Sequence record: LC727698.1
DNA: 64,000 nucleotides
Strand: one strand, 5' to 3'
Part shown: positions 1 through 64,000 of the stretch, piece by piece
Numbering within the stretch: position 1 is the stretch's first letter
How the letters are laid out: each line of letters begins with the position of its first letter
Translations under genes and position numbers: made by a program
The notes under the pieces: model-generated
The model's database searches: none
What the model saw: only the letters and a program-made list of their open reading frames with translations
What the model was told of the DNA's origin: nothing

Positions 1-2964
1 AATATAGTATATTTGCAAGTAAATGATGATCAGCAATTAGTTGTTACTCATCCTATGTATGCAACTGAATGGTCTACAATAGGTGGGCTTAGAGTAACGG
101 GTGATCAATCTAAATTCGATGGATCATTAGAAGTTGGATATGAATTGCTAGTAGGACAAACATCTACCTTTAACAACGACATGGTAGTAAACGGTTTAGT
201 TACAGTAAATAGAGATTCTCTAGATGCAATGCTCATTCACGGGAATGTTACATTACATGGCAACTTAACTGTAGTAGGTAGCAGCTCAGGGACTACACCC
301 GGGCAAGTAACTATTTCCGACAACATTATGGTCGTGAATACAGATGACGTAGGTCCGGGCGTCACTGCAACATATTCTGGTTTTGAAGTCCAGCGTGGAA
401 TTCCCGTAGGCGAAACTAATAGTCACGGTGAACCTGGCCAAGGTAAATTGCCTTCTGCTGGATTAGTTTGGAATGAAGTGCAAAAATCCTGGGATCTTAA
501 TTATAACCCTATTCTTTCTGAAAAATTACCACAAAATCCTAGAATAATTAACTTAGGGCAGCCAGTTGCTGACAACGATGCTTCTACAAAAAAATATGTG
601 AATGATAGCATAACTGCTGCACTTGACGATGATATTTATTTAGATAGACTTACTGATGTAACAATTTCTTCTCCGGCTAATAAAAATATACTACAGTACG
701 ATTCTTCTACATCGCAGTGGAGAAATTTACCATATTCGTTTATACGATTAACGGATGTAACTGGTGTATCTGTCCCGAGAGGATATGTAAGATGGAATGC
801 AGCAGGAACACAGTTAGTATATGAAACCACTATAGATTATGCACAGTTAACTGGATTGTCTGATGTAGCTAAAGCAGGACAAGGGGCTCTAAGTTTTCTT
901 AGTGATGTAACGTTATCATCGTTATCTAATACACAGGCATTATTTTATAATGGAACCTCTTGGGTTAATAGACTAATTAATTACTCCGACATTCAAAATA
1001 CTCCTACTAACAATTCGTATAGTTTTATTGGATTAAATGATACAAATAATACAGTTGTTAATAACGGATATGTAAGATGGAATGCAGCAGGAACACAGTT
1101 AGTATATGAAACCACTATAGATTATGCACAGTTAACTGGATTGTCTGATGTAGCTAAAGCAGGACAAGGATCGTTAGATTATTTAACAGATGTTAGTATA
1201 GGAACTGCTAGCTCTGGTAATGTACTAAGATATAACGGAACTGATTGGGTAAACCAAGTATTATCATATACTGATCTTTCTAATACCCCTACTAACAATT
1301 CGTATAGTTTTATTGGGTTAAATGATACTAATGATACTGCACTTTCGGGTGGTTATTTACGATGGAATCCCACCGGAACACAGATAGTATATCAATCCAC
1401 TATAGATTATGCACAGTTAACTGGGTTATCTTCTGTTGCTAAAGCAGGACAAGGGGCTCTAAGTTTTCTTAGTGATGTAACTATATCGTCACCTGGCGCT
1501 AGTAATACATTGCGATACGATACTACTTCATCTAAATGGGTAAACACTAGACTTGCTTATTCCGATTTAACAGGTCAACCAACCTCTGCTAATTATCAAC
1601 TAGTTGGGTTAAGCGATACTGCAAGCACATCTGTACCATTGGGATATCTTAGATGGAACGCCGCTGGAACTCAAGTAACATATGCTACTACGATAGATAT
1701 ATCAGTTATATCTGGTAAATCTACTGTAGCTTCTGCTGGTTCAGCAACACTATCTAATCTAGAAGATGCTGCTGTTACAACGCCTGCTGCTGGGAATACT
1801 TTAATATGGAATGCGTCTACAAATAAATGGACAAACGGCATATTGGATGTATCTAATATTACTAATGCTGTACCTGTTAGTAGAACAGTATCTGCAGGAA
1901 CTGGTCTATCTGGCGGAGGAAATTTATCTAGTAATATTACGTTGTCGGTTAATAGAACATTAACTGATACATGGTATGCTGCTGCATCACATACACATGA
2001 TGCATCTAATATTACGTCTGGTGTTATTGCGAATGCTAGACTGCCAGTTGGAAGCACAACAGCACAAGGTATTTTACAGTTAACAGATGGTGTTGCTAGC
2101 ACATCTACAACTACTGCCGCTACACCTAATTCGGTAAAAACTGCATATGACTTAGCAACGACAAAAGCTAATATATCACATACTCATGATGCATCTAATA
2201 TTACTACTGGTACTATTGCTGTAGCCAGACTTCCGGTTTCGTCTACTACTGCACAAGGTATAGTTCAGCTTACTGACGGTGTTGCCAGCACATCTACAAC
2301 TACTGCTGCTACGCCTAATTCAGTGAAAACTGCATATGATTTAGCAACGACAAAAGCTAATGCTTCTCACACCCATGATGCATCTAATATTACGTCTGGT
2401 GTTATTGCGAATGCTAGATTACCGTTTGCCTCGACTACTGTATATGGTATAGTAACTCTGTTAGATTCAGTTGCCAGTACGTCTATATCTACTGCTGCTA
2501 CACCTAATTCGGTAAAAACTGCATATGACTTAGCAACGACAAAAGCTAATATATCACATACACATACTCCTGCTCAAGTAGGTTTATCGAATATTTCTAA
2601 TAACGGAAATACTATAACGGGAAATACAACTATATCTGGTGCATTGTCGGTAACAGGAAATGCTGTTTTTAATACATCTGATATAAAATTAAAAGATAAT
2701 ATACAGCCTATTAAAAATCCAGTAGAACTTCTTAGCAAAATTTCAGGATATACCTATACTAGAAATGATTGTAATAACGAAAAACAAACCGGTATTATTG
2801 CGCAGGAAGTTGAAACGATACAACCTGAAAGTGTAAGAGAAGTAGACGGTATAAAAACTGTAAACCATAATGGAATAATTGCACTGTTAGTTAGTGCAGT
2901 TAATGAACTTTCTAAAGAAATAGAAGAATTAAAACAACAACTTTCTTACAAAAAAAGGGACTAA
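1..2964 (+). CDS. Tail fibre protein with internal repeats and C-terminal intramolecular chaperone (Peptidase S74-like); 5' end lies outside the window
   Basis: Frame is open from base 1. Four ~95-aa repeats, three 63-aa tail-fibre repeats (TAQGIVQLTDGVASTSTTTAATPNSVKTAYDLA), and a C-terminal SDIKLKDNI...GIIAQEV...coiled-coil chaperone motif. Confidence 0.88.
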   Translation, partial: NIVYLQVNDDQQLVVTHPMYATEWSTIGGLRVTGDQSKFDGSLEVGYELLVGQTSTFNNDMVVNGLVTVNRDSLDAMLIHGNVTLHGNLTVVGSSSGTTPGQVTISDNIMVVNTDDVGPGVTATYSGFEVQRGIPVGETNSHGEPGQGKLPSAGLVWNEVQKSWDLNYNPILSEKLPQNPRIINLGQPVADNDASTKKYVNDSITAALDDDIYLDRLTDVTISSPANKNILQYDSSTSQWRNLPYSFIRLTDVTGVSVPRGYVRWNAAGTQLVYETTIDYAQLTGLSDVAKAGQGALSFLSDVTLSSLSNTQALFYNGTSWVNRLINYSDIQNTPTNNSYSFIGLNDTNNTVVNNGYVRWNAAGTQLVYETTIDYAQLTGLSDVAKAGQGSLDYLTDVSIGTASSGNVLRYNGTDWVNQVLSYTDLSNTPTNNSYSFIGLNDTNDTALSGGYLRWNPTGTQIVYQSTIDYAQLTGLSSVAKAGQGALSFLSDVTISSPGASNTLRYDTTSSKWVNTRLAYSDLTGQPTSANYQLVGLSDTASTSVPLGYLRWNAAGTQVTYATTIDISVISGKSTVASAGSATLSNLEDAAVTTPAAGNTLIWNASTNKWTNGILDVSNITNAVPVSRTVSAGTGLSGGGNLSSNITLSVNRTLTDTWYAAASHTHDASNITSGVIANARLPVGSTTAQGILQLTDGVASTSTTTAATPNSVKTAYDLATTKANISHTHDASNITTGTIAVARLPVSSTTAQGIVQLTDGVASTSTTTAATPNSVKTAYDLATTKANASHTHDASNITSGVIANARLPFASTTVYGIVTLLDSVASTSISTAATPNSVKTAYDLATTKANISHTHTPAQVGLSNISNNGNTITGNTTISGALSVTGNAVFNTSDIKLKDNIQPIKNPVELLSKISGYTYTRNDCNNEKQTGIIAQEVETIQPESVREVDGIKTVNHNGIIALLVSAVNELSKEIEELKQQLSYKKRD
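781..1740 (+). repeat. In-frame ~285-bp tandem repeat, 4 units
   Basis: GY(V/L)RWN motif starts at 781, 1066, 1351 and 1642; 781-884 and 1066-1169 are identical. Confidence 0.9.
1990..2565 (+). repeat. In-frame 189-bp tandem repeat, 3 units (phage tail-fibre repeat)
   Basis: GATGCATCTAAT recurs at 1999, 2188 and 2377 (period 189 nt = 63 aa). Confidence 0.9.
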
Positions 2965-2980
2965 CCTAAGTCCCTTTTTT
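2950..2980. terminator. Bidirectional intrinsic terminator between convergent genes
   Basis: AAAAAAAGGGAC-TAACCTAA-GTCCCTTTTTT; both convergent stop codons lie at the loop. Confidence 0.85.
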
Positions 2981-3569
2981 CTGAAATTCCTAATAGCATT
3001 AAGCTAAAATCATTTAAGCAGTATTCTAGTTTATCTCTTATTTTATTTAATTCTTTTATATTTTTATTAAAATATTTGTAATCTTTATTATATTTTGATT
3101 TAAAAACACATATTTTATTTAAATCGCAGTTTATATCTGAAATTACAGATAATAAAAAATATTCTGTATAGAATGTGGATATAATCCACGATGTTTTTAG
3201 AGTAACTAAATCAGACAACAATGCTGCCTGTAACTCTTGATGTATACTATAAACGGGATTTATATTCTTTTTATAATTAGCAAGTATGGCAGGGTATTTA
3301 TATTTAGATGTTTCTGTTTCTAGCGTGTTATATAATGTACATAATTCTGAATCGAATTTTATAGTTTCGTTATAATAATTTAACGCAATTTTAGTTGCTA
3401 TATCTAATTCTAATTTTTTATATAATTCTTTTGTGCAAAGATTTTTTATATTAGAATTAATACCTTTATTATTATATAATTCTTTGTTTATTATACCGGT
3501 TTTATTATATATGTTTAAATATTTTTTATATTTAAATTCAATTAAATTAGTTACTTCATTGTGTACCAT
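2961..3569 (-). CDS. Hypothetical protein (202 aa)
   Basis: Long ORF starting 2 nt after the Nudix stop; no motif recognised. Confidence 0.7.
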   Translation of the reverse strand: MVHNEVTNLIEFKYKKYLNIYNKTGIINKELYNNKGINSNIKNLCTKELYKKLELDIATKIALNYYNETIKFDSELCTLYNTLETETSKYKYPAILANYKKNINPVYSIHQELQAALLSDLVTLKTSWIISTFYTEYFLLSVISDINCDLNKICVFKSKYNKDYKYFNKNIKELNKIRDKLEYCLNDFSLMLLGISEKRDLG

Positions 3570-3571
3570 TT

Positions 3572-4063
3572 TTATACTTCTTTATGGTTTGACAATATTA
3601 ATTTAAGTTTATCGATACTTTTAGCAGATTTAAAACTTTGCTTTGCACCATAGTGCATAGGATTCGGCCAAGTACCCAATGAAACCCAAGCATATCCTGA
3701 CGATTCCGAATTAAGTATAGGAATGAATTCGTCTTCTACAACACAAACAAAACTGTAATATCTAAAATTTTTATCTTTACTTTCGTAAATATCAAACGGA
3801 TAAATTTTATCTATATTGGGTACAAAACCCATTTCTTCTTGAAGTTCTCTTAGAAGTCCATCCTTCGGTAATTCGTTATTTTCTAACATACCTCCCCATA
3901 AACTCCATGTAAGACTATATGTCTTGTGCTCTGCACGCAAATTATATAGAATTCTATTAGTTTTGCATGAAATAAAAAGAGTCCCCACAGCTATCTTTTT
4001 AGCTAATTGAGCAGATGTTATCGACGCGCCAATATCCTGCTTTATAATCCCCTGCGTATCCAT
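3572..4063 (-). CDS. Nudix hydrolase (start uncertain: ATG 4063 or GTG 3988)
   Basis: Nudix box GGMLENNELPKDGLLRELQEEMG (GX5EX7REUXEEXG). Confidence 0.88.
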   Translation of the reverse strand: MDTQGIIKQDIGASITSAQLAKKIAVGTLFISCKTNRILYNLRAEHKTYSLTWSLWGGMLENNELPKDGLLRELQEEMGFVPNIDKIYPFDIYESKDKNFRYYSFVCVVEDEFIPILNSESSGYAWVSLGTWPNPMHYGAKQSFKSAKSIDKLKLILSNHKEV

Positions 4064-5369
4064 ATTGCCATTCTCTATCTTTAAATTTGTATAATTCTTT
4101 ATCGTATAAATTTCTAACATACACAGGACTATTATTTGTTACTCTTGCATTAAATGTAACTACCCATTGTGTTCCTGTATATTCTATTATATCAGAATCG
4201 TATGCAACAAAACTATTACCCCATGGGTATGAATTTTTTATTGCAGGTTCTTCTCCTTTAGTTAACGAATTTAGTACCATGTATCTTTGGCCTATTTGTG
4301 CTTCTGGTAATTTATTTCCAGGAAACATTTTAGATGGATCTATAATTCTATTTATAGGCGGAATAGTAGCAGAAGGCAAAGTTTCGTCTATTGGGGTAAA
4401 TGTAGTTGTATTTGTAGACGAAGGTTCTATATATCCTATTATTTCTATATCGGGATTATCTATATTTCCCTGAATGAGTTTAACTGTAGTAACATTTTGT
4501 TCAACTGAACCGTATATATTAAGTAATTTGTCCCACGAATCGGATGATACATCTCCGTATGTATTAAGTAATGTTAGTTTGTTATCAATTACTCTTAGAC
4601 CATAGTTTCCGGGTGTCACACATAACTGTTCTTTAACTGTACCGGGAGTTACATTAAAGAAATCGGTCGTACTTTTTATATCAGAAAAACTATCTGTATA
4701 AATGTTACTTATGATTGTATTGATTATCTTTTGTTTTTTAACTTTAGCTGGTGGATTTATATATACAATCATTTGAAATATAAGAGACGATATATCGTAG
4801 TCAGTAGATGTCCCTACAGGTATAGTCCTGTTAGACCATTGTGTTTCTTTTAATTCTAATTCAAATATTCTAGACCAATCTAAGGGGTTTTGATTTTGTT
4901 CTAGCTGTATACTAGGGTTAAATAATACTAATATTTGTTCTAAAATTTGTAATTTATTATCTGTATTAGAAGTCAATATATCTAATCGTGTTGTTAGTTT
5001 ATAAGGCACAGGCATATATGCTTCAACTGTGTATCTATTTCCGGGTTTGTTAATATAACTACCATTTGCATCTGTAGCTAATTCCGTAACATTAGATACT
5101 TTTACCCCTTGTGTATCAACCCGATAATCTGGTGCCAAATCTAAACCAGTGATATAACCTGCCATAATAGGCACAGGTATTACTGTATTTTGATTATTTC
5201 CGTTAATAATAGATGCAACTTGTCTAGACATATCTCCGTATATAACTGGGACTCTTTTTTGAATAGATACGCCGTTATCGTCAGGTGCAGTTCTTATGTT
5301 TATATCTGAAAAAACTCGTAGAAACTGTAAAAGATATCGTCTTAACTGCTCGTCGTAAAAATAGTTCAT
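3999..5369 (-). CDS. gp15: Tail completion / sheath stabiliser, T4 gp15-like, with C-terminal extension
   Basis: N-terminus MNYFYDEQLRRYLLQFLRVFSDINIR...RVPVIYG resembles the T4 gp15 N-terminus (YFYNSSFRRY...FSNIQIKR...RVPITY). Confidence 0.75.
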   Translation of the reverse strand: MNYFYDEQLRRYLLQFLRVFSDINIRTAPDDNGVSIQKRVPVIYGDMSRQVASIINGNNQNTVIPVPIMAGYITGLDLAPDYRVDTQGVKVSNVTELATDANGSYINKPGNRYTVEAYMPVPYKLTTRLDILTSNTDNKLQILEQILVLFNPSIQLEQNQNPLDWSRIFELELKETQWSNRTIPVGTSTDYDISSLIFQMIVYINPPAKVKKQKIINTIISNIYTDSFSDIKSTTDFFNVTPGTVKEQLCVTPGNYGLRVIDNKLTLLNTYGDVSSDSWDKLLNIYGSVEQNVTTVKLIQGNIDNPDIEIIGYIEPSSTNTTTFTPIDETLPSATIPPINRIIDPSKMFPGNKLPEAQIGQRYMVLNSLTKGEEPAIKNSYPWGNSFVAYDSDIIEYTGTQWVVTFNARVTNNSPVYVRNLYDKELYKFKDREWQYGYAGDYKAGYWRVDNICSIS

Positions 5370-6460
5370 TATTTTTTACCGTATATTTCGTTGAGTTTAT
5401 CTTCGTTTAGATTTACTCTGGCTTTTACTGCTTTAGATAGTGCTTGTTTTTCTGGTGCTGTAGTACAATCATTATTTGTAACAATGTTTGTGTTATCAAT
5501 GAATGTATCTAATAGCATATTTACAGGAGTCCATTTTCTCCTAGCATCATCTTCTATTTTTATATAGCGATTTCCTACTTTTCTAAATAATCTGTCTGGC
5601 TTGAAGTCTGTTCTTAAAAAGAATTCTCCCTCTTGCATATCATCTGGAAATTCTGTACCAGACCCTTTTAGTTTGTATGCATTTGGCGGCACACCAGTTC
5701 CAGTCCATAGTAATAATTCGAACGAACCGTTTTCTTTTTCTGCCATCCAGAGATGTGCAGCATCTGACCATGTAGGATCGAACATAACATTTTTTCTTGC
5801 TTCTTCTATTATACCGTCTGTTATGTCCTGATATTTGTCGTCGTTTGTTATGGGGCATTTATTATCATCATAACATCCGGCAGGACCTATTTCTTCTCCG
5901 TTGGGACCTATTGCTGTTCCGTCGGTTCCTATAATATCTTCGTATTCTTGACCGCCTTTTAGTTGTTGAGCTTTTACTCTCCATAAATGAGACCACCAGC
6001 CCGGACCATATCCTTCTGCAGAATGAGTAGCATCTTGAATTACATAATATCTATTTAATATAGGATCGTTAATATCTAGTGTATCGGGATCTCTTAAATG
6101 CGGTAATTCTAATACATCACCGGACATTAATTTTCTACCTATTTGATTTAGCATAGAATTATAATGAAATGTTATGAAAATGGTATCGTTTGTTAAAAAT
6201 ATACCGAACTGTGATAAATCGAATTCAGAATTTTGCGGCTGATAACACCCCCTTAAGTCAAACAAACTACTATCATATTTTCTATTTCTATTTTCTAAAA
6301 ATAAAATATCTTCTATTGTAGTTTCGTCGCCTTTACCTGTCCCTACATATTTGTGAACTATAATTCCAGTACCGCCCATTTCGACAAAATCTTTTACAGT
6401 TCTGTCTACGAAACTATAGTCTTTTCCTTTGTTAGGATTCCAAAGTGATAACCGTGCCAT
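5369..6460 (-). CDS. gp14: Neck protein, T4 gp14-like
   Basis: FDLSQFGIFLTNDTIFITFH...GDVLELP resembles the gp14 core; adjacent to the gp15-like gene; SD AGGAG and upstream GATAAATA. Confidence 0.65.
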   Translation of the reverse strand: MARLSLWNPNKGKDYSFVDRTVKDFVEMGGTGIIVHKYVGTGKGDETTIEDILFLENRNRKYDSSLFDLRGCYQPQNSEFDLSQFGIFLTNDTIFITFHYNSMLNQIGRKLMSGDVLELPHLRDPDTLDINDPILNRYYVIQDATHSAEGYGPGWWSHLWRVKAQQLKGGQEYEDIIGTDGTAIGPNGEEIGPAGCYDDNKCPITNDDKYQDITDGIIEEARKNVMFDPTWSDAAHLWMAEKENGSFELLLWTGTGVPPNAYKLKGSGTEFPDDMQEGEFFLRTDFKPDRLFRKVGNRYIKIEDDARRKWTPVNMLLDTFIDNTNIVTNNDCTTAPEKQALSKAVKARVNLNEDKLNEIYGKK

Positions 6461-6479
6461 ATAAACTCCTAGTTATAGG

Positions 6480-6487
6480 TATTTATC
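6480..6487 (-). promoter_or_regulatory. Putative late promoter GATAAATA
   Basis: T4 late-like (TATAAATA) octamer about 20 nt upstream of the gp14-like start. Confidence 0.55.
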
Positions 6488-6514
6488 TGATAAAATAAAC
6501 AAAAATATCTCAAT

Positions 6515-6543
6515 AAAAAAGCAACCTTAGGTTGCTTTTTTTT
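6515..6543. terminator. Intrinsic terminator; the 3-nt loop is the stop codon of the minus-strand gene
   Basis: AAAAAAGCAACC-TTA-GGTTGCTTTTTTTT. Confidence 0.8.
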
Positions 6544-7024
6544 CTCTTTGCTTTTTTCTTAAATCGTTGTATTTTTTTTCATAATTAACCGATAGTTCGG
6601 GGAATTCTATTTTTAATAAATCTTGTGCTTTTTTTATTTTAGAAAAATCTATTTTTTCTGGTAAGTCTCGTAAAATATCTTTATCTTTTTCTATAATAGA
6701 TAATATATCGGGGTTAGTTATGTACTTAACTGCTTCTCTGTCGAGGGAAGCCAAAACCATATTTCTTTCAGTTCTTATATTTTTTAATGTTTTATTTGCA
6801 GCAGAATCTAAATCTATTACTACTTTAGTTGGATTTTGTATTTTATCAAATTTTAATGAATCGAAAAATTGTTGTTCTAAAGTGTCGGGAAGTTTATCGT
6901 ATATAACATATTGGGTATTTTCGTTAAATATACCTAGCGTATATAATTCTTCTGTAGATTTGTCTGTTATTAATTTAGCAACCCTTGTTTCGTCGATAGG
7001 GTTTGTATAAAAGATGGTTTTCAT
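6527..7024 (-). CDS. Probable tail fibre assembly chaperone
   Basis: IRTERNMVLASLD...DILRDLP motif typical of tail-assembly chaperones; lies directly downstream of three fibre genes. Confidence 0.6.
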   Translation of the reverse strand: MKTIFYTNPIDETRVAKLITDKSTEELYTLGIFNENTQYVIYDKLPDTLEQQFFDSLKFDKIQNPTKVVIDLDSAANKTLKNIRTERNMVLASLDREAVKYITNPDILSIIEKDKDILRDLPEKIDFSKIKKAQDLLKIEFPELSVNYEKKYNDLRKKQREKKAT

Positions 7025-7037
7025 GTGTATCTATCCT

Positions 7038-8573
7038 TTAGTAGTATATTACAAGTGAGAAGAACGGTGCATCGAAATAATCTTCGCCGAATCTGTTAGT
7101 CCAACCCGATGGATTGTAATTTATTATGTGATCTGCTTTTGTTATTTTACAGTTAACATCAAAATATGTGGTAGTTTTTGTTGTTACCCATTGTTCAGTT
7201 ATATTTAGTTGATTATTCCATACCATTGCATCAGCGTTTCCTAATACAACTACATAATTTGTATCTGGCGCAGGCACAGATAGATATACTCTATAGCGAC
7301 CCGATGCTAATTTACTAACTGTTAAATTCCAGGAATCTAGTCTACTGCCAGTAGGACCGGACCAAGATATCCATCCTTTTGATTTTTTTATTAAAGTGTT
7401 ATATCCGGCCCATTCATTTAATGCTTGCGCCGGAGTAAATCTCATAGTATTGTTTGAATTACTTCTTACAAAACCTATTTTGCTATTTCTAGTAAATTGA
7501 TCACTAGTATTGTTGCCCGTAGATCTTAACAATCTACCAGTGATGGCACCCGAGGAATCTCGCTCTACTACAGTGCCCGGAGTAGCAAGTGTAGAGTTTA
7601 TTCTACCGTCTAATGCAGCAGAATCTGATGCTTTACCGTTAACAGGAAGAGCCCCTATTTGTGCAGGCGTCGGTCTATATCCCAAATGAAATACTTGATT
7701 ATTGCCAATGTATAGTTGATTTGGAGATAATCTATATTGTAATGCCAGAACAGGAGCTGTATTAAGTGAGCCTCTATTATACAGTTTAATAAAAACAGAT
7801 GACGTACTAAGAGTAGTATTATTTAATTCTAATATAGTAGCTGATGAATTGTTAGTAGCTATTGTATTATTAATAGATAGACCGTTAGAAATACCCCTAG
7901 ATTCTAAGTATGATTTTCCTGATCTAAACGACATTAATCCGTCAGATGGTGTTACATTAATGGCTGCATTTGCTACAGGAGCAGCAACCTTCATAAATTT
8001 TGCAGCAGGTATTCCGTTTAAATTATTCGAGTTTGCTGCTTTATCTGTTTTCTTTAGAAATAAAGCATCTGCTTCTGCTTTAGTGTAAGTAACATCCTTA
8101 CCGAAAACACCTAAATTTGTTCTAGCAGAACTTGCGTTTAATACGTCTGCAAAATTTTTAGATTTATCGAATATAGGGTAATTTTCTAATTTATCTAGTT
8201 TTACTGAATATTTGTCTACTAAGTGAGGGTTATTATAGTTAGTAATATGAGCCCATACTGCATCTTCTTCGAATTTAGTAATAGGAACCCAGTTATTTAT
8301 ATTTGTACTATCTAATCCATTTGGTCCAGGGAATATGTACATTTGCCTTGTATTTTCTTTCCACCATAACTGCCCTGTTACGGCAGATACCGGCGGAAGA
8401 TGATATGAGAAATTATTTAGTATATTAATTAAATTCTCACCAACATCTTGTACATATGATTTTACATAAGTTCCTGTGAATACTAATGAAGTTTCTGTAT
8501 TTTTTTTTAAATCTTTGACTAAATATCCGCCGTCGATTAATCTATATCGATAATGTTTTACTCTGTAATTCAT
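7038..8573 (-). CDS. Tail fibre / receptor-binding protein, paralogue 1 (511 aa)
   Basis: Shares NFS...P...GQLWW, NPH.V, NFADVLNAS.AR.NL and LDG..NST modules with the two neighbouring genes. Confidence 0.75.
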   Translation of the reverse strand: MNYRVKHYRYRLIDGGYLVKDLKKNTETSLVFTGTYVKSYVQDVGENLINILNNFSYHLPPVSAVTGQLWWKENTRQMYIFPGPNGLDSTNINNWVPITKFEEDAVWAHITNYNNPHLVDKYSVKLDKLENYPIFDKSKNFADVLNASSARTNLGVFGKDVTYTKAEADALFLKKTDKAANSNNLNGIPAAKFMKVAAPVANAAINVTPSDGLMSFRSGKSYLESRGISNGLSINNTIATNNSSATILELNNTTLSTSSVFIKLYNRGSLNTAPVLALQYRLSPNQLYIGNNQVFHLGYRPTPAQIGALPVNGKASDSAALDGRINSTLATPGTVVERDSSGAITGRLLRSTGNNTSDQFTRNSKIGFVRSNSNNTMRFTPAQALNEWAGYNTLIKKSKGWISWSGPTGSRLDSWNLTVSKLASGRYRVYLSVPAPDTNYVVVLGNADAMVWNNQLNITEQWVTTKTTTYFDVNCKITKADHIINYNPSGWTNRFGEDYFDAPFFSLVIYY

Positions 8574-8574
8574 A

Positions 8575-10173
8575 TTAGAAGAACCATGTAAATGTTATGT
8601 TGTTAGCGTCTGCATATACATTAGTAAACGAATCTAAAGAATAGTTATTATAATTAATATTGTATGTTCTGAAGAATTCTAAATCTGTATAAGTAGTGCT
8701 TCTTAAATATACCAATGATGAATTGTAGCTAAGTCTCCCAGTGCCAGCAGCCATACCAGTAGATATTTGACCGTCACTAGTAACTCCTACAAACGGAACA
8801 ACAGAACCCACAGCAGGCGTAGAAAATGAATTGTAATATATTCTATATTTCCCTGTACCTAGTTTAGTTAGTGTACAGTTATGTGACTTATAAGTAGAAC
8901 CTGTTATTCCGTTAAATTGTATCCAAGCTTTAACTACACCTTTCGGTTCGTTAGCCCTAAACCACGACTGGAATGAAGAGACATTTGCTCGTCTAACATA
9001 GTTATCGCTTGTATTTGAATTTCTAAATAGAATTAAATTTCCTGTTTCTATATTTTCGTCTGGATTAGAAACTTGAATGTGTCTAGCATGTACATCTCCT
9101 GCACCATCTCTTAATACAACTGCATTGTCGTTTGGACTGCTAGATTGATAAATGCCATTTAATAATAGTGTATTGACAGCCTTTCCATTTAGTGGAAGTG
9201 AACCGACAGCAGCGTTAGACGGTATTCTTCCTGTATGATACATTTCACTAGGGTTAGTATCGTAGTCTATTATTAAATTAGTTTTTGTAAATCTATATGA
9301 TTTTACCGGTTGTGCTGTTTGATTGTTTGCAGTAGCACGATTAAATAAAACCATAGTAACTATAGGATCACTATTATCGTTAATAAACGATAACATAGCA
9401 CCAGTATCGTTTGCAGATGCAATTCTTCCGTCTGACCTTATTCCAGACAACAAATCTATATTTCCTGCACCTGTGTTAACTACTATAGAACCTTTAGAGT
9501 TATTATACGTTAACGCAGTATTAGTGATTATACTGGTTGTATCAAATGTTCTATAAACAACAGGGTTGTCTACAAGGACAAAATCAGCACTAGTTAAGCC
9601 ATCTAATCTGTCAGTATTATTTACTGTACCACCTTTTGTCATAAAAAGATTGTTTACAGTAGTTTTATTGTAAGTTTCTGAAGTCCCGTATACTTCTAAA
9701 TTAGATCTGCATATAGATGCATCTAATACATCTGCAAGATTTAATGTTTTATTGAATGTGTAAACATTAGGAACATTTCCCAATCCCACTTGTTCTTTTG
9801 TTGTCTCGTGGGGATCGTTAATGCCTGTTCTTGATTCGTGATCTGTTAGTTCATTTAAAATAGTAGATCCTAGATTTTTCCAATCGGAAGAAACAGACGT
9901 AGGTTTATCATTACTTATGTAAACTTTAACACTTTTTTCATCTGGATTAAACCATAATTGACCTTCTATCGGATTTAACGGAGCAATAGTGTGACTAAAA
10001 TTTTCCATCTTCCATAGCATATTCTGGAAGAACTGACTTTTGTAAGATTCATTATACGATCCTATTAGTCCAATAGAAGAGTACGTATTGTCTATTTGTA
10101 TATCGTTAACGGTTTTATTTGGTTTAGAAGAGCCGCCGTTGACAGATGAATAACGTTTAATAGTGTAAGGCAT
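8575..10173 (-). CDS. Tail fibre / receptor-binding protein, paralogue 2 (532 aa)
   Basis: ENFSHTIAPLNPIEGQLWF and DPHETTKEQVGLGNV fibre motifs; C-terminal beta domain. Confidence 0.75.
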   Translation of the reverse strand: MPYTIKRYSSVNGGSSKPNKTVNDIQIDNTYSSIGLIGSYNESYKSQFFQNMLWKMENFSHTIAPLNPIEGQLWFNPDEKSVKVYISNDKPTSVSSDWKNLGSTILNELTDHESRTGINDPHETTKEQVGLGNVPNVYTFNKTLNLADVLDASICRSNLEVYGTSETYNKTTVNNLFMTKGGTVNNTDRLDGLTSADFVLVDNPVVYRTFDTTSIITNTALTYNNSKGSIVVNTGAGNIDLLSGIRSDGRIASANDTGAMLSFINDNSDPIVTMVLFNRATANNQTAQPVKSYRFTKTNLIIDYDTNPSEMYHTGRIPSNAAVGSLPLNGKAVNTLLLNGIYQSSSPNDNAVVLRDGAGDVHARHIQVSNPDENIETGNLILFRNSNTSDNYVRRANVSSFQSWFRANEPKGVVKAWIQFNGITGSTYKSHNCTLTKLGTGKYRIYYNSFSTPAVGSVVPFVGVTSDGQISTGMAAGTGRLSYNSSLVYLRSTTYTDLEFFRTYNINYNNYSLDSFTNVYADANNITFTWFF

Positions 10174-12536
10174 TATAGATTTACCCAGGATGAAAAATAT
10201 ACTTGTAATGATGCTAATCCCGGATCGTCATATTCCCTCGAATAATCTTGATAACCGGTTCCGTCGTTGTTATTAAAATTACTGTTTAATGTACTAGCAA
10301 CGTCAAAGTATGATAATGTTTTGTTATAGCAATATATAGACACTGCTCTAAATGCTTTAGAATAGTTAACAACATCTCCCTCTATGGCACCTACGTGCCC
10401 CTCTGACATACATTGTGTCATAACAACATAATTTGTATTTGTTGGACGCAAAGTAGTAAAATAGAATCTATATAATCCTGTTCCTAATTTTGTTATAGAT
10501 AAGTTTAAAGTGTTTATTACAAAGAAGGAACCGCCCGTAAGGTTTGTGTCTGAGAATGATGCCAGACCTTTTGGCATATCTATTTCTACTTTCCAGTCAT
10601 ATCCTAAATAAGTTACTAATTGGTCCCTGCTAGCAAAACGAACATAATTGTCATTGGTATTATTGTTTCTAAATGTTACTTGGGCATTTATTGACATAGG
10701 GTCTGCATTAGTGTATGTCATACTAAATGAAGATGCAGATAGATACCCGCCGTTTGCATCAGGAAGATTAGAAGGTGTATATCTTACTGCTATTGTGTTG
10801 GCACCCGGACTAGTTGAATTTATTTTACCGTTAAGTAAATATGAATCTACGGCAGTACCGTTCCACGCCAATGCTCCTACTTCGGCAGCGGTCGGCGGCC
10901 GTCTGTCGTGGAATGCTAAATTACCAGAACCTATATATAGATTGTCTGCTTTAAATGATATGATACTATTTGCTACTAATGGTGTATTTATTGCACCAGT
11001 ATTATAGAAGACAAACTGTATTCCGTTATCTAATGTATTGTTAGTAACCATATTCATACTAACAGCAGTAGTATTATTTTGAGAATGAATATCTGTAACA
11101 GTACCGCCTAGTATTAGACTAGTTCCATAATTGGGTTTATATGCTAATCTGAAACTATTATCATTCATTACTATTACATCTCCTGATGTAACAGATGAAG
11201 TTATAGACGAAGTAACAAACGGTGTTTGTTTTTTAACGTAAGCTGTGCTATCTAACCCGCCTAGTAATTCTGAATCTGGAGAAGAACTATTTGATTTATC
11301 TACGAATAGATTATTATATTCTTGGGAATTGTATGTTTCGTTTTTACCATATATAGATAAATTATTTCTAGCGGCTGCCTTATTTAAAACATCTGCTAGG
11401 TTCAGTGTTTTATCGAATGTATTTACGTTATCTACTAATCCCAGACCTATCTGTTCTTTTGTAACTTGATGAGGGTCGTTTTTATCATTAATGTGAGCAC
11501 TAAGTAAATCTAATGTGCCCTGAGTTAATGGATGCCATTTTGCTAGATTTGTAAATTCACCGGGTTCTCCTACATATACATAAAATGATCCTTGTGTCCC
11601 GGGTCCCTCTGTTTTATACCATAGTTGTCCTTTTATAGCATTTTGGGGAGGAGAAGAACTAGCAAAGTTTTCTACCATCCATATCATGGATTCACTAAAT
11701 GCTTTTTCGTAACCTGCCGAATTATATCCTGGCATAGATATAGAAAGTAAGTTAGAAGAAATATAGTTATCAGGTACATTTAATCCTGGAATCTTGTTAT
11801 AGCACTTTGCAGAAAAAGATAATACCTCGAAAGTACATAAATCCTGATTACCTGATACAAATCCAAATAATGCAGATGTTTTAAAATCAGTTAGTGTATC
11901 ATCGTTTAGATCTATAGTAAACACCGAGTTATCTATTATTACGTTAGAATTCCAGTCGGAACACTTAGCTGTTATTTTATTATTTTCTCTAATTACATTA
12001 ATAATTGTATATCTATTTGACCAACCGAGATACCCTGTAGATGATGTAGAAGTAGCCCCAGCAGGACTATTAATTCCTATTGTTTTACTAGAAAGAATCG
12101 TTCTAGTTTTATTGTTATCTAAAATTAGTTCCCAATTCCTTCCGGATCCGCTGCTAGATGTGTTACCTAATGACCGGACAGCAGATATATATTTTCCTTT
12201 TTGTCCAGCAACACACAAACCTAACCTGTTATTTCTTATAGAATTGCTAGATATTTTTATTGTAATATTAAAATCACTAACTTGATCCATGTATAACGCA
12301 TAGCTATATAACGATGCTGCATTAGTTGATATAGGATCGGGAGTTCTTGTGTAAGAAAGAATAGAAGTAGCTGACCATCCTGCAGTGACGCCGCCTATTG
12401 CTTTTCCTTCCCATGCATCATACAAGTTAACTGATGTAGCTTTTGACCAATCAGAAACAACTTCTTGGTAACTAGGAAAAGAAGTTAGTTCTCTATTTTG
12501 GTAATAATTATTTGATAAACGTAATTCGTAACCCAT
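10173..12536 (-). CDS. Tail fibre / receptor-binding protein, paralogue 3, with extra N-terminal beta-rich domain (787 aa)
   Basis: ENFASSSPPQNAIKGQLWY and DPHQVTKEQIGLGLVDN motifs; about 240 additional N-terminal residues. Confidence 0.75.
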   Translation of the reverse strand: MGYELRLSNNYYQNRELTSFPSYQEVVSDWSKATSVNLYDAWEGKAIGGVTAGWSATSILSYTRTPDPISTNAASLYSYALYMDQVSDFNITIKISSNSIRNNRLGLCVAGQKGKYISAVRSLGNTSSSGSGRNWELILDNNKTRTILSSKTIGINSPAGATSTSSTGYLGWSNRYTIINVIRENNKITAKCSDWNSNVIIDNSVFTIDLNDDTLTDFKTSALFGFVSGNQDLCTFEVLSFSAKCYNKIPGLNVPDNYISSNLLSISMPGYNSAGYEKAFSESMIWMVENFASSSPPQNAIKGQLWYKTEGPGTQGSFYVYVGEPGEFTNLAKWHPLTQGTLDLLSAHINDKNDPHQVTKEQIGLGLVDNVNTFDKTLNLADVLNKAAARNNLSIYGKNETYNSQEYNNLFVDKSNSSSPDSELLGGLDSTAYVKKQTPFVTSSITSSVTSGDVIVMNDNSFRLAYKPNYGTSLILGGTVTDIHSQNNTTAVSMNMVTNNTLDNGIQFVFYNTGAINTPLVANSIISFKADNLYIGSGNLAFHDRRPPTAAEVGALAWNGTAVDSYLLNGKINSTSPGANTIAVRYTPSNLPDANGGYLSASSFSMTYTNADPMSINAQVTFRNNNTNDNYVRFASRDQLVTYLGYDWKVEIDMPKGLASFSDTNLTGGSFFVINTLNLSITKLGTGLYRFYFTTLRPTNTNYVVMTQCMSEGHVGAIEGDVVNYSKAFRAVSIYCYNKTLSYFDVASTLNSNFNNNDGTGYQDYSREYDDPGLASLQVYFSSWVNL

Positions 12537-12560
12537 GACAATGCTCGATATTCTTTATGA

Positions 12561-12568
12561 TATTTATC
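12561..12568 (-). promoter_or_regulatory. Putative late promoter GATAAATA for the fibre operon
   Basis: Octamer 25 nt upstream of the ATG at 12536. Confidence 0.55.
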
Positions 12569-12631
12569 ATAGTAATTTTAGGTAAATTTATGAAATTATA
12601 TTTATTTTCTTTTATAAAACATAAAATATAG

Positions 12632-12660
12632 TTGTTTAATTTAACTGGGTGTAATATAAT
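12632..12660 (+). promoter_or_regulatory. Putative sigma70 promoter for the candidate ncRNA
   Basis: TTGTTT-17 nt-TATAAT. Confidence 0.5.
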
Positions 12661-12665
12661 TTGTA

Positions 12666-12935
12666 GTGTATGCAATACATTTGCATATATACCAAGCACT
12701 GTATGGTGAGTTGCATACAGCGATGGGCAATCGTAGTGCCGACATTGATCTAGTATGATCTGAAATAGGTCCCTTACGCCGAGGTAAGGCTATCTGGCAC
12801 GGATAGTAGTGGATGTGTATGTTCGAAATAACGATATCATATTTTAGACATACGCCGCCGTCAGCATTTTTAGTTTGCAACTGCTGATATCTTTAAGTTT
12901 TGTTGATGGCCGGGGGTGGTGCCCAGTGCATTTTT
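12666..12935 (+). ncRNA. Candidate structured ncRNA of about 265-270 nt, family not recognised
   Basis: GC island (110/240 = 46% over 12691-12930) with at least 8 helices, a long-range closing stem, a possible pseudoknot, G-U pairs favouring the + strand, an upstream promoter and a 3' T-run. Confidence 0.7.
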
Positions 12936-13131
12936 ATTGTAGAGTTAATGTGTAAAAGAAATAAATGTGCTTAAAGACGAGGTTCTTTTCTAAAACTGTT
13001 TCTAAAAATAATTGCGTTAAAACCTTGGGTTTAATTAATGTATTATATATGCTATATAATTAGCCCTACATAAACATGTATGTTTAACTTGTTTAGTTAA
13101 CAATAAAATATGCAAATTAAGGAATTAACTG

Positions 13132-13299
13132 ATGACCAAATTTAATAAAAAATCGTTAGATACATATGAAGATAGAGAAGATTATAGAGATGAAGAAACT
13201 GGTGACAGGTTAAATAATAAGAAATCTGAACCTAAAAAAAATAATACTGATTATAAGCCGTTTGGTAAAATTACCAACCGCTATAATAATGATAATTAA
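13132..13299 (+). CDS. Small charged hypothetical protein (55 aa), below the ORF-track cutoff
   Basis: AAGGA SD then ATG; MTKFNKKSLDTYEDREDYRDEETGDRLNNKKSEPKKNNTDYKPFGKITNRYNNDN. Confidence 0.65.
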   Translation: MTKFNKKSLDTYEDREDYRDEETGDRLNNKKSEPKKNNTDYKPFGKITNRYNNDN

Positions 13300-13327
13300 A
13301 TAGTAAATATTATTATCATTTACTACG

Positions 13328-13747
13328 GTGATAATAATGATAGAAACTATTTTAACCTCGAGAGTATTTGCTTATGCAGTTTGCATAGGTATAATATCGT
13401 TAGCAATAACGCTCTCATATCAAAAATATCAAAAGCTTATTAGTGTAAATAAATCTCTTGAACAATCTATAGAAACGTTAACTAATGATAATAATTCATT
13501 GCAGTTAACTATTTCTGAACAAAATAAAAAGATTGAAACATATATTCAACTTAGATTATATGAAGAATCTATAGCCAAACAAAAAGCAGAATCACATGCT
13601 GCTTTAGAAAAACAATTACAAGATACTAAATCTCAGTTAAATGAATTAATAGAACGTAGAAAGAATGAGGCACCAAATGATCAAAGTGTGTTATGCTCTA
13701 CTGTCAGGATTGATCCTGCTTTACGCAACTGGATGCTCGCAAACTAA
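13328..13747 (+). CDS. Inner-membrane spanin (i-spanin, Rz-like)
   Basis: Single N-terminal TM helix followed by a long coiled coil; overlaps a lipoprotein gene. Confidence 0.8.
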   Translation: MIIMIETILTSRVFAYAVCIGIISLAITLSYQKYQKLISVNKSLEQSIETLTNDNNSLQLTISEQNKKIETYIQLRLYEESIAKQKAESHAALEKQLQDTKSQLNELIERRKNEAPNDQSVLCSTVRIDPALRNWMLAN

Positions 13748-13994
13748 ACCAGTTAAGTCTGTAGTGATAGAAAAGGAAATAGTTCCTGTTCTTCCGCCAG
13801 ATTCTCTTATAGTATATTGTTACGAAAATGAAAATCCCGATACGTATGGCGAAGCGGTAGGTTCGGTTAAAAAACTAAAATCTATAATTAAAAATTCTTG
13901 TAATAAAAATATGAAAGATATAGAACTTTGGAAATCTGAAGTTAAAAAACTATATCCTACTGCGAATGACTTAGAAACAAAAAAGCAGCCTTAA
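13677..13994 (+). CDS. Outer-membrane lipoprotein spanin (o-spanin, Rz1-like)
   Basis: GAGG SD before ATG 13677; signal peptide with lipobox LYATG-C; Pro-rich segment VPVLPP; overlaps the i-spanin 3' end. Confidence 0.8.
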   Translation: MIKVCYALLSGLILLYATGCSQTKPVKSVVIEKEIVPVLPPDSLIVYCYENENPDTYGEAVGSVKKLKSIIKNSCNKNMKDIELWKSEVKKLYPTANDLETKKQP

Positions 13995-14005
13995 GCTGCT
14001 TTTTT
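13978..14005. terminator. Bidirectional terminator between o-spanin and holin
   Basis: AAAAAAAGCAGC-CTTAA-GCTGCTTTTTT; both stop codons are in the loop. Confidence 0.85.
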
Positions 14006-14254
14006 ATTGTCCGAGTCGCATGGGTTTATTTTATCTTTTATATTCTGTTTTATATAACTTCCTGCAATACCTAGTATACTAAACAAACATACTAATCCTA
14101 TAAATACGTGAGTTTCTATCAAAGAACTAAATCCAATAATTGCTGGAACACCGTATTGTGCAATAGCCATTAATAAATTCACTACATGGAAAATATAAGA
14201 ATATCTTTTATATATTTTAGTCCAATTATCTGTTAATTTAAGTTTCCTAAACAT
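13991..14254 (-). CDS. Holin (two predicted TM segments, possibly a pinholin)
   Basis: 87 aa with KLTDNWTKIYKRYS N-terminus, two hydrophobic segments and a charged C-terminal tail; adjacent to the endolysin; SD GAGGA. Confidence 0.7.
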   Translation of the reverse strand: MFRKLKLTDNWTKIYKRYSYIFHVVNLLMAIAQYGVPAIIGFSSLIETHVFIGLVCLFSILGIAGSYIKQNIKDKINPCDSDNKKAA

Positions 14255-14748
14255 ACATTCCTCTCTTCAGTTCTTCGTTTTACTAATCCTTTTAAAACAA
14301 CTCCTCCTGCTTTAGTCCATTTTAGCAATTCGTTGCATGCTCCTACTTTATCGCCTGCATTTAATTTTCTAAGCATTGTGGATTGATTTCCATTTTTTAA
14401 TGTGACAAATCCGTCTTTAACCCCTTTTTTCCCTGGTCCTACGTTATATAAGAACGAAAGAAACGCAGCATGTTCGTATGGCGTTAATTCTACCTTTACT
14501 ACATTTGTTAAGATTTTATTATGTTCTAAAAGATCTTTTGCTAATTGATCCAAACATTGGCTGTCTGTAAATTGTTGTCCTTTTTTTAGCTCAGGTCCAG
14601 TGTGACCGTAGCAAGATGTTAAAATTCCTACTGGATCTACATATACCTTGTTTACTTTACCTTCAAACGGAGCCAATAGTGCTCCTCCTAGTGCAATTGC
14701 ACCGGATAATCCCATTGCAATTAATTTTTTTCTAATATTATTATCCAT
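14233..14748 (-). CDS. SAR endolysin, GH24 lysozyme
   Basis: Gly/Ala-rich N-terminal SAR segment (LIAMGLSGAIALGGALL); catalytic E-X8-D-X5-T (FEGKVNKVYVDPVGILT); C-terminal GLVKRRTEER. Confidence 0.9.
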   Translation of the reverse strand: MDNNIRKKLIAMGLSGAIALGGALLAPFEGKVNKVYVDPVGILTSCYGHTGPELKKGQQFTDSQCLDQLAKDLLEHNKILTNVVKVELTPYEHAAFLSFLYNVGPGKKGVKDGFVTLKNGNQSTMLRKLNAGDKVGACNELLKWTKAGGVVLKGLVKRRTEERNVCLGNLN

Positions 14749-14761
14749 ACTAATCCTTTAT

Positions 14762-14790
14762 AAAATAAAACGTGTTAACATATATGTCAA
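14762..14790 (-). promoter_or_regulatory. Putative sigma70 promoter for endolysin-holin
   Basis: TTGACA-17 nt-TATTTT on the minus strand. Confidence 0.5.
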
Positions 14791-14810
14791 CTATATGTAT
14801 AACGGCAGCT

Positions 14811-14838
14811 TTGCAATAGTAGCATTATGCTATATACT
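14811..14838 (+). promoter_or_regulatory. Putative sigma70 promoter for the YqeY-DHFR operon
   Basis: TTGCAA-16 nt-TATACT. Confidence 0.55.
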
Positions 14839-14868
14839 GTTTTTATAACATAAACCGTTGGAGTATAT

Positions 14869-15300
14869 ATGACACTTATTTCGCAAATAAAAGCAGATCA
14901 ACTTTCTGCTCGTAAATGTAAAAATAAAATAGCTACATCTCTCCTTACTACACTACTTTCAGAAGCATCTCAACCCGGCATAAATGACGGAAAGAGAGAA
15001 TCTACAGATAACGAAGTAATAAGTGTAATTAATTCGTTTATCAAGAATAACAAAATAGCACAAGAAAATGCTAGCAAAGATATTCTTTGCGTATTACAAG
15101 AAGAATTAGCTATCTTAGTTTCTTATCTACCCGAACAATATACAAAAGATAAATTAACTGAGATTATATCTAAATATATAAATAATAATCCTGATTTTAC
15201 TATTTCGTCTGTTATGCAGTATTTACGACAAAATCATTCAGGAAAATATGAAGGTAGAATGGCAAAAGAAATAATTGATACGTGTATGCAGGGAGTTTAG
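14869..15300 (+). CDS. GatB/YqeY domain protein
   Basis: LISQIKADQLSARK...LLTTLLSE...TDNEVISVI...ELAILVSYLPEQ pattern; SD GGAG. Confidence 0.85.
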   Translation: MTLISQIKADQLSARKCKNKIATSLLTTLLSEASQPGINDGKRESTDNEVISVINSFIKNNKIAQENASKDILCVLQEELAILVSYLPEQYTKDKLTEIISKYINNNPDFTISSVMQYLRQNHSGKYEGRMAKEIIDTCMQGV

Positions 15301-15301
15301 T

Positions 15302-15514
15302 GTGAAAATTTTAGAAATGGCAGAATCTAGTTGGATAGAATTTGTAGAAAGAAAAGACAATGATGTTATATTGCAGACAAAGTCTGGATATACATATCTT
15401 ATAAAACGAGTTCCAGATGACGTGTGGCTTGAATGGAATATAGCTCCTTCTGCAGGGGCGTATTTTGTTGCAAATATAAGAAACAAATATCAAATTAATA
15501 AAGTTGTAGGATAA
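15302..15514 (+). CDS. KTSC domain protein
   Basis: SSWI...G.TY....VP..VW.....A.SAGAYF..NIRNKY; GTG start after GGGAG. Confidence 0.75.
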   Translation: MKILEMAESSWIEFVERKDNDVILQTKSGYTYLIKRVPDDVWLEWNIAPSAGAYFVANIRNKYQINKVVG

Positions 15515-15984
15515 TGATAGAAATAATAGCAGCAATTGGACCTAAATTAGAAATAGGACTCAATGGACGATTGCCATGGAATTACATATCGGAGGATATG
15601 GCTCATTTTAAAAAACACACAATAGGGAAATGTGTTATAATGGGTAAGACGACGTTCGAGAGTTTAAATAAAATACCTCTGTCTGGTCGTACTAACATTG
15701 TGATGTCTACTAATGAAATTTACACAGGCGTATGCAACGTAAGATCGGTTAAAGATGCGTTAGATACAGCAATGATAAAAGACAAAGGAATTGCAGTGAT
15801 CGGCGGCGCCAGCATCTATAAACAATTTGAAGGTATAGCAACTAAACTTGTAATAACACATATACCGGATAAGTATATATCGTCTGCAGATACTTATTTT
15901 CCAATAGATCTAAATAACTGGAATGTTTTTAACGAATATAATATAACATCTGATATAATTGTTAAGGAATATGTTAAAAAATGA
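15514..15984 (+). CDS. frd: Dihydrofolate reductase
   Basis: IAAIG....IG.NGRLPW, EDMAHFKKHT.GK.VIMGKTTFES, LSGRTNIV, VIGGASIY, ADTYFP. Confidence 0.95.
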   Translation: MIEIIAAIGPKLEIGLNGRLPWNYISEDMAHFKKHTIGKCVIMGKTTFESLNKIPLSGRTNIVMSTNEIYTGVCNVRSVKDALDTAMIKDKGIAVIGGASIYKQFEGIATKLVITHIPDKYISSADTYFPIDLNNWNVFNEYNITSDIIVKEYVKK

Positions 15985-16226
15985 TATTTTTTCATATTTT
16001 AGGGGTTGTAGGTACAGTATGTGTATTATTCTGTTATTGGATGATAGCAGAAGGTAAATGGACAAATAAAACTAAAAAATATTATTTAATTAATGGAATC
16101 GGCGCGTTATTTTTGTTAGCTAGTTTGATTGTTAATTTTAATTTAGGATCTGTAATTCTGGAGATATTCTTTTTGATTATTACTGTTCGTGGATATTTAA
16201 AGGCAATAAAAGAAAACAATGTATAA
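15981..16226 (+). CDS. Small multi-pass membrane protein, CBU_0592-like
   Basis: Three hydrophobic segments; G..G...L..Y...Y..IN..GA..L pattern. Confidence 0.6.
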   Translation: MIFFHILGVVGTVCVLFCYWMIAEGKWTNKTKKYYLINGIGALFLLASLIVNFNLGSVILEIFFLIITVRGYLKAIKENNV

Positions 16227-16488
16227 CGAAATAATAAACCTTATAAATTCTGAACAAGAATTCAAGAGATTATTAAAGGCGTCTGATACTAATTTTCCTG
16301 TAAAAATATCTAAACATTTTATATTTGATAAATCTTCTAATGTTTCTCTAAATATGAAAGATATAATTTATCCTGTTGCATGTATAACTGTGTTTTCATT
16401 TGTACAAAATACAGATATAGGTGTATGTAATCATCATGTATATCCATTAGAGTGCATTAAAGCTAAATTGTTTACTGAGGAAAATTAA
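16219..16488 (+). CDS. Hypothetical protein (89 aa)
   Basis: ORF translationally coupled within the operon. Confidence 0.65.
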   Translation: MYNEIINLINSEQEFKRLLKASDTNFPVKISKHFIFDKSSNVSLNMKDIIYPVACITVFSFVQNTDIGVCNHHVYPLECIKAKLFTEEN

Positions 16489-17043
16489 ATGGGATCTCAT
16501 TTAATAAAAACTGGTGTAAAAAATATAAAAAATAATTCTCAACAGATAGAATTTGACGATATAGTTAAGTTAGTATCTGATTCGTATAACAGATGTGTAA
16601 ATGAAATAAACAAATCAAAAATAGAATCCGATCTGTTATTAGAAACAACGTATTCTGAAGAATTAGAATACGTCGAACGGATAATTAATTTTTATAGGAA
16701 AAAAAATACAAAATTATTGTTAAATGCAATGAAAATTACTAAAACAAAACATTTACTTTTTTCTATTAAGTCTGCAACTGGTCGCCCTGCTCACGGCGAA
16801 GTGCTATGTATTGGTAGATATAAAGGTTGGCCATCTGCTTGGGCTATACTTGAAAATGTAATAGGTATACACACATTTTGTGGTAATTCTAATCAACAAC
16901 AATTTCAACTATTAAATATAAACTTAATAGACAAAAAATTTATTAATAACGTAGTGGATGAAAATGGAAATATAGTTAATGATTCCGAAATTCGTAAGGA
17001 ATTAGAAGAATACGCTGTAGTAACCAGGAAAAATTGGTATTAA
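16489..17043 (+). CDS. Hypothetical protein (184 aa)
   Basis: SD GAGGA; abuts the previous gene. Confidence 0.7.
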   Translation: MGSHLIKTGVKNIKNNSQQIEFDDIVKLVSDSYNRCVNEINKSKIESDLLLETTYSEELEYVERIINFYRKKNTKLLLNAMKITKTKHLLFSIKSATGRPAHGEVLCIGRYKGWPSAWAILENVIGIHTFCGNSNQQQFQLLNINLIDKKFINNVVDENGNIVNDSEIRKELEEYAVVTRKNWY

Positions 17044-17058
17044 TAATAGGGGTAAAAC

Positions 17059-17622
17059 ATGAATATTTCCTTGCGCCGCGCTAGAAAATTAGAAATTAAA
17101 TTAAAGAATTTTTTAAATGAATCTGCAAATTATAAAGCACAGATTAGGGTAAATTCTAATAGTGAACAAATCATAGAAACACTACATGTATCTAGGGTAA
17201 AATTTGAAACTGAATTAGAAAATAAAAGAAAACTAATATCTGCTAGATTTAAAATAAGAGAACTAATTGGTAAAAATAATCACAACGTAGGCATCGATAA
17301 TCTTATTACCCAGAGAGAGCACATAAAAGAACAAATAGTTCTTCTGCAAACTATGTTACTTAATGATACTGTAGAAGATTGTATTGCATGTGATATAATA
17401 GAAGCAGAACGAAAACTCAATGAATCTATGGGTAAGAAAACTACTGTAGTTCCTGTTTCTATTATAAATTCTAATTTAAAATCAAAATACTTATTAGAAA
17501 AAAATTCATTAAAAGCACGTTTAGACGAAATTGATGAAAAGATTTTATCGTTAAACAATTCTACTACTATAACAATTGATGACGATATAAAAGAATTATT
17601 GCTAGATAATAGGCTTATTTAA
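17059..17622 (+). CDS. Coiled-coil hypothetical protein (187 aa)
   Basis: SD AGGGG; heptad-rich sequence. Confidence 0.7.
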   Translation: MNISLRRARKLEIKLKNFLNESANYKAQIRVNSNSEQIIETLHVSRVKFETELENKRKLISARFKIRELIGKNNHNVGIDNLITQREHIKEQIVLLQTMLLNDTVEDCIACDIIEAERKLNESMGKKTTVVPVSIINSNLKSKYLLEKNSLKARLDEIDEKILSLNNSTTITIDDDIKELLLDNRLI

Positions 17623-17693
17623 TAATCATATATAACTATTGACGTTATATTTTAATTGTGTTTTACTATGTAAAAAATTTAAGGAATAAAAAT

Positions 17694-17945
17694 ATGAAAG
17701 TAGAAATTTACGGTAAAGAAAATTGTCCGCATTGTAAAAATGCAGTTCAGTTATGTGAAATGAGGGGATTAGAATACCATTATTACGATGTTAGTGATCA
17801 AGAAACCGGACCGGAATTAATAACAGAATTAACTAATCGCATAGGAACTAGACCGAAATCTGTTCCTCAAATTTTTATCGATAATCAACATGTGGGGGGA
17901 TATACTCAGTTTCATTGTGCATTAGATGCAGCAAGGAATATGTAA
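17694..17945 (+). CDS. Glutaredoxin
   Basis: MKVEIYGKENCPHC, SVPQIFID..HVGGY; SD AAGGA before ATG 17694. Confidence 0.93.
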   Translation: MKVEIYGKENCPHCKNAVQLCEMRGLEYHYYDVSDQETGPELITELTNRIGTRPKSVPQIFIDNQHVGGYTQFHCALDAARNM

Positions 17946-18095
17946 ATAAAACTATTGTATGTTTTTGTGTAAAGATGTAATACTTTGTTTTATCGGTTAA
18001 ATTTTAAAAATTTTCTAATTCAGTAAACATAAAGGTCTTGTTAGAAACATTTTGTAAAAATTTCTTTAAAATTTATATAGATATTTGGTTATTAT

Positions 18096-18626
18096 ATGTC
18101 TAGCATATATAGTAAGTTAAAAGATATAATAATTATCGATGTGGAAGCTAGTGGATCGTATCCTATAGAGATTGGATTTATAACTAGTTCGGGCAAAATA
18201 GAATCTAATTTAATAAGAAGACACCATTCTTGGTTATCTTGGGACTATAGAGCAGAAAGAAAAGTCCATAAAATTTCTAAGAATATGCTTAGCTCGCACG
18301 GAATAAGTGTCAGGAATGCTTGCACATGGTTAAATGAGTCGTTATGCGGAAAGACTGTATATTCTGATTGCGCACAAAATGATAATAAGTGGTTGCGTGC
18401 ATTATTTTCTGCAGGAAACTGCGGGCAGAATTTTAGAGTATTAGATACTAACAATCTAATACCGCAGTATCCGAAACGGTTTTATAATGAAAAATTTTTA
18501 GAATTTAAGAGAAAGAATTATAAATTAACTCAACAACACAGAGTAGATTCAGATGTTTTAGTAATTAAAGATTCTTTATTGGAACTAGCAGAATTGGAAG
18601 AGTTTATTAATGAGCAGTTTAACTGA
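18096..18626 (+). CDS. DEDD-family 3'-5' exonuclease-like protein
   Basis: IIIDVEASG..PIEIG (ExoI), YSD....D..WL (ExoII), HRVDSDV (ExoIII). Confidence 0.75.
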   Translation: MSSIYSKLKDIIIIDVEASGSYPIEIGFITSSGKIESNLIRRHHSWLSWDYRAERKVHKISKNMLSSHGISVRNACTWLNESLCGKTVYSDCAQNDNKWLRALFSAGNCGQNFRVLDTNNLIPQYPKRFYNEKFLEFKRKNYKLTQQHRVDSDVLVIKDSLLELAELEEFINEQFN

Positions 18627-18789
18627 TATAAAAGAATTGATAGAAAAGAAGAGCATTAATATAACCATACTAGAATTTTCTGGCTGGTACTTAAAGACTA
18701 ATATTGGTATTTTTACATTAATAGGAGACCAGTATTATAAAGATGGAACACCTATTTCTAAAAAAGAAATTGAGGAACTTCTAAAATGA
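18610..18789 (+). CDS. Small hypothetical protein (59 aa), below the ORF-track cutoff
   Basis: MSSLTDIKELIEKKSINITILEFSGWYLKTNIGIFTLIGDQYYKDGTPISKKEIEELLK; fills the gap; ATGA overlap with the next gene. Confidence 0.65.
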   Translation: MSSLTDIKELIEKKSINITILEFSGWYLKTNIGIFTLIGDQYYKDGTPISKKEIEELLK

Positions 18790-19073
18790 AACGAGTTGCA
18801 TTATTGATACCATTGTGTGTTTTATATGGTTGCAGTTCTAATCCATACGAAAACAATATAGTCAATAATGCAACTCGTTATGTAACAGTAGAAACACCAG
18901 AAACAATAAGCAGAAACATTGCAAACCGATATGTATTAAATACCGATGAATTTCCTGCAAAACCCCACGACACATATAAAATGTATGGCGAACAAATTAA
19001 ATCTACCTTTAGGGGAAATGCAAGAAGATTAATAGAATCTACTATTATTTCTATATTTAGAAATAATAGATAA
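18786..19073 (+). CDS. Putative lipoprotein (95 aa)
   Basis: MKR + hydrophobic stretch + lipobox VLYG-C. Confidence 0.7.
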   Translation: MKRVALLIPLCVLYGCSSNPYENNIVNNATRYVTVETPETISRNIANRYVLNTDEFPAKPHDTYKMYGEQIKSTFRGNARRLIESTIISIFRNNR

Positions 19074-19075
19074 TA

Positions 19076-19504
19076 TTATTTCTTTCTTTTCTTAGATGCT
19101 ACAGGTTTTATTTCGTCTGCTGTATGTTCTGTTTTGGATTCGTTATTAAATGTAGTTTCATTAGAAACAATTGCTTTATTTGTCGGTTTCTCTTCTATTT
19201 TAGAAAAATCTTTACATGCATCCCATTCAAACTCTTTAAAATGTGCAGGACCATCGTATACAACTACTCTTACTTCTTCGATTTTTAAAGTAGGATATAC
19301 TACACCATTTATTTCTACTAAGCCGCAAATTTCAAACTCCTTTAAGAGCGAAGGATCGGTTTGATTAGTTAACACACATCTTCCGGTGCATTTACCTACC
19401 TCTACATTAAATTTTCTATTGCTTATTTGGGATAATATTGTTGCTTTTCCTGCAGGTTCATAAGGAACTTTGGCAAAAAATTTTACTTTATTAAGAAATA
19501 TCAT
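19076..19504 (-). CDS. Hypothetical protein (142 aa), probably late-expressed
   Basis: SD AGGAG; GATAAATA at 19528-19535 on the minus strand. Confidence 0.7.
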   Translation of the reverse strand: MIFLNKVKFFAKVPYEPAGKATILSQISNRKFNVEVGKCTGRCVLTNQTDPSLLKEFEICGLVEINGVVYPTLKIEEVRVVVYDGPAHFKEFEWDACKDFSKIEEKPTNKAIVSNETTFNNESKTEHTADEIKPVASKKRKK

Positions 19505-19615
19505 AATCTTCTCCTAAGTTTATTTAATATTTATCTGCTAATACATTTGACGAAATACATTGAATATTTTAAAATATTGCAAATAAACACGTATAATTCA
19601 GTTTGGGAGTGTAGC

Positions 19616-21799
19616 GTGAAATTAGAATCGGATAATTCTGTAACAATAGAATCTACAAACATGGTAGGTGGAAAATCTTTCACTATTAAAAATAGTCCGA
19701 AAGCCTTTTCTATTCTATCTAACGGGTTATATAAAGATAAAATTCGTGCAATTGTAAGAGAAATTGGGTGTAATGCACGAGATAGTCATGTTGCAGCAAA
19801 TAAATGTGATGTTCCTTTTGAATATCATGTTCCTACTGATTTAGAGCCGTTTTTTAGCATAAAAGACTTCGGTGTAGGTTTAGATTACAACGAAGTAATG
19901 AATATTTATACTACTTATTTTGATTCTACAAAAACACAATCAAATGATTTTATTGGTGCTTTTGGGCTCGGATCAAAGTCACCGTTTTCCTATGTAGATA
20001 ATTTTTCTATAATTTCTACAAAAGATGGAATAACAAGAACTTTCGCTGCATTTATAAGTGAATCTGGTGTTCCGGATATGCTTATGCTAAGCGAAATGAA
20101 AACAAATGAGCCCAACGGAGTTGAAGTAAAGATTCCTGTATCAAATCGGGCTGATTACAAAATTTTTGATAAAAACTGTGTAGATGTATATTCGTGGATG
20201 AATGTGTTGCCAGTAGAAGTAAATGGCCACCATGTATTAAAAACCCCAGAAGTTTTTCTATCTGTAACAAACAGAGCTACAATATATAAAGGCACTAACG
20301 AATCACATAAACTATACGCAAGACAGGGCGGAGTATTATATCCAATTGATATAGAATCTATATCCGAAGAATATCTTGATGATAGCTATGTCCGTAAATT
20401 AGATAATAGAAACTTTTATTCATATTTTGTTGTAATAGATTTTAGTATAGGAGAATTAGATGTATCTGCATCTAGGGAAGAATTATCTTATATTCCGTTA
20501 ACTCAGAAAAATTTATCTACTGCATTAATTGATTTCGTATGTTCCTTTACTAAAGCTATCACAGATGATATAAATTCGAATATAGACGCAGTAACGAAAA
20601 CAAAAGTGTTATATGAATATAAACAGAAATCATTTAATATATTTGTTCCTGATATAAAAACATTAACCAATATCATATATGCCAATATTTCGGATTCTGT
20701 AGAGATAGGTCAAGTATATATACCGATATCTGAAGTAAAAGCATTGTTTACCAATGTTAACTATTATACACTGGATTATGGTATTTTTAGGAAGGCAAGA
20801 TTTTTAGTTACATACTATAAACATCTAAGTACAGGTGAAATAAAAAGATATAGAAATTATACTTCCAGTGCCTCATACGAAGGTATAACATATATTTCTG
20901 ATAATATAGCAATTGACGATAGTAATACTGTAAAATATTTTATAATAGATGATAATACATCGACAAGAGCAATAAGAGACTATATATCGAATATTTACAG
21001 AGCACGGTGTAAAGTTATAATTTGTAAAAATAAAAATGGAAAAATAAAAAGAAACGATATATATAATTTCGCAAGAAAATATTATATTTCTAAATCGCAA
21101 ATTATATTTTCGTCTGATCTAAATATTCCTGTTATTCCTAAGCAAAATAACAGAATCAAAAAAGAAGATGAAGAATGTATTTTGTTATGCAGAAGTTTTA
21201 ATATATGGAAAGAATCGATAGTAAAGCTGTCTGATATAAAGGATGATTGCTATTATGTAGAATTTTCTGGATGGAATATGACTACTGATTTGTCTGATTC
21301 GGATATTACTGCACTTACATTATATCATTCTAAACCAATATACGGGGTAAGAAAGATAACCTTAGATCAAGTCAAGAAAAATAAACATTTTATTCCTATT
21401 ACTGATCATGTAATAGATGAAATGTATAATAATGTTAAGGATGTTATAAAACAGTGTAGACCAGATTCTACTTATTCCGATGTAGACAAATTGCTTTATT
21501 ATATAAATTCTGCAAACTTAAAGGACTCATTAACAAATACTGAAATAAAAGATTATGAAAAATACAAAAATACTTATAAACCGATTAGTGAGTCGTCGAT
21601 TAAAAATATCATACGACATTTAGATACAGAAAAACTAGATAATCAATTAAAAATAATACATAAACGCGCCAGCCGGTACGAAAATATTCTATCTAAGTAT
21701 CCGCTTATTGAACACGTCAATTTAAGTAAAGTAGGTATAATACACGTAGTGAATTATATGAATATGATAGATAACAACGGAGAATCTAAAAATGACTAA
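19616..21799 (+). CDS. rIIA: RIIA-like protein (N-terminal GHKL/Hsp90-type ATPase)
   Basis: AFSILSNGLYKDKIRAIVREIGCNARDSH, IKDFGVGL, GAFGLGSKSPF; GTG start after GGGAG; upstream of rIIB. Confidence 0.9.
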   Translation: MKLESDNSVTIESTNMVGGKSFTIKNSPKAFSILSNGLYKDKIRAIVREIGCNARDSHVAANKCDVPFEYHVPTDLEPFFSIKDFGVGLDYNEVMNIYTTYFDSTKTQSNDFIGAFGLGSKSPFSYVDNFSIISTKDGITRTFAAFISESGVPDMLMLSEMKTNEPNGVEVKIPVSNRADYKIFDKNCVDVYSWMNVLPVEVNGHHVLKTPEVFLSVTNRATIYKGTNESHKLYARQGGVLYPIDIESISEEYLDDSYVRKLDNRNFYSYFVVIDFSIGELDVSASREELSYIPLTQKNLSTALIDFVCSFTKAITDDINSNIDAVTKTKVLYEYKQKSFNIFVPDIKTLTNIIYANISDSVEIGQVYIPISEVKALFTNVNYYTLDYGIFRKARFLVTYYKHLSTGEIKRYRNYTSSASYEGITYISDNIAIDDSNTVKYFIIDDNTSTRAIRDYISNIYRARCKVIICKNKNGKIKRNDIYNFARKYYISKSQIIFSSDLNIPVIPKQNNRIKKEDEECILLCRSFNIWKESIVKLSDIKDDCYYVEFSGWNMTTDLSDSDITALTLYHSKPIYGVRKITLDQVKKNKHFIPITDHVIDEMYNNVKDVIKQCRPDSTYSDVDKLLYYINSANLKDSLTNTEIKDYEKYKNTYKPISESSIKNIIRHLDTEKLDNQLKIIHKRASRYENILSKYPLIEHVNLSKVGIIHVVNYMNMIDNNGESKND

Positions 21800-22535
21800 T
21801 GCAATTCCATATATTATTAGAAAAGATAGTGTAACGGTGGTATTAACTGATACTCCGTATATCATAAGGGAATCTGATAAAAAATATAAAAAAGCAATTA
21901 AATTTATAAAAGCCGAACAGTGGGATGAATTAAAGAAATTAATTGATGTTAAAAATCATATTTCTGAATTCCTGAATGGTAAAATTAAAGTAGTCCGCGG
22001 TCGGTTTGAGTATAATGGCCAGGTAATTCATAATTCCTTAACTAAACGGATTATGCAAATGCATTCTGACGGTTTTCCAGTAGACCCGATGATTAATTTC
22101 CTTGTAAATTTAATGGAAAATCCTAGTTTTACTGCGGTTAATGGTTTGTATGATTTCTTAGAAACAAATAATCTTCCTATTACTACTGACGGATTCTTTT
22201 TAGCATACAAACGAATTCGTGAAGATTATACTGATGTAAGAACTGGCACAATAGATAACAGCGTAGGTAAAGTTGTTTCTATGCCAAGAAATGAAGTACA
22301 AGATAACAGCAATATTACTTGCGCTCCTGGATTGCATGTATGTTCGCGCGAATATCTACAACATTTTAGTGGTGAAAAGGTAATATTAGTAAAAGTAAAT
22401 CCTAAAGATGTGGTGTCTGTTCCTAAGGATTATAATTTTTCTAAAATGCGTACTTGTAAATACGAAGTAATATCCGAGCTGTCGTTAGAAGATGCGTTTG
22501 AAGATATTGCATCTAACAAGCCAGTTCACAGTTAA
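21792..22535 (+). CDS. rIIB: RIIB-like protein
   Basis: LYDFL....LPITTDGFFLAYKRI, GKVVSMPRN.V.D....TC..GLHVCS, VKVNPKDVVSVP.DY...KMRTCKY.V. Confidence 0.92.
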   Translation: MTNAIPYIIRKDSVTVVLTDTPYIIRESDKKYKKAIKFIKAEQWDELKKLIDVKNHISEFLNGKIKVVRGRFEYNGQVIHNSLTKRIMQMHSDGFPVDPMINFLVNLMENPSFTAVNGLYDFLETNNLPITTDGFFLAYKRIREDYTDVRTGTIDNSVGKVVSMPRNEVQDNSNITCAPGLHVCSREYLQHFSGEKVILVKVNPKDVVSVPKDYNFSKMRTCKYEVISELSLEDAFEDIASNKPVHS

Positions 22536-22548
22536 TAAAACTGTACAT

Positions 22549-22575
22549 AAAAAGGGATGCATTGCATCCCTTTTT
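22549..22575 (+). terminator. Intrinsic terminator after rIIB
   Basis: AAAAAGGGATGC-ATT-GCATCCCTTTTT. Confidence 0.85.
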
Positions 22576-22618
22576 ATTTTATTATAAAATATGTTACTAT
22601 CCTTTAATGGTATAAAAT

Positions 22619-24640
22619 ATGAAAAATTATTTGTTAACTGTACCTGTCAATTCTAATGTAGATTATACTAAACTAGATATACACGATTTTGTTCCTGCAA
22701 TAAAAGAATTAACAACTAGATTATTTTATAACACAGGTGTAACACTTCAAAAAGAAACTATTTTGTTTAATGATTTGGTAGTATCCGAAGATGCTAGTCG
22801 ATTAGCATTTATTAATAGCATTTTGCATAATCTATTGAATACCTGCTCTACTACTGAGTTAGAAAATATTGCAGATGAGTGTGATACTATTTGCACAGAA
22901 TACTATAATAATTCTAGAATCGCATATTCTGAAAGAGAATACAATGCATATAAAAATATAAAAAATAATGAATCTTATTTTTCAAGTCTAAAATATTATG
23001 AACAAAAATATGTGATTGATGCCATAGAATATTACGAAGAAGAATCTGATATTAATTTCTCGCATGATACAAAAATATACCTATCATCTTTATATTCAAA
23101 ACTTAATAAAGCACAGCAGAATTTTTCTAATAATATAATAAAACATACTGCAAAAAACAGGTATTACTTTGAACACGATTTCCAAGTTGAAGGTATACCA
23201 GATAACATAAAAGATATAATGCGGGAGAATGCAAGGGCAGACGGTCATGAATCTGGATATGTAGCTACAACTGAACACTACATCTACACAGCTATAATGC
23301 AATATTGTTCGTACGAGTATACTAGAAAAACAATGTTAGAAGCTTTTTATGTAGCTAGTAACGGCGAATATAGCAATACAACTAATATAACAGATATTGT
23401 ATCTATTAAATCCGAAATAGCAAAATTGTTTGGGTTTAGTACGTTTGCAGAAAAATCATTAAAGCATAAAATGGCAAAAACACCCGATAATGTATTTTCT
23501 GTATTAAATAAATTGAAAGACTTAGTAGTAGATAAAGCATTAGAAGAAGAAAAAGAACTTTTAACTTTCGCTAAATCTAAAGGATACCAACGACCTTCTG
23601 TCCGCGCCGCTGACAGAAATTATTATTCTACTATGAGATTAAAAGAAGAATATAATTTAGACAAAAAGGTTATAGAAGAGTATTATACATATGCCGGTGT
23701 TCTTCCTTGTATATATGGTGTTATAAAAAAACTTTTTGATGTTACATTTGTAGAAGACCCTAATGCATCTGTGTGGCATGAAGATGTTAAATGCTATAAG
23801 GTATTCGAAGATAGCAAGCATATTGCATATATTTTTATAGATCCGTTTTCTAGGAACGGAAAACAATCCGGGGCATGGATGAATGGTATTATTAAAAGGG
23901 ATTTTGCTTATAATACTACTCTACCGGTTGCAGTAATAGTGACTAATCTGTCAAAAACATCTATTACGTTAGATGATGTACGTACACTCTTGCATGAATT
24001 TGGTCATGCATTACACCATGTACTTACTAAAGTAGAATTTCCTAATTATAATGGAATTTCTGTAGAATGGGATGCAGTAGAATTGCCGAGCCAGTTATTG
24101 GAAAATTGGATTAATGATAAAGAGCTTTTAATTGAAATGTCGTCTCATTATTCTACAAAAGAAAAAATTCCAGAATATATAATTGATAACTGGTTGGCTA
24201 TAGATAATTATATGGCTGCGTCTTCGTTAAGAACACAGTTATTATATTCATTAGTAGATATGAAAATTTTTAATAGCAATGCAAAGACAGATAAAGATTG
24301 TATAGAAATTTTTAATGAAGTAGCAAAAGATTTAAAATTAAACACAGAAGATAATCCGTTTATGCATTTGTTTTTATATTCGTTTTCTCATATATTTTCC
24401 GGAGGATATACAGCAGGTTATTATAGCTATTTGTGGGCAGAAATTATGTCAAGTGATGTTTATTTAGAATTTAAAAATAAAGGAATATATAATATAGAAT
24501 TTGCTAATAAAATTAAAAAAGATATTCTATATGCAGGTTCTATTAATGACTTTGATGTAATGTATAGAACATTAATGGGTAGAGATCCTGACCCAGAATC
24601 TCTGCTAATAGTTAGGGGATTGCAGAATAGCAAAAAATAA
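22619..24640 (+). CDS. prlC: Oligopeptidase A-like M3 metallopeptidase
   Basis: 673 aa; GKQSGAWM, TLLHEFGHALHH (HExxH), WDAVELPSQLLENW, FSHIFSGGYTAGYYSYLWAE, GRDP..E.LL. Confidence 0.92.
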   Translation: MKNYLLTVPVNSNVDYTKLDIHDFVPAIKELTTRLFYNTGVTLQKETILFNDLVVSEDASRLAFINSILHNLLNTCSTTELENIADECDTICTEYYNNSRIAYSEREYNAYKNIKNNESYFSSLKYYEQKYVIDAIEYYEEESDINFSHDTKIYLSSLYSKLNKAQQNFSNNIIKHTAKNRYYFEHDFQVEGIPDNIKDIMRENARADGHESGYVATTEHYIYTAIMQYCSYEYTRKTMLEAFYVASNGEYSNTTNITDIVSIKSEIAKLFGFSTFAEKSLKHKMAKTPDNVFSVLNKLKDLVVDKALEEEKELLTFAKSKGYQRPSVRAADRNYYSTMRLKEEYNLDKKVIEEYYTYAGVLPCIYGVIKKLFDVTFVEDPNASVWHEDVKCYKVFEDSKHIAYIFIDPFSRNGKQSGAWMNGIIKRDFAYNTTLPVAVIVTNLSKTSITLDDVRTLLHEFGHALHHVLTKVEFPNYNGISVEWDAVELPSQLLENWINDKELLIEMSSHYSTKEKIPEYIIDNWLAIDNYMAASSLRTQLLYSLVDMKIFNSNAKTDKDCIEIFNEVAKDLKLNTEDNPFMHLFLYSFSHIFSGGYTAGYYSYLWAEIMSSDVYLEFKNKGIYNIEFANKIKKDILYAGSINDFDVMYRTLMGRDPDPESLLIVRGLQNSKK

Positions 24641-24731
24641 TAAATTTTGCTACATATATAAAAAGCTATGTAACGCTATGCTATTTGGCTTTTGTTGCAT
24701 TTTATAGCACAAAAACCCCATAAAAATAGCC

Positions 24732-24760
24732 TAGACAAGCAACTGTAAACACTGTATAAT
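24732..24760 (+). promoter_or_regulatory. Sigma70 promoter
   Basis: TAGACA-17 nt-TATAAT. Confidence 0.7.
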
Positions 24761-24787
24761 TGCTTTATTATAGTAAGGGATAAAATA

Positions 24788-25084
24788 ATGAACATTCATT
24801 TATCTTTTAAGGAACAACTTTCTAAGCTAATTGATGAAAACATAAATAAATACCCCGATGCTATAGATTGGATAGTATCTCAAATGGCTTTAATAGATAT
24901 TGAATCTAAAAAGACAAAAGCAGAATCTATTATGGAAGCTCTTATAGGTGATACTGAATTTTTTAATAACCCTATAGAACAGGGTGGAAGTAATAAAGAT
25001 TTTATAGTGTGGTATGTAACTAAATATAATTGTACTACTAAATACGCTATAGAACGGTTACTTCATTATTGTAAACAGAATTAG
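24788..25084 (+). CDS. Hypothetical protein (98 aa)
   Basis: SD AAGGGA; downstream of a sigma70 promoter. Confidence 0.7.
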   Translation: MNIHLSFKEQLSKLIDENINKYPDAIDWIVSQMALIDIESKKTKAESIMEALIGDTEFFNNPIEQGGSNKDFIVWYVTKYNCTTKYAIERLLHYCKQN

Positions 25085-25199
25085 CCCTTAGGACCGCCAA
25101 ATGTTTTGGCTTAAGGCGCACCGGTGCTGCATCGGAGCTTAGTGATTCGCTACCACAAAAGCATAAGCAGCTAGGAGACTTAAAACGTCTCCTATTTTT
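25083..25199 (+). ncRNA. Candidate ~115-nt structured RNA (pseudoknot) ending in an intrinsic terminator
   Basis: GC-rich intergenic segment; hairpins GCCAAA/TTTGGC and CCGGT/ATCGG; loop GCTGC complementary to downstream GCAGC; terminator TAGGAGAC/GTCTCCTA followed by T5. Confidence 0.6.
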
Positions 25200-25220
25200 A
25201 TATATACAGGAGTAAAGTAT

Positions 25221-25412
25221 ATGAATAGCGATTATGCCTCTATGTTTATAGTAATATTTGCCATATTAGTTGTGTTTATTTGTAAACCGACAACATTTAA
25301 TGAGCCTAAAAACACCATCGATACAAACAAAAGCAATGTAGCGAACGACAGTATTCCACTTACAGGAAACATTTCTAGAACACCGGGTATAGGTACAGGT
25401 ATAGGATTATGA
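25221..25412 (+). CDS. Small single-pass membrane protein (63 aa)
   Basis: SD CAGGAG; hydrophobic residues about 7-21. Confidence 0.65.
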   Translation: MNSDYASMFIVIFAILVVFICKPTTFNEPKNTIDTNKSNVANDSIPLTGNISRTPGIGTGIGL

Positions 25413-25636
25413 AAAAGAAAAACCCAATCGAACGCAATCCAGTTGCACATCATGTAAACACATTTAACAAACCTAAAGTAGAAAAAGACAAGACAAAATA
25501 CTCTAGGAAACAAAAACACAGGACTAGGAATAGTCCTGATTTTTTTATGTATAATATATTGACAGATATTGTATTTGGAATATACAATATGCATAACAAG
25601 GAGTGTTATTGTGGCAAAAACGAAACATATTTTTAA
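25409..25636 (+). CDS. Small basic ArfA-like peptide; ORF interrupted by an internal terminator (non-stop product of about 46 aa)
   Basis: NPVAHHVNTFNKPKVEKDKTKYSRKQKH resembles E. coli ArfA [21 protein letters not shown]; terminator at 25519-25546 precedes the stop. Confidence 0.6.
   Translation: MKKKNPIERNPVAHHVNTFNKPKVEKDKTKYSRKQKHRTRNSPDFFMYNILTDIVFGIYNMHNKECYCGKNETYF
25519..25546 (+). terminator. Intrinsic terminator inside a coding frame
   Basis: CAGGACTA-GGAA-TAGTCCTG-A-TTTTTTT (8-bp stem, GNRA loop, T7). Confidence 0.8.
25559..25588 (+). promoter_or_regulatory. Sigma70 promoter
   Basis: TTGACA-18 nt-TACAAT immediately after the internal terminator. Confidence 0.6.
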
Positions 25637-26729
25637 AGTTCCAGATTATTCTCTTTTAAAATTAGATTCTAAGACATATACTAAGGATTATAGGAATGCA
25701 ATTTGGTATTTGCATTATGAAGCATCTGCTGCTACTCTTAAATCTGCAACACTAAAATGGATTAAAAATAATACATCTTATGATGTAAAAGATTTATCTT
25801 CGTTGAGTGATTCTGATTTTTCTATTATCGGAAAATATTGTACTATATTAAATGCCGGCGGACAACTTCCTAGTCATGCTAATTTCGTCGAATCACACAT
25901 AGACAAGATATTTCAATCTATTAAAAAAGAAGAAATTACAGAAATTGTCGAAGAACCAGAACCTAAAATAGAGCATGATAGTTGCAAAGTTAAAAAAATA
26001 AGTATACAGGATAGAATTAAGAGCCAGGCATATAAAGCTTGCGGAGAAATTGAAGGATTAATAGATCAATTTTATAGTAATCCTAGTGAGTTTGTAGTAT
26101 CCCAGCAAGAAATAGAATCCTTATTTAAAAAATCAGAAATAAAATCCCATCATGTAAAATATATTACTGAAATATATAGCACCAATAAAAAAGAATTAGA
26201 GGAGCTTTCGGCAGGAAAATCCGAACAGTTAAACGAAGGTTATAATTTTTTAACTAAACGGGATATAAACAAAGCCATAAAGCTATTTAATTTAATTATA
26301 GAAACTGCGTCTAGTAGTAAAATAATTACTGTTAAAAAACGAGCTAAAAAACAAAAGCCATTGGATATTTCTAAATTAGTTAAATCATTTAAATATTTAG
26401 AAAAAAGCACAGATCTTAACTTAGAAAGTATTAATCCTGTCCATATTGTTGGTGCAAAAGAAGTATGGGTGTTTAATACAAAAAGTAGAAAGTTAGGAAA
26501 ATATATTGCTTTAGACACTACAGGTCTATCAATAAAAGGAACTACTATAACTAATTTTTCTGAAAAAAGTATAGAAAAAACTATTCGTAAACCAGAAGAA
26601 TATTTTAAAAATATTAAGAAAATTTCTAAAAAGGCAAAAGAAAAATTATTTGTAGATACTAAATCTGTCGAAACTAAACTAAAAGGAAGAACAAACGAGC
26701 ATTGTATCATTCTTGAGGTTATAAAATAA
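25611..26729 (+). CDS. Phage hypothetical protein (about 372 aa)
   Basis: GTG start after AAGGAG; C-terminal INP..IVGA.EVWVFNTKSRKLG.Y....GLSIKGTTI motif recalled from T4-like phages; function unknown. Confidence 0.75.
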   Translation: MAKTKHIFKVPDYSLLKLDSKTYTKDYRNAIWYLHYEASAATLKSATLKWIKNNTSYDVKDLSSLSDSDFSIIGKYCTILNAGGQLPSHANFVESHIDKIFQSIKKEEITEIVEEPEPKIEHDSCKVKKISIQDRIKSQAYKACGEIEGLIDQFYSNPSEFVVSQQEIESLFKKSEIKSHHVKYITEIYSTNKKELEELSAGKSEQLNEGYNFLTKRDINKAIKLFNLIIETASSSKIITVKKRAKKQKPLDISKLVKSFKYLEKSTDLNLESINPVHIVGAKEVWVFNTKSRKLGKYIALDTTGLSIKGTTITNFSEKSIEKTIRKPEEYFKNIKKISKKAKEKLFVDTKSVETKLKGRTNEHCIILEVIK

Positions 26730-26764
26730 ATAGTGTTATCTATATATAGAGGCACTTTATAAAA

Positions 26765-27517
26765 ATGGCTACAAGTACAGCAAGAACAGAAATAAAGAAA
26801 CAAATAATGCGAAGACTGGGAAATAGTATGACTGATGTAGAACTAGACCCAGAAGATTTAGATTTAGCAATAGATTTTGCAATAGATAGATACCGCCAGC
26901 GCGCCGAAAATGCTTGCATGGAAAGTATGCTGTTTATAACTCTGCAAAGAGATGAAACTGAATACACTTTACCTACTGAAGTTCAAGAAGTAAGACGACT
27001 ATATCGTAGATCTGTTGGATCGGGAACATCTGGCGGTACTAACTTTGATCCGTTTGAATCTGCATTTTCGAATATATTCTTTTTACAAGCAGGTCGAACC
27101 GGCGGTCTAGCAACATGGCATCTATTTTCCGAATACCAAGAAACCTTAGGAAGAATATTTGGATCTGAAATAAACTTTACATGGAACTATGCAGATAGAA
27201 AACTTACTATCATGCGAAAATTCCAAGGTGCCGAAACAGTATTGGTAGTTGTGTGGGTAGCAAAATCTGAAGATGTGCTTTTGACTGATGTATATAGTAG
27301 ACCGTGGTTAAGAGATTATGCTATTGCCCAGTCTAAATATATGTTAGGTGAAGCACGTAGTAAATTTACTAATGGCTTACCAGGACCGAACGGTAGTGTT
27401 ACTTTAAACGGCGATCAGTTAAAACAAGAAGCATTTGCTGAAATGGAACGTTTAGAAAACGAAATTATAAATTATACAACCGGGACATCGTTTGGTATGC
27501 CATTCATTATTGGATAA
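26765..27517 (+). CDS. gp13: Neck protein, T4 gp13-like
   Basis: EIKKQIMRRLG....DVELDPEDLDLAIDFA matches the gp13 N-terminus ([20 protein letters not shown]); AATAAATA at 26725-26732. Confidence 0.82.
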   Translation: MATSTARTEIKKQIMRRLGNSMTDVELDPEDLDLAIDFAIDRYRQRAENACMESMLFITLQRDETEYTLPTEVQEVRRLYRRSVGSGTSGGTNFDPFESAFSNIFFLQAGRTGGLATWHLFSEYQETLGRIFGSEINFTWNYADRKLTIMRKFQGAETVLVVVWVAKSEDVLLTDVYSRPWLRDYAIAQSKYMLGEARSKFTNGLPGPNGSVTLNGDQLKQEAFAEMERLENEIINYTTGTSFGMPFIIG

Positions 27518-27521
27518 ATGG

Positions 27522-28163
27522 ATGATTATAGGGACGTTAGGATTTATTGGGTCAGGAAAAAATACTGTAGCAAAATATTTAGTTGAAAATCATAATTTTA
27601 TACAGGATAGTTTTGCGGCAGCGTTAAAGGATTTACTGTCATCTACTTTTAGTTGGGATAGAACGTTATTAGAAGGTACCACACCTGAATCTAGGCGTTG
27701 GAGAGAAACTACAGATACATGGTGGGCGACAAAGTTAGGTATACCTAATTTTACTCCTAGGTATGCAATGCAATATATAGGAACTGATGTATTACGGATG
27801 CATTTTAATGATAATTTATGGATATTAACATTAGAAAAGCGATTAGAATCATTTATACAAAATAATAAGAATGTAGTAGTATCAGATGTAAGATTTAAAA
27901 ATGAATATAATATGCTAAAGCAATATGGTACAAAGTTCATATATGTAGAAAACGTTATCCCAGAATGGTATAATATTGCATTAGACTTAAATACATCAGA
28001 TTATACTGATAAAGAAAAACAAAATATTATTGAGAATTCGACATTAAACGGTGTCCATATATCCGAATGGGACTGGGTAGGATTGGGTTACGATGAAAAA
28101 ATTATTAATAATAGTACACTGGAAGAACTGTTTCTAACTGTAGATAGTATTATTAATAAATAA
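27522..28163 (+). CDS. Deoxynucleoside monophosphate kinase (T4 gp1-like)
   Basis: P-loop G.IGSGKNT, SFAAALKD, TPR..MQ.IGTDV.R, VVVSDVRFKNE. Confidence 0.9.
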   Translation: MIIGTLGFIGSGKNTVAKYLVENHNFIQDSFAAALKDLLSSTFSWDRTLLEGTTPESRRWRETTDTWWATKLGIPNFTPRYAMQYIGTDVLRMHFNDNLWILTLEKRLESFIQNNKNVVVSDVRFKNEYNMLKQYGTKFIYVENVIPEWYNIALDLNTSDYTDKEKQNIIENSTLNGVHISEWDWVGLGYDEKIINNSTLEELFLTVDSIINK

Positions 28164-28167
28164 TATA

Positions 28168-28190
28168 AATAGGGGCAATGCCCCTATTTT
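28168..28190 (+). terminator. Intrinsic terminator after the dNMP kinase
   Basis: AAATAGGGGC-AAT-GCCCCTATTT(T). Confidence 0.75.
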
Positions 28191-28226
28191 ATTGAGTGTT
28201 ATATCTGCAATGATTATTAAGTATGC

Positions 28227-28234
28227 GATAAATA
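28227..28234 (+). promoter_or_regulatory. Putative late promoter GATAAATA (sheath)
   Basis: Octamer 46 nt upstream of the sheath ATG. Confidence 0.55.
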
Positions 28235-28280
28235 CTGATATCGTAATACTGTATAATTCATAAAGGGAGATTATAACACA

Positions 28281-30920
28281 ATGGCAACTCTCATTTCTCC
28301 GGGTGTAAGTGTAACTATAACAGACGAATCTTTTTATGCATCGTCTGGTCCGGGAACTGTACCGCTTATAATCATAGCAACTGCTCAAGATAAAACTGAT
28401 AGTGCCGGTACTGGAATTGCACCGGGAACCACTAGACAAAATGCAGGTAGACTATGGCTAATTAGTTCTCAAAGAGAACTACTACAAACGTTTGGTGTCC
28501 CGACTTTTAAAACAGTCGGCGGAACTGCATTACACGGATATGAACTAAATGAATATGGATTGTTAGCAGCACATTCGTATTTAGGAATATCTAATAGAGC
28601 ATATGTTGTGCGGGCAGATGTAGACACATCTCAGTTAGAACCGTCTGATACTGAGCCCACTGCTAATCCTGCAGACAACACCTATTGGTTAAACCCTACA
28701 AAAGTTGTGTCGGGGTTGTATGAGTCTAACGGCACTGACTGGGTAAAAGCAAATGTATTCTATGCAACTGAATTTGACGCAGCTGGTCGCCCAGCAAATG
28801 TTCCGTCTAGTTACAAATATGCAATGTCAGTAGGACAAGCTGCTCCTAACGTAGAAAATGCAATATATAGACGCAATATATCCGGCGCCTGGGTTTTAAT
28901 TACTGCTAACGATAATACAGTTGTATATAATAAGGTATATCCTGTAGTAGGTGCTGTAGGGAATCTATGGGTAAACCTAAGGGAAACTTCATATGCATTG
29001 TCTAGATTCGATGCAAATGTAGGAAGTTTTGTATCCGTATCTACTCCTTTGTACAAAACAAGCGATGATGCTACCGACGGTTTCGGAACTACACTACGCC
29101 AGGGCTCGGTGTTTGTGCAATATAATGCAAAAGGAACATTATCTAGTGCAGTTAATCCTGCAGTAACTGAACTACAACATAAGGTAAAAATACACAACGG
29201 TAACACTTTCACTGCTGTTTCTGTAACCTTAGCAGCAACTGGTCCTTATAGCGATACATTAGTATTAGGACGCTATAACGGAACATCAGTGACAGTTAAC
29301 GCATCTGGTTCTAGCGTAGAGGCATTTGCTCAATCGTTAGGACAAGCTTTAGTTTCTAACGGTGTTACTGATATTTCAGTTAATTACAATACTGCCTCTA
29401 GAATGGTAGCGTTAGTTAACGATAGTGGAAAAGATATAATAGTTACATCATCTACTATGTTTAGTGCCGGCATATATTCTAATTGGGTTCCACTAGAATA
29501 TAGTTCTGCTGTAAAACAACCGTCCGGTCAATTAGATAACGGTACATTGTGGTACAGCACAGATTATAAAGTTGACATTCTAGTTAATGATGGCGTAGGA
29601 GCATGGACTGAGTTAGCTGGCAGTTTATTTGTACAAAGTGCTGAACCTACTGCTAACGTAGCTGACGGCGATGTATGGGTAAGCACTTCGTCTGCAGGCA
29701 ATTATCCGGTTATATATCGTAGGGTAAATAACCAGTGGAGATTAGTAGATAATACTGATCAAACAACACCTAACGGTGTAATATTTGCTGATGCAAGACC
29801 TGTAAATTCCGGAGCATTAGATGCAGACGCACCAGACGCACTTGCATATCCGCAAGGAATCTTGCTATTTAACACTCGCTATTCCACACGTAACGTTAAA
29901 CAATGGAACAATAATTATACCTTTGAAGGTAACGTTATAGGAGATAGATGGGTATCTGTTAGTGGTTTAAGATCGGATGGTTCTTTATACACAGGTGGTG
30001 AAGCAGTTAAACAAGTAGTCGTTCGTTCTATTGCTAGCACAATACAGGCTAATGAAGATATTCGTTCTGAAAACGTGTTTTATAACCTAATTGCTGCGCC
30101 TGGCTATCCTGAATTAATAGACGAGTTAGTAGCATTAAACGTTGATAGAAAACAAACTGCATTTGTTATAGGCGATTCGCCATTTACTTTGAGTGCAACT
30201 GGTACTAATTTACAAGAATGGTCTTCTAATTCTAAATTAGCAACAGAAAACGGTTCAGATGGATTAGTTACTGCTGATCCGTATTTAGGTGTATATTATC
30301 CGTCCGGTCTAAGTACAGATCTAAATGGTAATAATGTAGTTGTTCCTCCTAGTCATATGTTACTTCGTACTATCGCGTATAATGACCAAGTTGCATATCC
30401 GTGGTTCGCCCCGGCAGGATATCAACGCGGTATAGTGTCTAACGCAACTTCAGTAGGTTATATAAACAGCGAAGGTGAATTCGTTGCAGTTTCGTTAAAT
30501 GAAGGGCAGCGGGATACTCTGTATACTAATAATGTTAACCCAATATCGCAAGTGCCTAATAGAGGTATAGTGGTATGGGGTCAAAAGTCTAGAAATCCAG
30601 TTACTTCGTCATTGGATAGAGTTAATGTAGCAAGATTGGTAAACTATGTTAGATATCAATTAGATTTGTTGCTAAAACCGTTTGTATTCGAGCCAAACGA
30701 TTCACGTACTCGTCAAGCAGTGCAGGTAGCAGTAGAGGCTTTCTTAAGCGAAATAGTAACATTACGCGGTATCACTGATTTCGTTGTAGACTGTTCTGAT
30801 TCTAATAATACTCCGGATCGTATAGATAGAAACGAATTGTGGGTTGACGTTGCAATAGTGCCCACCCGTGCAGTTGAATTTATTTATGTTCCGATTCGTT
30901 TGCAAAATACTGGATCTTAA
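28281..30920 (+). CDS. gp18: Contractile tail sheath protein
   Basis: MATLISPGVSVTITDES; C-terminal YPWFAPAG..RG, LY.NNVNPI, GQK, RVNVARL, FVFEPND, DRNEL.VDVAI.PTRAVEFIY. Confidence 0.95.
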   Translation: MATLISPGVSVTITDESFYASSGPGTVPLIIIATAQDKTDSAGTGIAPGTTRQNAGRLWLISSQRELLQTFGVPTFKTVGGTALHGYELNEYGLLAAHSYLGISNRAYVVRADVDTSQLEPSDTEPTANPADNTYWLNPTKVVSGLYESNGTDWVKANVFYATEFDAAGRPANVPSSYKYAMSVGQAAPNVENAIYRRNISGAWVLITANDNTVVYNKVYPVVGAVGNLWVNLRETSYALSRFDANVGSFVSVSTPLYKTSDDATDGFGTTLRQGSVFVQYNAKGTLSSAVNPAVTELQHKVKIHNGNTFTAVSVTLAATGPYSDTLVLGRYNGTSVTVNASGSSVEAFAQSLGQALVSNGVTDISVNYNTASRMVALVNDSGKDIIVTSSTMFSAGIYSNWVPLEYSSAVKQPSGQLDNGTLWYSTDYKVDILVNDGVGAWTELAGSLFVQSAEPTANVADGDVWVSTSSAGNYPVIYRRVNNQWRLVDNTDQTTPNGVIFADARPVNSGALDADAPDALAYPQGILLFNTRYSTRNVKQWNNNYTFEGNVIGDRWVSVSGLRSDGSLYTGGEAVKQVVVRSIASTIQANEDIRSENVFYNLIAAPGYPELIDELVALNVDRKQTAFVIGDSPFTLSATGTNLQEWSSNSKLATENGSDGLVTADPYLGVYYPSGLSTDLNGNNVVVPPSHMLLRTIAYNDQVAYPWFAPAGYQRGIVSNATSVGYINSEGEFVAVSLNEGQRDTLYTNNVNPISQVPNRGIVVWGQKSRNPVTSSLDRVNVARLVNYVRYQLDLLLKPFVFEPNDSRTRQAVQVAVEAFLSEIVTLRGITDFVVDCSDSNNTPDRIDRNELWVDVAIVPTRAVEFIYVPIRLQNTGS

Positions 30921-30941
30921 CATAAATTAGTAATGCAAAAT

Positions 30942-30964
30942 AAAAAGGCACTAGGTGCCTTTTT
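30942..30964 (+). terminator. Intrinsic terminator after the sheath gene
   Basis: AAAAAGGCAC-TAG-GTGCCTTTTT. Confidence 0.85.
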
Positions 30965-30966
30965 AT

Positions 30967-30995
30967 TTGACTATAAATTATATCTATAGTATACT
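30967..30995 (+). promoter_or_regulatory. Sigma70 promoter of the homing endonuclease gene
   Basis: TTGACT-17 nt-TATACT. Confidence 0.7.
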
Positions 30996-31021
30996 ATTGT
31001 TTAAAACTAAGGATTGCTTTT

Positions 31022-32638
31022 ATGTCTATTGTATGTAAAATTTGTAATAAATCATTTCCTAGTATGATTACAAGTACACATCTAAAAACACATAACATCA
31101 CTACTGCAGAATACAAAGATCTTTATGGAAAATATTCTCTTGTATCAGATGAATATAGATCAAAGCGGTCAGAACAGTCATCTGGCATTAATAATCCTAA
31201 TTATGGAAATAAATGGTCAGACAGCATGAAAGAATCTATGTCTAATAAAAAATCTGGAACTATTCCGTGGAATAAAGGCATAGAGTTACACGATACTACT
31301 ATGTATGTGAAATCTGCAGAACAGAGAGAACTAAAGTACAAAGAAGGGATACTAACTAGGAAATCATATGTCAGAACTGTAGAAATAAATAAAAAAATTT
31401 CTGATAGTGTGAAGAAGTATGCTGCAGAAAATAAAGAAGAAGTAAAACAGAGAAGTGCCAAAGCAAAAGATACATATAGTACAAAGAAAACGTTAGGGTT
31501 AGTGCAAATACGAAAAGGATATAAGTTAACCAAATCACATAAAGAAATAGCTATACAAACATTAAATAATTATAGGGCTTCTAAAACAGCAGAATCTAAT
31601 AAACAAGTAGAAAGTAATATATCTCTTGCAAATCTAACATTATTAAATGACATAAACGAAAACAGCTTAGTGTTAAGGTGTAATATATGTAATAATGAAT
31701 GTTCTTTTACAAAACAATATTTTAGAGCTAGTAAATTTAAAATAGAATTATGTCCTGTATGTTATCCTAGAAATAGTAATAGATCTGAAAAAGAAAAAGA
31801 ATTAGAATATTTTATAACAAGTTTAGGTATTTCATGTATAAATTCTGCACGTATAAACAATAAAGAAATAGATATATTTTGTAAAGAATTAAATATTGGA
31901 TTTGAATTTAACGGATTATACTGGCATAGTGAGGATGTTTTAGAGTATTCTGGGTACAGTAAAACAAAAGATTACGAAAAGAAAATATTTTTTAGAGATA
32001 AAGGAATTAGATTAATTCAAATATTTGAAGATGAATGGGACTTAAAACAAGATATAGTAAAGAGTAGAATAAGAGCTATATTAGGAAAAACAGAACACAA
32101 AATATATGCAAGGAAATGTACTATTAAAGAAATAAATTCTAAAGTTGCAAATGATTTTGTAGAAAAAACACATTTACAAGGTAAAGGTAGAGCAAATGTA
32201 AGATTAGGGTTGTATTATAACAATGAACTAGTTTCTGTAATGACATTTTTAAATAAAGATATTACTAATAAAACATCGAGCTGTCAGATAAATCGTTTTA
32301 GTGTAAAACATAATACATCTATCCCCGGCGCCGCGGGAAAATTATTTGCTTACTATATAAACAATTATAATCCATCTAGTGTTATTTCGTATGCAGATTC
32401 TCGCTGGTCTGATGGTAATTTGTATGAACAGCTAGGATTTAAATTAGATAAACAGACACTCCCTAATTACTGGTATATAAAAGATAATGATCTTAAAAGA
32501 TATCATAGATACAATTTTAGAAAAGATAAGTTGCCTGAAACTTTACTAACAGAAAAAGAATATATGGATAGTTTGGGATGGAATAGAATATGGGATTCGG
32601 GATCTACTAAATGGGTTTGGACAAATAAAGGGGCATAA
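31022..32638 (+). mobile_element. Free-standing homing endonuclease gene (Vsr-like/Hef-like nuclease) between sheath and tube
   Basis: N-terminal CKIC...H...H Zn finger; NUMOD-like NNPNYG..W...PWNKG; EIDIF...IGFEFNGLYWHS; GIRLIQIFEDEW; C-terminal SYAD.RWS.GNLY...RIWDSG. Confidence 0.8.
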
Positions 32639-32651
32639 TGCCCCTTTATTT
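32623..32651 (+). terminator. Intrinsic terminator; the loop is the endonuclease stop codon
   Basis: AAATAAAGGGGCA-TAA-TGCCCCTTTATTT. Confidence 0.85.
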
Positions 32652-32681
32652 GTATCCTATAATGAAAAATTGTTAGTTACT

Positions 32682-32689
32682 GATAAATA
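32682..32689 (+). promoter_or_regulatory. Putative late promoter GATAAATA (tube)
   Basis: Octamer 37 nt upstream of the ATG at 32727. Confidence 0.55.
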
Positions 32690-32726
32690 TGTTTATCGTA
32701 ATAACGAGACATTAATAGGAGAATGT

Positions 32727-33347
32727 ATGGCAACATTAGACAAATTTGGGGTACCAAGTTCTGCAGGTTCAGAACGCGGTATTTTGCAACCCAAGCTCCA
32801 GTACAAGTTTCGCGTGAGTTTTGATGGTTTTGGCGATGGATCTAATTCTCGCCAGTTAACCCAGAGCGTAGTTTCTGTCGAAAGACCGAAAATAAACCAT
32901 GCGTCGACTGCTGTTCATTCGTATAACTCTGTAGCATATGCTATGGGTAAACACGAATGGCAAACTATCGAAATTGTATTGCGTGACGATATTCAAAACT
33001 CAGTTGTTAATGTAGTTGGTAAACAATTGCAGAAACAAATGAACCATTTTGAACAATCTAGCCCAGTAGCTGGTAGAAACTATAAATTTACTATGAGAAT
33101 AGAATCTCTAGACGGAAACAACAATACTGCACCATTAGAATACTGGGATGCAGAAGGTTGTTTTTTACTTGATGTAAACTATGGTTCTCGTGCATATGAT
33201 AGCTCTGAACTTACCTTAATAACCCTTACTGTTCGTGCAGATAACTATACTCATCATGCAGGCGGCAACGAAGTTGCACTCGGCGGCGATCCGTTTACTG
33301 ACGACGATGCCGGATTACGCGGTGCACCTGGTGCTCGTGTAAACTAA
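32727..33347 (+). CDS. gp19: Tail tube protein
   Basis: ILQPKLQYKFRVSF, V.SVERPKI, GKHEWQTI.I.LRDD, W..EGCF...VNYG...Y; SD AGGAG before ATG 32727. Confidence 0.85.
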   Translation: MATLDKFGVPSSAGSERGILQPKLQYKFRVSFDGFGDGSNSRQLTQSVVSVERPKINHASTAVHSYNSVAYAMGKHEWQTIEIVLRDDIQNSVVNVVGKQLQKQMNHFEQSSPVAGRNYKFTMRIESLDGNNNTAPLEYWDAEGCFLLDVNYGSRAYDSSELTLITLTVRADNYTHHAGGNEVALGGDPFTDDDAGLRGAPGARVN

Positions 33348-33355
33348 TAAGAAAT

Positions 33356-33382
33356 CTGCAAGCTATTTTACTTAGCTTGCAG
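33356..33382 (+). terminator. Hairpin after the tube gene (probable terminator)
   Basis: CTGCAAGCTA-TTTTACT-TAGCTTGCAG followed by a T-rich tract. Confidence 0.6.
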
Positions 33383-33406
33383 TTATTCTTTTTATTGGAT
33401 TTATAT

Positions 33407-34885
33407 ATGGCATTTGATGATATATTCGGTACAATAGCCGGCGCTGCTGGTGATATATTTGGGGCAACAGTGGGAGAAGCAGGAAATATTTTGTCTTCTG
33501 TTGCTACCCGGTCTGCTAAGAAATTTTTAGGCGGTTTAATTGGCGACGGGCATGGCGCATATCTAAGAGATAGTAGACATGCAACATATAATTTTGGTCT
33601 TAGGGGTTCGTATATACAACAGAACTATCCTAGGTCTAAGTTTCAATATCTTGTAAAAATAAACTATAATACTATAGATCCGGTAAAATCGTTTGTTGAT
33701 ACTTATTTAAATAGAGATGAACAAGATATGATAGTTCCTCTAATAAAACGTATCGATATGCCATCTATGCAAATAGATACAGAAAAATTAAATCAATATA
33801 ATAAATGGCGTATTTCTCAAACAAAGATAAAATTCCAGCCTATTACAATGGTGTTACACGATGTAGTAGATGGAAAAACATTACGTTTTTGGGAAATGTA
33901 TTATGAATATTATTTTAATGATGGTGTTTACGCCAAGAAAACATCAGATTCTATAAGTAATTTTGATCCCATTAGAAATACATTAAGAAGGGGCGAGTTA
34001 AACGTATCTGAGTTTTATAATGATATTATCTCTAAAGAAGGTGTTTTTAAACGAGATTTTGGATTTAGGTTAGATACTCAGGTGTTTAATACAACTTCAT
34101 TTATAGGAAAATATAGTAGATATTTGTTTGACTCTATTGATATATATCAGGTTCACGGACAATCATATTCTAGGGCAAGATTAGTAAATCCCAGAATAAC
34201 AGATTTTAGACATGATGCATTAGCATATGACAATTCTAGTGATTTAATGGAATTAACATTTACATTTGAATACGAAGATGTAGTGTATGATAATTTTGTT
34301 AGGCCATTGGCTGAAACTGAACTTGAATTTTATGATAATGCTAATAATTTAGAATTAGATTATCAACCTGCCCGTCCGCCAGTTAGTGTTAGGGTAAGAA
34401 ACGACAGTACTGAGGGTGGTTTCGGCAGATCTTCGTCTGGATTAGGTAATGTATTGGGTGATATTACGGGGGATATATTCGGCGGAATTCGGTCTGGTGT
34501 ATCTACAGTTTTAGATGCAACAGGTGTAAATGGTGTGTTAGATAATATAGGAGTAGGCGCAGTATTAGGAAGTGCTGCTAATAGCGTATTAGGAAATATT
34601 GAGCGAAATGTAACAGACTATGTTACTACTTTTCCTGAAAATGCAGCAAGGGCAGTAGGTGAAAGTATATTTACAGGAGAAGTAGAATTCCCGGTAGATC
34701 CGAAAGGTTCTATGAGAAAAATATTAGATCAAGCAAAATCAGAAACTACTGGAACTATACGAAGAACATTTGAAACTGGTGTAAATACTGCTATAACTGG
34801 TGTTTTAAATGGCGCAGGAAAAATTATAGATAATCCTAGGGGATCTAGAAATACAAACGTATCTAACAGGAGTGTTGGATTATAA
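33407..34885 (+). CDS. Tube-fold baseplate / tube-initiator protein (gp48/gp54-like) with Gly-rich C-terminus
   Basis: PRSKFQY.V, KRIDMPSM.IDTE.LNQYN, FQPITM.LHD, FW..YY.YYF tube-fold motifs. Confidence 0.6.
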   Translation: MAFDDIFGTIAGAAGDIFGATVGEAGNILSSVATRSAKKFLGGLIGDGHGAYLRDSRHATYNFGLRGSYIQQNYPRSKFQYLVKINYNTIDPVKSFVDTYLNRDEQDMIVPLIKRIDMPSMQIDTEKLNQYNKWRISQTKIKFQPITMVLHDVVDGKTLRFWEMYYEYYFNDGVYAKKTSDSISNFDPIRNTLRRGELNVSEFYNDIISKEGVFKRDFGFRLDTQVFNTTSFIGKYSRYLFDSIDIYQVHGQSYSRARLVNPRITDFRHDALAYDNSSDLMELTFTFEYEDVVYDNFVRPLAETELEFYDNANNLELDYQPARPPVSVRVRNDSTEGGFGRSSSGLGNVLGDITGDIFGGIRSGVSTVLDATGVNGVLDNIGVGAVLGSAANSVLGNIERNVTDYVTTFPENAARAVGESIFTGEVEFPVDPKGSMRKILDQAKSETTGTIRRTFETGVNTAITGVLNGAGKIIDNPRGSRNTNVSNRSVGL

Positions 34886-35340
34886 TGGCACTTGATAGAT
34901 TTAGTATAGACATGTTGAAGCGCAGAGGAGCTTCTAAGAAAGTAATACAAACGGGTTCGTCTTTAGTTAACACATTTGAAAATGGATCTGGTTTTGATAA
35001 TGCTTTGGATGCTACTAGTCTTATTCTAGACAATTACGGAAATTCTTCAGTTGGCGCCGTTAATTCGAATATGTTTTTTGCTCTACGATCATTCTTTGTA
35101 AGTAAACATACTTCTTTACCTAACGCAGAAACCCTAGCATTGATGATGTTAGATGCAGCCAAGTTACTAAATAAACCGCCGATGACATTAGCAGAAGAAG
35201 TGGCAAGTACGGGACAATTAATGTTAGGAAATGACACATATACTGTATTAAATTTTTTAAGACCTGCCGGCGAAAAGCAAAATCTATTAATAATAAACGA
35301 TAATTCTGGGAAATTCAGAGGAAGGAACGTCAAATTATAA
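34885..35340 (+). CDS. Hypothetical virion-operon protein (151 aa)
   Basis: Coupled ORF between the baseplate and head-completion genes. Confidence 0.7.
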   Translation: MALDRFSIDMLKRRGASKKVIQTGSSLVNTFENGSGFDNALDATSLILDNYGNSSVGAVNSNMFFALRSFFVSKHTSLPNAETLALMMLDAAKLLNKPPMTLAEEVASTGQLMLGNDTYTVLNFLRPAGEKQNLLIINDNSGKFRGRNVKL

Positions 35341-35768
35341 TGGGTAGTTACAAGCAAGGAACGTATATTCCGAAGAATCCCGGAAAATATATAGGAAAAA
35401 AATTACCATACTATAGATCTGCATGGGAATATAAATTTATGCAGACAGTTGACGAAAATATGGCTGTAATTGAATGGGCTAGCGAACCTATTTCTATTCC
35501 TTATTTTAATCCAGTTACAAACAAACAATCGTTATATGTGCCAGATTTTTTGATGGTATACGTTGATAGTAAGGGCAACAAACACACCGAAATAGTCGAA
35601 ATAAAACCGAGAAAAGAAACATTTTTAGAACATGCTAAAACTAAACAAGATAAATATCGGTTAGCAATGAACGCAGCAAAATGGCAAGCTGCCGCCAAGT
35701 TTTGCTCTGCACGGGGTATAAGATTTAGAGTAATTAACGAAGACCATATTTATAGGAATCCTAAATAA
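35340..35768 (+). CDS. gp4: Head completion nuclease, T4 gp4-like (TnsA-type PD-(D/E)xK)
   Basis: QG.Y.PKNP.KY.G...YRSAWE..FM...D.N..V..WASE...IPY, YVPDF, EIKP, N.AKW.AA..FC. Confidence 0.9.
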   Translation: MGSYKQGTYIPKNPGKYIGKKLPYYRSAWEYKFMQTVDENMAVIEWASEPISIPYFNPVTNKQSLYVPDFLMVYVDSKGNKHTEIVEIKPRKETFLEHAKTKQDKYRLAMNAAKWQAAAKFCSARGIRFRVINEDHIYRNPK

Positions 35769-35769
35769 C

Positions 35770-36276
35770 ATGACTAAAAGATTAGAAGAAGTATTTGATT
35801 TTGCTTCGTTTGACGAAGAAGCGCCGGCAGAAATTATAGAAACTACTAACGAAGAGGATGTTTCTGGCCAAATAGTAGACATAAATTCTCAATCGGATAA
35901 AATTGATGCAGCATTAGTTGGTGTAACTCAATTAGATAGTCATGACAGAGATATGGATGAAATTGCAAAAACTGCAATGGATGCATACCGCGATTTGTGG
36001 GATATAAGTCAAAACATACATGATGCCCAGGTAGGTAAAGTGTTAGAAGTGGCACATAATATGCTTAAAACTGCCCAGGACGCCAAGGAAGCAAAAAATT
36101 ATAGAAAATTAAAAATGGTAGAGTTACAAATTAAAAAAGCAAGATTGGATTGGGAAATGACTCATAAAAAAACGTCCACTGATGCCCCTGCCGGATCTAA
36201 TGGTGTATATTTTGATAGAAATGAGCTAATCGGTCTTCTTTTAAATAAGGATAATGATAACTCTGCAGATAAATAA
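35770..36276 (+). CDS. Possible terminase small subunit
   Basis: Helical 168-aa protein near the large terminase with gp16-like spacing of helices; weak similarity only. Confidence 0.4.
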   Translation: MTKRLEEVFDFASFDEEAPAEIIETTNEEDVSGQIVDINSQSDKIDAALVGVTQLDSHDRDMDEIAKTAMDAYRDLWDISQNIHDAQVGKVLEVAHNMLKTAQDAKEAKNYRKLKMVELQIKKARLDWEMTHKKTSTDAPAGSNGVYFDRNELIGLLLNKDNDNSADK

Positions 36277-36300
36277 CATAAACTATAAAGGAAGATATAA

Positions 36301-36903
36301 ATGAAATCTTTCAGAGATTATTACGATGCGTCAAAACGCAAATATTCGTTTGTAATTAAAATAGCTACAGACGAAATAAATTCTGAACAAAAATCTGTAT
36401 TAGAATCTAGTTTAGTAAAATATGATATACTTTCATTTTCTAATTTTAAAGAAACTCCTTATCAATTAAATCCGTTAGATTTTCCTAATATACCTTGTTC
36501 TAAAGTATTCATAGCAGAAATAGAGATGGTATATCCAGCTACACCGGATTTATTAAGAAATTATATATCTAAAGCACTCTGTATAAAAGAAAGCAATGTT
36601 CTGGTATTTACTTCTGAAGATCCTAGATTAGAAGACGCAAAAGAATTTGTGTACAGACAAAGTAAAGAATATAAAGATAATTATAAACCAGTATTAGGTT
36701 CGGAAGAAATATGGAAAACTGAAGCACCATATGGCGACGAATCAGTTAAAGAAGCACTAGCGGCAGCTCCTGCAAAAGAAGATAGTTATGTAACTAACAA
36801 TCTAATTCCGGCGCAAAAACTAGATAAAATAAACAATAAAGAAGTTGTAGTTCCTAATAACAATGCTGTTATAGGTACTAATGATTATAGAAATAAAAGA
36901 TAA
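36301..36903 (+). CDS. Hypothetical late protein (200 aa)
   Basis: GATAAATA at 36268-36275; N-terminus MKSFRDYY. Confidence 0.7.
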   Translation: MKSFRDYYDASKRKYSFVIKIATDEINSEQKSVLESSLVKYDILSFSNFKETPYQLNPLDFPNIPCSKVFIAEIEMVYPATPDLLRNYISKALCIKESNVLVFTSEDPRLEDAKEFVYRQSKEYKDNYKPVLGSEEIWKTEAPYGDESVKEALAAAPAKEDSYVTNNLIPAQKLDKINNKEVVVPNNNAVIGTNDYRNKR

Positions 36904-36932
36904 AGGGCCCAGGGTCCTAGATAGGAGAAATC

Positions 36933-38447
36933 ATGTTTAATATTAATGACATTCTGCGTCTAGCAGGAGTTCAGGCAGTTAAAGAATCAGAAATATGCGA
37001 TGATAAAGACTGCACTGATGCCGAATGCCCTGTGCATGGCAAAGACAAAGTAGAAGAAACTGCATCTGCAGGCGCATCATCGGCAGGCGGAATAGCTTCT
37101 GTTGCAAAACCATTTACTGAAGATGACGACGATAGTTATGATTGGTTGGCAGCCCAACAACGTCGTTCTCGTCAATATCGCCCGGGTGAATTTGAATTCG
37201 ACGAAGTTAATATATTAGATGAAGAAAAGGATGAAGATGGAAATAGAATTTTCCACACATTTAAATCTTGGGTCCGCGCATGTAAAGCATTAAAACCTGG
37301 TGTTAGATTTGAGGGTGACGAAGACATATGTCAGGCGTTCGGCTGCGGCGAATGGGATGGAGAAACCGGATATATTTCTAAAGATGCTCCGTATCCTACT
37401 AAATGGGATAATTCAGTTAATGAAGATTCTGCGTTTGATGAATTAGCAGGAACTGCAGATGATTATTCTGATGATATTTCATTTGGCATAGATGATAACG
37501 ATGACGTTACACATTACAGAAATAACTTTGAAGTAACTGATGTCGATGATATGATACAAGATATACTTGCATATAGTGATATATATAGGGATCAGGCAAA
37601 ACTAGAAACTTTACCATATGCAGTTATAAAGCGAATTCACGATAAAGTTATGGGTGAAACATTCGAATCTACTTTAGATGAAATATCTAAATTGGCTGGA
37701 ATATCTAATGTAGAAGAAAGTGTGCATGATATGGATATTCCTAAGACCGGATATGCATTTAATGATCCTAAAAAAGACCCGACATTAGATGATGATTACA
37801 AAGCTGTTTCTTTAGAAGAATTAGAGAATGCATATAGAATTCTTAAAAACGCAGGTCTTAATGTATCTGCAGAAGAAATAAAAGCAGTAATAGATAGAAG
37901 AAAAAATGTGTCAGAAGCATCGCCCAATTTAGATAAAGCAGCTAGTGATTATACTTTAAAAAATTTCGGTGACTTCGATAACGACGACGAAGACGACGAA
38001 GACGACGAAGACGACGAAGACCTAAATGATTTAGAAAATTCGGAAGATTTTGAAGATATACCTGTAGATTTCGATATAGATCTCGGACCCGGAACAGTCG
38101 GGAGCGAAGTTGCTAATTCAGTAGATGATATTGCAGAAATTATAGCAGATATATTGATGACTAGTAACAAGTATAATAGCGAGCAAGAATTAGTCAATAT
38201 GCCAATTCAGAGACTCCGTGCTATACATAAATCATTAATGGACGAAGGTGCAGTCACTTCAATAAATACTAATACAGTAGATGCTAACGACTATTTCCCT
38301 AACGGATATGATGGAAATGTAGTAGGCGCCGCCGGACCGTCTAGTGCAAAATCTGGCGATAATGCTTTACAAAAAGCATTTGCATCCGAGAGTATAGATG
38401 ATATAAGAGCGTCGTTGCATGAAGCCCTTAATAAATTTAAAGGTTAA
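36933..38447 (+). CDS. Highly acidic putative prohead core / internal protein (504 aa)
   Basis: SD AGGAG; Asp/Glu-rich; ETASAGASSAGGIASV motif; two copies of a ~38-aa helical module. Confidence 0.6.
   Translation: MFNINDILRLAGVQAVKESEICDDKDCTDAECPVHGKDKVEETASAGASSAGGIASVAKPFTEDDDDSYDWLAAQQRRSRQYRPGEFEFDEVNILDEEKDEDGNRIFHTFKSWVRACKALKPGVRFEGDEDICQAFGCGEWDGETGYISKDAPYPTKWDNSVNEDSAFDELAGTADDYSDDISFGIDDNDDVTHYRNNFEVTDVDDMIQDILAYSDIYRDQAKLETLPYAVIKRIHDKVMGETFESTLDEISKLAGISNVEESVHDMDIPKTGYAFNDPKKDPTLDDDYKAVSLEELENAYRILKNAGLNVSAEEIKAVIDRRKNVSEASPNLDKAASDYTLKNFGDFDNDDEDDEDDEDDEDLNDLENSEDFEDIPVDFDIDLGPGTVGSEVANSVDDIAEIIADILMTSNKYNSEQELVNMPIQRLRAIHKSLMDEGAVTSINTNTVDANDYFPNGYDGNVVGAAGPSSAKSGDNALQKAFASESIDDIRASLHEALNKFKG
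37983..38018 (+). repeat. (GACGACGAA)x4 in-frame microsatellite encoding (DDE)4
   Basis: Perfect 9-bp tandem repeat. Confidence 0.95.
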
Positions 38448-38461
38448 TATTATGTTAAGGA

Positions 38462-38490
38462 AATAAAAGGGTGTTATGCACCCTTTTATT
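38462..38490 (+). terminator. Intrinsic terminator before the terminase
   Basis: AATAAAAGGGTG-TTATG-CACCCTTTTATT followed by T-rich sequence. Confidence 0.75.
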
Positions 38491-38502
38491 TTTTATTTAG
38501 AT

Positions 38503-40071
38503 ATGGCAGCAGAAGATTATTTAATTAAAAAGGCTTTTAAAAAGGTCTTATACACAGACAAACAGATAGAAGAATTAAAAAAATGCATGGATCCTATAAA
38601 TGGTCCTATGTATTTTATGACAAATTTTGTCTACATTCAGCATCCTACAAAAGGTCGTCTGTTATTTAAACCGTTTCCATATCAAGTAGGTTTATTAGAA
38701 GCATTTCACAATTATAGATATTCTATAGCTATGCTAGGAAGGCAGCTAGGTAAATCTACTGTAGCTGGATCTTATTTACTATGGTACGCAATGTTCGTAC
38801 CTGATAGTTTTATTTTAGTTGCATCGAAAACAGGCGGCGACGCCAAAGAGATCATGGGTCGAATTAGGTTTGCATATGAAAGTTTGCCAGATCATATTAG
38901 GGCAGGTGCAATTACTTATAATAAACACAGTATAGAATTTGATAACGGATCTAAGATTAAATCAACTACTACTACCGAAAATACAGGTAGGGGAATGTCT
39001 ATTTCGCTAGTATATTTAGATGAAATGGCATTCGTGCCGTACAATGTGGCTATAGAAATGTGGACTTCTCTATCACCTACATTATCCACTGGCGGTAAAT
39101 GTATAATAACTTCTACGCCTAATACCGACGAGGATTTGTTTGCCGATATATGGCATAATGCAAACAAATTAACTGACGAATACGGAAATGAACGAAAAAT
39201 AGGTGCTAATGGATTTAAGCCGTTTAAAGCTACTTGGAAAGATCATCCTGACAGAGATGAAAATTGGGCAACAATAGAGCGTGAAAAGATAGGGGAAGAA
39301 AGATTTCGTAGAGAACACGAAGTGGAGTTTATTTCTTTTGAAGAAACTCTTATAAATTCTATAAAATTAAATCAATTAGAATCTAAAACTCCTATAAGAA
39401 AAACAGGCCAAGTCCGTTGGTATGAAGAAATAAAGCCGACAAATACATATGTTGTTGGATTAGATCCATCTATGGGAGCCGGCGGCGACAATGCTGCAAT
39501 ACAAGTGTTAGAATTACCTACAATGAAACAAGTAGCTGAGTGGCAGCACAACAGAACACCAGTCGAAGGTCAAGTTAGGCTGTTAAATGAAATACTTACA
39601 GAAATACAAAACGCAGGTGTAGTAGAATTATATTGGTCGTTGGAATCTAATAATTTAGGAGAAGCTGCATTAGTAGTAATACGTGATACAGGAGAAGAAT
39701 ATTTTCCTGGGACATTTTTGCATGATCCTGTAAAACAAGCAGGGGCGAATAGTCGTAAAAGACAAGGTTTTCTTACTACTAATCGGACAAAAATAGAAGC
39801 ATGTTCTAGATTGAAATCCTTAATAGAAAATAATAAAATAAAAATATCATCTTCTGCATTGATTAGTGAATTAAAGAATTATGTACACAGAGGATCTACG
39901 TTTGAAGCTCGACCAGGAACTACAGACGATTTAGTGTCTGCACTTATATTAACACTAAGGATGACTCAGTTTATTGCATTATGGGATGATAATACAAATG
40001 GTGCAATCAGTGCAAGTATAGAAGTTGTCGATGAGGATGATGATAGTATGCCCATGCCTTTCTTATTTTAA
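38503..40071 (+). CDS. gp17: Terminase large subunit
   Basis: GPMYFMTNFV.I.HP..G, Walker A GRQLGKST, Walker B LVYLDE, RNase H-like VGLDPS.G.G.D, DDLVSAL. Confidence 0.95.
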   Translation: MAAEDYLIKKAFKKVLYTDKQIEELKKCMDPINGPMYFMTNFVYIQHPTKGRLLFKPFPYQVGLLEAFHNYRYSIAMLGRQLGKSTVAGSYLLWYAMFVPDSFILVASKTGGDAKEIMGRIRFAYESLPDHIRAGAITYNKHSIEFDNGSKIKSTTTTENTGRGMSISLVYLDEMAFVPYNVAIEMWTSLSPTLSTGGKCIITSTPNTDEDLFADIWHNANKLTDEYGNERKIGANGFKPFKATWKDHPDRDENWATIEREKIGEERFRREHEVEFISFEETLINSIKLNQLESKTPIRKTGQVRWYEEIKPTNTYVVGLDPSMGAGGDNAAIQVLELPTMKQVAEWQHNRTPVEGQVRLLNEILTEIQNAGVVELYWSLESNNLGEAALVVIRDTGEEYFPGTFLHDPVKQAGANSRKRQGFLTTNRTKIEACSRLKSLIENNKIKISSSALISELKNYVHRGSTFEARPGTTDDLVSALILTLRMTQFIALWDDNTNGAISASIEVVDEDDDSMPMPFLF

Positions 40072-40102
40072 ACTAAATATAATTAAATTGGATTTAGATT
40101 TA

Positions 40103-41593
40103 ATGAAACTATTTGAAGTCTTTACTTTATATGAAGATAAAGCAGAACTGATTGTGAAAAATCAGGGACCCAAACTCCTTACTGCTGCTAAAAATTATGG
40201 ATCGAATATTCGTACGGCTGAAGAAATAATGAATGTTCTTAAGAGTGCAGATCCCACATCTAATCAGAAATACTTGCAGTGGATTACTAATAGATTTATT
40301 GCAGGTGAATTTAGATTAGAAGATACTAATAGAATAAGGGCAGATCTTATATCATTCGAGAGATATAAACGTGTTTTACCGAAAAAAGATATAAATCAGT
40401 ATAAAACACTAGGAGAATTGTATGCAGTAATTGACCCATTAAATGACGCAGCAACAGGCAACGATCTGATCGGTGTATCTAATAAACAAGTTAAAAAGCA
40501 TGCATATAATGCCAAACGCCAAGAATTAATTTCGTCTGGTCAGGCAGATGTAATTTATAAAGGCCAAGAAGGAATGCTAGTTAATCCCAAAACAGAAGAT
40601 GCAGCAATATTCTTTGGTCAAGGAACTAGGTGGTGTACCGCAGCAACTAGTAGTGATAATATGTTTAGTCACTACCATAGTCAGGGACCGTTATATACTT
40701 GGTTAGGTTCTGATGGATTCAAAGCACAATTCCATTTAGAAACTAATCAATGGATGGATTCAAAAGACGAGCCTTTAGACAACGATCAAATGTCTAAGCT
40801 ATTGTCAATTCCTATAATTAAAAAATTGTACGACGACGGTATAATTAAATCTGAGAAATCGCTTGTTGGAGATCGCAGCGGCTTCGATGACGAATATGAT
40901 AATAGACTATCGGATGACTATTATTTCGACATGTGGGCTGATCGAAAATACCGTATTAAACAACATATTGAGAAACACGGCATGTCTGAGAATTTAATAG
41001 ATACACTTTCTGTTAAAGATCCTTTATTACCGTTGTTTGTTTTACCAGAATACTCAAAATACCCTGCGTCGAAATCACTCGATGATTATTTTTTAAAATT
41101 ATCCAAATTAGAACCGCTTGACCAATATAAAGAGATAAATGGGTATTTTGAAAGTGATATGTTACTTCGATTAACTAGATACCTTGAAGATTCTACAGGG
41201 TCTCATTCTAAATCTTTAGATGATGCTGGATTTAATTTTGTTCGTCGATTACTGGACATAGGCGGAAAGGATTTTGATTTAATAATATCGAACTATCTAA
41301 AACATGTAGCTGAGAATTCTAAAACAAAACAATACCTTCTGTCTAATCTTCCGTTAGCTGTTGAGATTGCTAATTCGATTGAATGGCCGGAACTTATGAC
41401 AGCAATTGAGCATGAGCTTAGCAATGCTAAAACACCAAAAGAAGAGAACGATGCAATAAAACTAGGCAGTGAGTTAATGTTTAAATCTAATAGCCTGCCT
41501 GTATCTAAATGGTTTATTAATTTACTTAAAACTACAGATGCAGGTAAACGATACTTATCATCATTACCTGAGTATGACAACACAAAACAATAA
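40103..41593 (+). CDS. Hypothetical protein with a G.GTRWCT motif
   Basis: ATG 40103 (MKLFEVF); ADPT...KYLQWI, KKDINQYK, AA..FGQGTRWCTA...NMF..Y...GPLY. Confidence 0.7.
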   Translation: MKLFEVFTLYEDKAELIVKNQGPKLLTAAKNYGSNIRTAEEIMNVLKSADPTSNQKYLQWITNRFIAGEFRLEDTNRIRADLISFERYKRVLPKKDINQYKTLGELYAVIDPLNDAATGNDLIGVSNKQVKKHAYNAKRQELISSGQADVIYKGQEGMLVNPKTEDAAIFFGQGTRWCTAATSSDNMFSHYHSQGPLYTWLGSDGFKAQFHLETNQWMDSKDEPLDNDQMSKLLSIPIIKKLYDDGIIKSEKSLVGDRSGFDDEYDNRLSDDYYFDMWADRKYRIKQHIEKHGMSENLIDTLSVKDPLLPLFVLPEYSKYPASKSLDDYFLKLSKLEPLDQYKEINGYFESDMLLRLTRYLEDSTGSHSKSLDDAGFNFVRRLLDIGGKDFDLIISNYLKHVAENSKTKQYLLSNLPLAVEIANSIEWPELMTAIEHELSNAKTPKEENDAIKLGSELMFKSNSLPVSKWFINLLKTTDAGKRYLSSLPEYDNTKQ

Positions 41594-41621
41594 ATACAAC
41601 TAAAGTTTTGAGGTAAGAATT

Positions 41622-43112
41622 TTGATTAATTATAACAGAACTGCTAAAAAAATATTTTCTGTATTAAAAGGGCACAGCTATCGGGTAAAAATGTATGACC
41701 TAACAGGCAATGAAGTGATAGACCCGGAAAAAGCTCGTCGATTTTATGTTCAATATCCGAACATGATGATAACACTAGATGAAGACACTGGTGAAATTCG
41801 TATGAGCAAAAACAATAATATTTCTTTAACTGAATACGAAAGCACATTAGTTCAGTTAAAGAACATAGCAGTGCATTACATGCTAAATTTTACCTTGAAA
41901 GACTTCGGGAGAGAAATAACACCGAGGGATTTTGCATACCAAGCAAAAGTTAAAAAGGAAAAAGAAATGTCTAACGGATCTGTATCTGAATCTATATCTC
42001 CTCTAGCTGGTTCTAGAAAAACAAGTTATCAAACAATAGAAAATGTTAAAATACATGTAAAGCATAAGACACATGTCGACGAAGAGATTAGGGGAGCTCG
42101 TTCTAGAAATATTTCTGCAATTTTTATAGAACACTCGGGAGAAAGGTTTCGTTTTCCTCACAATAATTTAGTTGGTGCCCGCGCCATGGCAAGACATATA
42201 CAGCAAGGCGGTAATCAATACGATTCGATCGGTTCTTATATAATAGAAAGCTGTGCTAACTATACTAAGTTAAGAGAATTTATGAGATATATTCGTTCTA
42301 ATAATCTTATAACAGAAGATAGCAACGATGTTATTGCTAATATTAAGGAAAGCATAGATAGTATAGCTACAGATTTAAAACGTCTATCCGGTGTAAATAC
42401 TTACGGTATAGTAAAATCTAGGATCGAAGAAACGGAAGAAACAGAATGCGATGTATCTGATGTAGATAAGTTTAAGGATATGTTTACTATTCGTAAGTTT
42501 GACGATAAGTTTACTGATGTTCTTCCTATAGTGAGTAAACTCGTTAAGGAAAAACAATCATATTTAAAGAAAATAGAAGAAGCAGTTTCTAAACAAATTT
42601 ATATAGAGTCTATGCCTATTTTAGAAACTAATGCTATAATATATGAAAATCCTAATATTAAGTTAGGACATAGCTTACAAGAACTTAGTTCTAGAATATT
42701 AGAAAATACATTATTAGCTAATTATATTTCGTCGATGGGATCTAAGCTAATAAAAGAAAATACTTTAAATAAATTCGAATGTTCTATAATCAAATCATTT
42801 TTTGAAAACGTTAGTGTTAAAAAAGCAAATACTAATCAAACTAATGGGTTATTTGCAGAATCGATCAACGAATTTGGAATAAATATTCCTGACTTCCCGG
42901 ATAATAACCCCTTTAATAAAAATAAAGACAACAAATACAGTAATTCAGATTTAGATAAACACGCATCTGATCAAAAAGTAGATGCAAATGACACTGTCTC
43001 TAAAATTGATTTTATTATAAGCAATAGCCACGGAAGATATAATGACAGAGAAAAATTACTAAAATTGCCAGATGATGTTATTAACAGAATATATTCCAAA
43101 ATTGCTAAATAA
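41622..43112 (+). CDS. Hypothetical late / virion protein (496 aa)
   Basis: AATAAATA at 41589-41596, SD GAGGT, TTG start; GARSRNI..IFIE..GERFRFP.NNL.GARAMARH motif. Confidence 0.7.
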   Translation: MINYNRTAKKIFSVLKGHSYRVKMYDLTGNEVIDPEKARRFYVQYPNMMITLDEDTGEIRMSKNNNISLTEYESTLVQLKNIAVHYMLNFTLKDFGREITPRDFAYQAKVKKEKEMSNGSVSESISPLAGSRKTSYQTIENVKIHVKHKTHVDEEIRGARSRNISAIFIEHSGERFRFPHNNLVGARAMARHIQQGGNQYDSIGSYIIESCANYTKLREFMRYIRSNNLITEDSNDVIANIKESIDSIATDLKRLSGVNTYGIVKSRIEETEETECDVSDVDKFKDMFTIRKFDDKFTDVLPIVSKLVKEKQSYLKKIEEAVSKQIYIESMPILETNAIIYENPNIKLGHSLQELSSRILENTLLANYISSMGSKLIKENTLNKFECSIIKSFFENVSVKKANTNQTNGLFAESINEFGINIPDFPDNNPFNKNKDNKYSNSDLDKHASDQKVDANDTVSKIDFIISNSHGRYNDREKLLKLPDDVINRIYSKIAK

Positions 43113-43192
43113 AATTATTATCAAGATCATTGAACTGGATTCGAAATAAAATTAATTCTGTATACTTTGCATATTACACTAAAAATAAATGG

Positions 43193-43221
43193 TTGACAAA
43201 TAGATAACTGCATTATATAAT
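43193..43221 (+). promoter_or_regulatory. Consensus sigma70 promoter of the ssDNA-binding protein gene
   Basis: TTGACA-17 nt-TATAAT. Confidence 0.85.
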
Positions 43222-43234
43222 TACACCATAACTT

Positions 43235-43278
43235 AGTTTTGCAGCTAACCCGAGCAAAACTGTATTAAAAGGGTTTAG
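43235..43278 (+). promoter_or_regulatory. H-type pseudoknot in the gp32 leader (putative autoregulatory operator)
   Basis: Stem 1 AGTTTTGC(43235-42)/GCAAAACT(43254-61); loop AACCC(43247-51) pairs with GGGTT(43271-75); followed by an A/T-rich tract up to the ATG. Confidence 0.65.
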
Positions 43279-43310
43279 GATAAAATAAAAAATATTAAGG
43301 ATAATTCATT

Positions 43311-44297
43311 ATGGCTTCTCTTGCTGAACTACGTCAAAAATTAAAAGATCAAGAAACAAAACGTGGCACAAAATCATCTGGCAGTGCAGATAAAAGTAAT
43401 TTCCCATTCTGGGACATGAATGAAAACGACAGTGCTACTGTAAGATTTCTTCCTGATGCAAACACTGATAATACCTTTTTCTGGGTAGAAAAACAACAAA
43501 TTAAAATTCCATTTAGTGGCATTGTAGGTATGAATAGTAAACCTACAGTTGTTACTGTACCGTGTGTAGAAATGTGGGGGGAATCTTGCCCTATTCATCA
43601 AGAAATCCGTCCATGGTTTAAAGATTCTTCGTTAGAGAAATTAGCGCGTACTTATTGGAAGAAACGTTCTTATATTTTCCAAGGACTTGTACGTAAGTCA
43701 CCTCTTGTAGAACAAGAACTACCAGAGAATCCTATTCGCAAATTTACATTCGGAAGTCAGATTTTTAATCTAGTTAAATCGTCTCTATTAGACCCCGAAA
43801 TGGAAAACATTCCCACTGATTATTTAAATGGTACTGATTTCCAGATAACTAAATTAATGAAGGGCCAATATGCCGATTACGCTACATCTAAATGGGCAAG
43901 GAAAGAATCTTCGTTAACTGAAGAAGAATTCCAGGCAATCCAAACATATGGTCTGTATGATTTAAGTAAATTTTTACCTGCTAAACCTGATGCAGAAGCA
44001 TTAGCTGCTATATTCGAGATGTTCGAAGAATCGGTAGAAGGTAAAGAATATGATCCGCAGCGTTGGGGGAAATACTATCGCCCGTACGGGGTTGAAGTTC
44101 CTACTAATACTTCCGTGAGTGTACCTGTATCTAAGCCAGAACCTAAGACTACGGTATCTAGTTCTTCAGTTATAGAAGACGATAACGATGATCTTCCTTG
44201 GGAAGATACTACTAAACCTGTAGAGCCTGCCAAATCTGCTTCTAATGCGCAAGATATAATTGCGCTCATCCGCGCCCGCCAAAACAGCGGCAACTAA
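43311..44297 (+). CDS. gp32: Single-stranded DNA-binding protein, T4 gp32-like
   Basis: MASLAELRQKL, ATVRFLPD, VPC.EM.G..CPI, YWKKRSY, DY.NG.DF, acidic C-terminal tail. Confidence 0.9.
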   Translation: MASLAELRQKLKDQETKRGTKSSGSADKSNFPFWDMNENDSATVRFLPDANTDNTFFWVEKQQIKIPFSGIVGMNSKPTVVTVPCVEMWGESCPIHQEIRPWFKDSSLEKLARTYWKKRSYIFQGLVRKSPLVEQELPENPIRKFTFGSQIFNLVKSSLLDPEMENIPTDYLNGTDFQITKLMKGQYADYATSKWARKESSLTEEEFQAIQTYGLYDLSKFLPAKPDAEALAAIFEMFEESVEGKEYDPQRWGKYYRPYGVEVPTNTSVSVPVSKPEPKTTVSSSSVIEDDNDDLPWEDTTKPVEPAKSASNAQDIIALIRARQNSGN

Positions 44298-44301
44298 ATA
44301 G

Positions 44302-44330
44302 AGAGAGGGGATCGCTGATCCCCTCTCTTT
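44302..44330 (+). terminator. Intrinsic terminator after gp32
   Basis: AGAGAGGGGATC-GCT-GATCCCCTCTCT followed by TT. Confidence 0.8.
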
Positions 44331-44403
44331 AATATAACCTAAAATAGCCAAAAAGTACAACTACAATGTTGGAAGGACGGCAGTATTATAAAAAGGACAT
44401 TTT

Positions 44404-44649
44404 ATGACAAAACCATTCGATATTTCTAAATTTAGAAAAGATATTACCAAAAGTATCACTGGCATTAGTACAGGATTTAATGACCCAACTATTTGGATTA
44501 GTACCGGCAACTATACTCTTAATTATCTCATTAGTAGCGACTTTAATAAAGGCGTACCTATGGGTAAAGTAACTATGTTTGCTGGCGAGTCGGGTTGTTT
44601 GCCTGAAACTGCTAAAGTGAAAATTAGACTATCTAAGAAGCAATCTTAA
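44404..44649 (+). CDS. uvsX: UvsX/RecA N-terminal fragment (64 aa) fused to a 17-aa split-intein N-part
   Basis: WISTGNYTLNYLIS...GVPMGKVTMFAGESG then CLPETAKVKIRLSKKQS (intein block A) and stop. Confidence 0.9.
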   Translation: MTKPFDISKFRKDITKSITGISTGFNDPTIWISTGNYTLNYLISSDFNKGVPMGKVTMFAGESGCLPETAKVKIRLSKKQS

Positions 44650-44658
44650 CTGTCCAGT

Positions 44659-44698
44659 GTCTCCGTCGAGGATAAATACTTTTATCTAAAACGGAGAC
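44659..44698 (+). promoter_or_regulatory. RBS-sequestering hairpin containing a late promoter
   Basis: GTCTCCGT(44659-66)/ACGGAGAC(44691-98) occludes GGAG; inner GATAAA/TTTATC stem overlaps GATAAATA (44671-78). Confidence 0.75.
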
Positions 44699-44701
44699 TT
44701 T

Positions 44702-46135
44702 ATGGGAAATTACAATGTTCTTTCTACAAAAAACTTTAAGAAGCTATGTAATGAGTTAAACATAGTAACGATATCAGAAAAGTACATTTCTGATATACGT
44801 AAGATAGAAGATTCTGCTAAGAGCAAAGTGGATTCTGCATCTCAGCGTATGATATTAACTATGATAACTGTGAAAGTTCCCGACTTATATGATGCATATA
44901 ACAGATACTATCAGCTCAGAACAGATGGTATTAGTACAAAAACTCAAGACAGTATTTCTTATATTTTTGGAAAAGACTTCCTCGAATCTGTTAATTTACT
45001 AATCAGTAATAGATATAAAACTGCATTCCGTAAAGGAATGACAGTGGAAGAGGCATTTATAACACGTAATAAAGACTTTTCCAATAATGGTGTGTATTAT
45101 AACCAGATGACTGATAAGCAAAAGAAACGTTTATCATTATTGCTTAGTGTGTATACACCAGAAAGGTTGGAGTTTTATAAAAAGACAATTTCGTTTTTTA
45201 TTAAGTTAGATTTGACTAATTATGCAGGAAGAATGAAAAGACTGATGAAACTGGGATCTAGTACGTCTTTATATGCTAGCGTATTACGGTATGGTAAATC
45301 TGTCGGAAAAAGCACACATTCATCTGTATCTGCGGTAAAGAGAAACTATTTGCCTACTTCGATACAATATTGGATGGCAAAGGGGTTTGATGAAGATACT
45401 GCATTAGTGAAGATAAACGAACATCAACAGAAAGCAAGTGCCATGTCTTCCAAAAAACTAAAAGGCACTAGCGAATACTCTGTTCGATCAGTTGCATATT
45501 GGATTAAAAACGGGTATAGCGAAGAAGAGGCAAAAGGGAAAGTATCTAATATACAGAATACTTGGAAAAATGTATCTCAAGAAGAGCGTGATCGAAGAAT
45601 AGAATCGTGGATGACTACAATGAGTCTTAAAACAGACGAGGAGAAATCTTTGATAAACCTTAAAAAAACTCACAGCCCGGAAGGGATAATGGCAAGGACA
45701 AATTGCGATTATGATATTGCATTTAAGCAAAGCGTTGATTTTTTTAAGAAACGAAATAATTCTTCTAAAGTATCTCAAGAACTATTTTGGGGAATTGCCG
45801 AGGATATCGATACCGATGGAGTTTACTTTTCTGAACTAAACTACGAATACCCTGTTATGGGGAAAATAGTAGATTTCTATGATTCTAAAAGCAAAACAGT
45901 AATCGAATTTTATGGAAACTTTTGGCATGCAGATAGTACATATACTGATGACACACTGATATATGGAAAAACTGCTAAAGAAATAAGAGAATCGGACATT
46001 TACAGAGAAACGTTAATTAGATCATCTGATTTGGTTAGTGATTTTATAGTAGTTTGGGAAAAGGACTTTAGGAAGAATCCGAAAGAAACAATTAAAAATT
46101 TAGTTAATATTTTAAATAATAAAAGGAAATTTTAA
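44702..46135 (+). CDS. Homing endonuclease, C-terminal Vsr-like domain
   Basis: Repeated YW..KG.....A motifs; SKVSQELF, VDFYD....VIEFYGNFWHA, IVVWEKDF. Confidence 0.8.
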   Translation: MGNYNVLSTKNFKKLCNELNIVTISEKYISDIRKIEDSAKSKVDSASQRMILTMITVKVPDLYDAYNRYYQLRTDGISTKTQDSISYIFGKDFLESVNLLISNRYKTAFRKGMTVEEAFITRNKDFSNNGVYYNQMTDKQKKRLSLLLSVYTPERLEFYKKTISFFIKLDLTNYAGRMKRLMKLGSSTSLYASVLRYGKSVGKSTHSSVSAVKRNYLPTSIQYWMAKGFDEDTALVKINEHQQKASAMSSKKLKGTSEYSVRSVAYWIKNGYSEEEAKGKVSNIQNTWKNVSQEERDRRIESWMTTMSLKTDEEKSLINLKKTHSPEGIMARTNCDYDIAFKQSVDFFKKRNNSSKVSQELFWGIAEDIDTDGVYFSELNYEYPVMGKIVDFYDSKSKTVIEFYGNFWHADSTYTDDTLIYGKTAKEIRESDIYRETLIRSSDLVSDFIVVWEKDFRKNPKETIKNLVNILNNKRKF

Positions 46136-46138
46136 TAA

Positions 46139-47410
46139 ATGGAATACATCGAAAAGGAAGTAACAGTTAGTGAACTGAAGTCTCTCTACAGTAGTAATGA
46201 ATACGAAATTGAGTTAGACACACCAGATGGCTGGCAAAAACTGGGATCTTGGTTCGATAAAGGCCCTCTTAGTATGGTGACGGTAGAAACGCAGGATGGG
46301 TTAGTTACTAGATGTGCAGTAAACCATATGATCGAAGTGGTAGACGGATCGGAAACTTTTTGGACACTTGCAAAAGACTTGTACGAAGGCCAACAAGTGC
46401 TTACTGTAAACGGTGTCTCAACAATTAGTTCTGTAACTGAAAGTGGCATCGAAGAATGTTTCGATTTCGAAATACTCCACGAAAATCATCGTTACTATGG
46501 TGATGGATTCTCTTCTCACAATAGTGGCAAATCGTATATAGTATCAGGAAACATTGTAAAAGATGCACAAGAAAAGGGAATTTTTGTTGTATTACTTGAT
46601 TCAGAAAATGCACTCGACGAATCTTGGCTACATGCACTAGGTGTAGACACCGGACCGGAAAAAATGTTACGCATCTCTGTATCGATGATAGATGATGTAG
46701 CAAAAATTATTAGTGATTTTGTTAAAGATTACAAGACTAATTATGCCGAACTACCTAACAATGATCGACCAAAGGTGCTTTTTGTTATTGACTCGCTCGG
46801 AATGTTATTGACACCAACGGAAACTGCACAATTTCAAAATGGTGATATGAAAGGAGATATGGGCAGGAAAGCAAAACAATTAAAAGCATTGATTTCTAAC
46901 TGTACAAATATGTTCGGCAACTTAGACATAGGCCTTGTTTGTACTAACCATACATATGCATCTCAAGATTTATTTCAGCCCGACGCTGTAATTTCGGGTG
47001 GCAGCGGCGCAGTCTATGCCGCGTCAATTGTAGTGGCAATGCAAAAGTTAAAGTTAAAAGAAGACGAAGCAGGTAATAAAATTTCTGAAGTAGCTGGTAT
47101 TCGTGCAGTATGTAAAGTTGTGAAATCTCGATATGCAAAGCCGTTTGAGACAGTAAAAGTAAATATTCCATATGATACGGGTATGAGTCCAATATCGGGT
47201 CTATTTGACTTGTTTGAAAAAACAGGTAAACTTGTAAAACAAGGCAATAGATACAAGTACATAACCAAAGATGGTACCGAAATGCTGTATTATAGGAAAG
47301 AATGGAATGATTACGATAAACTAAAAGTAATTATGAATGAATTTACAGACGAAGACCTAGGCAATGTCGTAGAAGTGGAAGAGGGTCATTTAGAAGAGTT
47401 CGATGAATAA
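46139..47410 (+). CDS. uvsX: 128-aa split-intein C-part fused to the UvsX/RecA C-terminal fragment (295 aa)
   Basis: ...GDGFSSHN|SGKSYIVSGN, LLDSENALD, LFVIDSLGML, GDMGRKAK, TNHTY, SGGSG..YAAS. Confidence 0.92.
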   Translation: MEYIEKEVTVSELKSLYSSNEYEIELDTPDGWQKLGSWFDKGPLSMVTVETQDGLVTRCAVNHMIEVVDGSETFWTLAKDLYEGQQVLTVNGVSTISSVTESGIEECFDFEILHENHRYYGDGFSSHNSGKSYIVSGNIVKDAQEKGIFVVLLDSENALDESWLHALGVDTGPEKMLRISVSMIDDVAKIISDFVKDYKTNYAELPNNDRPKVLFVIDSLGMLLTPTETAQFQNGDMKGDMGRKAKQLKALISNCTNMFGNLDIGLVCTNHTYASQDLFQPDAVISGGSGAVYAASIVVAMQKLKLKEDEAGNKISEVAGIRAVCKVVKSRYAKPFETVKVNIPYDTGMSPISGLFDLFEKTGKLVKQGNRYKYITKDGTEMLYYRKEWNDYDKLKVIMNEFTDEDLGNVVEVEEGHLEEFDE

Positions 47411-49238
47411 ATTATGCGAAACAGATCGTATTAATATTATCAAATTACACTTCGATGATTTAAAATCTGTATCTGAATTAAAGAAAATATATGGAGTCTC
47501 TTATGATGTCATTAAAACCATCATAAGAGATGAAACGAATCGTCTGCCGTTGCAAGAAACTGATATAAAAATTTTGAAATTTAAAAAACTTGTTTCAAAG
47601 GAGTTGTTATTTGAATTACATGTAATTAAAAAACAATCATTTAATGAAATAAGAAAAACTTATAAGATTAATGAACTTCATTTAAAACAAGTGTTTAATG
47701 ATTACGGAATACCAATTGAAAAGTGTTTATATACTGCTACTAACAAGAAGCGTAAAACAAAAAAGCCTGAAGATTTTACTAAAGACTTTTTCGAACACTT
47801 AGTATATAACGAAAGACGAACAATTAGTTGGATAAAAAATAATTATAACTTTAATTTTGAAGAACTAAAACATCATTTAACACATTTAAAAATCGATTAT
47901 ACTAATTCGTTGCCACCTGCTGTAAAACATCAACAAGATAAAATATCTAGAGAAACTCTAGCAGAAGAATTAAAAATTAAATCTATTGTTGATATAATAA
48001 ATGAATACGGAATTTCTAGAACTTATGTAGAAAGCGTTATAAAAGAATACAATATACAGTATTTTACAAAACCGAAACATTCTATATTAAGTGGTAAAGA
48101 ATCAGAAATTTATCGGATGTATTATGATGAATGTATGACTACATACCAAATAGCAGAAAAATTGGGAGTATGTCAATACACCATATGGAAAATAATGGCA
48201 GATAACGGATGGAAAACACGAGAACCGATTAAAAAAATTGATTTGATTTGGAATGATATAAAAGAAGAAGTTGTTAAATTAATAGACAACGGTTATACAT
48301 TAGCTGCTTTATGTGAAAAATACGAAATAACATCTATTACTGAAAAGTTAATAGAAGAAGGTATAAAATATACAAAGGGAAATATTTCTTCTGGTCATGC
48401 AGAAATATCTGAATATGTGCGTTCATTGGGATTTAATGTAATCGACAATGATCGTACTATTATATTTCCGCGAGAAATTGATATTTTTATTCCCGAACTT
48501 AACATAGGAATAGAATACAACGGATTATATTTTCATAGCACACGAACAGAAGGAAATGTAACAAAGCATAGAGAAAAATATAGCATATGTAAACAAAAAG
48601 GTATTCGTTTAATACAAATTTTTGAAGATGAATTTATTCATAAGAAAGAACTAGTAAAGAGAAAATTAGCGCACATTTTAGGAAAATCTAATAATAAATG
48701 TTATGCAAGGAATTGTATAGTTAAAGAAATATCGGTAGCAGACAAACGAAATTTCTTTAAAAAATATCACATACAAGAAGATTCTGCATCCTCGTATGCA
48801 TATGGATTATATTATGTTAATGAATTAGTTTGTGCTATGTCTTTTCTTAAAAAGAAGAAATGTACAGAACTAGTTAGATATGCATCTTCTATGCACGTGA
48901 TCGGCGGATTTTCTAAGTTGTTGAAATATTGTATTAATAATAACAAAATAGATGTTATAAACACATATGCTGATCTCAGATGGTCGAATCCGACAAATAA
49001 TGTATATGTAAACAATGGGTTTGATATACTGTATGAGACTGATTTTAATTACACTTATGTGAGTAAAGAGGATTTTTCAAAAAGGCTTAATAGGCAAAAA
49101 TTTATGAAACACAAGTTGAAAAACATTTTATCAGATTTCGATAAATCATTAACAGAAGAAGAGAATATGAAAAATAATGGATTTTATCGAGTATACGATG
49201 CTGGCCATTTAAAATTGCAATATAAGGTTAATAAATGA
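47403..49238 (+). mobile_element. Free-standing homing endonuclease gene (Vsr-like/Hef-like) with multiple N-terminal HTH-like repeats
   Basis: EIDIFIPELNIGIEYNGLYFHS, GIRLIQIFEDE, YADLRWS, RVYDAG; paralogous to 31022-32638. Confidence 0.8.
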
Positions 49239-49435
49239 TTACAGATGTTGAAGCAATAAATGAAATTTGGGCTGCCGTGCGACCATATATTAAGTCATCT
49301 GAGCGCATTCATGCAGCGGATGCGTTTATAGAAGTTTTAGATGAATACGGGATGCTTGATGTAGATATTCAAATGTTTGAAAAAGAACTTAAAATAGCAG
49401 CAAAAACGCATTTAGGTGAAGCAGATGACGACTAA
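49235..49435 (+). CDS. Hypothetical protein (66 aa)
   Basis: ATGA overlap with the endonuclease gene. Confidence 0.65.
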   Translation: MITDVEAINEIWAAVRPYIKSSERIHAADAFIEVLDEYGMLDVDIQMFEKELKIAAKTHLGEADDD

Positions 49436-49751
49436 TTTAGAATTTAGTGACGAATTTCTATCAACTGTATCGTCGTTGAAAGCCAATATAACATCCAAAA
49501 ATAAAGATGCTGTCATAGAACAATTAGACAAATTGTTAGATATGGTAACAAAAGATATGAATGCGGTTATATGGGTAATACAACCTGAAAATATTAATAA
49601 CCTACATATACTATGTTCTGATTCATTTAATATTCCTATCAGTCAATTTAGACTAAAACGAAGAATACCGTCAAAATCTCAACGAGCTCATTTATTTTTA
49701 AAAGTAATTAGGATTGCACTTGCTGGAAAAGAAAATGAACAATTGGTATAA
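49416..49751 (+). CDS. Hypothetical protein (111 aa)
   Basis: Overlapping ORF within the recombination operon. Confidence 0.6.
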   Translation: MKQMTTNLEFSDEFLSTVSSLKANITSKNKDAVIEQLDKLLDMVTKDMNAVIWVIQPENINNLHILCSDSFNIPISQFRLKRRIPSKSQRAHLFLKVIRIALAGKENEQLV

Positions 49752-50199
49752 CATTGTCTATGCAGATTTATCTAAGATACCCGATTTCATTTCTTTTTTT
49801 GAAAAAGAAATAGATATTTCTAAGTCTACAGAAATGTCTTTAAAGGGTAAAACGTTAGAGAAACATTGCGCAGAGTTGCCGGGCATAGTGGAGAATAGAT
49901 TTGCACAGCTTCAAGAAATTGAAGCTGTACTAGAATTACTTAACATTCAGTATAAACAAGAAAAAAGCGACAGATTCAAATTTTATCTACAGCAATTTCC
50001 TAAAGCACTTTCTTCTAGGGATGCAGAGAAATATGCAGAAGGAGATCCACTTGTAGTAAACAGGGCAATATTAGTTAATGAAGTTGCATTGCTAAGAAAC
50101 AAATATCTTTCGCTAATGAAGGGTTTAGATTCTAAGAATTGGATGGTAGGCCACATAGTTAAACTTCGTTGTGCAGGACTAGACGACGCACAAATTTAA
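49735..50199 (+). CDS. uvsY: Recombination mediator UvsY
   Basis: Helical protein between UvsX and UvsW; ELPGIVE.RF.QLQEIEAVL, LSSRDAEKY..GD, KGLDSK.W. Confidence 0.8.
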   Translation: MNNWYNIVYADLSKIPDFISFFEKEIDISKSTEMSLKGKTLEKHCAELPGIVENRFAQLQEIEAVLELLNIQYKQEKSDRFKFYLQQFPKALSSRDAEKYAEGDPLVVNRAILVNEVALLRNKYLSLMKGLDSKNWMVGHIVKLRCAGLDDAQI

Positions 50200-50211
50200 A
50201 TAGGATTCGTA

Positions 50212-51663
50212 ATGGCAAAGGATTGCAAATTAGTAATAAAAGATGAAGTAAATATTGCATTTACTGGACTTGATATAAACACTCGTAGAAAACTATCTGA
50301 TTCGTTAAAATTCTTTTTACCTCATGCAAGACACCAACCTGCATACAAGTTAGGTAGATGGGATGGATGTATTAGATATTGTGATATAGCCGGACGTTCG
50401 TATCTTAATTTTTTAGATATACTTATTCCTATTGTAGAAAATAGTGGTTATTATATAACCATAGAAGATAATAGACAACCGTTTTCGTGTAATTTTGAAC
50501 CAATAGATGCTAACTCATATTCTCATATTACTTGGCCTGTAGGACATCAATATGAAGGGCAGAATATTGTTCTACGGGATTATCAAGTAGAGGCAGTGAA
50601 TAATTACTTAGCTAATACACAGAGTATAGCAACATTGCCTACTGGTTTTGGAAAAACATTAGTTACTGCTGCATTAGCACATAAAGTAGAAAAGTATGGA
50701 AGAACAATAACAATTGTTCCATCTAAAGACTTAGTTACCCAAACGGAACGGGATTTTAAAAACTTCGGATTAGATACTGGCGTTTATTTCGGAGATAGAA
50801 AAGAATTAGGCAAAACCCACACTATAGTTACCTGGCAAAGTATTGAAGCTATTTATAAACAAAGTAAAGCAGACGAAAATGCATTGACATTAGAAGAATT
50901 CATTGAAGGGGTAGTAGCAGTAGTAGTCGATGAAGCACATACCATTAAGGGTCAATCATTAAAAGAACATTTAACTTCTACATTTGCTAATGTTCCTATT
51001 CGATGGGCTATGACAGGAACCATACCGGAAGAGGAACATGCCGCCGCCGCCCTCATTGCATGCATAGGTCCTGTTACAAAAACTGTGAAAGCAAAAGAAT
51101 TGCAAGAAGCAGGAATACTTAGTGAGTTGCATATAGAAGTCCTACAATTAAACGATTATCATACTTCACATCCGAACTATGCAGCCGAATTAAAATTTCT
51201 TACTACAGACCCTACTCGTTTAAAATGGCTAGCCGAACATATAAAATCTCAAGAAGGTAATACGTTAGTGTTAGTTGATAGGCTGTCAAGCGGAGAAGAA
51301 CTTCTTAAGCATATACCAGATGCTGCTTTTGTTAAAGGTGATTTAAAAAGTAAAGACAGAAGAACTGAATATAAATCAGTTACATCAGATACAGATAAAA
51401 TTATTATAGCAACCTTTGGGGTTGCATCTACTGGTATTGATATACCATACATACATAATGTATATTTATTAGAACCAGGAAAGTCTTTTATTAGGGTAAT
51501 TCAGTCTATCGGTCGCGGTCTACGCAAGGCACCCGGAAAAGACTATGTATCTGTATTTGATATTACTTCTGTTGCAAAATATTCTGCAAGGCATTTAACT
51601 AAAAGGAAAAAATTCTATAAAGAAGCAGAATATCCATTTTCTGTGAAAAAAATAGATTATTAA
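50212..51663 (+). CDS. uvsW: SF2 DNA helicase UvsW
   Basis: LRDYQ, LPTGFGKT, VVVDEAH, AMTGT, STGIDIP, QSIGRGLR. Confidence 0.92.
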   Translation: MAKDCKLVIKDEVNIAFTGLDINTRRKLSDSLKFFLPHARHQPAYKLGRWDGCIRYCDIAGRSYLNFLDILIPIVENSGYYITIEDNRQPFSCNFEPIDANSYSHITWPVGHQYEGQNIVLRDYQVEAVNNYLANTQSIATLPTGFGKTLVTAALAHKVEKYGRTITIVPSKDLVTQTERDFKNFGLDTGVYFGDRKELGKTHTIVTWQSIEAIYKQSKADENALTLEEFIEGVVAVVVDEAHTIKGQSLKEHLTSTFANVPIRWAMTGTIPEEEHAAAALIACIGPVTKTVKAKELQEAGILSELHIEVLQLNDYHTSHPNYAAELKFLTTDPTRLKWLAEHIKSQEGNTLVLVDRLSSGEELLKHIPDAAFVKGDLKSKDRRTEYKSVTSDTDKIIIATFGVASTGIDIPYIHNVYLLEPGKSFIRVIQSIGRGLRKAPGKDYVSVFDITSVAKYSARHLTKRKKFYKEAEYPFSVKKIDY

Positions 51664-51664
51664 T

Positions 51665-51916
51665 ATGAATTTTTATCAAGACGGAATTTATATAAAATTA
51701 GATGCAGATTTAAATGAACAATCAAACTTATTTAAATTAAAATCAGAATTATATGTACATTCGTATCCTACCCCTGATTTTTATAGATATATCAAAAATG
51801 GTAAAACCATGTTAGGGGTAGTATATGTCGGTTCATTAGAAACTGTATTTCTTAATATTATTAGTGGAGACTTTGACAAAGAAAAATTTTGTGCTATAAT
51901 AGAAAAATACAAATAA
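51665..51916 (+). CDS. Hypothetical protein (83 aa)
   Basis: ORF starts 1 nt after the uvsW stop. Confidence 0.55.
   Translation: MNFYQDGIYIKLDADLNEQSNLFKLKSELYVHSYPTPDFYRYIKNGKTMLGVVYVGSLETVFLNIISGDFDKEKFCAIIEKYK
51873..51900 (+). promoter_or_regulatory. Sigma70 promoter with extended -10
   Basis: TTGACA-16 nt-TATAAT with TGn. Confidence 0.7.
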
Positions 51917-51926
51917 AGGTGTAATT

Positions 51927-52430
51927 TTGAAAATTTTATTAACCGAAAATGAATCATACGAATTAGATAGAGTCCCAGACGACATAGAGGATATACGGTA
52001 TTGTATATTAGATTGTAATGATAAATCTAATGTAGATTTTTACTTTTTGCCTCTTATATTTTTAGAAAGTTTTTATTCTCCCGCAGTTGTACTCAAGATA
52101 GGAAAGTACAGTATACAAATGCCGTTAGATTGGTCTATACTAGTATGCGACGAAGAATATTCTGATTTGGAAGTAGTACCACTTACTAGTCTAAATGACA
52201 GGGGGTTTCATACAATAGTATTTAATCCACTAAAACACATGGTGCCTGTTCCTTCTGAAATAACAATAACTAGTGTATTTACTGAAGTAAAGTGGTATTT
52301 CCCTAAATTAAAAAGTGGTGCTGTCCTAGTTATTCCTTTAGAAGACGGACCTAATCCGAATTGTGCATTGTTTGTAAAAGAAGGGAATAAAATTCCTGAT
52401 CCTATAGATATCGCAGAGTTATTTAAATAA
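51927..52430 (+). CDS. Hypothetical beta-rich protein (167 aa)
   Basis: TTG start after AAAGGTG; downstream of a promoter. Confidence 0.7.
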   Translation: MKILLTENESYELDRVPDDIEDIRYCILDCNDKSNVDFYFLPLIFLESFYSPAVVLKIGKYSIQMPLDWSILVCDEEYSDLEVVPLTSLNDRGFHTIVFNPLKHMVPVPSEITITSVFTEVKWYFPKLKSGAVLVIPLEDGPNPNCALFVKEGNKIPDPIDIAELFK

Positions 52431-52897
52431 TGGCAGAAGAAAGCATTTTACCGCTTTGGATGGAATTGCAAGCATTAGATTATAATGATAGAGATTTTTA
52501 TGACAAGTTAACTGATGAACAGAAGAAAGTATTTTCATCGTGGATTATAATGAGATATTCTAGTAATATAATCGGTGATAATGCAGATTGGGGTCTTATA
52601 ATGACCAATGATATTGTAAATGTGGATTTTTCATTAATGTACAAGCATCCTAAATTGCAATGGATGCTATTGTCGTTATGTGGAACTGGAAGAAAAGAAC
52701 AACGTAAATGGATTGCCCCGAATAAAAAGAAAAAAAAGAATCCGAGGAAAGAATTTATTTTTAAAATTCATCCAAACGCAAAAGATGATGAAATTGATAT
52801 GCTTGCAGATTTGTACACTGATGCAGAATTAAAGGATATTATGTTATCCTACGGATATGAAGATAAAGAAATAAAAGATATTTTAAAGAAGAAATAA
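52430..52897 (+). CDS. Probable clamp loader small subunit (T4 gp62-like)
   Basis: FSSWIIMRYSS...N..VN......HPKLQW.LL......RKWI pattern; replication context. Confidence 0.55.
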   Translation: MAEESILPLWMELQALDYNDRDFYDKLTDEQKKVFSSWIIMRYSSNIIGDNADWGLIMTNDIVNVDFSLMYKHPKLQWMLLSLCGTGRKEQRKWIAPNKKKKKNPRKEFIFKIHPNAKDDEIDMLADLYTDAELKDIMLSYGYEDKEIKDILKKK

Positions 52898-52910
52898 TTC
52901 TAGTAAGTAT

Positions 52911-53618
52911 ATGCAAGCATCTAAGAAAAATAAAAAGGCAACATCGATGGCAAAGTGCGAGTTTTGTAGTAAAGAATTTAAGTCAGAACGAACAATAGCT
53001 GCTCATTTGTGTGTTAAAAAGAAGAGGTTTGCAGAAAAAGACACAGTTGGGTCTAGACTGGGATTTAGGGTATTTCAGCGATTCTACGAACTAACTACTT
53101 CTTCTAAAACGCCTAAATCTTTTAGAGAATTTATTGATAGTAAATTTTATATAGATTTTGTTAAATTTGGAAGACACCTAATAGATATTAATCCTATTAA
53201 CACAGATGAATACATAGATTTCATAATAAAGAACGCTATACCGCTGTCTGATTGGAAAAAAGACTATGTATATGTAAGATATCTTAAAGAATATACTCAG
53301 AAAGAACCTGCACAAAAAGCACTGGAACGAACTATAATCGAGATGGGCACTTGGTGTACTGAAAATAATGTAGATATTGTAGATTTTTTTGAAAAAGTTA
53401 ATACAGTAGAGGCAGTATATCTTATTAAATCAGGAAAGCTTAGTCCGTGGGTGTTATATCTGGCATCTTCTTCTGATAAATTGTGGGTTAGAATAAATGA
53501 AGAACAAGAAAAATTTATTCAAACTGCTGTAGATTTTGACTGGTGGCAAAAGAAATTTATTGCAAATAAGGATGATGTTGACTTTATAGTGTCTGTATTG
53601 ACAGAGGCTAAGTTGTAA
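52911..53618 (+). CDS. Hypothetical protein with N-terminal Zn-finger-like motif (start may be 52947)
   Basis: CEFCSKEF.SE.TIAAHLC. Confidence 0.7.
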   Translation: MQASKKNKKATSMAKCEFCSKEFKSERTIAAHLCVKKKRFAEKDTVGSRLGFRVFQRFYELTTSSKTPKSFREFIDSKFYIDFVKFGRHLIDINPINTDEYIDFIIKNAIPLSDWKKDYVYVRYLKEYTQKEPAQKALERTIIEMGTWCTENNVDIVDFFEKVNTVEAVYLIKSGKLSPWVLYLASSSDKLWVRINEEQEKFIQTAVDFDWWQKKFIANKDDVDFIVSVLTEAKL

Positions 53619-53619
53619 T

Positions 53620-54222
53620 ATGGCAAAAGTAGTTACTGATGTTGATATTGACGTAGCAGATAGGTTAACAGTTTTGTCTGGACTACAACACATATCTGCT
53701 AAATTAGACGGAGTAGGAAAGAAACATTTATCTGGTGTGTATTTTCAACCTATTCCGTTTGATCCGGAACAAAATATGAGCAACATAGATTATAAAGTTG
53801 CAGAAGAATTAGGCTACATGAAGATTGATCTTCTTAACGTAAGTATATACGAACAAGTTAGATCAGAGGAACATCTAAAGAAATTAATAGATAAAGAACC
53901 TAACTGGTCTTATTTTGAACATAAACAGATAGTTCAAAATTTATTTCATTTAGGAAATTATGCTGATCTAGCAGTAGGAATGAAACCGAAAAGTGTAGAA
54001 CAGTTAGCAATGTTGCTGGCTGTTATACGTCCGAGTAAGTATCATTTACAATATAAACCTTGGGATATTATTGCCAAAACTGTGTGGGATAAGCCCAGCG
54101 ACGGATCATATCATTTTAAAAAAGCACATGCCATTAGTTATGCACTTGCAATTGTTGTTCAGTTGAATTTATTAGAAGAAGAAGCAGAACAAGAACCTGA
54201 TCCATTTAAGTTATTTTCCTGA
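53620..54222 (+). CDS. Minimal DNA polymerase III alpha (DnaE)-like protein (200 aa)
   Basis: TDVDID (PDIDID-like), KHLSGVY, YMKIDLL, LAVIRP, FKKAHAISYA (FNKSHA.AY-like), in DnaE order. Confidence 0.75.
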   Translation: MAKVVTDVDIDVADRLTVLSGLQHISAKLDGVGKKHLSGVYFQPIPFDPEQNMSNIDYKVAEELGYMKIDLLNVSIYEQVRSEEHLKKLIDKEPNWSYFEHKQIVQNLFHLGNYADLAVGMKPKSVEQLAMLLAVIRPSKYHLQYKPWDIIAKTVWDKPSDGSYHFKKAHAISYALAIVVQLNLLEEEAEQEPDPFKLFS

Positions 54223-54604
54223 TTAAAGATACCTGTCGTCTTTTTATTCTCTTTTTGAGCATATTGTTAAGAGAAGTACATGGTCCGAAAACTATTTTTA
54301 TATCTTTGTTTACTAGGGTTTTTAGGCAATATCTAAATTCTGCCATTTCGTTCGGCATGAATATATTTATTGGTAATATTCTAGAAGATTCCCACCACCA
54401 ACAGTCACCACATTGAAGAAATATATCTTTGTGTTGACTGTTTTTTAATGATTTAAAATCATAAAAACTTATATATTTGTCATCCGAATTTTGAATAATT
54501 CCTATATAGAAATTTTCTAAGTGTTGTATGCCACTCAAAAATGGAAATTTTTCAGATAATTCTGCTAACTCTTGATCTATTGTATTATTATTTGTGTTGT
54601 CCAT
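54206..54604 (-). CDS. Hypothetical protein (132 aa)
   Basis: Convergent ORF with AATAAATA upstream; FPFLS...GIIQN...WWWES.R.LPINIF. Confidence 0.7.
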   Translation of the reverse strand: MDNTNNNTIDQELAELSEKFPFLSGIQHLENFYIGIIQNSDDKYISFYDFKSLKNSQHKDIFLQCGDCWWWESSRILPINIFMPNEMAEFRYCLKTLVNKDIKIVFGPCTSLNNMLKKRIKRRQVSLIRKIT

Positions 54605-54653
54605 GATTTTCTTCTCTCTTTATTATTTATTCCTTTAACACTAACCGTTTTAA

Positions 54654-54661
54654 TATAAATA
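54654..54661 (+). promoter_or_regulatory. T4-consensus late promoter TATAAATA
   Basis: Exact octamer 5 nt before the ATG at 54667. Confidence 0.55.
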
Positions 54662-54666
54662 CGTGT

Positions 54667-55536
54667 ATGACATTCCATACATTATATAAATATGATAATT
54701 TTGTAGAACTGTTATATGATAACGGTATACTTTCTTGCAATTGTAAATTATTGGATAATAGACCTATGCATTCACAAACAATAAAACTATACAAAGGTGT
54801 AGATAATCAAGTAAAATTTAGGGTTTATAATCCTGATAGACGATTAGTAAACATTCATGGACTTTCTGTGTTTGCTAGTTTAATTAATACAGAAAATAAA
54901 GAACGAGTGCTAGTAAAACAGTGTGATATATATGAGCAGTCTCCTGGAATTTTTATATTGTCTATATTAGAAGGAGATCTAATAAATGTGCCTAATGGAT
55001 ATTACACTTTGAGTATAATAGGACAAGAAGAATTTATTCCCGGCATATCTAATATAGACGGACTCCCTGTAATTAGTACGCCGTTTTATACAAATACATC
55101 ATCTGATATACAACTGTATGCAGAAGTTAGAGATAGTTTAGAAAAGGCGCCCATAGACACTATAGTTGCTACTGAATGGCGAAAAGTAATAAACACTGAT
55201 TATACTTTTAATTATTACAATGCAGGTCCATTTCCATCTAATAGAGTAAAAAATTATAGATCGGGTGTGCATACTATTGCAATATATGCAGAAAATTTCA
55301 CAGGTAAATTTGAAGTATATGGTACATTAGACCAAATTCCTTCGCTAGAAGATGAATTTAGTTCTTGGTTTCCGATTAATTTAAGATCTATGTTTGATTA
55401 TATTCAGTTTAATAATTTCACTGGAATAATGCCATACACTTTTCAAGCAAATGTTCTTTGGTTAAAATTCCGTTGGTATCCGGATTCGACAATCCCAAAC
55501 AATGGAGAAATTTCTAAAGTAATGTTAAGAAGTTAA
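54667..55536 (+). CDS. Putative virion protein with beta-sandwich domains (289 aa)
   Basis: Late promoter; beta-rich IKLYKGVDNQVKFRV...GYYTLSI pattern. Confidence 0.55.
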   Translation: MTFHTLYKYDNFVELLYDNGILSCNCKLLDNRPMHSQTIKLYKGVDNQVKFRVYNPDRRLVNIHGLSVFASLINTENKERVLVKQCDIYEQSPGIFILSILEGDLINVPNGYYTLSIIGQEEFIPGISNIDGLPVISTPFYTNTSSDIQLYAEVRDSLEKAPIDTIVATEWRKVINTDYTFNYYNAGPFPSNRVKNYRSGVHTIAIYAENFTGKFEVYGTLDQIPSLEDEFSSWFPINLRSMFDYIQFNNFTGIMPYTFQANVLWLKFRWYPDSTIPNNGEISKVMLRS

Positions 55537-55565
55537 TTGACAACGAAAAACGTGCATGCTATAAT
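55537..55565 (+). promoter_or_regulatory. Consensus sigma70 promoter of the primase gene
   Basis: TTGACA-17 nt-TATAAT with TGn extension. Confidence 0.85.
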
Positions 55566-55571
55566 GTGCGC

Positions 55572-56594
55572 GTGATTAGCGAACTTTTAAAACAAGAAAT
55601 AACTTCTAGACTTCCGTATTTAAAGCCAGGAAACAAAGGATGGTTAGTTTGTAATTGTCCTTTGTGTGTCGCTATGGGTACAACTGCTGATAAGCGAAAA
55701 CGGTTCGGTGTTATGTTTGAATCGGATGGAACAATAGGGGTCCATTGCTTTAACTGTACATTTGTAACAAAATGGACTCCGGGGGCTCTGATAGGAGAGA
55801 AAATAGAGTTCCTTCTACGACATATAGGTACATCCGATGATGATATTCGTAAACTTAAATTCCAGGCATTTAGAGAGAAAGAAGCAGGAGACATATTTAA
55901 AACTCCCGAACTAGAATTAAGTATTAAAACTAATTGGACTACTACTAGTCTTCCTAAAAATTCTAAACCTATATTAGAATGGTTAGAAATATCTCCTAAT
56001 GATCCCAATCTTCTTAAATGTGCAATGTATGCCTTATCTAGAGGATTTCCGGATATGTCTAATATATACTGGTCACCCTCTCAGAAATTTTTATGGAATA
56101 AACGAATAATACTTCCGTTCACATATAATGGAAAAGTTGTAGGATATTGCGGAAGATATTTTGAAGAACAACCAAATGAATTAGAAATAAGAAGATATGA
56201 AAATAGATTCCCCGAACATTTTGTGTATGGGTTAGATTCCCAAAGATCCTACAATAGAAAATATGTTATACTAACGGAAGGAGTAATAGATGCTATAATG
56301 GTAGATGGAGTATCTACCATGGGTTCTGTAAGTAAACATCAAGCAAATATAATAAACTCGCTAGGCAAAGAAATAATAGTATTGCCTGATTTTGATAGTA
56401 ACGGCAGTCATTTAGTAGATTCTGCTTTAGAATATAACTGGTATGTATCATTTCCTAATTGGGATAATAATATAAAAGATGCCAGCGAAGCATCCCAAAA
56501 ATATGGAAGATTACTTACAGTTCAGAGTATTATATACGGTATAGAACGGAATTCTACTGCCATACGAATTAAAAGAAAAATAAAAGGAATATAG
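55572..56594 (+). CDS. DNA primase (DnaG / gp61-like)
   Basis: Zn finger CNCPLC...HCFNC, GYCGR, TOPRIM ILTEGVIDA and LPDFD, KDASE. Confidence 0.9.
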   Translation: MISELLKQEITSRLPYLKPGNKGWLVCNCPLCVAMGTTADKRKRFGVMFESDGTIGVHCFNCTFVTKWTPGALIGEKIEFLLRHIGTSDDDIRKLKFQAFREKEAGDIFKTPELELSIKTNWTTTSLPKNSKPILEWLEISPNDPNLLKCAMYALSRGFPDMSNIYWSPSQKFLWNKRIILPFTYNGKVVGYCGRYFEEQPNELEIRRYENRFPEHFVYGLDSQRSYNRKYVILTEGVIDAIMVDGVSTMGSVSKHQANIINSLGKEIIVLPDFDSNGSHLVDSALEYNWYVSFPNWDNNIKDASEASQKYGRLLTVQSIIYGIERNSTAIRIKRKIKGI

Positions 56595-56595
56595 T

Positions 56596-58035
56596 GTGAA
56601 ACAAAACAAAGACGTAGTAAAGGATTATAATACTGGCGTAGAAGATTTGTTTATAAAATTTTTCTTAACTGACCCAGAATTGTTTATTAGATGCCGATCT
56701 ATAATACAACGAGACCACTATTCGGATAAGATTAACCAAAAAGTTATAGATTTTTTAAATGAACATGCAGATAAACATAGTACTCTTCCTACTGTAGAAC
56801 AAGTATCTGCCATAACAGGAAAATCATTTGAGTTATTAGATAACATACATGATAGCCATAAAAATTGGTTTTTAGAAGAATACGAAACATTTGCTAGGCA
56901 TAAACAACTAGAGAATGTAATATTAGAGTCTCCTGATTTATTAGTTACCGGTCGGTACGGAGAAGTTGAACAAAAAGTTAAGAATGCAGTTTCTATTGCA
57001 TTAGTTAAAGATTTAGGTACTGATTATTTTGGAGATCCACTGTCCAGACTTAATGCCATTAAAGACAGAAAATCGTTAGTGTCGACTGGCATGAAAGATT
57101 TAGATGCAAAACTGTACGGTGGTTTTGAGCGAGGAGCCCTAAATATTTTTGCAGGACAATCGGGCGCCGGCAAATCTATATTCCTACAAAATATAGGGTT
57201 AAATTGGGCTATAGCAGGACTTAACGTAGTTTACCTTAGCTTAGAATTAAGCGAAAACTTATGTTCTATGCGCATAGATTCTATGAACACAGGCATTGAT
57301 ACAAAAGAAGTTTTACGCAGGGTAGATGACGTAGCTATAAAAGTTATTGAATCTAAAAAGAAAACTAAGGGCTCCCTTCGAATTAAGCAATTACCCAATG
57401 GTTGTACAGCCAACGATATACGTTCTTATATAAAAGAATACGAAATTCAAACAGGATTAAAAGTAGATGCAATAATGTTAGACTATTTGGATTTGTGTAT
57501 GCCTATAAGTAAAAAGGTAAGTCCATCAGATCTGTTTGTTAAAGACAAATACGTTTCTGAAGAATTAAGGAACTTAGCAGTTGAGCTTCAAATTCTATTA
57601 GTCACTGCATCGCAGTTAAACAGAAATTCACACGAATCTGTAGATTTTGGACATGAACACATTTCTGGGGGTATTTCTAAGATTAATACTGCCGATAATG
57701 TAATAGCTATTTTTACAACGCAAGCTATGAGAGAAAATGGAAGATATCAAATTCAATTTCTTAAAACACGTTCGTCGTCGGGCGTCGGGCAGAAAGTAGA
57801 TCTTGCGTTTGATCAAAGAACACTAAGATTATCTGATTTAGATCCAGAACAAGCTAGCGCATTATCCGAGAATACAAGGAGTGTTATTGATAAACTCCGC
57901 GCAGATAGGTCATTAGACACACCTAATAATAAAGATACTCATGTACAAAAGACACCTGTTATTGAACAAAAACCGGCAGAATCTATGGTAGAAAAAAGTG
58001 CCCGGCTTCGTAATCTACTTAGCGGCAACAGATAA
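56596..58035 (+). CDS. Replicative helicase (gp41 / DnaB-like)
   Basis: Walker A AGQSGAGKS, YLSLEL, MLDYLDL, TASQLNR, LKTRSS. Confidence 0.92.
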   Translation: MKQNKDVVKDYNTGVEDLFIKFFLTDPELFIRCRSIIQRDHYSDKINQKVIDFLNEHADKHSTLPTVEQVSAITGKSFELLDNIHDSHKNWFLEEYETFARHKQLENVILESPDLLVTGRYGEVEQKVKNAVSIALVKDLGTDYFGDPLSRLNAIKDRKSLVSTGMKDLDAKLYGGFERGALNIFAGQSGAGKSIFLQNIGLNWAIAGLNVVYLSLELSENLCSMRIDSMNTGIDTKEVLRRVDDVAIKVIESKKKTKGSLRIKQLPNGCTANDIRSYIKEYEIQTGLKVDAIMLDYLDLCMPISKKVSPSDLFVKDKYVSEELRNLAVELQILLVTASQLNRNSHESVDFGHEHISGGISKINTADNVIAIFTTQAMRENGRYQIQFLKTRSSSGVGQKVDLAFDQRTLRLSDLDPEQASALSENTRSVIDKLRADRSLDTPNNKDTHVQKTPVIEQKPAESMVEKSARLRNLLSGNR

Positions 58036-58075
58036 TAGTAATAGTAGATAAATATAACGAATAGGGGATACTGAT

Positions 58076-58315
58076 GTGAGTACTAGACGTAGTATTTTAG
58101 AAGAACTTAATAATTATGTTCCTTCTAAGAGCAAAGAAGAATTGATAGAATATAGAGCAGAACATATAATACAATCTGCAATTCATCTAATTGAGTATAT
58201 CGAATCTAATTACTCTGATGCAGACGCAGAGCAATTAGAAAAAAAATTACTTAGTAGTATCAAATACAAGGATGCTAAACGATTTAGTAAGTCAGTGAGA
58301 AAACTTAAGGAATAA
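58076..58315 (+). CDS. Hypothetical late protein (79 aa)
   Basis: GATAAATA at 58047-58054; SD GGGGA. Confidence 0.7.
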   Translation: MSTRRSILEELNNYVPSKSKEELIEYRAEHIIQSAIHLIEYIESNYSDADAEQLEKKLLSSIKYKDAKRFSKSVRKLKE

Positions 58316-58317
58316 TA

Positions 58318-58929
58318 ATGAAAAAAGTATTCGAAGCTAGTACATTTGACGATTTCATTGGGTTAAACAGTCCGGTAGCACAACAGAGCAGCTATATGCA
58401 TGAAGCACCGGATGTATCTGATGCAGAATCTTCTTCTAAAAAGAAGATAGCTTCTAAACAACCTAATAAAAAAGCGCCTACTAAACGTACTACTAAAGAA
58501 GTCGTTAAACAATTTGTTAAAAAAGCAAGTGAAGATAATGCAAAAGTAGGTCCAGAAAAAAAAGAAACTGATCCAGAATATGTAAAGCAGTTTCTTATAG
58601 GTTTAGGATATCCGGAAGAGCAAGTGCAAGATATAATTCAAGGTAAATTAAAAGTCCAAACAAAAATACCTGAAATTATTCCAGATACACAAAAACTAGA
58701 AACAAAACCTGAACAACCTAAACAAACACAACGACCAGCGACCACCCGCGCTCCCGAGCCAAGACCTGACATAGCAGGCGAACTTAACTCCTACACTAAA
58801 GCTAATACATTTGAATTGACTCCAGAACAACAGGAAGACATGGAGCGTATTCAAAGATTTGTAACATCAGGTGTGTTAAATAAAAGACAACTTCTTACGC
58901 TAATACGAGAATTAGAAAACGATGACTAA
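58318..58929 (+). CDS. Hypothetical low-complexity protein (203 aa)
   Basis: SD AAGGA; K/E/P/Q-rich. Confidence 0.7.
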   Translation: MKKVFEASTFDDFIGLNSPVAQQSSYMHEAPDVSDAESSSKKKIASKQPNKKAPTKRTTKEVVKQFVKKASEDNAKVGPEKKETDPEYVKQFLIGLGYPEEQVQDIIQGKLKVQTKIPEIIPDTQKLETKPEQPKQTQRPATTRAPEPRPDIAGELNSYTKANTFELTPEQQEDMERIQRFVTSGVLNKRQLLTLIRELENDD

Positions 58930-60121
58930 TAAAACTTTTAAAAGATTTTTATCTACAGAAAAATCTAAACAGGAATTAAAAGATCTAAACCGTCTCTATG
59001 AATCTGTGCGTAACGATATTTCGGAGTTTACTACAATCATAGAGGCATTTATTTCTCCGGGAGAAATAGTAAATATATTCAACATTGCTTCTAAGAAAAG
59101 AGGATCTGGTAAAGGATTTTTAGGATCCTTTACCTCTGATAACAGAAGTGCATCAAATGCTGCCAATCAAGTTAAACAGCGAATAGAGCCCGTAATAGAC
59201 CAAATATATGATCAGGCAGAACAAACTGAAATATCACATGAAGTTCAGTCAGATGATAAAGAAACTGCCGAAGAAGCTCAGCGTAAACTTAATAAACAGG
59301 CAATAAAAGATAAAGTAGATATAAAGACTGCATTATCTGGCCAAAGACGAGCAGCAGATGTTAATAAAATGGTAGATTATTTAATGAGACAGCTATCTAA
59401 TTCTGCCGCCGCTGCATTTATATCATCTACTTTATCTGCCGCCGCAGAATCTGCTAAAAAAGGAACAGTAGCAAACGAAATATTTGCGATGTTATCATTT
59501 GCATTAGATAAAGTCAATAAAGAATTAGATGATACTTCCTCTACAAATGAATCTATTATAAACGAAGGACCATTGGATTTTTTATCGAGGGCTTGGTCTA
59601 GAGTCACAGACACTATCGGCAATTCAAATGTAGGACAAAATGCATCTAATAAGCTAGATGTATTAAAGGGACAATTAGGTCTAAATGGCGGTCGCGGCGA
59701 AGTTGATGCAGATATACTAAAACGAGTATGGAAGAATAAATATCACGGTTCTACTGATAGTGCAGATATAGAGCAAATTCTCAAAGATTTTAAATTTAGT
59801 GATAGAGAAATCAAAAATATATTCAAAGAAGCAGGAATTACAAAAGAAGAAGATTATAACGAAGAATTGGTTAGGGTAGCATCTCTTATTAAGAAAGCAG
59901 GGTTGCGAGCGCCCGTACTATCATGGCTAAAAAGAAACCAATCTAGATTGTATAAACTTCTTCCTGAAAGTATCGAATCTCCTATAATGGAAAAGTCTAC
60001 TTTATCTGACAAAGATGTTTTAGATATTATTACTCAATTAACTTCTGAGACTGAACACCGAGATACCAATGAACTCGATCCAGATAATGAATCTAAACGG
60101 TTAAATAGAAAACATCGGTAA
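58922..60121 (+). CDS. Hypothetical helical protein (399 aa), possible internal head protein
   Basis: Overlap-coupled; LYES, INEG and LPES motifs. Confidence 0.65.
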   Translation: MTNKTFKRFLSTEKSKQELKDLNRLYESVRNDISEFTTIIEAFISPGEIVNIFNIASKKRGSGKGFLGSFTSDNRSASNAANQVKQRIEPVIDQIYDQAEQTEISHEVQSDDKETAEEAQRKLNKQAIKDKVDIKTALSGQRRAADVNKMVDYLMRQLSNSAAAAFISSTLSAAAESAKKGTVANEIFAMLSFALDKVNKELDDTSSTNESIINEGPLDFLSRAWSRVTDTIGNSNVGQNASNKLDVLKGQLGLNGGRGEVDADILKRVWKNKYHGSTDSADIEQILKDFKFSDREIKNIFKEAGITKEEDYNEELVRVASLIKKAGLRAPVLSWLKRNQSRLYKLLPESIESPIMEKSTLSDKDVLDIITQLTSETEHRDTNELDPDNESKRLNRKHR

Positions 60122-60134
60122 TATTATTTTCTAT

Positions 60135-60181
60135 AAAAATCCCGTTACTGCTTGACGCAATAACGGGATTTTTGCTATTAT
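60135..60181 (+). promoter_or_regulatory. 13-bp inverted repeat (terminator-like) overlapping a sigma70 promoter
   Basis: AAAAATCCCGTTA/TAACGGGATTTTT; TTGACG in the loop; TGc-TATTAT 18 nt downstream. Confidence 0.6.
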
Positions 60182-60205
60182 AACTTCGAATAATAAGGTA
60201 ATAGT

Positions 60206-61546
60206 ATGAATATTGCAGAAATACAAAAACACAAAGGAATTAAACATTTAGATAACTTAACACTCACAGAATTAGTATCATTTGTTAATTCCATGCATGA
60301 AGCTACTATAACAGAAAAAATAGACGGTTACTATTTATGTATGGGGTTAGATAATATAGGTCTATTTACATCCAGGGAAGGTAAGGGTGGAACTAGAATT
60401 TATAATATTTCTGCATTAGAAAAGACATTTAAGAATGTATACCATATAATAGCCCACACCCTGTTAGAACAAAATAAAGACATTTTAATTAAAAGTGGAT
60501 TATCAGTTGGAGATATATATGAAATTGAAGTATTATACGGGAAGATACCCAACGTAATTGAATATGACGGCATTAATCGAATTGTGTTTTTAAGAAATTT
60601 AAACGGCAATTCGTTTGATTGTGTATCTACAGCAATGAATAACATAAGAGATTGTGTTGAGTTGTCTATACCTGTGGTAAATGACAATGGTGTAGGTTTT
60701 ACTGAAGAGACGAGTATAACAGAATGGGAATTTTCTAAATTAGAAAGTATAAAACTATCTAATGTTAATCTTCAATTAGATACAATTTTAAAAGATATAG
60801 TAGACTTTGCTAGTTCTCCTTCTAAAATAGAAGGGATGACTAATTTAAAATCAATTGAACTTAAAGTGACTAGTAGGTTAAATAGCGAGAAAGTTACTGA
60901 AGATAGCAAACAACTCATTAAAGATAATAGAGAGTATATTTTCAACAAAACAAAAGAGTTTTCTTCTAAGTTAAAAGAACGTATATTAAATGATATATCT
61001 TTAAAATCTAATTTCGGTGCTACCTTTGTAGAAGGATATGTAATACGTACACCTAGTATGCAAGTAAAAATTGTAGATAAGACTTTATTTACTGAAGTAA
61101 ATGAATTTTATCATATGTACAGTAATGCACTTTGTAGATTGGCAACGAATGATATTATCTCCGGACAAACTTCTCTATTTAGTGAAACTTTTATAAAAGT
61201 AGGCCAGGTCCTCGGCAATAAAAATCTAGGCACAGTTAGACGCAAACAAGTAAACGTTGATGACAGAATTCTAAATAATAAAGATAAAAATGTAATATTA
61301 GGAATACTATCTGAATCTATAAACGAGTTAGACACTTTTACTAAATCTTATTTAAACAGATATAAAGATATGGAAAAAGTAGTATATAAATCGTATATGA
61401 AATATACATTTAGATATAACGATTCTGTTCATACAAAAACATTAGAAGCAATTTCTAATCTTAGGAATAGATTGTATAATGCGAAAGAAATAGTTAGTAA
61501 TTCTAGTTCTGTAAAAGAATTATTTAATAAGTTGGCGTCTATATAG
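60206..61546 (+). CDS. ATP-dependent ligase-fold (RNA ligase-like) nucleotidyltransferase
   Basis: Motif I TEKIDG, then YEIEVLYG, EGYVIR and QVKIVDK in the order of the covalent NTase motifs. Confidence 0.55.
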   Translation: MNIAEIQKHKGIKHLDNLTLTELVSFVNSMHEATITEKIDGYYLCMGLDNIGLFTSREGKGGTRIYNISALEKTFKNVYHIIAHTLLEQNKDILIKSGLSVGDIYEIEVLYGKIPNVIEYDGINRIVFLRNLNGNSFDCVSTAMNNIRDCVELSIPVVNDNGVGFTEETSITEWEFSKLESIKLSNVNLQLDTILKDIVDFASSPSKIEGMTNLKSIELKVTSRLNSEKVTEDSKQLIKDNREYIFNKTKEFSSKLKERILNDISLKSNFGATFVEGYVIRTPSMQVKIVDKTLFTEVNEFYHMYSNALCRLATNDIISGQTSLFSETFIKVGQVLGNKNLGTVRRKQVNVDDRILNNKDKNVILGILSESINELDTFTKSYLNRYKDMEKVVYKSYMKYTFRYNDSVHTKTLEAISNLRNRLYNAKEIVSNSSSVKELFNKLASI

Positions 61547-62566
61547 ATGGCACATTTAAGTAAAACTCAACTATTAAAAAGAAATAATTGGGATATATTT
61601 CTTAATAAAATAGAAAATAGAGAGTATTTTACACTAGTAAATGGTAGTAAAATAAAATTAGGATATAAGTCTACTGTAGCTAATTCTAAATTTGTTAAAT
61701 TTTTACGTTCTTCGGGTTTAGAGAAGTCGCTAGAATCGTTAAAAAATGGGAATAAAATTGTATTCCCGTCCGGTAGTGATACTGTAGCCCTTTCTGAAAT
61801 ATTAAAATCTAGTGAATTTGGCGGAAAACCTGGAAGTAAACAGTTATTAGAAAGGCAAGAGCATTCCTTTGTATCTATAATAAATAATGAAACAAGTAGT
61901 TGCCCTGTCACTATTAATGCTAATTTAAAAATAGAAAATGTTACAAATGCATATAAATATAGTGGGAGAAACAGTTTAGGAAAAGAACCGTACACTGATG
62001 TTGTTCTTAATACAGTTAACGGAGCGTGCTACAATATAAGTATGAAAGGTGTTACGTCACCGTCTATAGCAGGTGGTGGCCTAGCAGGCATAAACGTAAT
62101 AGCACCCGGATTTATGAACGAACCGTTGCAATGTGCTATAGAATACTTTAAAAACAAAGGATATAAACAGGGTCACGAATTTTCTAAAAATGACCCAGCG
62201 GATGTATTTTATAAAATTCCAGTTTCTGTTGCTACTAAGATAGTAAAAGGTACAAAAGAAATGGGAGGACCCATAGATTATCTATACATAGGTCCCATGG
62301 ATGTAAAATATTCTGTTACAGATAATGTAATTACATTTAATGGTAAATTTTTAACTGTTTCTGATTTAATAAATTCGGAAGAATTATATATTAGGATTAG
62401 GCGACGGTCAAATGACCAGACACTAACATATATTGATGTAGATACATTTGGATATCCTAGCTTATTTACTAGTCAATCCGAGCCTAACAGACGGATAGAA
62501 GTTTATAAGAAATCCCAAATGCCAAGGAACGCAACAATAATTAATAAGGGTTTACAATGCGATTAG
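61547..62566 (+). CDS. PD-(D/E)xK-like nuclease
   Basis: LERQE...EPYTDVVL...YNISMKG restriction-fold pattern. Confidence 0.5.
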   Translation: MAHLSKTQLLKRNNWDIFLNKIENREYFTLVNGSKIKLGYKSTVANSKFVKFLRSSGLEKSLESLKNGNKIVFPSGSDTVALSEILKSSEFGGKPGSKQLLERQEHSFVSIINNETSSCPVTINANLKIENVTNAYKYSGRNSLGKEPYTDVVLNTVNGACYNISMKGVTSPSIAGGGLAGINVIAPGFMNEPLQCAIEYFKNKGYKQGHEFSKNDPADVFYKIPVSVATKIVKGTKEMGGPIDYLYIGPMDVKYSVTDNVITFNGKFLTVSDLINSEELYIRIRRRSNDQTLTYIDVDTFGYPSLFTSQSEPNRRIEVYKKSQMPRNATIINKGLQCD

Positions 62567-62802
62567 ATGAAATACAAAGTAAAACTCCTGTATCCGATAT
62601 TACTAAGGATATAGCTTTCGATAAGAGTTTATATCAAAAGGTCATTAAAATAATTAATAAGAGAATTAAATTAGGCGACCTCGGCGCAGGCGCAGCGAAG
62701 CGATCTGTAATAAAACGTTGGAAAACAGGCGATCGCATTGCGCAAGGTTATAATGCAGATTTGAGCAAAATAAATCTATCAATATCGGACGTATTAAAAT
62801 AA
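62557..62802 (+). CDS. Hypothetical protein (81 aa)
   Basis: Overlap-coupled ORF. Confidence 0.6.
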   Translation: MRLDEIQSKTPVSDITKDIAFDKSLYQKVIKIINKRIKLGDLGAGAAKRSVIKRWKTGDRIAQGYNADLSKINLSISDVLK

Positions 62803-63515
62803 TGAGCGGAAATGCATTTGGTCAATTAGAACCAGTGAGCTTATCGGTATTACCAGATATAGTGTTGTCGTTAGAAAGTATTCTTAGTTTATCTTTATCG
62901 AATAACTATTTAGGATCTACTGGAAAATTTCCAGTAACAGGTGATATAGATTTAGCAATAGATAAAGATTATATAACGTTATCTGATTTTAAATCTTTAT
63001 TATTATCTTCGTTTGGTCAAGAAAATGTAATCCAACATGGCGGACAGCCATCTTTCTCTGTTAAATATCAGCACACCGATACTAAATATTATCAGGTAGA
63101 TTTTATGCACGGGGAAGTTAATTGGCTAAAATTATATTATTTTAGAGATGAAAACTCAGCATACAAAGGATCTCATAGAAATTTAGCAATTTCTGGAATT
63201 TTCCAAACACAATTCTTGGATCCCACTACTGAATATGTTTCTAGATATATATGGTCGCCTGTTAGGGGTATGGTACGAATAAATCGATATTACGATACAT
63301 CTATACCTGACGTTACTATATCGCAAACTACTCATCCTACTTTAATAAAATATGTACTAGGGGCTAATATAAATTCTTTAGAGGATTTATATAATTTTAT
63401 TCCGTATTATGAAGGAGATCCAGAAGCGACGTATTCTGCTATAGCAAATAATTTTAAAAATGCTAATATAGTGGACGGTTTTGTATTTCCTACAGAAATA
63501 CAAAAATATATTTAG
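62802..63515 (+). CDS. Pol-beta superfamily nucleotidyltransferase
   Basis: YLGSTGKFPVTGDIDLAI (hGS...DhD) and YQVDFM (third Asp). Confidence 0.7.
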   Translation: MSGNAFGQLEPVSLSVLPDIVLSLESILSLSLSNNYLGSTGKFPVTGDIDLAIDKDYITLSDFKSLLLSSFGQENVIQHGGQPSFSVKYQHTDTKYYQVDFMHGEVNWLKLYYFRDENSAYKGSHRNLAISGIFQTQFLDPTTEYVSRYIWSPVRGMVRINRYYDTSIPDVTISQTTHPTLIKYVLGANINSLEDLYNFIPYYEGDPEATYSAIANNFKNANIVDGFVFPTEIQKYI

Positions 63516-63522
63516 GATTTTT

Positions 63523-63954
63523 ATGTCTAGTTATCAATCACGTTTTGACAAAATTATGTCGTCTATAGACAATACAACTAATATAAAAGTAGACTGGGAT
63601 GACATAAAAAACAATGGAACTCAAGCAGAATTTCATAGAAAGCACAAAGGTGAAGTTATATTTGGGTACAACTTTGGCGGAAAATTTTACTATAAACACG
63701 GCAATGTAATTAAGTCACTTCCGTATCCCGGTCTAGAAGAGAGTGTATCTTTGCAAGAAAGTAGACCTACTAGATTAATAGACCTTATTTCTAGTATAGG
63801 AAAGTGTGATTTTATAAAAGATATAGTTTCTATAAAATCTACAGCCAACGGCATAGTTGCGTTAGTTAGTACAACGGATGGAAATGCATATGAAATAACT
63901 CTTATTCCGGCAGAATACTCTACAAAATTTCCGGAAAAAACTAATAAACAATAG
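63523..63954 (+). CDS. Hypothetical protein (143 aa)
   Basis: SD AGGA before ATG 63523. Confidence 0.65.
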   Translation: MSSYQSRFDKIMSSIDNTTNIKVDWDDIKNNGTQAEFHRKHKGEVIFGYNFGGKFYYKHGNVIKSLPYPGLEESVSLQESRPTRLIDLISSIGKCDFIKDIVSIKSTANGIVALVSTTDGNAYEITLIPAEYSTKFPEKTNKQ

Positions 63955-64000
63955 AAAAAGATAAATAACTATAGCTACAAAGGAAACTTTGTATAAATTA

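Follow-up and report, generated by a model that had tools for sequence, protein, structure and literature searches.

The window analysed here, 64,000 nucleotides of sequence record LC727698.1, is from a PA5oct-like Pseudomonas jumbo phage (Wroclawvirus). When phages were searched with blastn in distant mode, positions 12560-13000 matched 11 Pseudomonas aeruginosa jumbo phage records at 98-100% identity, at one place in each record. All 11, which include PA5oct, MIJ3, Paride and Callisto, belong to the genus Wroclawvirus, the sole genus of the family Arenbergviridae. The segment lies between a tail-fibre operon and spanin genes, a context that an earlier sequence-only reading of the same DNA had described correctly. 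Its upstream neighbour, on the - strand, encodes a 787-aa tail-fibre-like virion protein. Downstream, the + strand carries the gene of a 55-aa charged protein and two spanin genes, one Rz-like and one Rz1/LysC-like, towards which the - strand genes for a holin-like protein and a lysozyme are convergently oriented. The Rz-like spanin (13328-13747) is labelled a structural protein on the basis of virion mass spectrometry in the PA5oct record, which is unexpected for a lysis protein. Between the fibre operon and the 55-aa gene there is, as also described earlier, a GC-rich island, with a GC content of 0.38-0.48 compared with 0.15-0.25 in the flanks. The island ranks fifth among the 240-nt GC peaks in the 64 kb and, with an antisense open reading frame (ORF) set aside, is the sole GC-rich non-coding stretch in the window; in the seven other gaps of at least 150 nt, the maximum GC content in any 150 nt is 0.18-0.38.

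The locus is already annotated. In the genome record of Pseudomonas phage vB_PaeM_PA5oct (MK797984), it carries a + strand ncRNA feature, 'putative lncRNA, ncRNA003, annotation based on RNA-Seq data' (locus tag EST35_0168), the sequence of which aligns with the + strand of the window without gaps at 99.5% identity. Lood et al. 2020 (PMC7318152, Table 1) reported ncRNA003 from stranded RNA-seq as a 304-nt feature at PA5oct 103065-103368, with 0.01, 0.05 and 0.03% of phage reads at 5, 15 and 25 min (early, middle and late infection, respectively); for this RNA, the paper gives coordinates and read shares only, without promoter, structure or conservation analysis and without a function. These shares are below the genome's average per-base read share. 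The feature in GenBank is longer, PA5oct 103065-103668 (604 nt, corresponding to window positions ~12679-13283), and ends inside the CDS of the 55-aa protein; the mismatch between 304 and 604 nt is probably a typing error in one of the two sources. A 2018 preprint numbered the PA5oct ncRNAs differently, and its remark on an off-scale 'ncRNA003' is left out here. Because the RNA at 12660-12935 overlaps the annotated ncRNA003, it is not a new discovery, and the label 'unassigned' that the sequence-only reading had given it falls away. The same reading's central claim, a non-coding RNA gene on the + strand, is borne out by the published stranded RNA-seq (PMC7318152), by conservation that lacks codon periodicity, by the better fold of the + strand and by one G-U pair that is A-U or G-C in relatives. 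The island at 12660-12935 is probably the gene for a conserved, structured RNA of ~270 nt, the ncRNA003 of the PA5oct group. Coordinates of the features discussed below are collected in Table 1.

Table 1. Features of the ncRNA003 locus, in window coordinates.
Feature	Position	Strand	Remarks
-10-like box of the divergent tail-fibre operon promoter	12595..12600	-	within an inverted repeat
Promoter-like site of the RNA	12632..12660	+	-35 TTGTTT at 12632-37, 17-nt spacer, perfect -10 TATAAT at 12655-60
Antisense 79-aa ORF	12641..12880	-	TTG start; annotated CDS in five relatives; probably not a gene
5'-terminal hairpin H1	12666..12690	+	10 bp including 2 G-U, 5-nt loop; ensemble probability 0.93
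Published extent of ncRNA003	12679-12982	+	PA5oct 103065-103368 mapped through the gap-free alignment
Closed multi-helix domain	12696..12929	+	closing helix 12696-12700 with 12925-12929; predicted by folding
H2	12701-05 with 12714-18	+	inside the closed domain; predicted by folding
Invariant core	12713..12859	+	0/147 sites variable, no indels, loops and linkers included (12-14 genomes)
Local hairpin	12721-47	+	inside the closed domain; predicted by folding
Long hairpin	12748-12814	+	inside the closed domain; H4 at its tip (12772-89)
H6	12815-55	+	inside the closed domain; predicted by folding
H7	12857..12910	+	inside the closed domain; pair 12860:12907 varies among phages
3' strand of the closing helix, A and five T	12925..12936	+	candidate unconventional termination site
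A+T-rich spacer, poorly conserved	12936..13131	+	17/196 sites variable, 14 indel columns

The predicted start of the transcript, at ~12666, coincides with the first base of hairpin H1. The promoter-like TTGTTT-17-TATAAT arrangement noted earlier is present upstream of it, but, judged as a sigma-70-type promoter, its -35 hexamer agrees with the consensus at only three of six positions, which is below the threshold of the promoter scan, and the site is therefore absent from the scan's list. The 10 nt containing the -10 element (12653-12662) recur as a perfect inverted copy at 12593-12602; the divergent promoters of the fibre operon and the RNA have identical -10 regions, inverted and 50 nt apart. 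Another -10-like box, at 13055-60, faces the 55-aa gene, which, like the RNA and the fibre operon, has such a box in the correct orientation. At the other end of the island, the run of Ts that had been noted (12931-35) is present, but no canonical intrinsic terminator was found by a terminator scan of 12300-13400. The five Ts are preceded by the long-range closing helix only, not by a local GC-rich hairpin, and a T5 run is unremarkable here because the DNA is 67% A+T.

The 276-nt RNA of the + strand is predicted to fold at -90.7 kcal/mol (z = -3.1), compared with -65.1 kcal/mol (z = -1.9) for the minus strand of the same segment. This is the lowest minimum free energy (MFE) among 850 windows of 276 nt on both strands, the next being -84.8 kcal/mol, and coding windows of matched GC content fold to only -59 to -78 kcal/mol. 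The z-score is unexceptional for this genome, as values of -3.0 or lower also occur in 13 of 160 random 276-nt windows of the genome (8%). The earlier description of the RNA as highly structured thus stands for absolute stability but not for the z-score.

The MFE architecture comprises the 5' hairpin and then a closed junction of five abutting helices, and is the same when 487 nt are folded. All 11 helices that had been picked out by eye pair perfectly, and seven G-U pairs distributed among them are specific to the + strand, as had been pointed out; the folding ensemble, however, supports only six of the 11. Boltzmann ensemble probabilities are 0.76-1.0 for H1, H2, H4, H6, H7 and the GCAC/GTGC closing pairs and 0.22 for TGGGCA/TGCCCA, the enforcement of which costs just 1.5 kcal/mol. 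For H3 and H5 the probability is ~0, and the MFE fold exchanges both for the single long hairpin at 12748-12814. Two further proposals, a pseudoknot with GTGCCG (12736-41) and a switch based on the TCAGCA/TGCTGA hairpin, fail in the calculation: each has an ensemble probability of ~0 and is thermodynamically disfavoured. The nested model of the sequence-only reading comes to -66.5 kcal/mol compared with -89.2 kcal/mol for the MFE fold and is thus 23 kcal/mol worse.

For the analysis of conservation, we aligned 14 copies across the intergenic region and 12 copies across 3.2 kb, drawn from GenBank genomes and from ENA and Logan assemblies, the latter found via the 55-aa protein. Across 12660-12935, 8 of 276 sites are variable and there are zero indels (12-14 genomes), and none of the variable sites falls in the invariant core. 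The spacer that follows the RNA contains a higher proportion of variable sites (Fisher p = 0.007). In the fibre gene, 35 of 302 third codon positions (11.6%) are variable, without indels. Overall, the sequences immediately on either side differ among the copies at 9-12% of near-neutral sites compared with 0/147 in the core, although this neutral yardstick is rough because the density of variable sites differs several-fold between neighbouring genes. The variation within the conserved RNA shows no codon periodicity. As far as aligned sequences can, this pattern shows that the core of ncRNA003 is under strong purifying selection at all 147 positions, which is new evidence for function.

The eight changes in the RNA are consistent with the predicted fold. 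Sites 12677 (in the H1 loop) and 12712 lie in hairpin loops, four of the eight fall in the H7 internal loop or the 3' linker, and the remaining two are on opposite sides of one H7 pair and arose in separate lineages. At this pair, 12860:12907, the window has G-U, PAC2 has A-U, and MIJ3 and two assemblies have G-C; the G-U state is possible on the + strand alone. No other pair varies, so that covariation gives the fold no formal support: 65 of the 66 proposed pairs are invariant, no pair has changed on both sides, and shuffles attain the observed covariation score in 338 of 500 cases. Within the spacer, a 9-nt direct repeat with 12-nt spacing (12987-13007) coincides with a 12-nt deletion in the SRR24309835 assembly, which looks like slippage in unconstrained sequence.

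Searches for relatives were carried out at several levels. Rfam 15 gave no match at gathering thresholds for the whole window and none at E<=10 for 12450-13150; the classes covered include tRNA, tmRNA, RNase P, 6S, SRP, group I/II introns, riboswitches, self-cleaving ribozymes and CRISPR repeats, as well as phage pRNA, GOLLD/ROOL/HEARO and Pseudomonas sRNAs. The Rfam scan, which had been suggested as a check, and ARAGORN, which reported 0 genes, agree with the earlier failure to recognise tRNA, tmRNA, RNase P, SRP, 6S or group I/II signatures. The search for related copies, another suggested check, was productive only in part. Blastn of phages returned only Wroclawvirus records at least 98% identical to the window, without any homologue outside the genus, and no match to the RNA was found among plasmids. 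Scans of IMG/VR, JGI metagenomes and GTDB genomes were also without match; as these used exact 20-mer motifs, they were sensitive to close relatives only and would miss diverged copies. The neighbouring genes gave little on which a synteny search could be based: the fibre protein has no IMG/VR relatives and only partial, unrelated matches in the protein database, the spanin has no relatives outside the genus to guide such a search, and the lysozyme has IMG/VR relatives, none with another gene in common with the window. All known copies come from one genus and share at least 98% identity, so that a new class cannot be established. The suggestion of a possibly new class of phage ncRNA keeps its premise, the lack of an Rfam family, but concerns an RNA that had already been annotated.

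No paralogues were detected by nhmmer and blastn-short in the window or at the other PA5oct ncRNA loci, and a covariance model built from the core, run on 134 kb (about half the PA5oct genome), recovered the core alone. With filters off, the highest-scoring additional hit of this model, L017:8496-8625 at 14.6 bits, lies mostly within a CDS and was judged to be chance. When the RNA loops were scanned for duplexes with the 69 translation-start regions in the window, none stood out. Several specific candidates were considered and set aside. A type III antitoxin-like tandem-repeat RNA would have tandem repeats of ~30-40 nt, of which there are none: the repeat search of the RNA region found no tandem family, and TRF reported only a 19-nt A+T-rich array outside the RNA. 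The ideas of an RNA anti-CRISPR and of a pseudo-antitoxin are unsupported by the Rfam or repeat searches. An omega RNA, bridge RNA or retron RNA was rejected for want of an adjacent TnpB/IscB, IS110 recombinase or reverse transcriptase gene.

Taking stand-alone and leader models together, we consider it probable that the island encodes a functional + strand RNA. Within this, the reading that we prefer, tentatively and at somewhat short of an even chance, is a discrete RNA of ~270 nt that acts in trans through its invariant core. According to this model, the host RNA polymerase would start at the promoter with the perfect -10 and weak -35 elements, back to back with the tail-fibre promoter. The 5' end of the transcript would be a protective hairpin, and the remainder would fold into the closed domain, with five helices emanating from one junction. 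Most transcripts would probably end at the short U-run that abuts the 3' strand of the closing helix. The RNA would then act in trans, with the invariant core, including its single-stranded loops and linkers, serving as a specific binding surface for a partner that might be a protein or another nucleic acid, of the phage or the host, during middle to late infection. We favour a discrete trans-acting RNA because of the 304-nt extent given in PMC7318152, the variable spacer and the separate downstream -10-like box. The ribozyme, sponge and anti-defence roles that had been floated for ncRNA003 are unsupported.

The main rival, which we regard as unlikely, is that the structured RNA is the cis-acting 5' leader of the mRNA for the 55-aa protein and the spanins, where it would set transcription past the U-run at 12931-35 or stabilise the message. 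The transcript may be such a leader because there is no canonical terminator between the RNA and the 55-aa gene and because the 604-nt GenBank feature extends into that gene; moreover, the RNA is immediately 5' of the Rz-like and Rz1/LysC-like spanin genes on the same strand. Another PA5oct 'ncRNA', ncRNA001 (L017:1264-1499), stops 5 nt upstream of the next CDS and might not be a separate RNA but a 5' leader, so PA5oct features of this name can be leaders. Against this, the 304-nt feature tabulated in PMC7318152 stops well short of the 55-aa gene, the 196-nt spacer is poorly conserved, contains indels and has its own -10-like box (13055-60), the proposed switch hairpin has an ensemble probability of ~0, and no riboswitch or leader family matches.

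It is improbable, in our view, that the constraint acts on the DNA, with a regulator from phage or host binding the inverted repeats at the divergent promoters, or these repeats serving as another kind of DNA site, and the weak transcript being incidental. In its favour are the low abundance of ncRNA003 transcripts (PMC7318152) and the stem sequence that three of the inverted repeats, or hairpins, have in common: this half-site motif occurs 9 times in the window compared with 1.6 expected, with 3 copies in the island, and a similar palindrome is found at 54664-81 in another divergent promoter region. However, the half-site spacings of 5, 8 and 23 nt are unlike those of operators for dimeric proteins, the imperfections of the helices are all G-U on the + strand, the G-U/A-U/G-C series at 12860:12907 fits an RNA helix, and the invariance covers 147 contiguous nt rather than discrete sites. 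The palindrome at 54664-54681 is itself perfect, has the same stem as the three hairpins of the RNA and is flanked by two copies of one 8-mer, at 54654-61 and 54685-92.

Very improbable is the view that the island is functionless, decaying acquired DNA, with its conservation reflecting the shallow, mosaic divergence of the isolates. All copies are indeed at least 98% identical, neighbouring genes differ several-fold in their density of variable sites, and homologues were found nowhere else in the searches of phages, plasmids, IMG/VR, JGI metagenomes and GTDB. The region is nevertheless transcribed (PMC7318152), its core has 0/147 variable sites between immediate flanks that vary at 9-12% of near-neutral sites, and the island lacks indels, of which the spacer has several.

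Least credible, and to our mind scarcely tenable, is the proposal that the conserved feature is the antisense 79-aa ORF as a small protein gene. The ORF is open in all copies, and two of its three internal substitutions are synonymous. Five records, those of Paride, PAC2, Deifobo, Cassandra and Ettore, annotate it as a CDS for a hypothetical protein, and five others that cover this sequence (PA5oct, MIJ3, 30-2, 30-3 and Callisto) omit it. A search of 1.84 billion cluster representatives yielded no true homologue of the ORF product: the matches listed add up 2.8-bit hits to repeats within giant proteins, and its own cluster holds NCBI entries only. It belongs to no Pfam or PHROG family. The ORF starts with TTG and has no purine-rich stretch for ribosome binding directly upstream, its length is 79 or 96 aa depending on an upstream stop/Gln polymorphism (96 in Ettore and MIJ3-like copies), its 49 core codons show zero third-position variation compared with 11.6% in the fibre gene, and the reported transcript (PMC7318152) is on the opposite strand. 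The ORF is probably a spurious call over the RNA gene.

Discrete, stable non-coding RNAs of virulent phages include species C and D of phage T4 and the packaging RNA of phi29. ncRNA003 matches neither in sequence or structure, as judged by Rfam, and, unlike them, is located away from tRNA clusters and packaging genes. Another parallel is offered by GOLLD and ROOL, large orphan RNAs of phages and prophages, which like ncRNA003 are phage-borne, structured, independent of an adjacent protein partner and without an assigned function. ncRNA003 does not match their Rfam models, is two to three times smaller and occurs in a single genus, whereas GOLLD and ROOL occur in many phyla. In position, it resembles lambdoid lysis-gene leaders and the terminator-resistance RNAs of HK022, which likewise follow a promoter on the strand of the lysis genes and have 5' stem-loops. 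In contrast to these elements, ncRNA003 comes without an antiterminator gene, a canonical terminator or a family match, and is separated from the genes by a variable spacer with its own -10-like box.

That the core and its helices constitute a new class of structured RNA, so far limited to Wroclawvirus, with a defined tertiary fold and a specific task in infection, is conceivable but doubtful; putative tasks would include catalysis, or binding a host protein so as to divert it. Jumbo phages contain many unexplained non-coding regions, and PA5oct has been put forward both for use in therapy and as a model for jumbo phages. With the present analysis, ncRNA003, previously no more than an RNA-seq entry, becomes a defined candidate for studies of structure and expression, and the annotation of five genome records, in which the antisense CDS is probably spurious, is corrected. 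Since the RNA is known from a single genus only and lacks an assigned function, its broader importance is limited at present.

PA5oct carries a second annotated orphan ncRNA, ncRNA004 (L018:1617-2235; PA5oct 246116-246734), in a divergent intergenic region adjoining a minus-strand structural operon. It has no Rfam match and no sequence or model similarity to ncRNA003. Folded as 641 nt, it reaches -191 kcal/mol (z = -5.0, 20 shuffles); ncRNA004 is thus more strongly structured than ncRNA003 and may be a second such orphan class.

What the first reader, a model, noticed from the sequence alone, without database searches (positions are those of the whole stretch)
25409..25636. Phage ArfA-like ribosome-rescue peptide apparently encoded on a deliberate non-stop mRNA
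Seen: a 75-codon ORF whose first 37 residues are very basic (RNPVAHHVNTFNKPKVEKDKTKYSRKQKH). A textbook intrinsic terminator (CAGGACTA-GGAA-TAGTCCTG-A-T7, 25519-25546) lies in frame at codons 37-46 with no stop codon. The rest of the ORF runs over the next gene's TTGACA promoter and start, so the likely mRNA ends at ...SPDFF without a stop. Established: bacterial ArfA (E. coli [21 protein letters not shown]) and Bacillus BrfA are made from non-stop mRNAs (RNase III cleavage or internal terminator), so tmRNA destroys them unless trans-translation is saturated. Inference: the phage has a tmRNA-sensing backup rescue factor, or a rescue inhibitor or mimic, that switches on when ribosomes stall, e.g. 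after host toxin or anti-phage mRNA/tRNA cleavage. The GKGS motif of ArfA is missing, so homology and mechanism are uncertain.
Basis: partly seen in the sequence, partly recalled or inferred. Interest (0 to 1): 0.9.

Follow-up and report, generated by a model that had tools for sequence, protein, structure and literature searches.

The report
Phage ArfA-like non-stop rescue peptide
A giant Pseudomonas phage carries a tiny, very basic gene that is a distant, so far unrecognised relative of the bacterial ribosome-rescue factor ArfA and, like ArfA, has a transcription terminator inside its reading frame, so it is probably made only when the cell's main ribosome-rescue system is overloaded.

Summary
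The window is Pseudomonas jumbo phage 30-3, a PA5oct-like Wroclawvirus. ORF 25409-25636 is a real gene that scores 58-60 bits against Pfam DUF7230 (cut-off 27). A strong intrinsic terminator (stem 25519-25538, U-tract 25540-25546) lies in frame with no stop before it. The 75-codon length is specific to this isolate. Nine related genomes have T6 instead of T7, giving 50 codons, but their stop still lies 13 nt beyond the U-tract.

DUF7230 is homologous to ArfA:
- One phage protein (J2-1) passes both Pfam models.
- Other phage ArfAs have DUF7230-like N-termini.
- Profile-profile probability is 68-94% once the ArfA set is diverse.

The non-stop design recurs. All nine other long-tailed members whose DNA I fetched, from phage-like contigs and bacterial chromosomes such as Methylomonas, carry unrelated strong hairpins or terminators starting 7 nt before to 15 nt after the conserved KH codon. 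Most phage homologues have ordinary stops.

My best reading is a tmRNA-gated, ArfA-type backup rescue factor. The homology and gene architecture are shown here. The mRNA 3' end, SsrA tagging and release-factor recruitment are inferred.

It is a new variant of a known kind.

The parts
25409..25546 (+). Predicted functional coding part: codons 1-46 (MKKKNPIERNPVAHHVNTFNKPKVEKDKTKYSRKQKHRTRNSPDFF), running up to the end of the U-tract where the mRNA is expected to end without a stop
   Evidence: Pfam DUF7230 59.9 bits, E=2.6e-16. Identical in 10 genomes apart from 2 synonymous sites.
25409..25636 (+). Annotated 75-codon ORF of this isolate (RVBP17_1010). The part beyond 25546 is not conserved as protein; it is in another frame in all relatives.
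25436..25519 (+). Conserved DUF7230/ArfA-superfamily core, residues N10-H37 (NPVAHHVNTFNKPKVEKDKTKYSRKQKH). The basic tail VEKDKTKYSRKQKH aligns to ArfA [17 protein letters not shown].
25519..25538 (+). Terminator hairpin: 8-bp stem with a GGAA loop, encoding codons 37-43 (H R T R N S P)
   Evidence: -12.9 kcal/mol, z -3.77. Invariant in 10 genomes.
25540..25546 (+). U-tract: T7 here, T6 in the nine other Wroclawvirus genomes. This 1-nt difference switches the downstream frame.
25560..25562 (+). TGA that serves as the stop codon in the T6 relatives. It is out of frame in this isolate and lies inside the TTGACA hexamer, 13 nt beyond the U-tract.
25559..25588 (+). Sigma-70-like promoter (TTGACA-N18-TACAAT, 11/12) for the next gene (GTG 25611)
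   Evidence: PA5oct uses host RNA polymerase, and its promoters carry TTGAC and TATAATA motifs (PMC7318152).
25221..25412 (+). Upstream 63-aa predicted membrane protein whose stop overlaps the ATG (ATGA). It is probably co-transcribed and translationally coupled.
25172..25200 (+). Upstream terminator-like hairpin plus T-run that marks the 5' side of the two-gene unit
25611..26729 (+). Next gene (372 aa, phrog_11903, function unknown). It starts a block with the head-tail adaptor, dNMP kinase and tail sheath.

Best explanation
The gene encodes a 45-46-residue member of an ArfA superfamily (Pfam DUF7230, a sister family of ArfA).

Shown here:
- The peptide's basic C-terminal tail (VEKDKTKYSRKQKH...) is homologous to the ArfA tail. 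[quoted passage not shown]
- The gene carries a canonical intrinsic terminator inside its reading frame, directly after the last conserved codon and before any stop.
- The same layout recurs, with unrelated hairpins, in many other DUF7230 genes of phages and bacteria, and in bona fide arfA genes.

Inferred:
- The phage uses host RNA polymerase, which ends most transcripts in the U-tract at about 25545-25547.
- Ribosomes translating the gene therefore run to the mRNA end.
- While host tmRNA-SmpB has spare capacity, the nascent peptide is SsrA-tagged and degraded.
- When trans-translation is saturated, the untagged peptide is released and accumulates. Saturation could come from phage-driven mRNA decay or from host nucleases that cut mRNA or tRNA.
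- The free peptide binds non-stop ribosomes through its tail. Its conserved N-terminal part (RNPVA...FNKP) recruits a class-I release factor to hydrolyse peptidyl-tRNA. This frees ribosomes for phage protein synthesis.

The T7/T6 polymorphism is neutral under this model, because nothing beyond the U-tract is translated from terminated mRNA.
For: Identity.
- The window is 100% identical to Pseudomonas phage 30-3 and 98.8-99.5% identical to PA5oct-like phages.
- The ORF scores 58-60 bits against Pfam DUF7230, cut-off 27.

Homology to ArfA.
- J2-1 ATN93434 scores 41.3 bits on ArfA (cut-off 25.5) and 28.6 bits on DUF7230 (cut-off 27), on overlapping residues.
- BLASTP of the window peptide against J2-1 gives 12/20 identities, E=3e-7.
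- Pseudoalteromonas chromosomal ArfA hits DUF7230 at E=0.0098.
- Phage ArfAs with RNPxA-type N-termini pass PF03889.
- hhalign of 171 DUF7230 sequences against 13-14 diverse ArfAs gives 68% (P=5e-5) without J2-1 and 92% (P=6.5e-7) with it. The bacterial-type DUF7230 subgroup gives 92-94%.
- That alignment places the predicted non-stop end (F45/F46) opposite E. coli ArfA residues 53/54. Mature ArfA is 52-55 aa (PMC6299226).

Architecture.
- The terminator is confirmed and invariant in 10 genomes.
- It is the only strong terminator in the window that lies wholly before its gene's stop, against 0 of 13 others.
- All ten long-tailed members whose DNA I fetched have a strong hairpin or terminator starting 7 nt before to 15 nt after the KH codon, with the stop 21-95 nt beyond the stem: the Wroclawvirus gene itself (21 nt in the T6 genomes, 95 nt here), L035 and L173-L180.
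- These include the Methylomonas methanica chromosomal gene next to gidA/gidB/parAB.
- MFE z-scores of the 75 nt after KH have a median of -2.5 for all 14 long-tail loci scored, which include three long-tailed members without a hairpin (L079, L086, L039). The median is +0.49 for the 47 short-tail loci scored.
- Of 123 family proteins, 45 have tails of 13 or more residues, typically hydrophobic and unconserved.
- arfA genes of E. coli, Proteus, Pasteurella, Vibrio and Neisseria show the same geometry.

Precedent.
- In-ORF terminators make arfA and brfA non-stop mRNAs and put them under tmRNA control (PMC6299226; PMC6881298).
- PA5oct depends on host RNA polymerase (PMC7318152).
Against: - No transcript 3' ends, tagging or activity data exist for this gene or for any DUF7230 member. 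A library search for 'DUF7230' found 0 papers.
- A closely coupled ribosome could suppress an in-ORF terminator. Read-through mRNA would then carry the stop (TGA in T6 genomes) and give a 50-aa product.
- Most phage homologues have ordinary stops 3-12 codons after KH and no hairpin: 47 of the 65 loci scored have short tails, and 78 of 123 family proteins do. The PAK_P1 group is an example. tmRNA gating is therefore not required for the family's function in phages.
- The KGKGS motif is replaced by DKTK, a three-residue deletion. ArfA A18, whose A18T change (from my own knowledge of the ArfA literature) blocks RF2 activation, aligns to a non-conserved H/K. The N-terminal halves align only weakly.
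- The Pfam ArfA model does not detect this peptide or any of 59 family members. A profile search of PDB sequences does not reach ArfA.
- With enterobacterial ArfAs only, hhalign gives just 13-17%.
- In some marine viral contigs the module sits inside 336-667-aa proteins. That does not fit a free C-terminal tail.
- P. aeruginosa already has its own ArfA.
Confidence: 0.6

Rival explanations
1. Ordinary small basic phage protein of some other function, such as general nucleic-acid binding. The terminator merely overlaps the dispensable 3' end because the phage genome is compact. Functional mRNA is read-through or translation-protected transcript that carries the stop. There is no tmRNA link.
For: - This phage often packs terminators onto gene ends, with stops inside hairpins.
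- Most phage homologues have normal stops.
- Some homologues are modules of large proteins.
- In the T6 genomes a stop lies only 13 nt past the U-tract.
Against: - Homology of the tail to the ribosome-binding tail of ArfA.
- In the window, no other strong terminator lies wholly before its stop.
- At least ten independent lineages, including bacterial chromosomal genes with long RNase III-type hairpins, place an unrelated hairpin at the same codon position. Compaction does not predict this.
- The frame after the U-tract is free to change between T7 and T6.
Confidence: 0.2
2. [quoted passage not shown] It would act as an inhibitor or modulator of host rescue (tmRNA-SmpB, ArfA, ArfB) or as a ribosome-parking factor.
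For: - The tail is ArfA-like, but the N-terminal half diverges from ArfA's N-terminal half, which contacts RF2 (residues 15-31; PMC6299226).
- The position aligned to ArfA A18 is not conserved.
- The KGKGS motif is missing.
Against: - Close relatives are stand-alone chromosomal genes in bacteria with the ArfA-type non-stop design. That design makes sense for a backup rescue factor, not for an inhibitor.
- The N-terminal motif RNPxA...F is shared with phage proteins that pass the ArfA model.
Confidence: 0.12
3. Artefact or decaying gene. The long ORF is a frameshifted pseudogene or a homopolymer sequencing error, and nothing unusual is encoded.
For: T7 is found only in this isolate, against T6 in nine other genomes. 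Homopolymer length errors are common.
Against: - The unusual feature, a terminator before the stop, is present in the T6 genomes too.
- The conserved coding part is intact, and the only substitutions among relatives are synonymous.
- The Pfam match is strong.
Confidence: 0.03

Closest known systems
ArfA (alternative ribosome-rescue factor A, Pfam PF03889) of Gamma- and Betaproteobacteria
   Same: - Small size, with a predicted mature peptide of 45-46 aa against 52-55 aa for ArfA.
- A homologous basic tail, V-E-K-x-K...Y-x-R-K-x-K-H.
- A hairpin or terminator inside the ORF directly after that tail, so that the mRNA lacks a stop.
- An unconserved, often hydrophobic ORF remainder.
- Several ArfAs (Vibrio ...RKAKHRGKEPY) share even the post-KH segment with bacterial DUF7230 (...RKAKHKGKEPF).
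   Different: - KGKGS is replaced by DKTK, three residues shorter.
- The N-terminal half is RNPVAK...FNKP instead of DNAL.AL...LFR.
- The position aligned to A18 is not conserved.
- The peptide is not detected by the Pfam ArfA model.
- It is encoded by a virulent jumbo phage.
- Its hairpin is a short 8-bp terminator rather than a long RNase III substrate.
Phage-encoded ArfA (PF03889) already annotated in phage genomes: Pseudoalteromonas phage J2-1, Citromicrobium phage RXM g10, Brevundimonas phage Bambus, pelagiphage HTVC027P gp30
   Same: - Phage genes of the same superfamily.
- J2-1 has the same DKTKY-RK-KHK tail.
- RXM and Bambus have the same RNPxA N-terminus.
- RXM also has an in-ORF hairpin (PMC8953757; PMC12753301).
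   Different: - Those proteins pass the ArfA model and are named ArfA. The Wroclawvirus gene and about 440 other phage records are 'hypothetical protein'.
- J2-1 has an ordinary stop.
- None has been tested functionally, as far as the library search shows.
BrfA (Bacillus subtilis YqkK)
   Same: A rho-independent terminator inside the coding region produces a non-stop mRNA. The product is SsrA-tagged and accumulates only when trans-translation fails. BrfA is a small RF2-dependent rescue factor with a C-terminal part in the mRNA channel (PMC6881298).
   Different: There is no sequence similarity. BrfA is an independent invention in Gram-positive bacteria. No BrfA-type family appears in the Pfam scan.
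ArfT (Francisella tularensis)
   Same: A 40-aa basic rescue factor that recruits a release factor (PMC6299226).
   Different: It has a different motif (KKGGSTNKK) and no in-ORF terminator or RNase III site. It is unrelated by sequence.
Pfam DUF7230 (PF23876), phrog_6310/1359/2701
   Same: The gene is a full member at 58-60 bits. The family has 1162 proteins at E<=1e-3 in the large protein collection. tblastn finds 444 phage records at E<=0.01, mostly Vibrio and Pseudomonas phages.
   Different: The family carries no functional annotation. Its link to ArfA and its bimodal gene architecture (ordinary stop versus in-ORF hairpin) are not recorded in the family names seen here.

Membership tests
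DUF7230 (PF23876) | Match to the Pfam model above the gathering score | tested here: met
   58.2 and 59.9 bits against a cut-off of 27; residues 8-41 match profile positions 3-36 of 42. All 59 aligned relatives also match.
ArfA (PF03889) | Match to the Pfam or NCBIfam ArfA model | tested here: not met
   No hit at E<=10 in Pfam or NCBIfam. None of 59 family members hits PF03889.
ArfA (PF03889) | Demonstrable homology by profile-profile comparison or intermediate sequences | tested here: met
   J2-1 passes both models. hhalign gives 68-94% with diverse ArfAs. BLASTP against J2-1 gives E=3e-7.
ArfA (PF03889) | KGKGS motif in the tail | tested here: not met
   The tail reads EKDKTKYSRK. The alignment needs a 3-residue gap opposite KKG. 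J2-1, which passes the ArfA model, also lacks the motif.
ArfA (PF03889) | Basic C-terminal tail Y-x-R-K-x-K-H following V-E-K | tested here: met
   VEKDKTKYSRKQKH against [17 protein letters not shown]
ArfA (PF03889) | Hairpin, terminator or RNase III site inside the ORF before the stop, giving a non-stop mRNA | tested here: met
   At the DNA level: the terminator at 25519-25546 precedes the stop in all 10 genomes. Control arfA genes show the same geometry. The RNA 3' end itself was not observed.
ArfA (PF03889) | Residues that activate RF2 (region 15-31, A18) | tested here: inconclusive
   The aligned region is conserved within DUF7230 but differs from ArfA, and A18 aligns to H14. The alignment in this half has low confidence.
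ArfA (PF03889) | RF2-dependent peptidyl-tRNA hydrolysis on non-stop ribosomes; synthetic lethality or complementation with ssrA; SsrA tagging of the product | not testable with these tools
   This needs bench work.
BrfA | Sequence relationship to B. subtilis BrfA/YqkK | tested here: not met
   No such family appears among the Pfam hits at E<=10. Only the regulatory design is shared (PMC6881298).
ArfT | KKGGSTNKK-type tail, ordinary stop | tested here: not met
   The motif is absent from the peptide. arfT has no in-ORF terminator (PMC6299226).

The most novel reading that the evidence does not exclude
DUF7230 is a distinct, widespread branch of release-factor-dependent rescue factors, possibly with its own release-factor specificity. 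Hundreds of virulent phages of Pseudomonas and Vibrio, including jumbo phages, would deploy it to keep ribosomes free when infection or host defence nucleases flood the cell with truncated mRNAs. In the Wroclawvirus, Munch-like and some other phages it has kept or re-invented a tmRNA-sensing switch. That would make it a phage-encoded sensor of translational stress and a potential counter-defence against defences that cut mRNA or tRNA.
Probability: 0.3. Interest if true: 0.85.

Novelty: new variant of a known kind. Interest (0 to 1): 0.7.

Why it matters
Three unrelated release-factor-dependent rescue factors have been characterised: ArfA, ArfT and BrfA.

- **New annotation.** This work ties a large family of unknown function to ArfA. 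That family has 1162 proteins in the collection searched and appears in about 440 deposited phage genomes. It also gives the bacterial members (Methylomonas and others) a testable role as their backup rescue factor.
- **Non-stop design is wider than thought.** The design is used well beyond the ArfA-model genes and BrfA, virulent phages included. Phage biologists gain a concrete hypothesis: phages sense and relieve saturation of trans-translation.
- **Natural sequence variation.** Structural work gains DKTK versus KGKGS and a different N-terminus as probes of what ArfA-type factors need in order to bind the mRNA channel and activate a release factor.
- **Annotation practice.** The long ORFs called for these genes are artefacts of reading past an in-ORF terminator.

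Tried and rejected
- **Direct sequence searches.** Pfam and NCBIfam ArfA models, PDB phmmer and a PDB profile search found no ArfA link. hhalign against enterobacterial ArfAs only stayed at 13-17%. I would have rejected homology had I stopped there.
- **Genome-contig scan.** I spent the single scan on ArfA, and it returned only Enterobacteriaceae at 81% identity or more. They served only as positive controls. Diverse ArfAs came from tblastn against plasmids and phages instead.
- **First word-indexed protein search.** It found only the protein itself.
- **Exhaustive representative search.** It gave 18 hits. Two of them (P0007, P0013) are eukaryotic repeat proteins and chance matches.
- **The search for related loci with the broad alignment.** It failed because no stretch was conserved enough. 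A narrower alignment worked.
- **Programmed frameshifting onto the out-of-frame TAGs.** There is no X XXY YYZ slippery heptamer in frame upstream (read). The idea was dropped.
- **An indel in relatives that puts a TAG in frame.** None exists; the sequence upstream of the U-tract is the same in all genomes.
- **ArfT or KGG-repeat relationship.** The motif is different (PMC6514570).
- **PA5oct supplementary terminator and promoter tables.** They are not held in the library.
- **Rfam and tRNA scans around the gene.** Nothing relevant turned up.
- **Cluster look-up for source organisms.** All ten clusters looked up come from ENA, JGI/IMG or Logan assemblies with no organism named.
- **Weak DUF6291 hits.** Thirteen of 59 members hit it, best E 0.0065. 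I did not pursue this.
Full report
**What the window is.** A 2.1-kb stretch around the finding (window 24700-26800) is 100% identical to Pseudomonas phage sp. 30-3 (LC727698). It is 98.8-99.5% identical to ten other records of the jumbo-phage genus Wroclawvirus, among them PA5oct, MIJ3, 30-2, Callisto, Ettore, Paride, Deifobo, Cassandra and PAC2. All of these annotate the gene as a hypothetical protein. [quoted passage not shown] Host-type intrinsic terminators are therefore relevant signals in this phage.

**The observation.**
- The ORF runs from ATG 25409 to TAA 25634-25636, 75 codons.
- The hairpin CAGGACTA-GGAA-TAGTCCTG is at 25519-25538. It is followed by A and T7 (25540-25546) and lies in frame at codons 37-46 with no stop codon. 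Both TAG triplets in the hairpin are out of frame.
- An independent scan calls it terminator-like. It folds at -12.9 kcal/mol, z = -3.77, and none of 200 shuffles folds as well.
- Directly downstream come TTGACA-N18-TACAAT (25559-25588), an AAGGAG ribosome-binding site, and the GTG start of the next gene at 25611.
- The upstream 63-codon membrane-protein gene overlaps the start (ATGA). That two-gene unit is preceded by another terminator at 25172-25194.

**One correction.**
- Nine other Wroclawvirus genomes differ here only by having T6 instead of T7.
- Their ORF is 50 codons (...NSPDFLCIIY*), ending at the TGA inside TTGACA (window 25560-25562).
- The 75-codon ORF is therefore an isolate-specific homopolymer difference, either real or a sequencing error.
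- In every genome the hairpin and U-tract still come before the stop, with 13 nt between the U-tract and TGA.
- The only other differences inside the conserved coding part are two synonymous changes.

**Is the placement unusual?** I scanned all 72 annotated CDS ends in the window. Thirteen other genes have a strong terminator at their end. In every one, the stop lies before or inside the hairpin; this phage often puts the stop in the loop. Only two weak, doubtful hairpins lie before a stop. The terminator of this gene is the only strong one placed wholly upstream of its stop.

**What the protein is.**
- The peptide matches Pfam DUF7230 (PF23876) at 58-60 bits against a cut-off of 27, over residues 8-41. 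It also matches phrog_6310.
- It does not match the ArfA models of Pfam or NCBIfam, nor any PDB chain.
- An exhaustive HMMER search and a profile search define a family with the consensus RNPVAKxxxxFNKPxVxRDKTKYxRKxKHK.
- The family has 1162 proteins at E<=1e-3.
- tblastn finds 444 phage records at E<=0.01: 306 Vibrio phages and 136 Pseudomonas phages, the latter including the PAK_P1 group and the Wroclawviruses.
- The jumbo Salmonella, Klebsiella and Erwinia phages of the Munch type are also members.

**Homology to ArfA.**
- With E. coli-like ArfAs only, hhalign gave 13-17% probability, P about 0.002, restricted to Y-x-RK-x-KH.
- tblastn with E. coli ArfA against plasmid and phage records supplied diverse ArfAs: Proteus, Pasteurella, Photobacterium, Pseudoalteromonas, Vibrio, Neisseria, Aeromonas and P. 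aeruginosa. It also supplied several phage-encoded ones.
- The Pseudoalteromonas phage J2-1 protein is MRTANDHDHGRGKTKDNKLKQIVTSDLFRTRVERDKTKYRRKKKHKNREEG. Its N-terminal half is ArfA-type and its tail is DUF7230-type.
- J2-1 passes both Pfam gathering thresholds on overlapping residues: ArfA 41.3 bits (cut-off 25.5) and DUF7230 28.6 bits (cut-off 27).
- J2-1 aligns to the window peptide with 12/20 identities, E = 3e-7.
- Conversely, the phage ArfAs of Bambus, RXM and RsoM2USA pass the ArfA model but have DUF7230-like N-termini: KRNPAAAAL..., QRNPLAGTL..., KNVVAKDL....
- Vibrio ArfA (...RKAKHRGKEPY) and bacterial DUF7230 (...RKAKHKGKEPF) share even the segment after KH.
- With 13-14 diverse ArfAs, hhalign gives 68% (P = 5e-5) for the whole family without J2-1, 92% with it, and 92-94% for the bacterial-type subgroup.
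- I conclude that DUF7230 and ArfA form one superfamily. The KKGKGS segment is replaced by DKTK, three residues shorter.
- In that alignment the predicted non-stop end of the phage peptide (F45/F46) falls opposite ArfA residues 53/54, the mature end of ArfA at 52-55 aa (PMC6299226).
- ArfA A18 aligns to a non-conserved position. The mode of release-factor recruitment therefore cannot be inferred.

**Is the non-stop design conserved?** The family is bimodal.
- Of 123 proteins, 78 end 3-12 residues after KH. The other 45 have tails of 13-53 residues that are unconserved and often hydrophobic.
- I obtained DNA for nine long-tailed members besides the window's own gene (ten with it). All of them have a strong hairpin starting 7 nt before to 15 nt after the KH codon, with the stop 21-95 nt beyond the stem (21 nt in the T6 Wroclawvirus genomes).
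- Terminator type, with a U-tract: the Wroclawviruses, L035, L173, L174, L175, L176 and L178.
- Long RNase III-type hairpins without a U-tract: the chromosomal genes L177 (Methylomonas methanica, next to gidA-gidB-parAB and ribA), L179 and L180.
- The hairpin sequences are unrelated to one another.
- In the Munch-type jumbo phages the stop abuts a 4-U tract after a conserved hairpin. The Munch record itself annotates a terminator inside the CDS.
- The 75 nt after KH fold with a median z of -2.5 relative to the same loci in the 14 long-tail loci scored. Three of those (L079, L086, L039) have long but hydrophilic tails and no hairpin. The median is +0.49 in the 47 short-tail loci scored.
- Control arfA genes show exactly this geometry.
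- Most phage members, the PAK_P1 group included, have ordinary stops and sit inside operons.
- In a few marine viral contigs the module is embedded in proteins of 336-667 residues. I cannot explain this.

**How it most likely works.**
- Shown: homology of the tail to the ArfA tail, the in-frame terminator, and its recurrence across the superfamily.
- Established elsewhere: arfA and brfA are made from non-stop mRNAs because of an in-ORF terminator or RNase III site. [quoted passage not shown] Their C-terminal parts occupy the empty mRNA channel while they recruit RF2 (PMC6299226, PMC6881298).
- Inferred for the phage: transcripts end in the U-tract. The 45-46-aa product is tagged and destroyed while tmRNA has spare capacity. 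It accumulates when non-stop complexes pile up during infection, and then frees ribosomes with the help of a release factor.
- The T7/T6 frame switch beyond the U-tract is what one expects if that part is not translated from the functional mRNA.
- I put this explanation at 0.6.

**Rivals.**
- The terminator overlap is incidental and the protein has another function (0.2).
- The peptide is an ArfA mimic that blocks rescue rather than promoting it (0.12).
- The feature is an artefact or pseudogene (0.03). This is essentially excluded by the T6 genomes.

**Comparison with what is known, and novelty.**
- Phage genes that pass the ArfA model are already annotated and have been mentioned in genome papers: RXM g10 (PMC8953757) and pelagiphage HTVC027P gp30 (PMC12753301). 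A phage ArfA as such is therefore not new.
- As far as the databases and the paper library searched here show, three things are new. The first is that DUF7230 belongs with ArfA. The library holds no paper with 'DUF7230', and NCBI names bacterial members 'DUF7230 family protein'. The second is that its bacterial and some phage members keep the non-stop design. The third is that a virulent jumbo phage of P. aeruginosa carries such a switch.
- I class it as a new variant of a known kind, with interest 0.7.

Noticed in passing
window 25083-25202 (+): A G+C-rich, structured intergenic segment in an A+T-rich genome. It ends in a terminator (25172-25194 plus a T-run) and lies between the 98-aa gene and the two-gene unit. 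It folds at -36 kcal/mol, z -2.1. It has no Rfam match and is not among the four ncRNAs listed for PA5oct. It could be a small RNA or a processed leader.
   Followed up: partly
window, CDS ends e.g. 2961-3569(-), 6527-7024(-), 13677-13994(+), 31022-32638(+): In this phage the stop codon of many genes lies inside the terminator hairpin. The stop starts 11-16 nt before the stem end. This is a very compact gene-end design.
   Followed up: partly
L028 442-2445; L071 307-2268; L089 1228-2238; L045 1456-1902 (marine viral contigs): The DUF7230 module is embedded in large mosaic proteins. In L028 it follows a nucleotidyltransferase-like part and a P-loop kinase-like part, and precedes a CWKGY...PNCVP module. 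These look like multi-module phage proteins. How an ArfA-like tail would act there is unexplained.
   Followed up: partly
L189 (Pseudomonas phage pf16), L191 (Ralstonia phage RsoM2USA), L194 374-541 (Vibrio phage 70E35.5a): ArfA-superfamily ORFs are unannotated in the deposited records. In pf16 and RsoM2USA a CDS is annotated on the opposite strand instead. In 70E35.5a the stretch is left as intergenic.
   Followed up: partly
Salmonella phage Arash OQ632216.1 57961-58074 (hit H75): A stretch 63% identical to E. coli ArfA residues 4-41 (E=4e-9) lies under a feature annotated 'ribosomal protein L2'. This is probably a mis-annotation.
   Followed up: no
L179 4511-8243: A bacterial chromosomal DUF7230 gene sits directly upstream of a JetA-JetB-JetC (Wadjet) defence operon. 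This is probably coincidental.
   Followed up: no
window 22619-24640 (+): The phage encodes a 673-aa oligopeptidase A (prlC) homologue two genes upstream. A peptide-degrading enzyme is an unusual gene for a phage.
   Followed up: no
L184, L183 (Pseudoalteromonas and Photobacterium arfA): In these bona fide arfA genes the stop codon lies in the loop of the terminator hairpin rather than beyond it. ArfA genes too vary in whether the terminated mRNA would contain the stop.
   Followed up: partly

Follow-up and report, generated by a model that had tools for sequence, protein, structure and literature searches.

Atypically split inteins with very short N-terminal fragments are valued tools for protein labelling. 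To our knowledge, all known examples are of metagenomic origin, which puts their natural biology beyond study. One such intein is VidaL, which has an N-terminal fragment (IntN) of 16 aa, is split at site S1 and splices with a half-life of ~1 min (PMC13014065, which also defines the S1 split site). A second body of work concerns the 'fractured genes' of Dassa et al. (2009), in which three ORFs on the same strand encode, in turn, the N-terminal part of a host protein fused to IntN, a free-standing endonuclease, and the C-terminal intein fragment (IntC) fused to the rest of the host protein; the host genes belong to phage DNA metabolism (PMC2677866). The locus described here resembles both, and the intein family (PMC13014065) and the fractured-gene arrangement (PMC2677866) were each already known. 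The new part is the cultured host system, in which the intein carries no label in current annotations.

The window analysed, a stretch of 64,000 nucleotides from sequence record LC727698.1, matches Pseudomonas phage sp. 30-3 with 100% identity. On its + strand, ORF1 (44404-44649, 81 aa) consists of a UvsX N-extein of 64 aa and an IntN of 17 aa, and ends ...FAGESG/CLPETAKVKIRLSKKQS before its stop codon (slashes mark splice junctions). It is followed by ORF2 (44702-46135, + strand, 477 aa), a free-standing gene predicted to encode a Vsr-like homing endonuclease, and by ORF3 (46139-47410, + strand, 423 aa), in which an IntC of 128 aa precedes a UvsX C-extein of 295 aa; its product starts MEYIEKEVTV... 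and the junction reads ...GFSSHN/SGKSYIV. The spacers between the three ORFs measure 52 nt (ORF1-ORF2) and 3 nt (ORF2-ORF3). The coordinates, lengths, junctions and spacers in the original prediction all proved correct to the base, and its 359-aa recombinase of ~40 kDa, the sum of the two exteins (64 + 295), came to 39.8 kDa on recomputation.

We consider it very probable that the locus holds a natural split intein (class 1, VidaL family) in the Walker A codons of the uvsX gene of a PA5oct-group Pseudomonas jumbo phage, and that a free-standing gene for a Vsr-like homing endonuclease split it at the S1 loop, which follows beta-strand 2. The underlying observation lies far beyond chance, as the E-values of the UvsX profile and VidaL matches given below confirm. 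Homology to VidaL, together with contiguous-intein and intein-less homologues, bears out the earlier claim that UvsX is broken in Walker A by an atypically split intein, and the two kinds of homologue fix the insertion and split points.

ORF1 and ORF3 were queried separately in all searches, and never joined. Residues 1-65 of ORF1 match the UvsX-like recombinase profile phrog_97 at positions 14-84 (E=3.3e-13), and residues 128-396 of ORF3 match it at positions 83-445 (E=1.7e-46), so that the profile is continuous over the break (position 84, then 83). The N-extein (44404-44595, + strand, 64 codons) ends with the first half of the Walker A motif, ...FAGESG, and aligns with the PDB UvsX structure 9gbg up to ...AGES. 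The C-extein (46523-47410, + strand, 295 codons and stop) starts with Ser+1 of SGKS, the second half of the motif; it scores 40.9 bits against Pfam RecA (cut-off 27), and PDB RecA/UvsX matches to ORF3 begin at residues 126-129. Over its full length, the C-extein shares 57-64% identity with the intein-less UvsX proteins from related Rak2-like jumbo phages, and the intein-less proteins of GAP32, XbC2 and Vibrio phage 2.275.O read GESG/AGKS with no insert. Synteny, annotations and profile matches agree on a gp32 - UvsX - UvsY - UvsW neighbourhood and a RecA-fold ATPase with Walker A.

The IntN (44596-44649, + strand) comprises 17 codons and a stop, and was aligned to the N-termini of contiguous inteins. 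Its nucleophile, Cys1 of the intein, is Cys65 of ORF1, which stands directly after GESG and lines up with the first cysteine of the contiguous inteins. When the ORF1 tail (33 aa with IntN) was searched against the PDB, the stretch proved too short to give a match, so natural loci were used instead to compare IntN: the pattern CLPxxAxVxI/V... is common to the contiguous inteins P0003, P0008, P0011, P0013-15 and SCTP-2, the fragment resembles the 13-19-aa IntN of >40 split loci, and the split point falls in a loop of variable length in the contiguous relatives. The IntC (46139-46522, + strand, 128 codons) contains block B (CAVNH), block F (ECFDFEI) and block G (SSHN), and matches the VidaL structure (PDB 6vgv_A/6vgw) with E=1.7e-35, residues 5-127 of the query aligning to residues 23-141 of the chain. 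In an alignment of 11 inteins, N62, H63 (the block B histidine), C107, D109, H127 and N128 of IntC are invariant, and the HNSGK junction, with D109, H127, N128 and Ser+1, is invariant across >60 loci. The usual threonine of block B (TxxH) is replaced by alanine in CAVNH, as it also is in the active VidaL (CAFNH). As had been anticipated, IntN is basic (5 K/R versus 1 E, pI 10.0) and the IntC N-terminus is acidic (9 D/E versus 2 K/R in the first 30 residues; 24 D/E versus 7 K/R and pI 4.25 for the whole fragment). Residue criteria and homology thus support assignment to the class-1 HINT type, VidaL-type, for which splicing is predicted here.

The likeness to VidaL is close: the IntC fragments are homologous over their whole length (~55% identity) and have the sequences of block B (CA[VF]NH), block F and block G in common; Cys1, Ser+1 and the split after beta-strand 2 are the same; and so are the uvsX-like host gene and the insertion site, the VidaL construct ending ...SHA/SGK with the same C-extein SGK. 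The differences are an IntN of 17 aa rather than 16, with a tail (SKKQS) missing from the VidaL IntN, and the source, which is a jumbo phage of Pseudomonas aeruginosa in culture here and a metagenome in the case of VidaL. AceL-TerL, GOS-TerL and PolB16 likewise pair a short IntN (15-37 aa) with a long IntC bearing blocks B, F and G, and are of phage or metagenome origin, but reside in other host genes (terminase, PolB). In the TerL inteins the split lies at S2, which follows helix alpha-1, rather than at S1, and PolB16 is without cysteine. Among these types, only the TerL-type inteins of Vi01-like phages are detectably similar to the IntC of the window (~31%). The literature searched contained no UvsX intein in PA5oct-like phages, only a PolB split intein in MIJ3, and the motifs of that intein were not found in the window.

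A UvsX that acts in two non-covalent pieces, with the intein halves merely holding the fragments together and splicing absent or irrelevant, would have precedents in intein-free fractured genes, namely an SbcD-like locus and the endonuclease-fractured nrdA (NrdA) of phage Aeh1. However, the break at this locus lies within the P-loop, so that an unspliced complex would hold ~145 residues inside GESG/SGKS. Conservation extends to Cys1, to the His of block B and the Asp of block F, and to His127, Asn128 and Ser+1; the +1 residue is Ala in the intein-less relatives and Ser in every intein allele, and the homologue VidaL does splice, with a half-life of ~1 min. We regard such a two-piece enzyme as very unlikely.

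RNA-level joining has also to be weighed: the 1.9-kb insert would then be a group I-like intron able to splice itself out, with the endonuclease ORF inside it. The original prediction had excluded an intron on the grounds that the spacers are too short, an argument that is weak alone since group I introns can carry ORFs. Its conclusion nevertheless holds, on the strength of the intein match and an empty Rfam scan: cmscan of positions 44000-47800 returned no Rfam family at E<=10 except a chance match to SNORD116 (a snoRNA). At its two flanks the insert codes for an intein that is complete and conserved, with catalytic residues invariant in >50 loci, the halves of some split loci are just 29-260 nt apart, and contiguous, protein-level inteins exist. 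Joining at the RNA level is therefore extremely improbable.

Relatives of the intein occur in three states at the one P-loop site: as contiguous mini-inteins, as split inteins with the same endonuclease family, and as split inteins without an endonuclease. The UvsX mini-inteins of the contiguous kind (gp204 of Salicola phage SCTP-2 and the P-numbered inteins listed above) belong to the same family (46-59% identity) and occupy the same site (GESG/C...HN/SGKS), but are single polypeptides of 133-148 aa that would undergo cis-splicing and lack an endonuclease gene. A survey of IMG/VR yielded 39 split and 14 contiguous loci. The three-gene arrangement of the window recurs in four metagenomic phages (L003, L011, L012 and L013) at only 34-57% protein identity, and is therefore old and conserved. 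Another metagenomic fractured uvsX (L044) codes for an IntC almost identical to that of VidaL and for an IntN of 16 aa that shares 10/16 residues with the IntN of the window, at the junctions GESG/C...HN/SGKS, so that VidaL itself derives from a fractured uvsX. The endonuclease gene, intact in the window, is a 163-aa remnant in L044 and missing from L040. An intein tree was tried as a test of a single origin of splitting and set aside for lack of resolution: 30/52 of its branches stayed open, and the split alleles lay interspersed among the contiguous ones, with 14 changes, no better than shuffles. We make no claim of one versus several splitting events.

The arrangement in the window resembles the fractured genes of Dassa et al. 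in its three same-strand ORFs, a short spacer whose hairpin covers the start of the endonuclease gene, a Vsr-like endonuclease and a host gene of phage DNA metabolism (PMC2677866). It differs in that uvsX is outside their eight listed enzyme types, and in the atypical S1 split: IntN measures 88-105 aa at most of their loci, and the terminase locus alone is atypically split in their set (PMC2677866). Moreover, the endonuclease and IntC ORFs are separated by 3 nt in the window, whereas they overlap at 15 published loci, a feature not treated as obligatory (PMC2677866). The corresponding overlaps are 8, 8 and 47 nt in L003, L012 and L013.

Conservation also bears on whether this uvsX might be decaying and non-functional, the phage using host RecA or another recombinase. 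In favour of decay are the many selfish elements in jumbo phages and the annotation of ORF1 and ORF2 as hypothetical. Against it, all three ORFs are intact across 11 independent PA5oct-group isolates, the locus being kept in 11/11 sequenced genomes of the group at an identity of at least 99.3% with no intein-less uvsX allele found among them; the arrangement persists in the distant metagenomic phages; the C-extein is similar over its full length to intact UvsX of related jumbo phages, as described above; and the ORF3 product (gp274) of PA5oct is detected by ESI-MS/MS according to the PA5oct annotation. Decay is very unlikely on this evidence.

The nuclease domain of ORF2 spans approximately residues 355-477 (nt 45764-46132); the N-terminal part is helical and presumably has a DNA-binding role. 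An alignment of 22 family members contains invariant D391, E402, G405 and H409, and near-invariant W408, D432, R435, W452 and E453. Vsr-like homing endonucleases have three motifs with Vsr Asp51, His69, Asp97 and Phe67-Trp68, and an invariant Glu at the Phe62 position. The ORF2 residues D391, E402, F407-W408-H409 and D432 correspond to these; the motif reads D-x10-E-x4-FWH, with D-to-E and E-to-H spacings of 11 and 7 as for Vsr residues 51, 62 and 69. The best-characterised fold match to a model of the C-terminal domain (pLDDT 89.8, pTM 0.83) was Escherichia coli Vsr (1cw0_A; probability 0.90, TM 0.58/0.50, with a weak E of 0.16), and 1vsr gave TM 0.51/0.49; Foldseek E-values for the Vsr matches were weak (0.16-2.3), none being at E<=0.001. 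Full-length ORF2 matched no Pfam model at its cut-off, its C-terminus had sub-threshold matches only (DUF559 / MTES_1575, E=0.04-0.16), and a profile of the ORF2 family found no Vsr match among PDB sequences, so the Vsr-like call comes from the motifs and the predicted fold. These support the proposal that a Vsr-like endonuclease gene lies between the halves, with cleavage predicted, and the family is present in 15/15 endonuclease-bearing split uvsX loci tested.

The 52-nt spacer is predicted to form an RNA hairpin (44653-44706, + strand; minimum free energy -22.8 kcal/mol, z=-4.18) that 0/200 shuffles equalled in stability. The ribosome-binding site of ORF2 (GGAG, 44693-44696) is buried in its 3' arm, and GATAAATAC is found inside it at 44671-44679. 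The L003 spacer contains a hairpin of differing sequence (z=-7.4) with the same GATAAATAC, and (T/G)ATAAATA occurs in several other spacers. Hairpins and late-promoter elements have been described for fractured genes, with the element TATAAATA within the hairpin at 10/16 published loci (PMC2677866). Exact TATAAATA is present in the spacers of L012, L013, L025, L027, L032, L069 and L070; the window instead has GATAAATA, a 7/8 match to this T4/Aeh1-type late promoter. Neither TATAAATA nor GATAAATAC is enriched within the window, and published PA5oct promoters are sigma-70-like (TATAATA/TTGAC), which leaves GATAAATA only a candidate for a late-promoter role.

Our data are consistent with a model in which ORF1 and ORF3 would be translated separately, as precursors of 8.9 and 47.3 kDa carrying UvsX residues 1-64 with the basic IntN and the acidic IntC with residues 65-359, respectively. 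The ORFs are observed to be separate, and expression of ORF3 has one line of evidence, the MS annotation of PA5oct. By analogy with VidaL, IntN and IntC would associate and fold as one HINT domain, after which a Cys1 thioester would be attacked by Ser+1, Asn128 would cyclise and an O-to-N shift would produce the peptide bond; the catalytic residues that this pathway needs are all present. The predicted product is the 39.8-kDa recombinase with GESGSGKS restored and a junction peptide VTMFAGESGSGK. Synteny suggests that spliced UvsX would act with its gp32, UvsY-like and UvsW-like neighbours in recombination-dependent replication. On the pattern of published fractured genes, the endonuclease may be the selfish driver, having in the past carried the element into alleles that lacked the intein or the endonuclease, the hairpin over its Shine-Dalgarno sequence may hold its translation down, and transcripts that start within the hairpin at the late-promoter-like GATAAATA could relieve this.

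The further idea that splicing serves as a timer or conditional switch found no support in our data. It would be a form of post-translational gating of the active recombinase: the structured 5' region of the endonuclease gene may shift the amounts or timing of the two fragments, and trans-splicing, which would use Cys1 alongside two further conserved IntC cysteines, could respond to conditions in the infected cell. We consider such gating unlikely; if true, the split intein would be a regulatory device for recombination-dependent replication, not a neutral parasite.

The VidaL family is now found in a jumbo phage that is in culture, grows on the laboratory strain PAO1 and has existing transcriptome and proteome data. 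This opens to in vivo study the dependence of an essential-pathway enzyme on trans-splicing, the activity of the endonuclease, and the cost or gain of losing the element. The occurrence of a single intein in three states at the same site is an illustration of the gene-breaking model in the literature, and tool development can draw on the dozens of natural IntN/IntC variants (IntN of 13-19 aa) that the survey yields. ORF1 and ORF2 are annotated 'hypothetical' in several records, and an intein is mentioned in none of the database annotations retrieved for the locus; our analysis corrects these entries to an intein-bearing UvsX half and a putative Vsr-like endonuclease.

Two neighbouring genes complete the description of the locus. 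A second free-standing homing-endonuclease gene, ORF4 (47403-49238, + strand), encodes a Hef-like protein of 611 aa (phrog_3339, E=2.5e-94) with a weak Pfam REase_MTES_1575 match; it overlaps the 3' end of uvsX-C by 8 nt and is a neighbour outside the intein. In GAP32, XbC2 and Vibrio phage 2.275.O it is absent from the interval that separates uvsX from the gene to its right. ORF2 and ORF4 were considered as recent duplicates, an idea rejected because they share no significant BLASTP similarity. On the other side, a gene for a gp32-like ssDNA-binding protein (SSB; 43311-44297, + strand; Pfam gp32, E=7e-10; phrog_1192, E=3.8e-62) is the conserved left neighbour of uvsX, and GAP32, XbC2 and the Vibrio phage share this SSB-UvsX gene order.

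The UvsX/RecA recombinase gene is broken at its Walker A motif, as the original prediction held: profile matches continue from one piece to the other, and intein-less alleles read GESG/AGKS (slashes mark the intein–extein junction or its equivalent). A sequence check also bore out the three same-strand ORFs and all their spacer and piece lengths. On the plus strand, ORF1 (44404-44649; 81 aa) consists of 64 aa of UvsX and a 17 aa IntN, ending ...KVTMFAGESG/CLPETAKVKIRLSKKQS before the stop codon; ORF2 (44702-46135) encodes 477 aa; and ORF3 (46139-47410; 423 aa) starts with MEYIEKEVTVSEL and comprises a 128 aa IntC and 295 aa of UvsX, joined at ...YYGDGFSSHN/SGKSYIVSGN. The spacers measure 52 and 3 nt. 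By calculation, ORF1 has a mass of 8.9 kDa, ORF3 47.3 kDa and IntC 14.5 kDa, and the two exteins once joined come to 39.8 kDa.

Positions 14-84 of the UvsX profile phrog_97 correspond to ORF1 residues 1-65 (E=3.3e-13), and positions 83-445 to ORF3 residues 128-396 (E=1.7e-46). The Pfam RecA score is 40.9 bits (cut-off 27), and alignments to PDB UvsX and RecA chains end at ...AGES in ORF1 and begin at residues 126-129 in ORF3. These alignments identify the host gene as UvsX, with a seamless break. The closest intein-less relatives, the UvsX proteins of Cronobacter phage GAP32, Xanthomonas phage XbC2 and Vibrio phage 2.275.O, share 57-64% identity with the C-extein and the same gp32-UvsX neighbourhood. 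As they read ...VFAGESG/AGKSYIVSGN without an insert (alignment A1, of split, contiguous and intein-less UvsX), the insert sits within Walker A.

The intein belongs to a characterised family. IntC residues 5-127 match VidaL (PDB 6vgv/6vgw; E=1.7e-35, approximately 55% identity), and the VidaL crystal construct ends ...GIVSHA/SGK, an Asn-to-Ala mutant followed by a C-extein identical to that in the window. VidaL is a natural, cysteine-dependent, atypically split intein with a 16 aa IntN, split at the S1 position right after beta-strand 2, and its half-life at 37 °C is about 1 min (PMC13014065). The IMG/VR locus L044 encodes an IntC that differs from the 6vgv sequence at a single position besides the engineered Asn-to-Ala substitution; upstream lies a UvsX N-fragment ending ...VFAGESG/CLPKEAVVQIRLTKKG before the stop codon, a 16 aa IntN, and the downstream junction is ...SHN/SGKSYICAGN. 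Because this near-identical IntC sits in a fractured uvsX, VidaL itself is, on sequence grounds, a fractured-uvsX intein in its natural context. The window intein is accordingly an orthologous allele of VidaL inserted at exactly the same position, and 10 of 16 IntN residues are shared with L044. The VidaL match and the contiguous and intein-less homologues support the predicted atypical split with a very short IntN, and the expected charge difference was recovered (calculated pI 10.0 for the basic IntN and 4.25 for the acidic IntC).

All 15 proteins matched in an IntC search carry a RecA domain; eight start like ORF3, and seven are proteins of about 500 aa with a contiguous intein of 135-143 aa (...GESG/CLP..A.V...HN/SGKS). 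An IMG/VR scan gave 67 loci with matches, and the 63 full-length matches classified comprised 39 split, 14 contiguous and 10 not resolved. In alignment A1, the N-terminus of the contiguous inteins aligns with the window IntN, and ORF3 starts a few residues beyond IntN, within a loop of variable length in the contiguous inteins. Natural IntNs are 13-19 aa long (most 15-16) and conserve the pattern C-L-P-x-x-A-x-V-x-[IV]-R ahead of a Lys-rich tail. The shortest extreme was found in a fractured uvsX at L013:2705-2938 (ENA ERZ27289132 k119_124025), whose 13 aa IntN, CLPETAKVKIRIK, matches the window IntN over its first 11 residues and is shorter than the 15 aa IntN called 'record-short' among natural split inteins (PMC13014065); the endonuclease ORF of this locus overlaps IntC by 47 nt. 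In four near-identical IMG/VR loci (L014-L017), the IntC-UvsX frame continues upstream without a stop for about 330 nt (PSCGHALRTEAEF...), and a pattern search found no recognisable UvsX N-fragment.

Every aligned intein has N62 and H63 (block B), C107 and D109 (block F), H127 and N128, and the +1 residue is universally Ser among intein loci and Ala in the empty alleles. These features bear on two alternatives to protein trans-splicing. Joining of the UvsX pieces at the RNA level, by a group I intron for example, is opposed by protein-coding insert flanks with conserved catalytic residues, by split alleles with just 29-260 nt between the halves, and by Rfam, in which no family, group I introns included, matched the region at E<=10. 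Non-covalent complementation by two unspliced UvsX pieces would leave about 145 residues within the P-loop, and leaves unexplained both the invariant splicing residues and the Ala-to-Ser switch at +1. A third alternative, that the uvsX locus is decayed, sits poorly with ORFs that are intact in 11 isolates and with conservation of the whole arrangement in distant phages at 34-57% identity. We regard these three explanations as improbable even when taken jointly. Trans-splicing of the fractured UvsX is the mechanism supported by the comparisons, and a regulatory 'timer' role for splicing is speculation.

ORF2 had been proposed to be a Vsr-like nuclease, an assignment that we accept from its motifs, locus context and a suggestive predicted fold. 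It matched no Pfam or PHROG family, and both a PDB sequence-profile search and a Pfam scan were below threshold. Two of its 23 database relatives are named very-short-patch-repair endonuclease at source. The nearest full-length relatives (34-39% identity) occupy the same position in fractured uvsX loci L003, L011, L012 and L013, each with an N-fragment of 77-82 aa and a C-fragment of 422-434 aa, and the family was present in 15/15 endonuclease-bearing split IMG/VR loci tested (HMM E 1e-56 to 1e-120). Within the family D391, E402, G405 and H409 are invariant and W408, D432, R435, W452 and E453 near-invariant. The resulting D-x10-E-x4-F-W-H has the spacing of Escherichia coli Vsr Asp51, position 62 and Phe67-Trp68-His69, position 62 being an invariant Glu in Vsr-like homing endonucleases (Dassa et al., PMC2677866). 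AlphaFold confidently modelled full-length ORF2 at pLDDT 84.7 and its C-terminal domain at pLDDT 89.8 and pTM 0.83. Foldseek placed E. coli Vsr (1cw0_A, 1vsr) in the top five, with domain-model probability 0.69-0.90 and TM 0.49-0.58 at weak E-values (0.16-2.3); the three matches above Vsr in the domain search were mitoribosomal proteins. The first 350 residues are helical throughout and are presumably the DNA-binding part.

The 52 nt spacer contains a plus-strand hairpin (44653-44706; -22.8 kcal/mol, z=-4.18, more stable than every shuffle), whose 3′ arm holds a GGAG 6 nt ahead of the ORF2 start codon. At the same place locus L003 forms a hairpin unlike it in sequence (z=-7.4); both contain GATAAATAC, and TATAAATA or GATAAATA is present in many other spacers. 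The combination of hairpin and promoter-like motif matches the fractured genes of Dassa et al. (PMC2677866), who found hairpins in 15/16 endonuclease 5′ UTRs, ten with the late-promoter element TATAAATA, and likened them to phage Aeh1, where the endonuclease ribosome-binding site is sequestered and translation inhibited. A promoter role for the motif in the window phage is unproven: late-promoter-type motifs were not enriched within the window, and the promoters published for PA5oct are sigma-70-like. A separate AAGGA lies 11 nt before the ORF3 start.

The gene order is gp32-like SSB, fractured uvsX, Hef-like endonuclease, two small ORFs, UvsY-like and UvsW helicase. Between the gp32-like gene and uvsX-N, a perfect 12 bp GC-rich palindrome (44302-44328; AGAGAGGGGATC GCT GATCCCCTCTCT) is terminator-like, with a minus-strand score in the scan, which suggests that uvsX-N may begin a new transcription unit. 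The Hef-like gene (47403-49238, plus strand; 611 aa; phrog_3339, E=2.5e-94) is the second free-standing gene for a homing endonuclease and shares 8 nt with the end of uvsX-C. It has a plus-strand paralogue at 31022-32638 (39% identity over 290 aa), and the corresponding position in GAP32, XbC2 and Vibrio 2.275.O is without any Hef-like gene.

Over the 6 kb region, identity is 100% with Pseudomonas phage sp. 30-3 and 99.3-99.8% with 10 other PA5oct-group records (Arenbergviridae, Wroclawvirus; PA5oct, MIJ3, PAC2, Callisto, Ettore, Paride, Deifobo, Cassandra and 30-2), and the three ORFs are kept in all of them. Existing annotations call the ORFs 'hypothetical', 'RecA-like (x2)' or 'UvsX-like (x2)', and an intein label is absent from all retrieved PA5oct-group annotations. 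The ORF3 product is marked as detected by ESI-MS/MS in the PA5oct RefSeq record. As both the fractured-gene arrangement (PMC2677866) and the VidaL family are already known, the locus adds a member and not a new class. New within the searchable literature are the element's presence in a genus of P. aeruginosa jumbo phages that is cultured and well studied, for which the only prior intein report is the PolB split intein of MIJ3; the addition of uvsX, with a documented series of states, to the fractured host genes; and an intein missed by retrieved public annotations.

In cultured phages, the UvsX P-loop intein is confined to the PA5oct group, where it is split, and to Salicola phage SCTP-2 gp204, where it is contiguous. 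SCTP-2 gp204 (L081:2743-4713) carries, downstream, a second intein at another site (...KISGG/CLVA...VVSHN/SGQ...), and the UvsX homologue P0012 likewise has this second intein alongside the contiguous P-loop one, so inteins occupy at least two sites in the uvsX of this clade. The next-nearest IntC relatives in cultured phages, about 31% identical, are contiguous large-terminase inteins of Vi01-like phages (Salmonella phages Maynard, Marshall and Vi01, for example), which links the UvsX inteins to those of terminase, a host gene also known for atypically split inteins.

Three allele states were found: a contiguous mini-intein, a split intein with an intact endonuclease, and a split intein whose endonuclease is degenerate (L044) or missing (L018, L019, L040, L062 and others). 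All three fit gene breaking as modelled by Dassa et al.; the intein tree was too poorly resolved to tell a single from a multiple origin of the split. Two near-identical intein pairs, L032/L029 and L044/L040, differ only in endonuclease presence, which at the sequence level points to recent endonuclease gain or loss. L044 retains a 163 aa endonuclease remnant in a 1.1 kb gap and L040 has only about 60 nt between the halves; the pair seems to capture stages in the decay and loss of the endonuclease.
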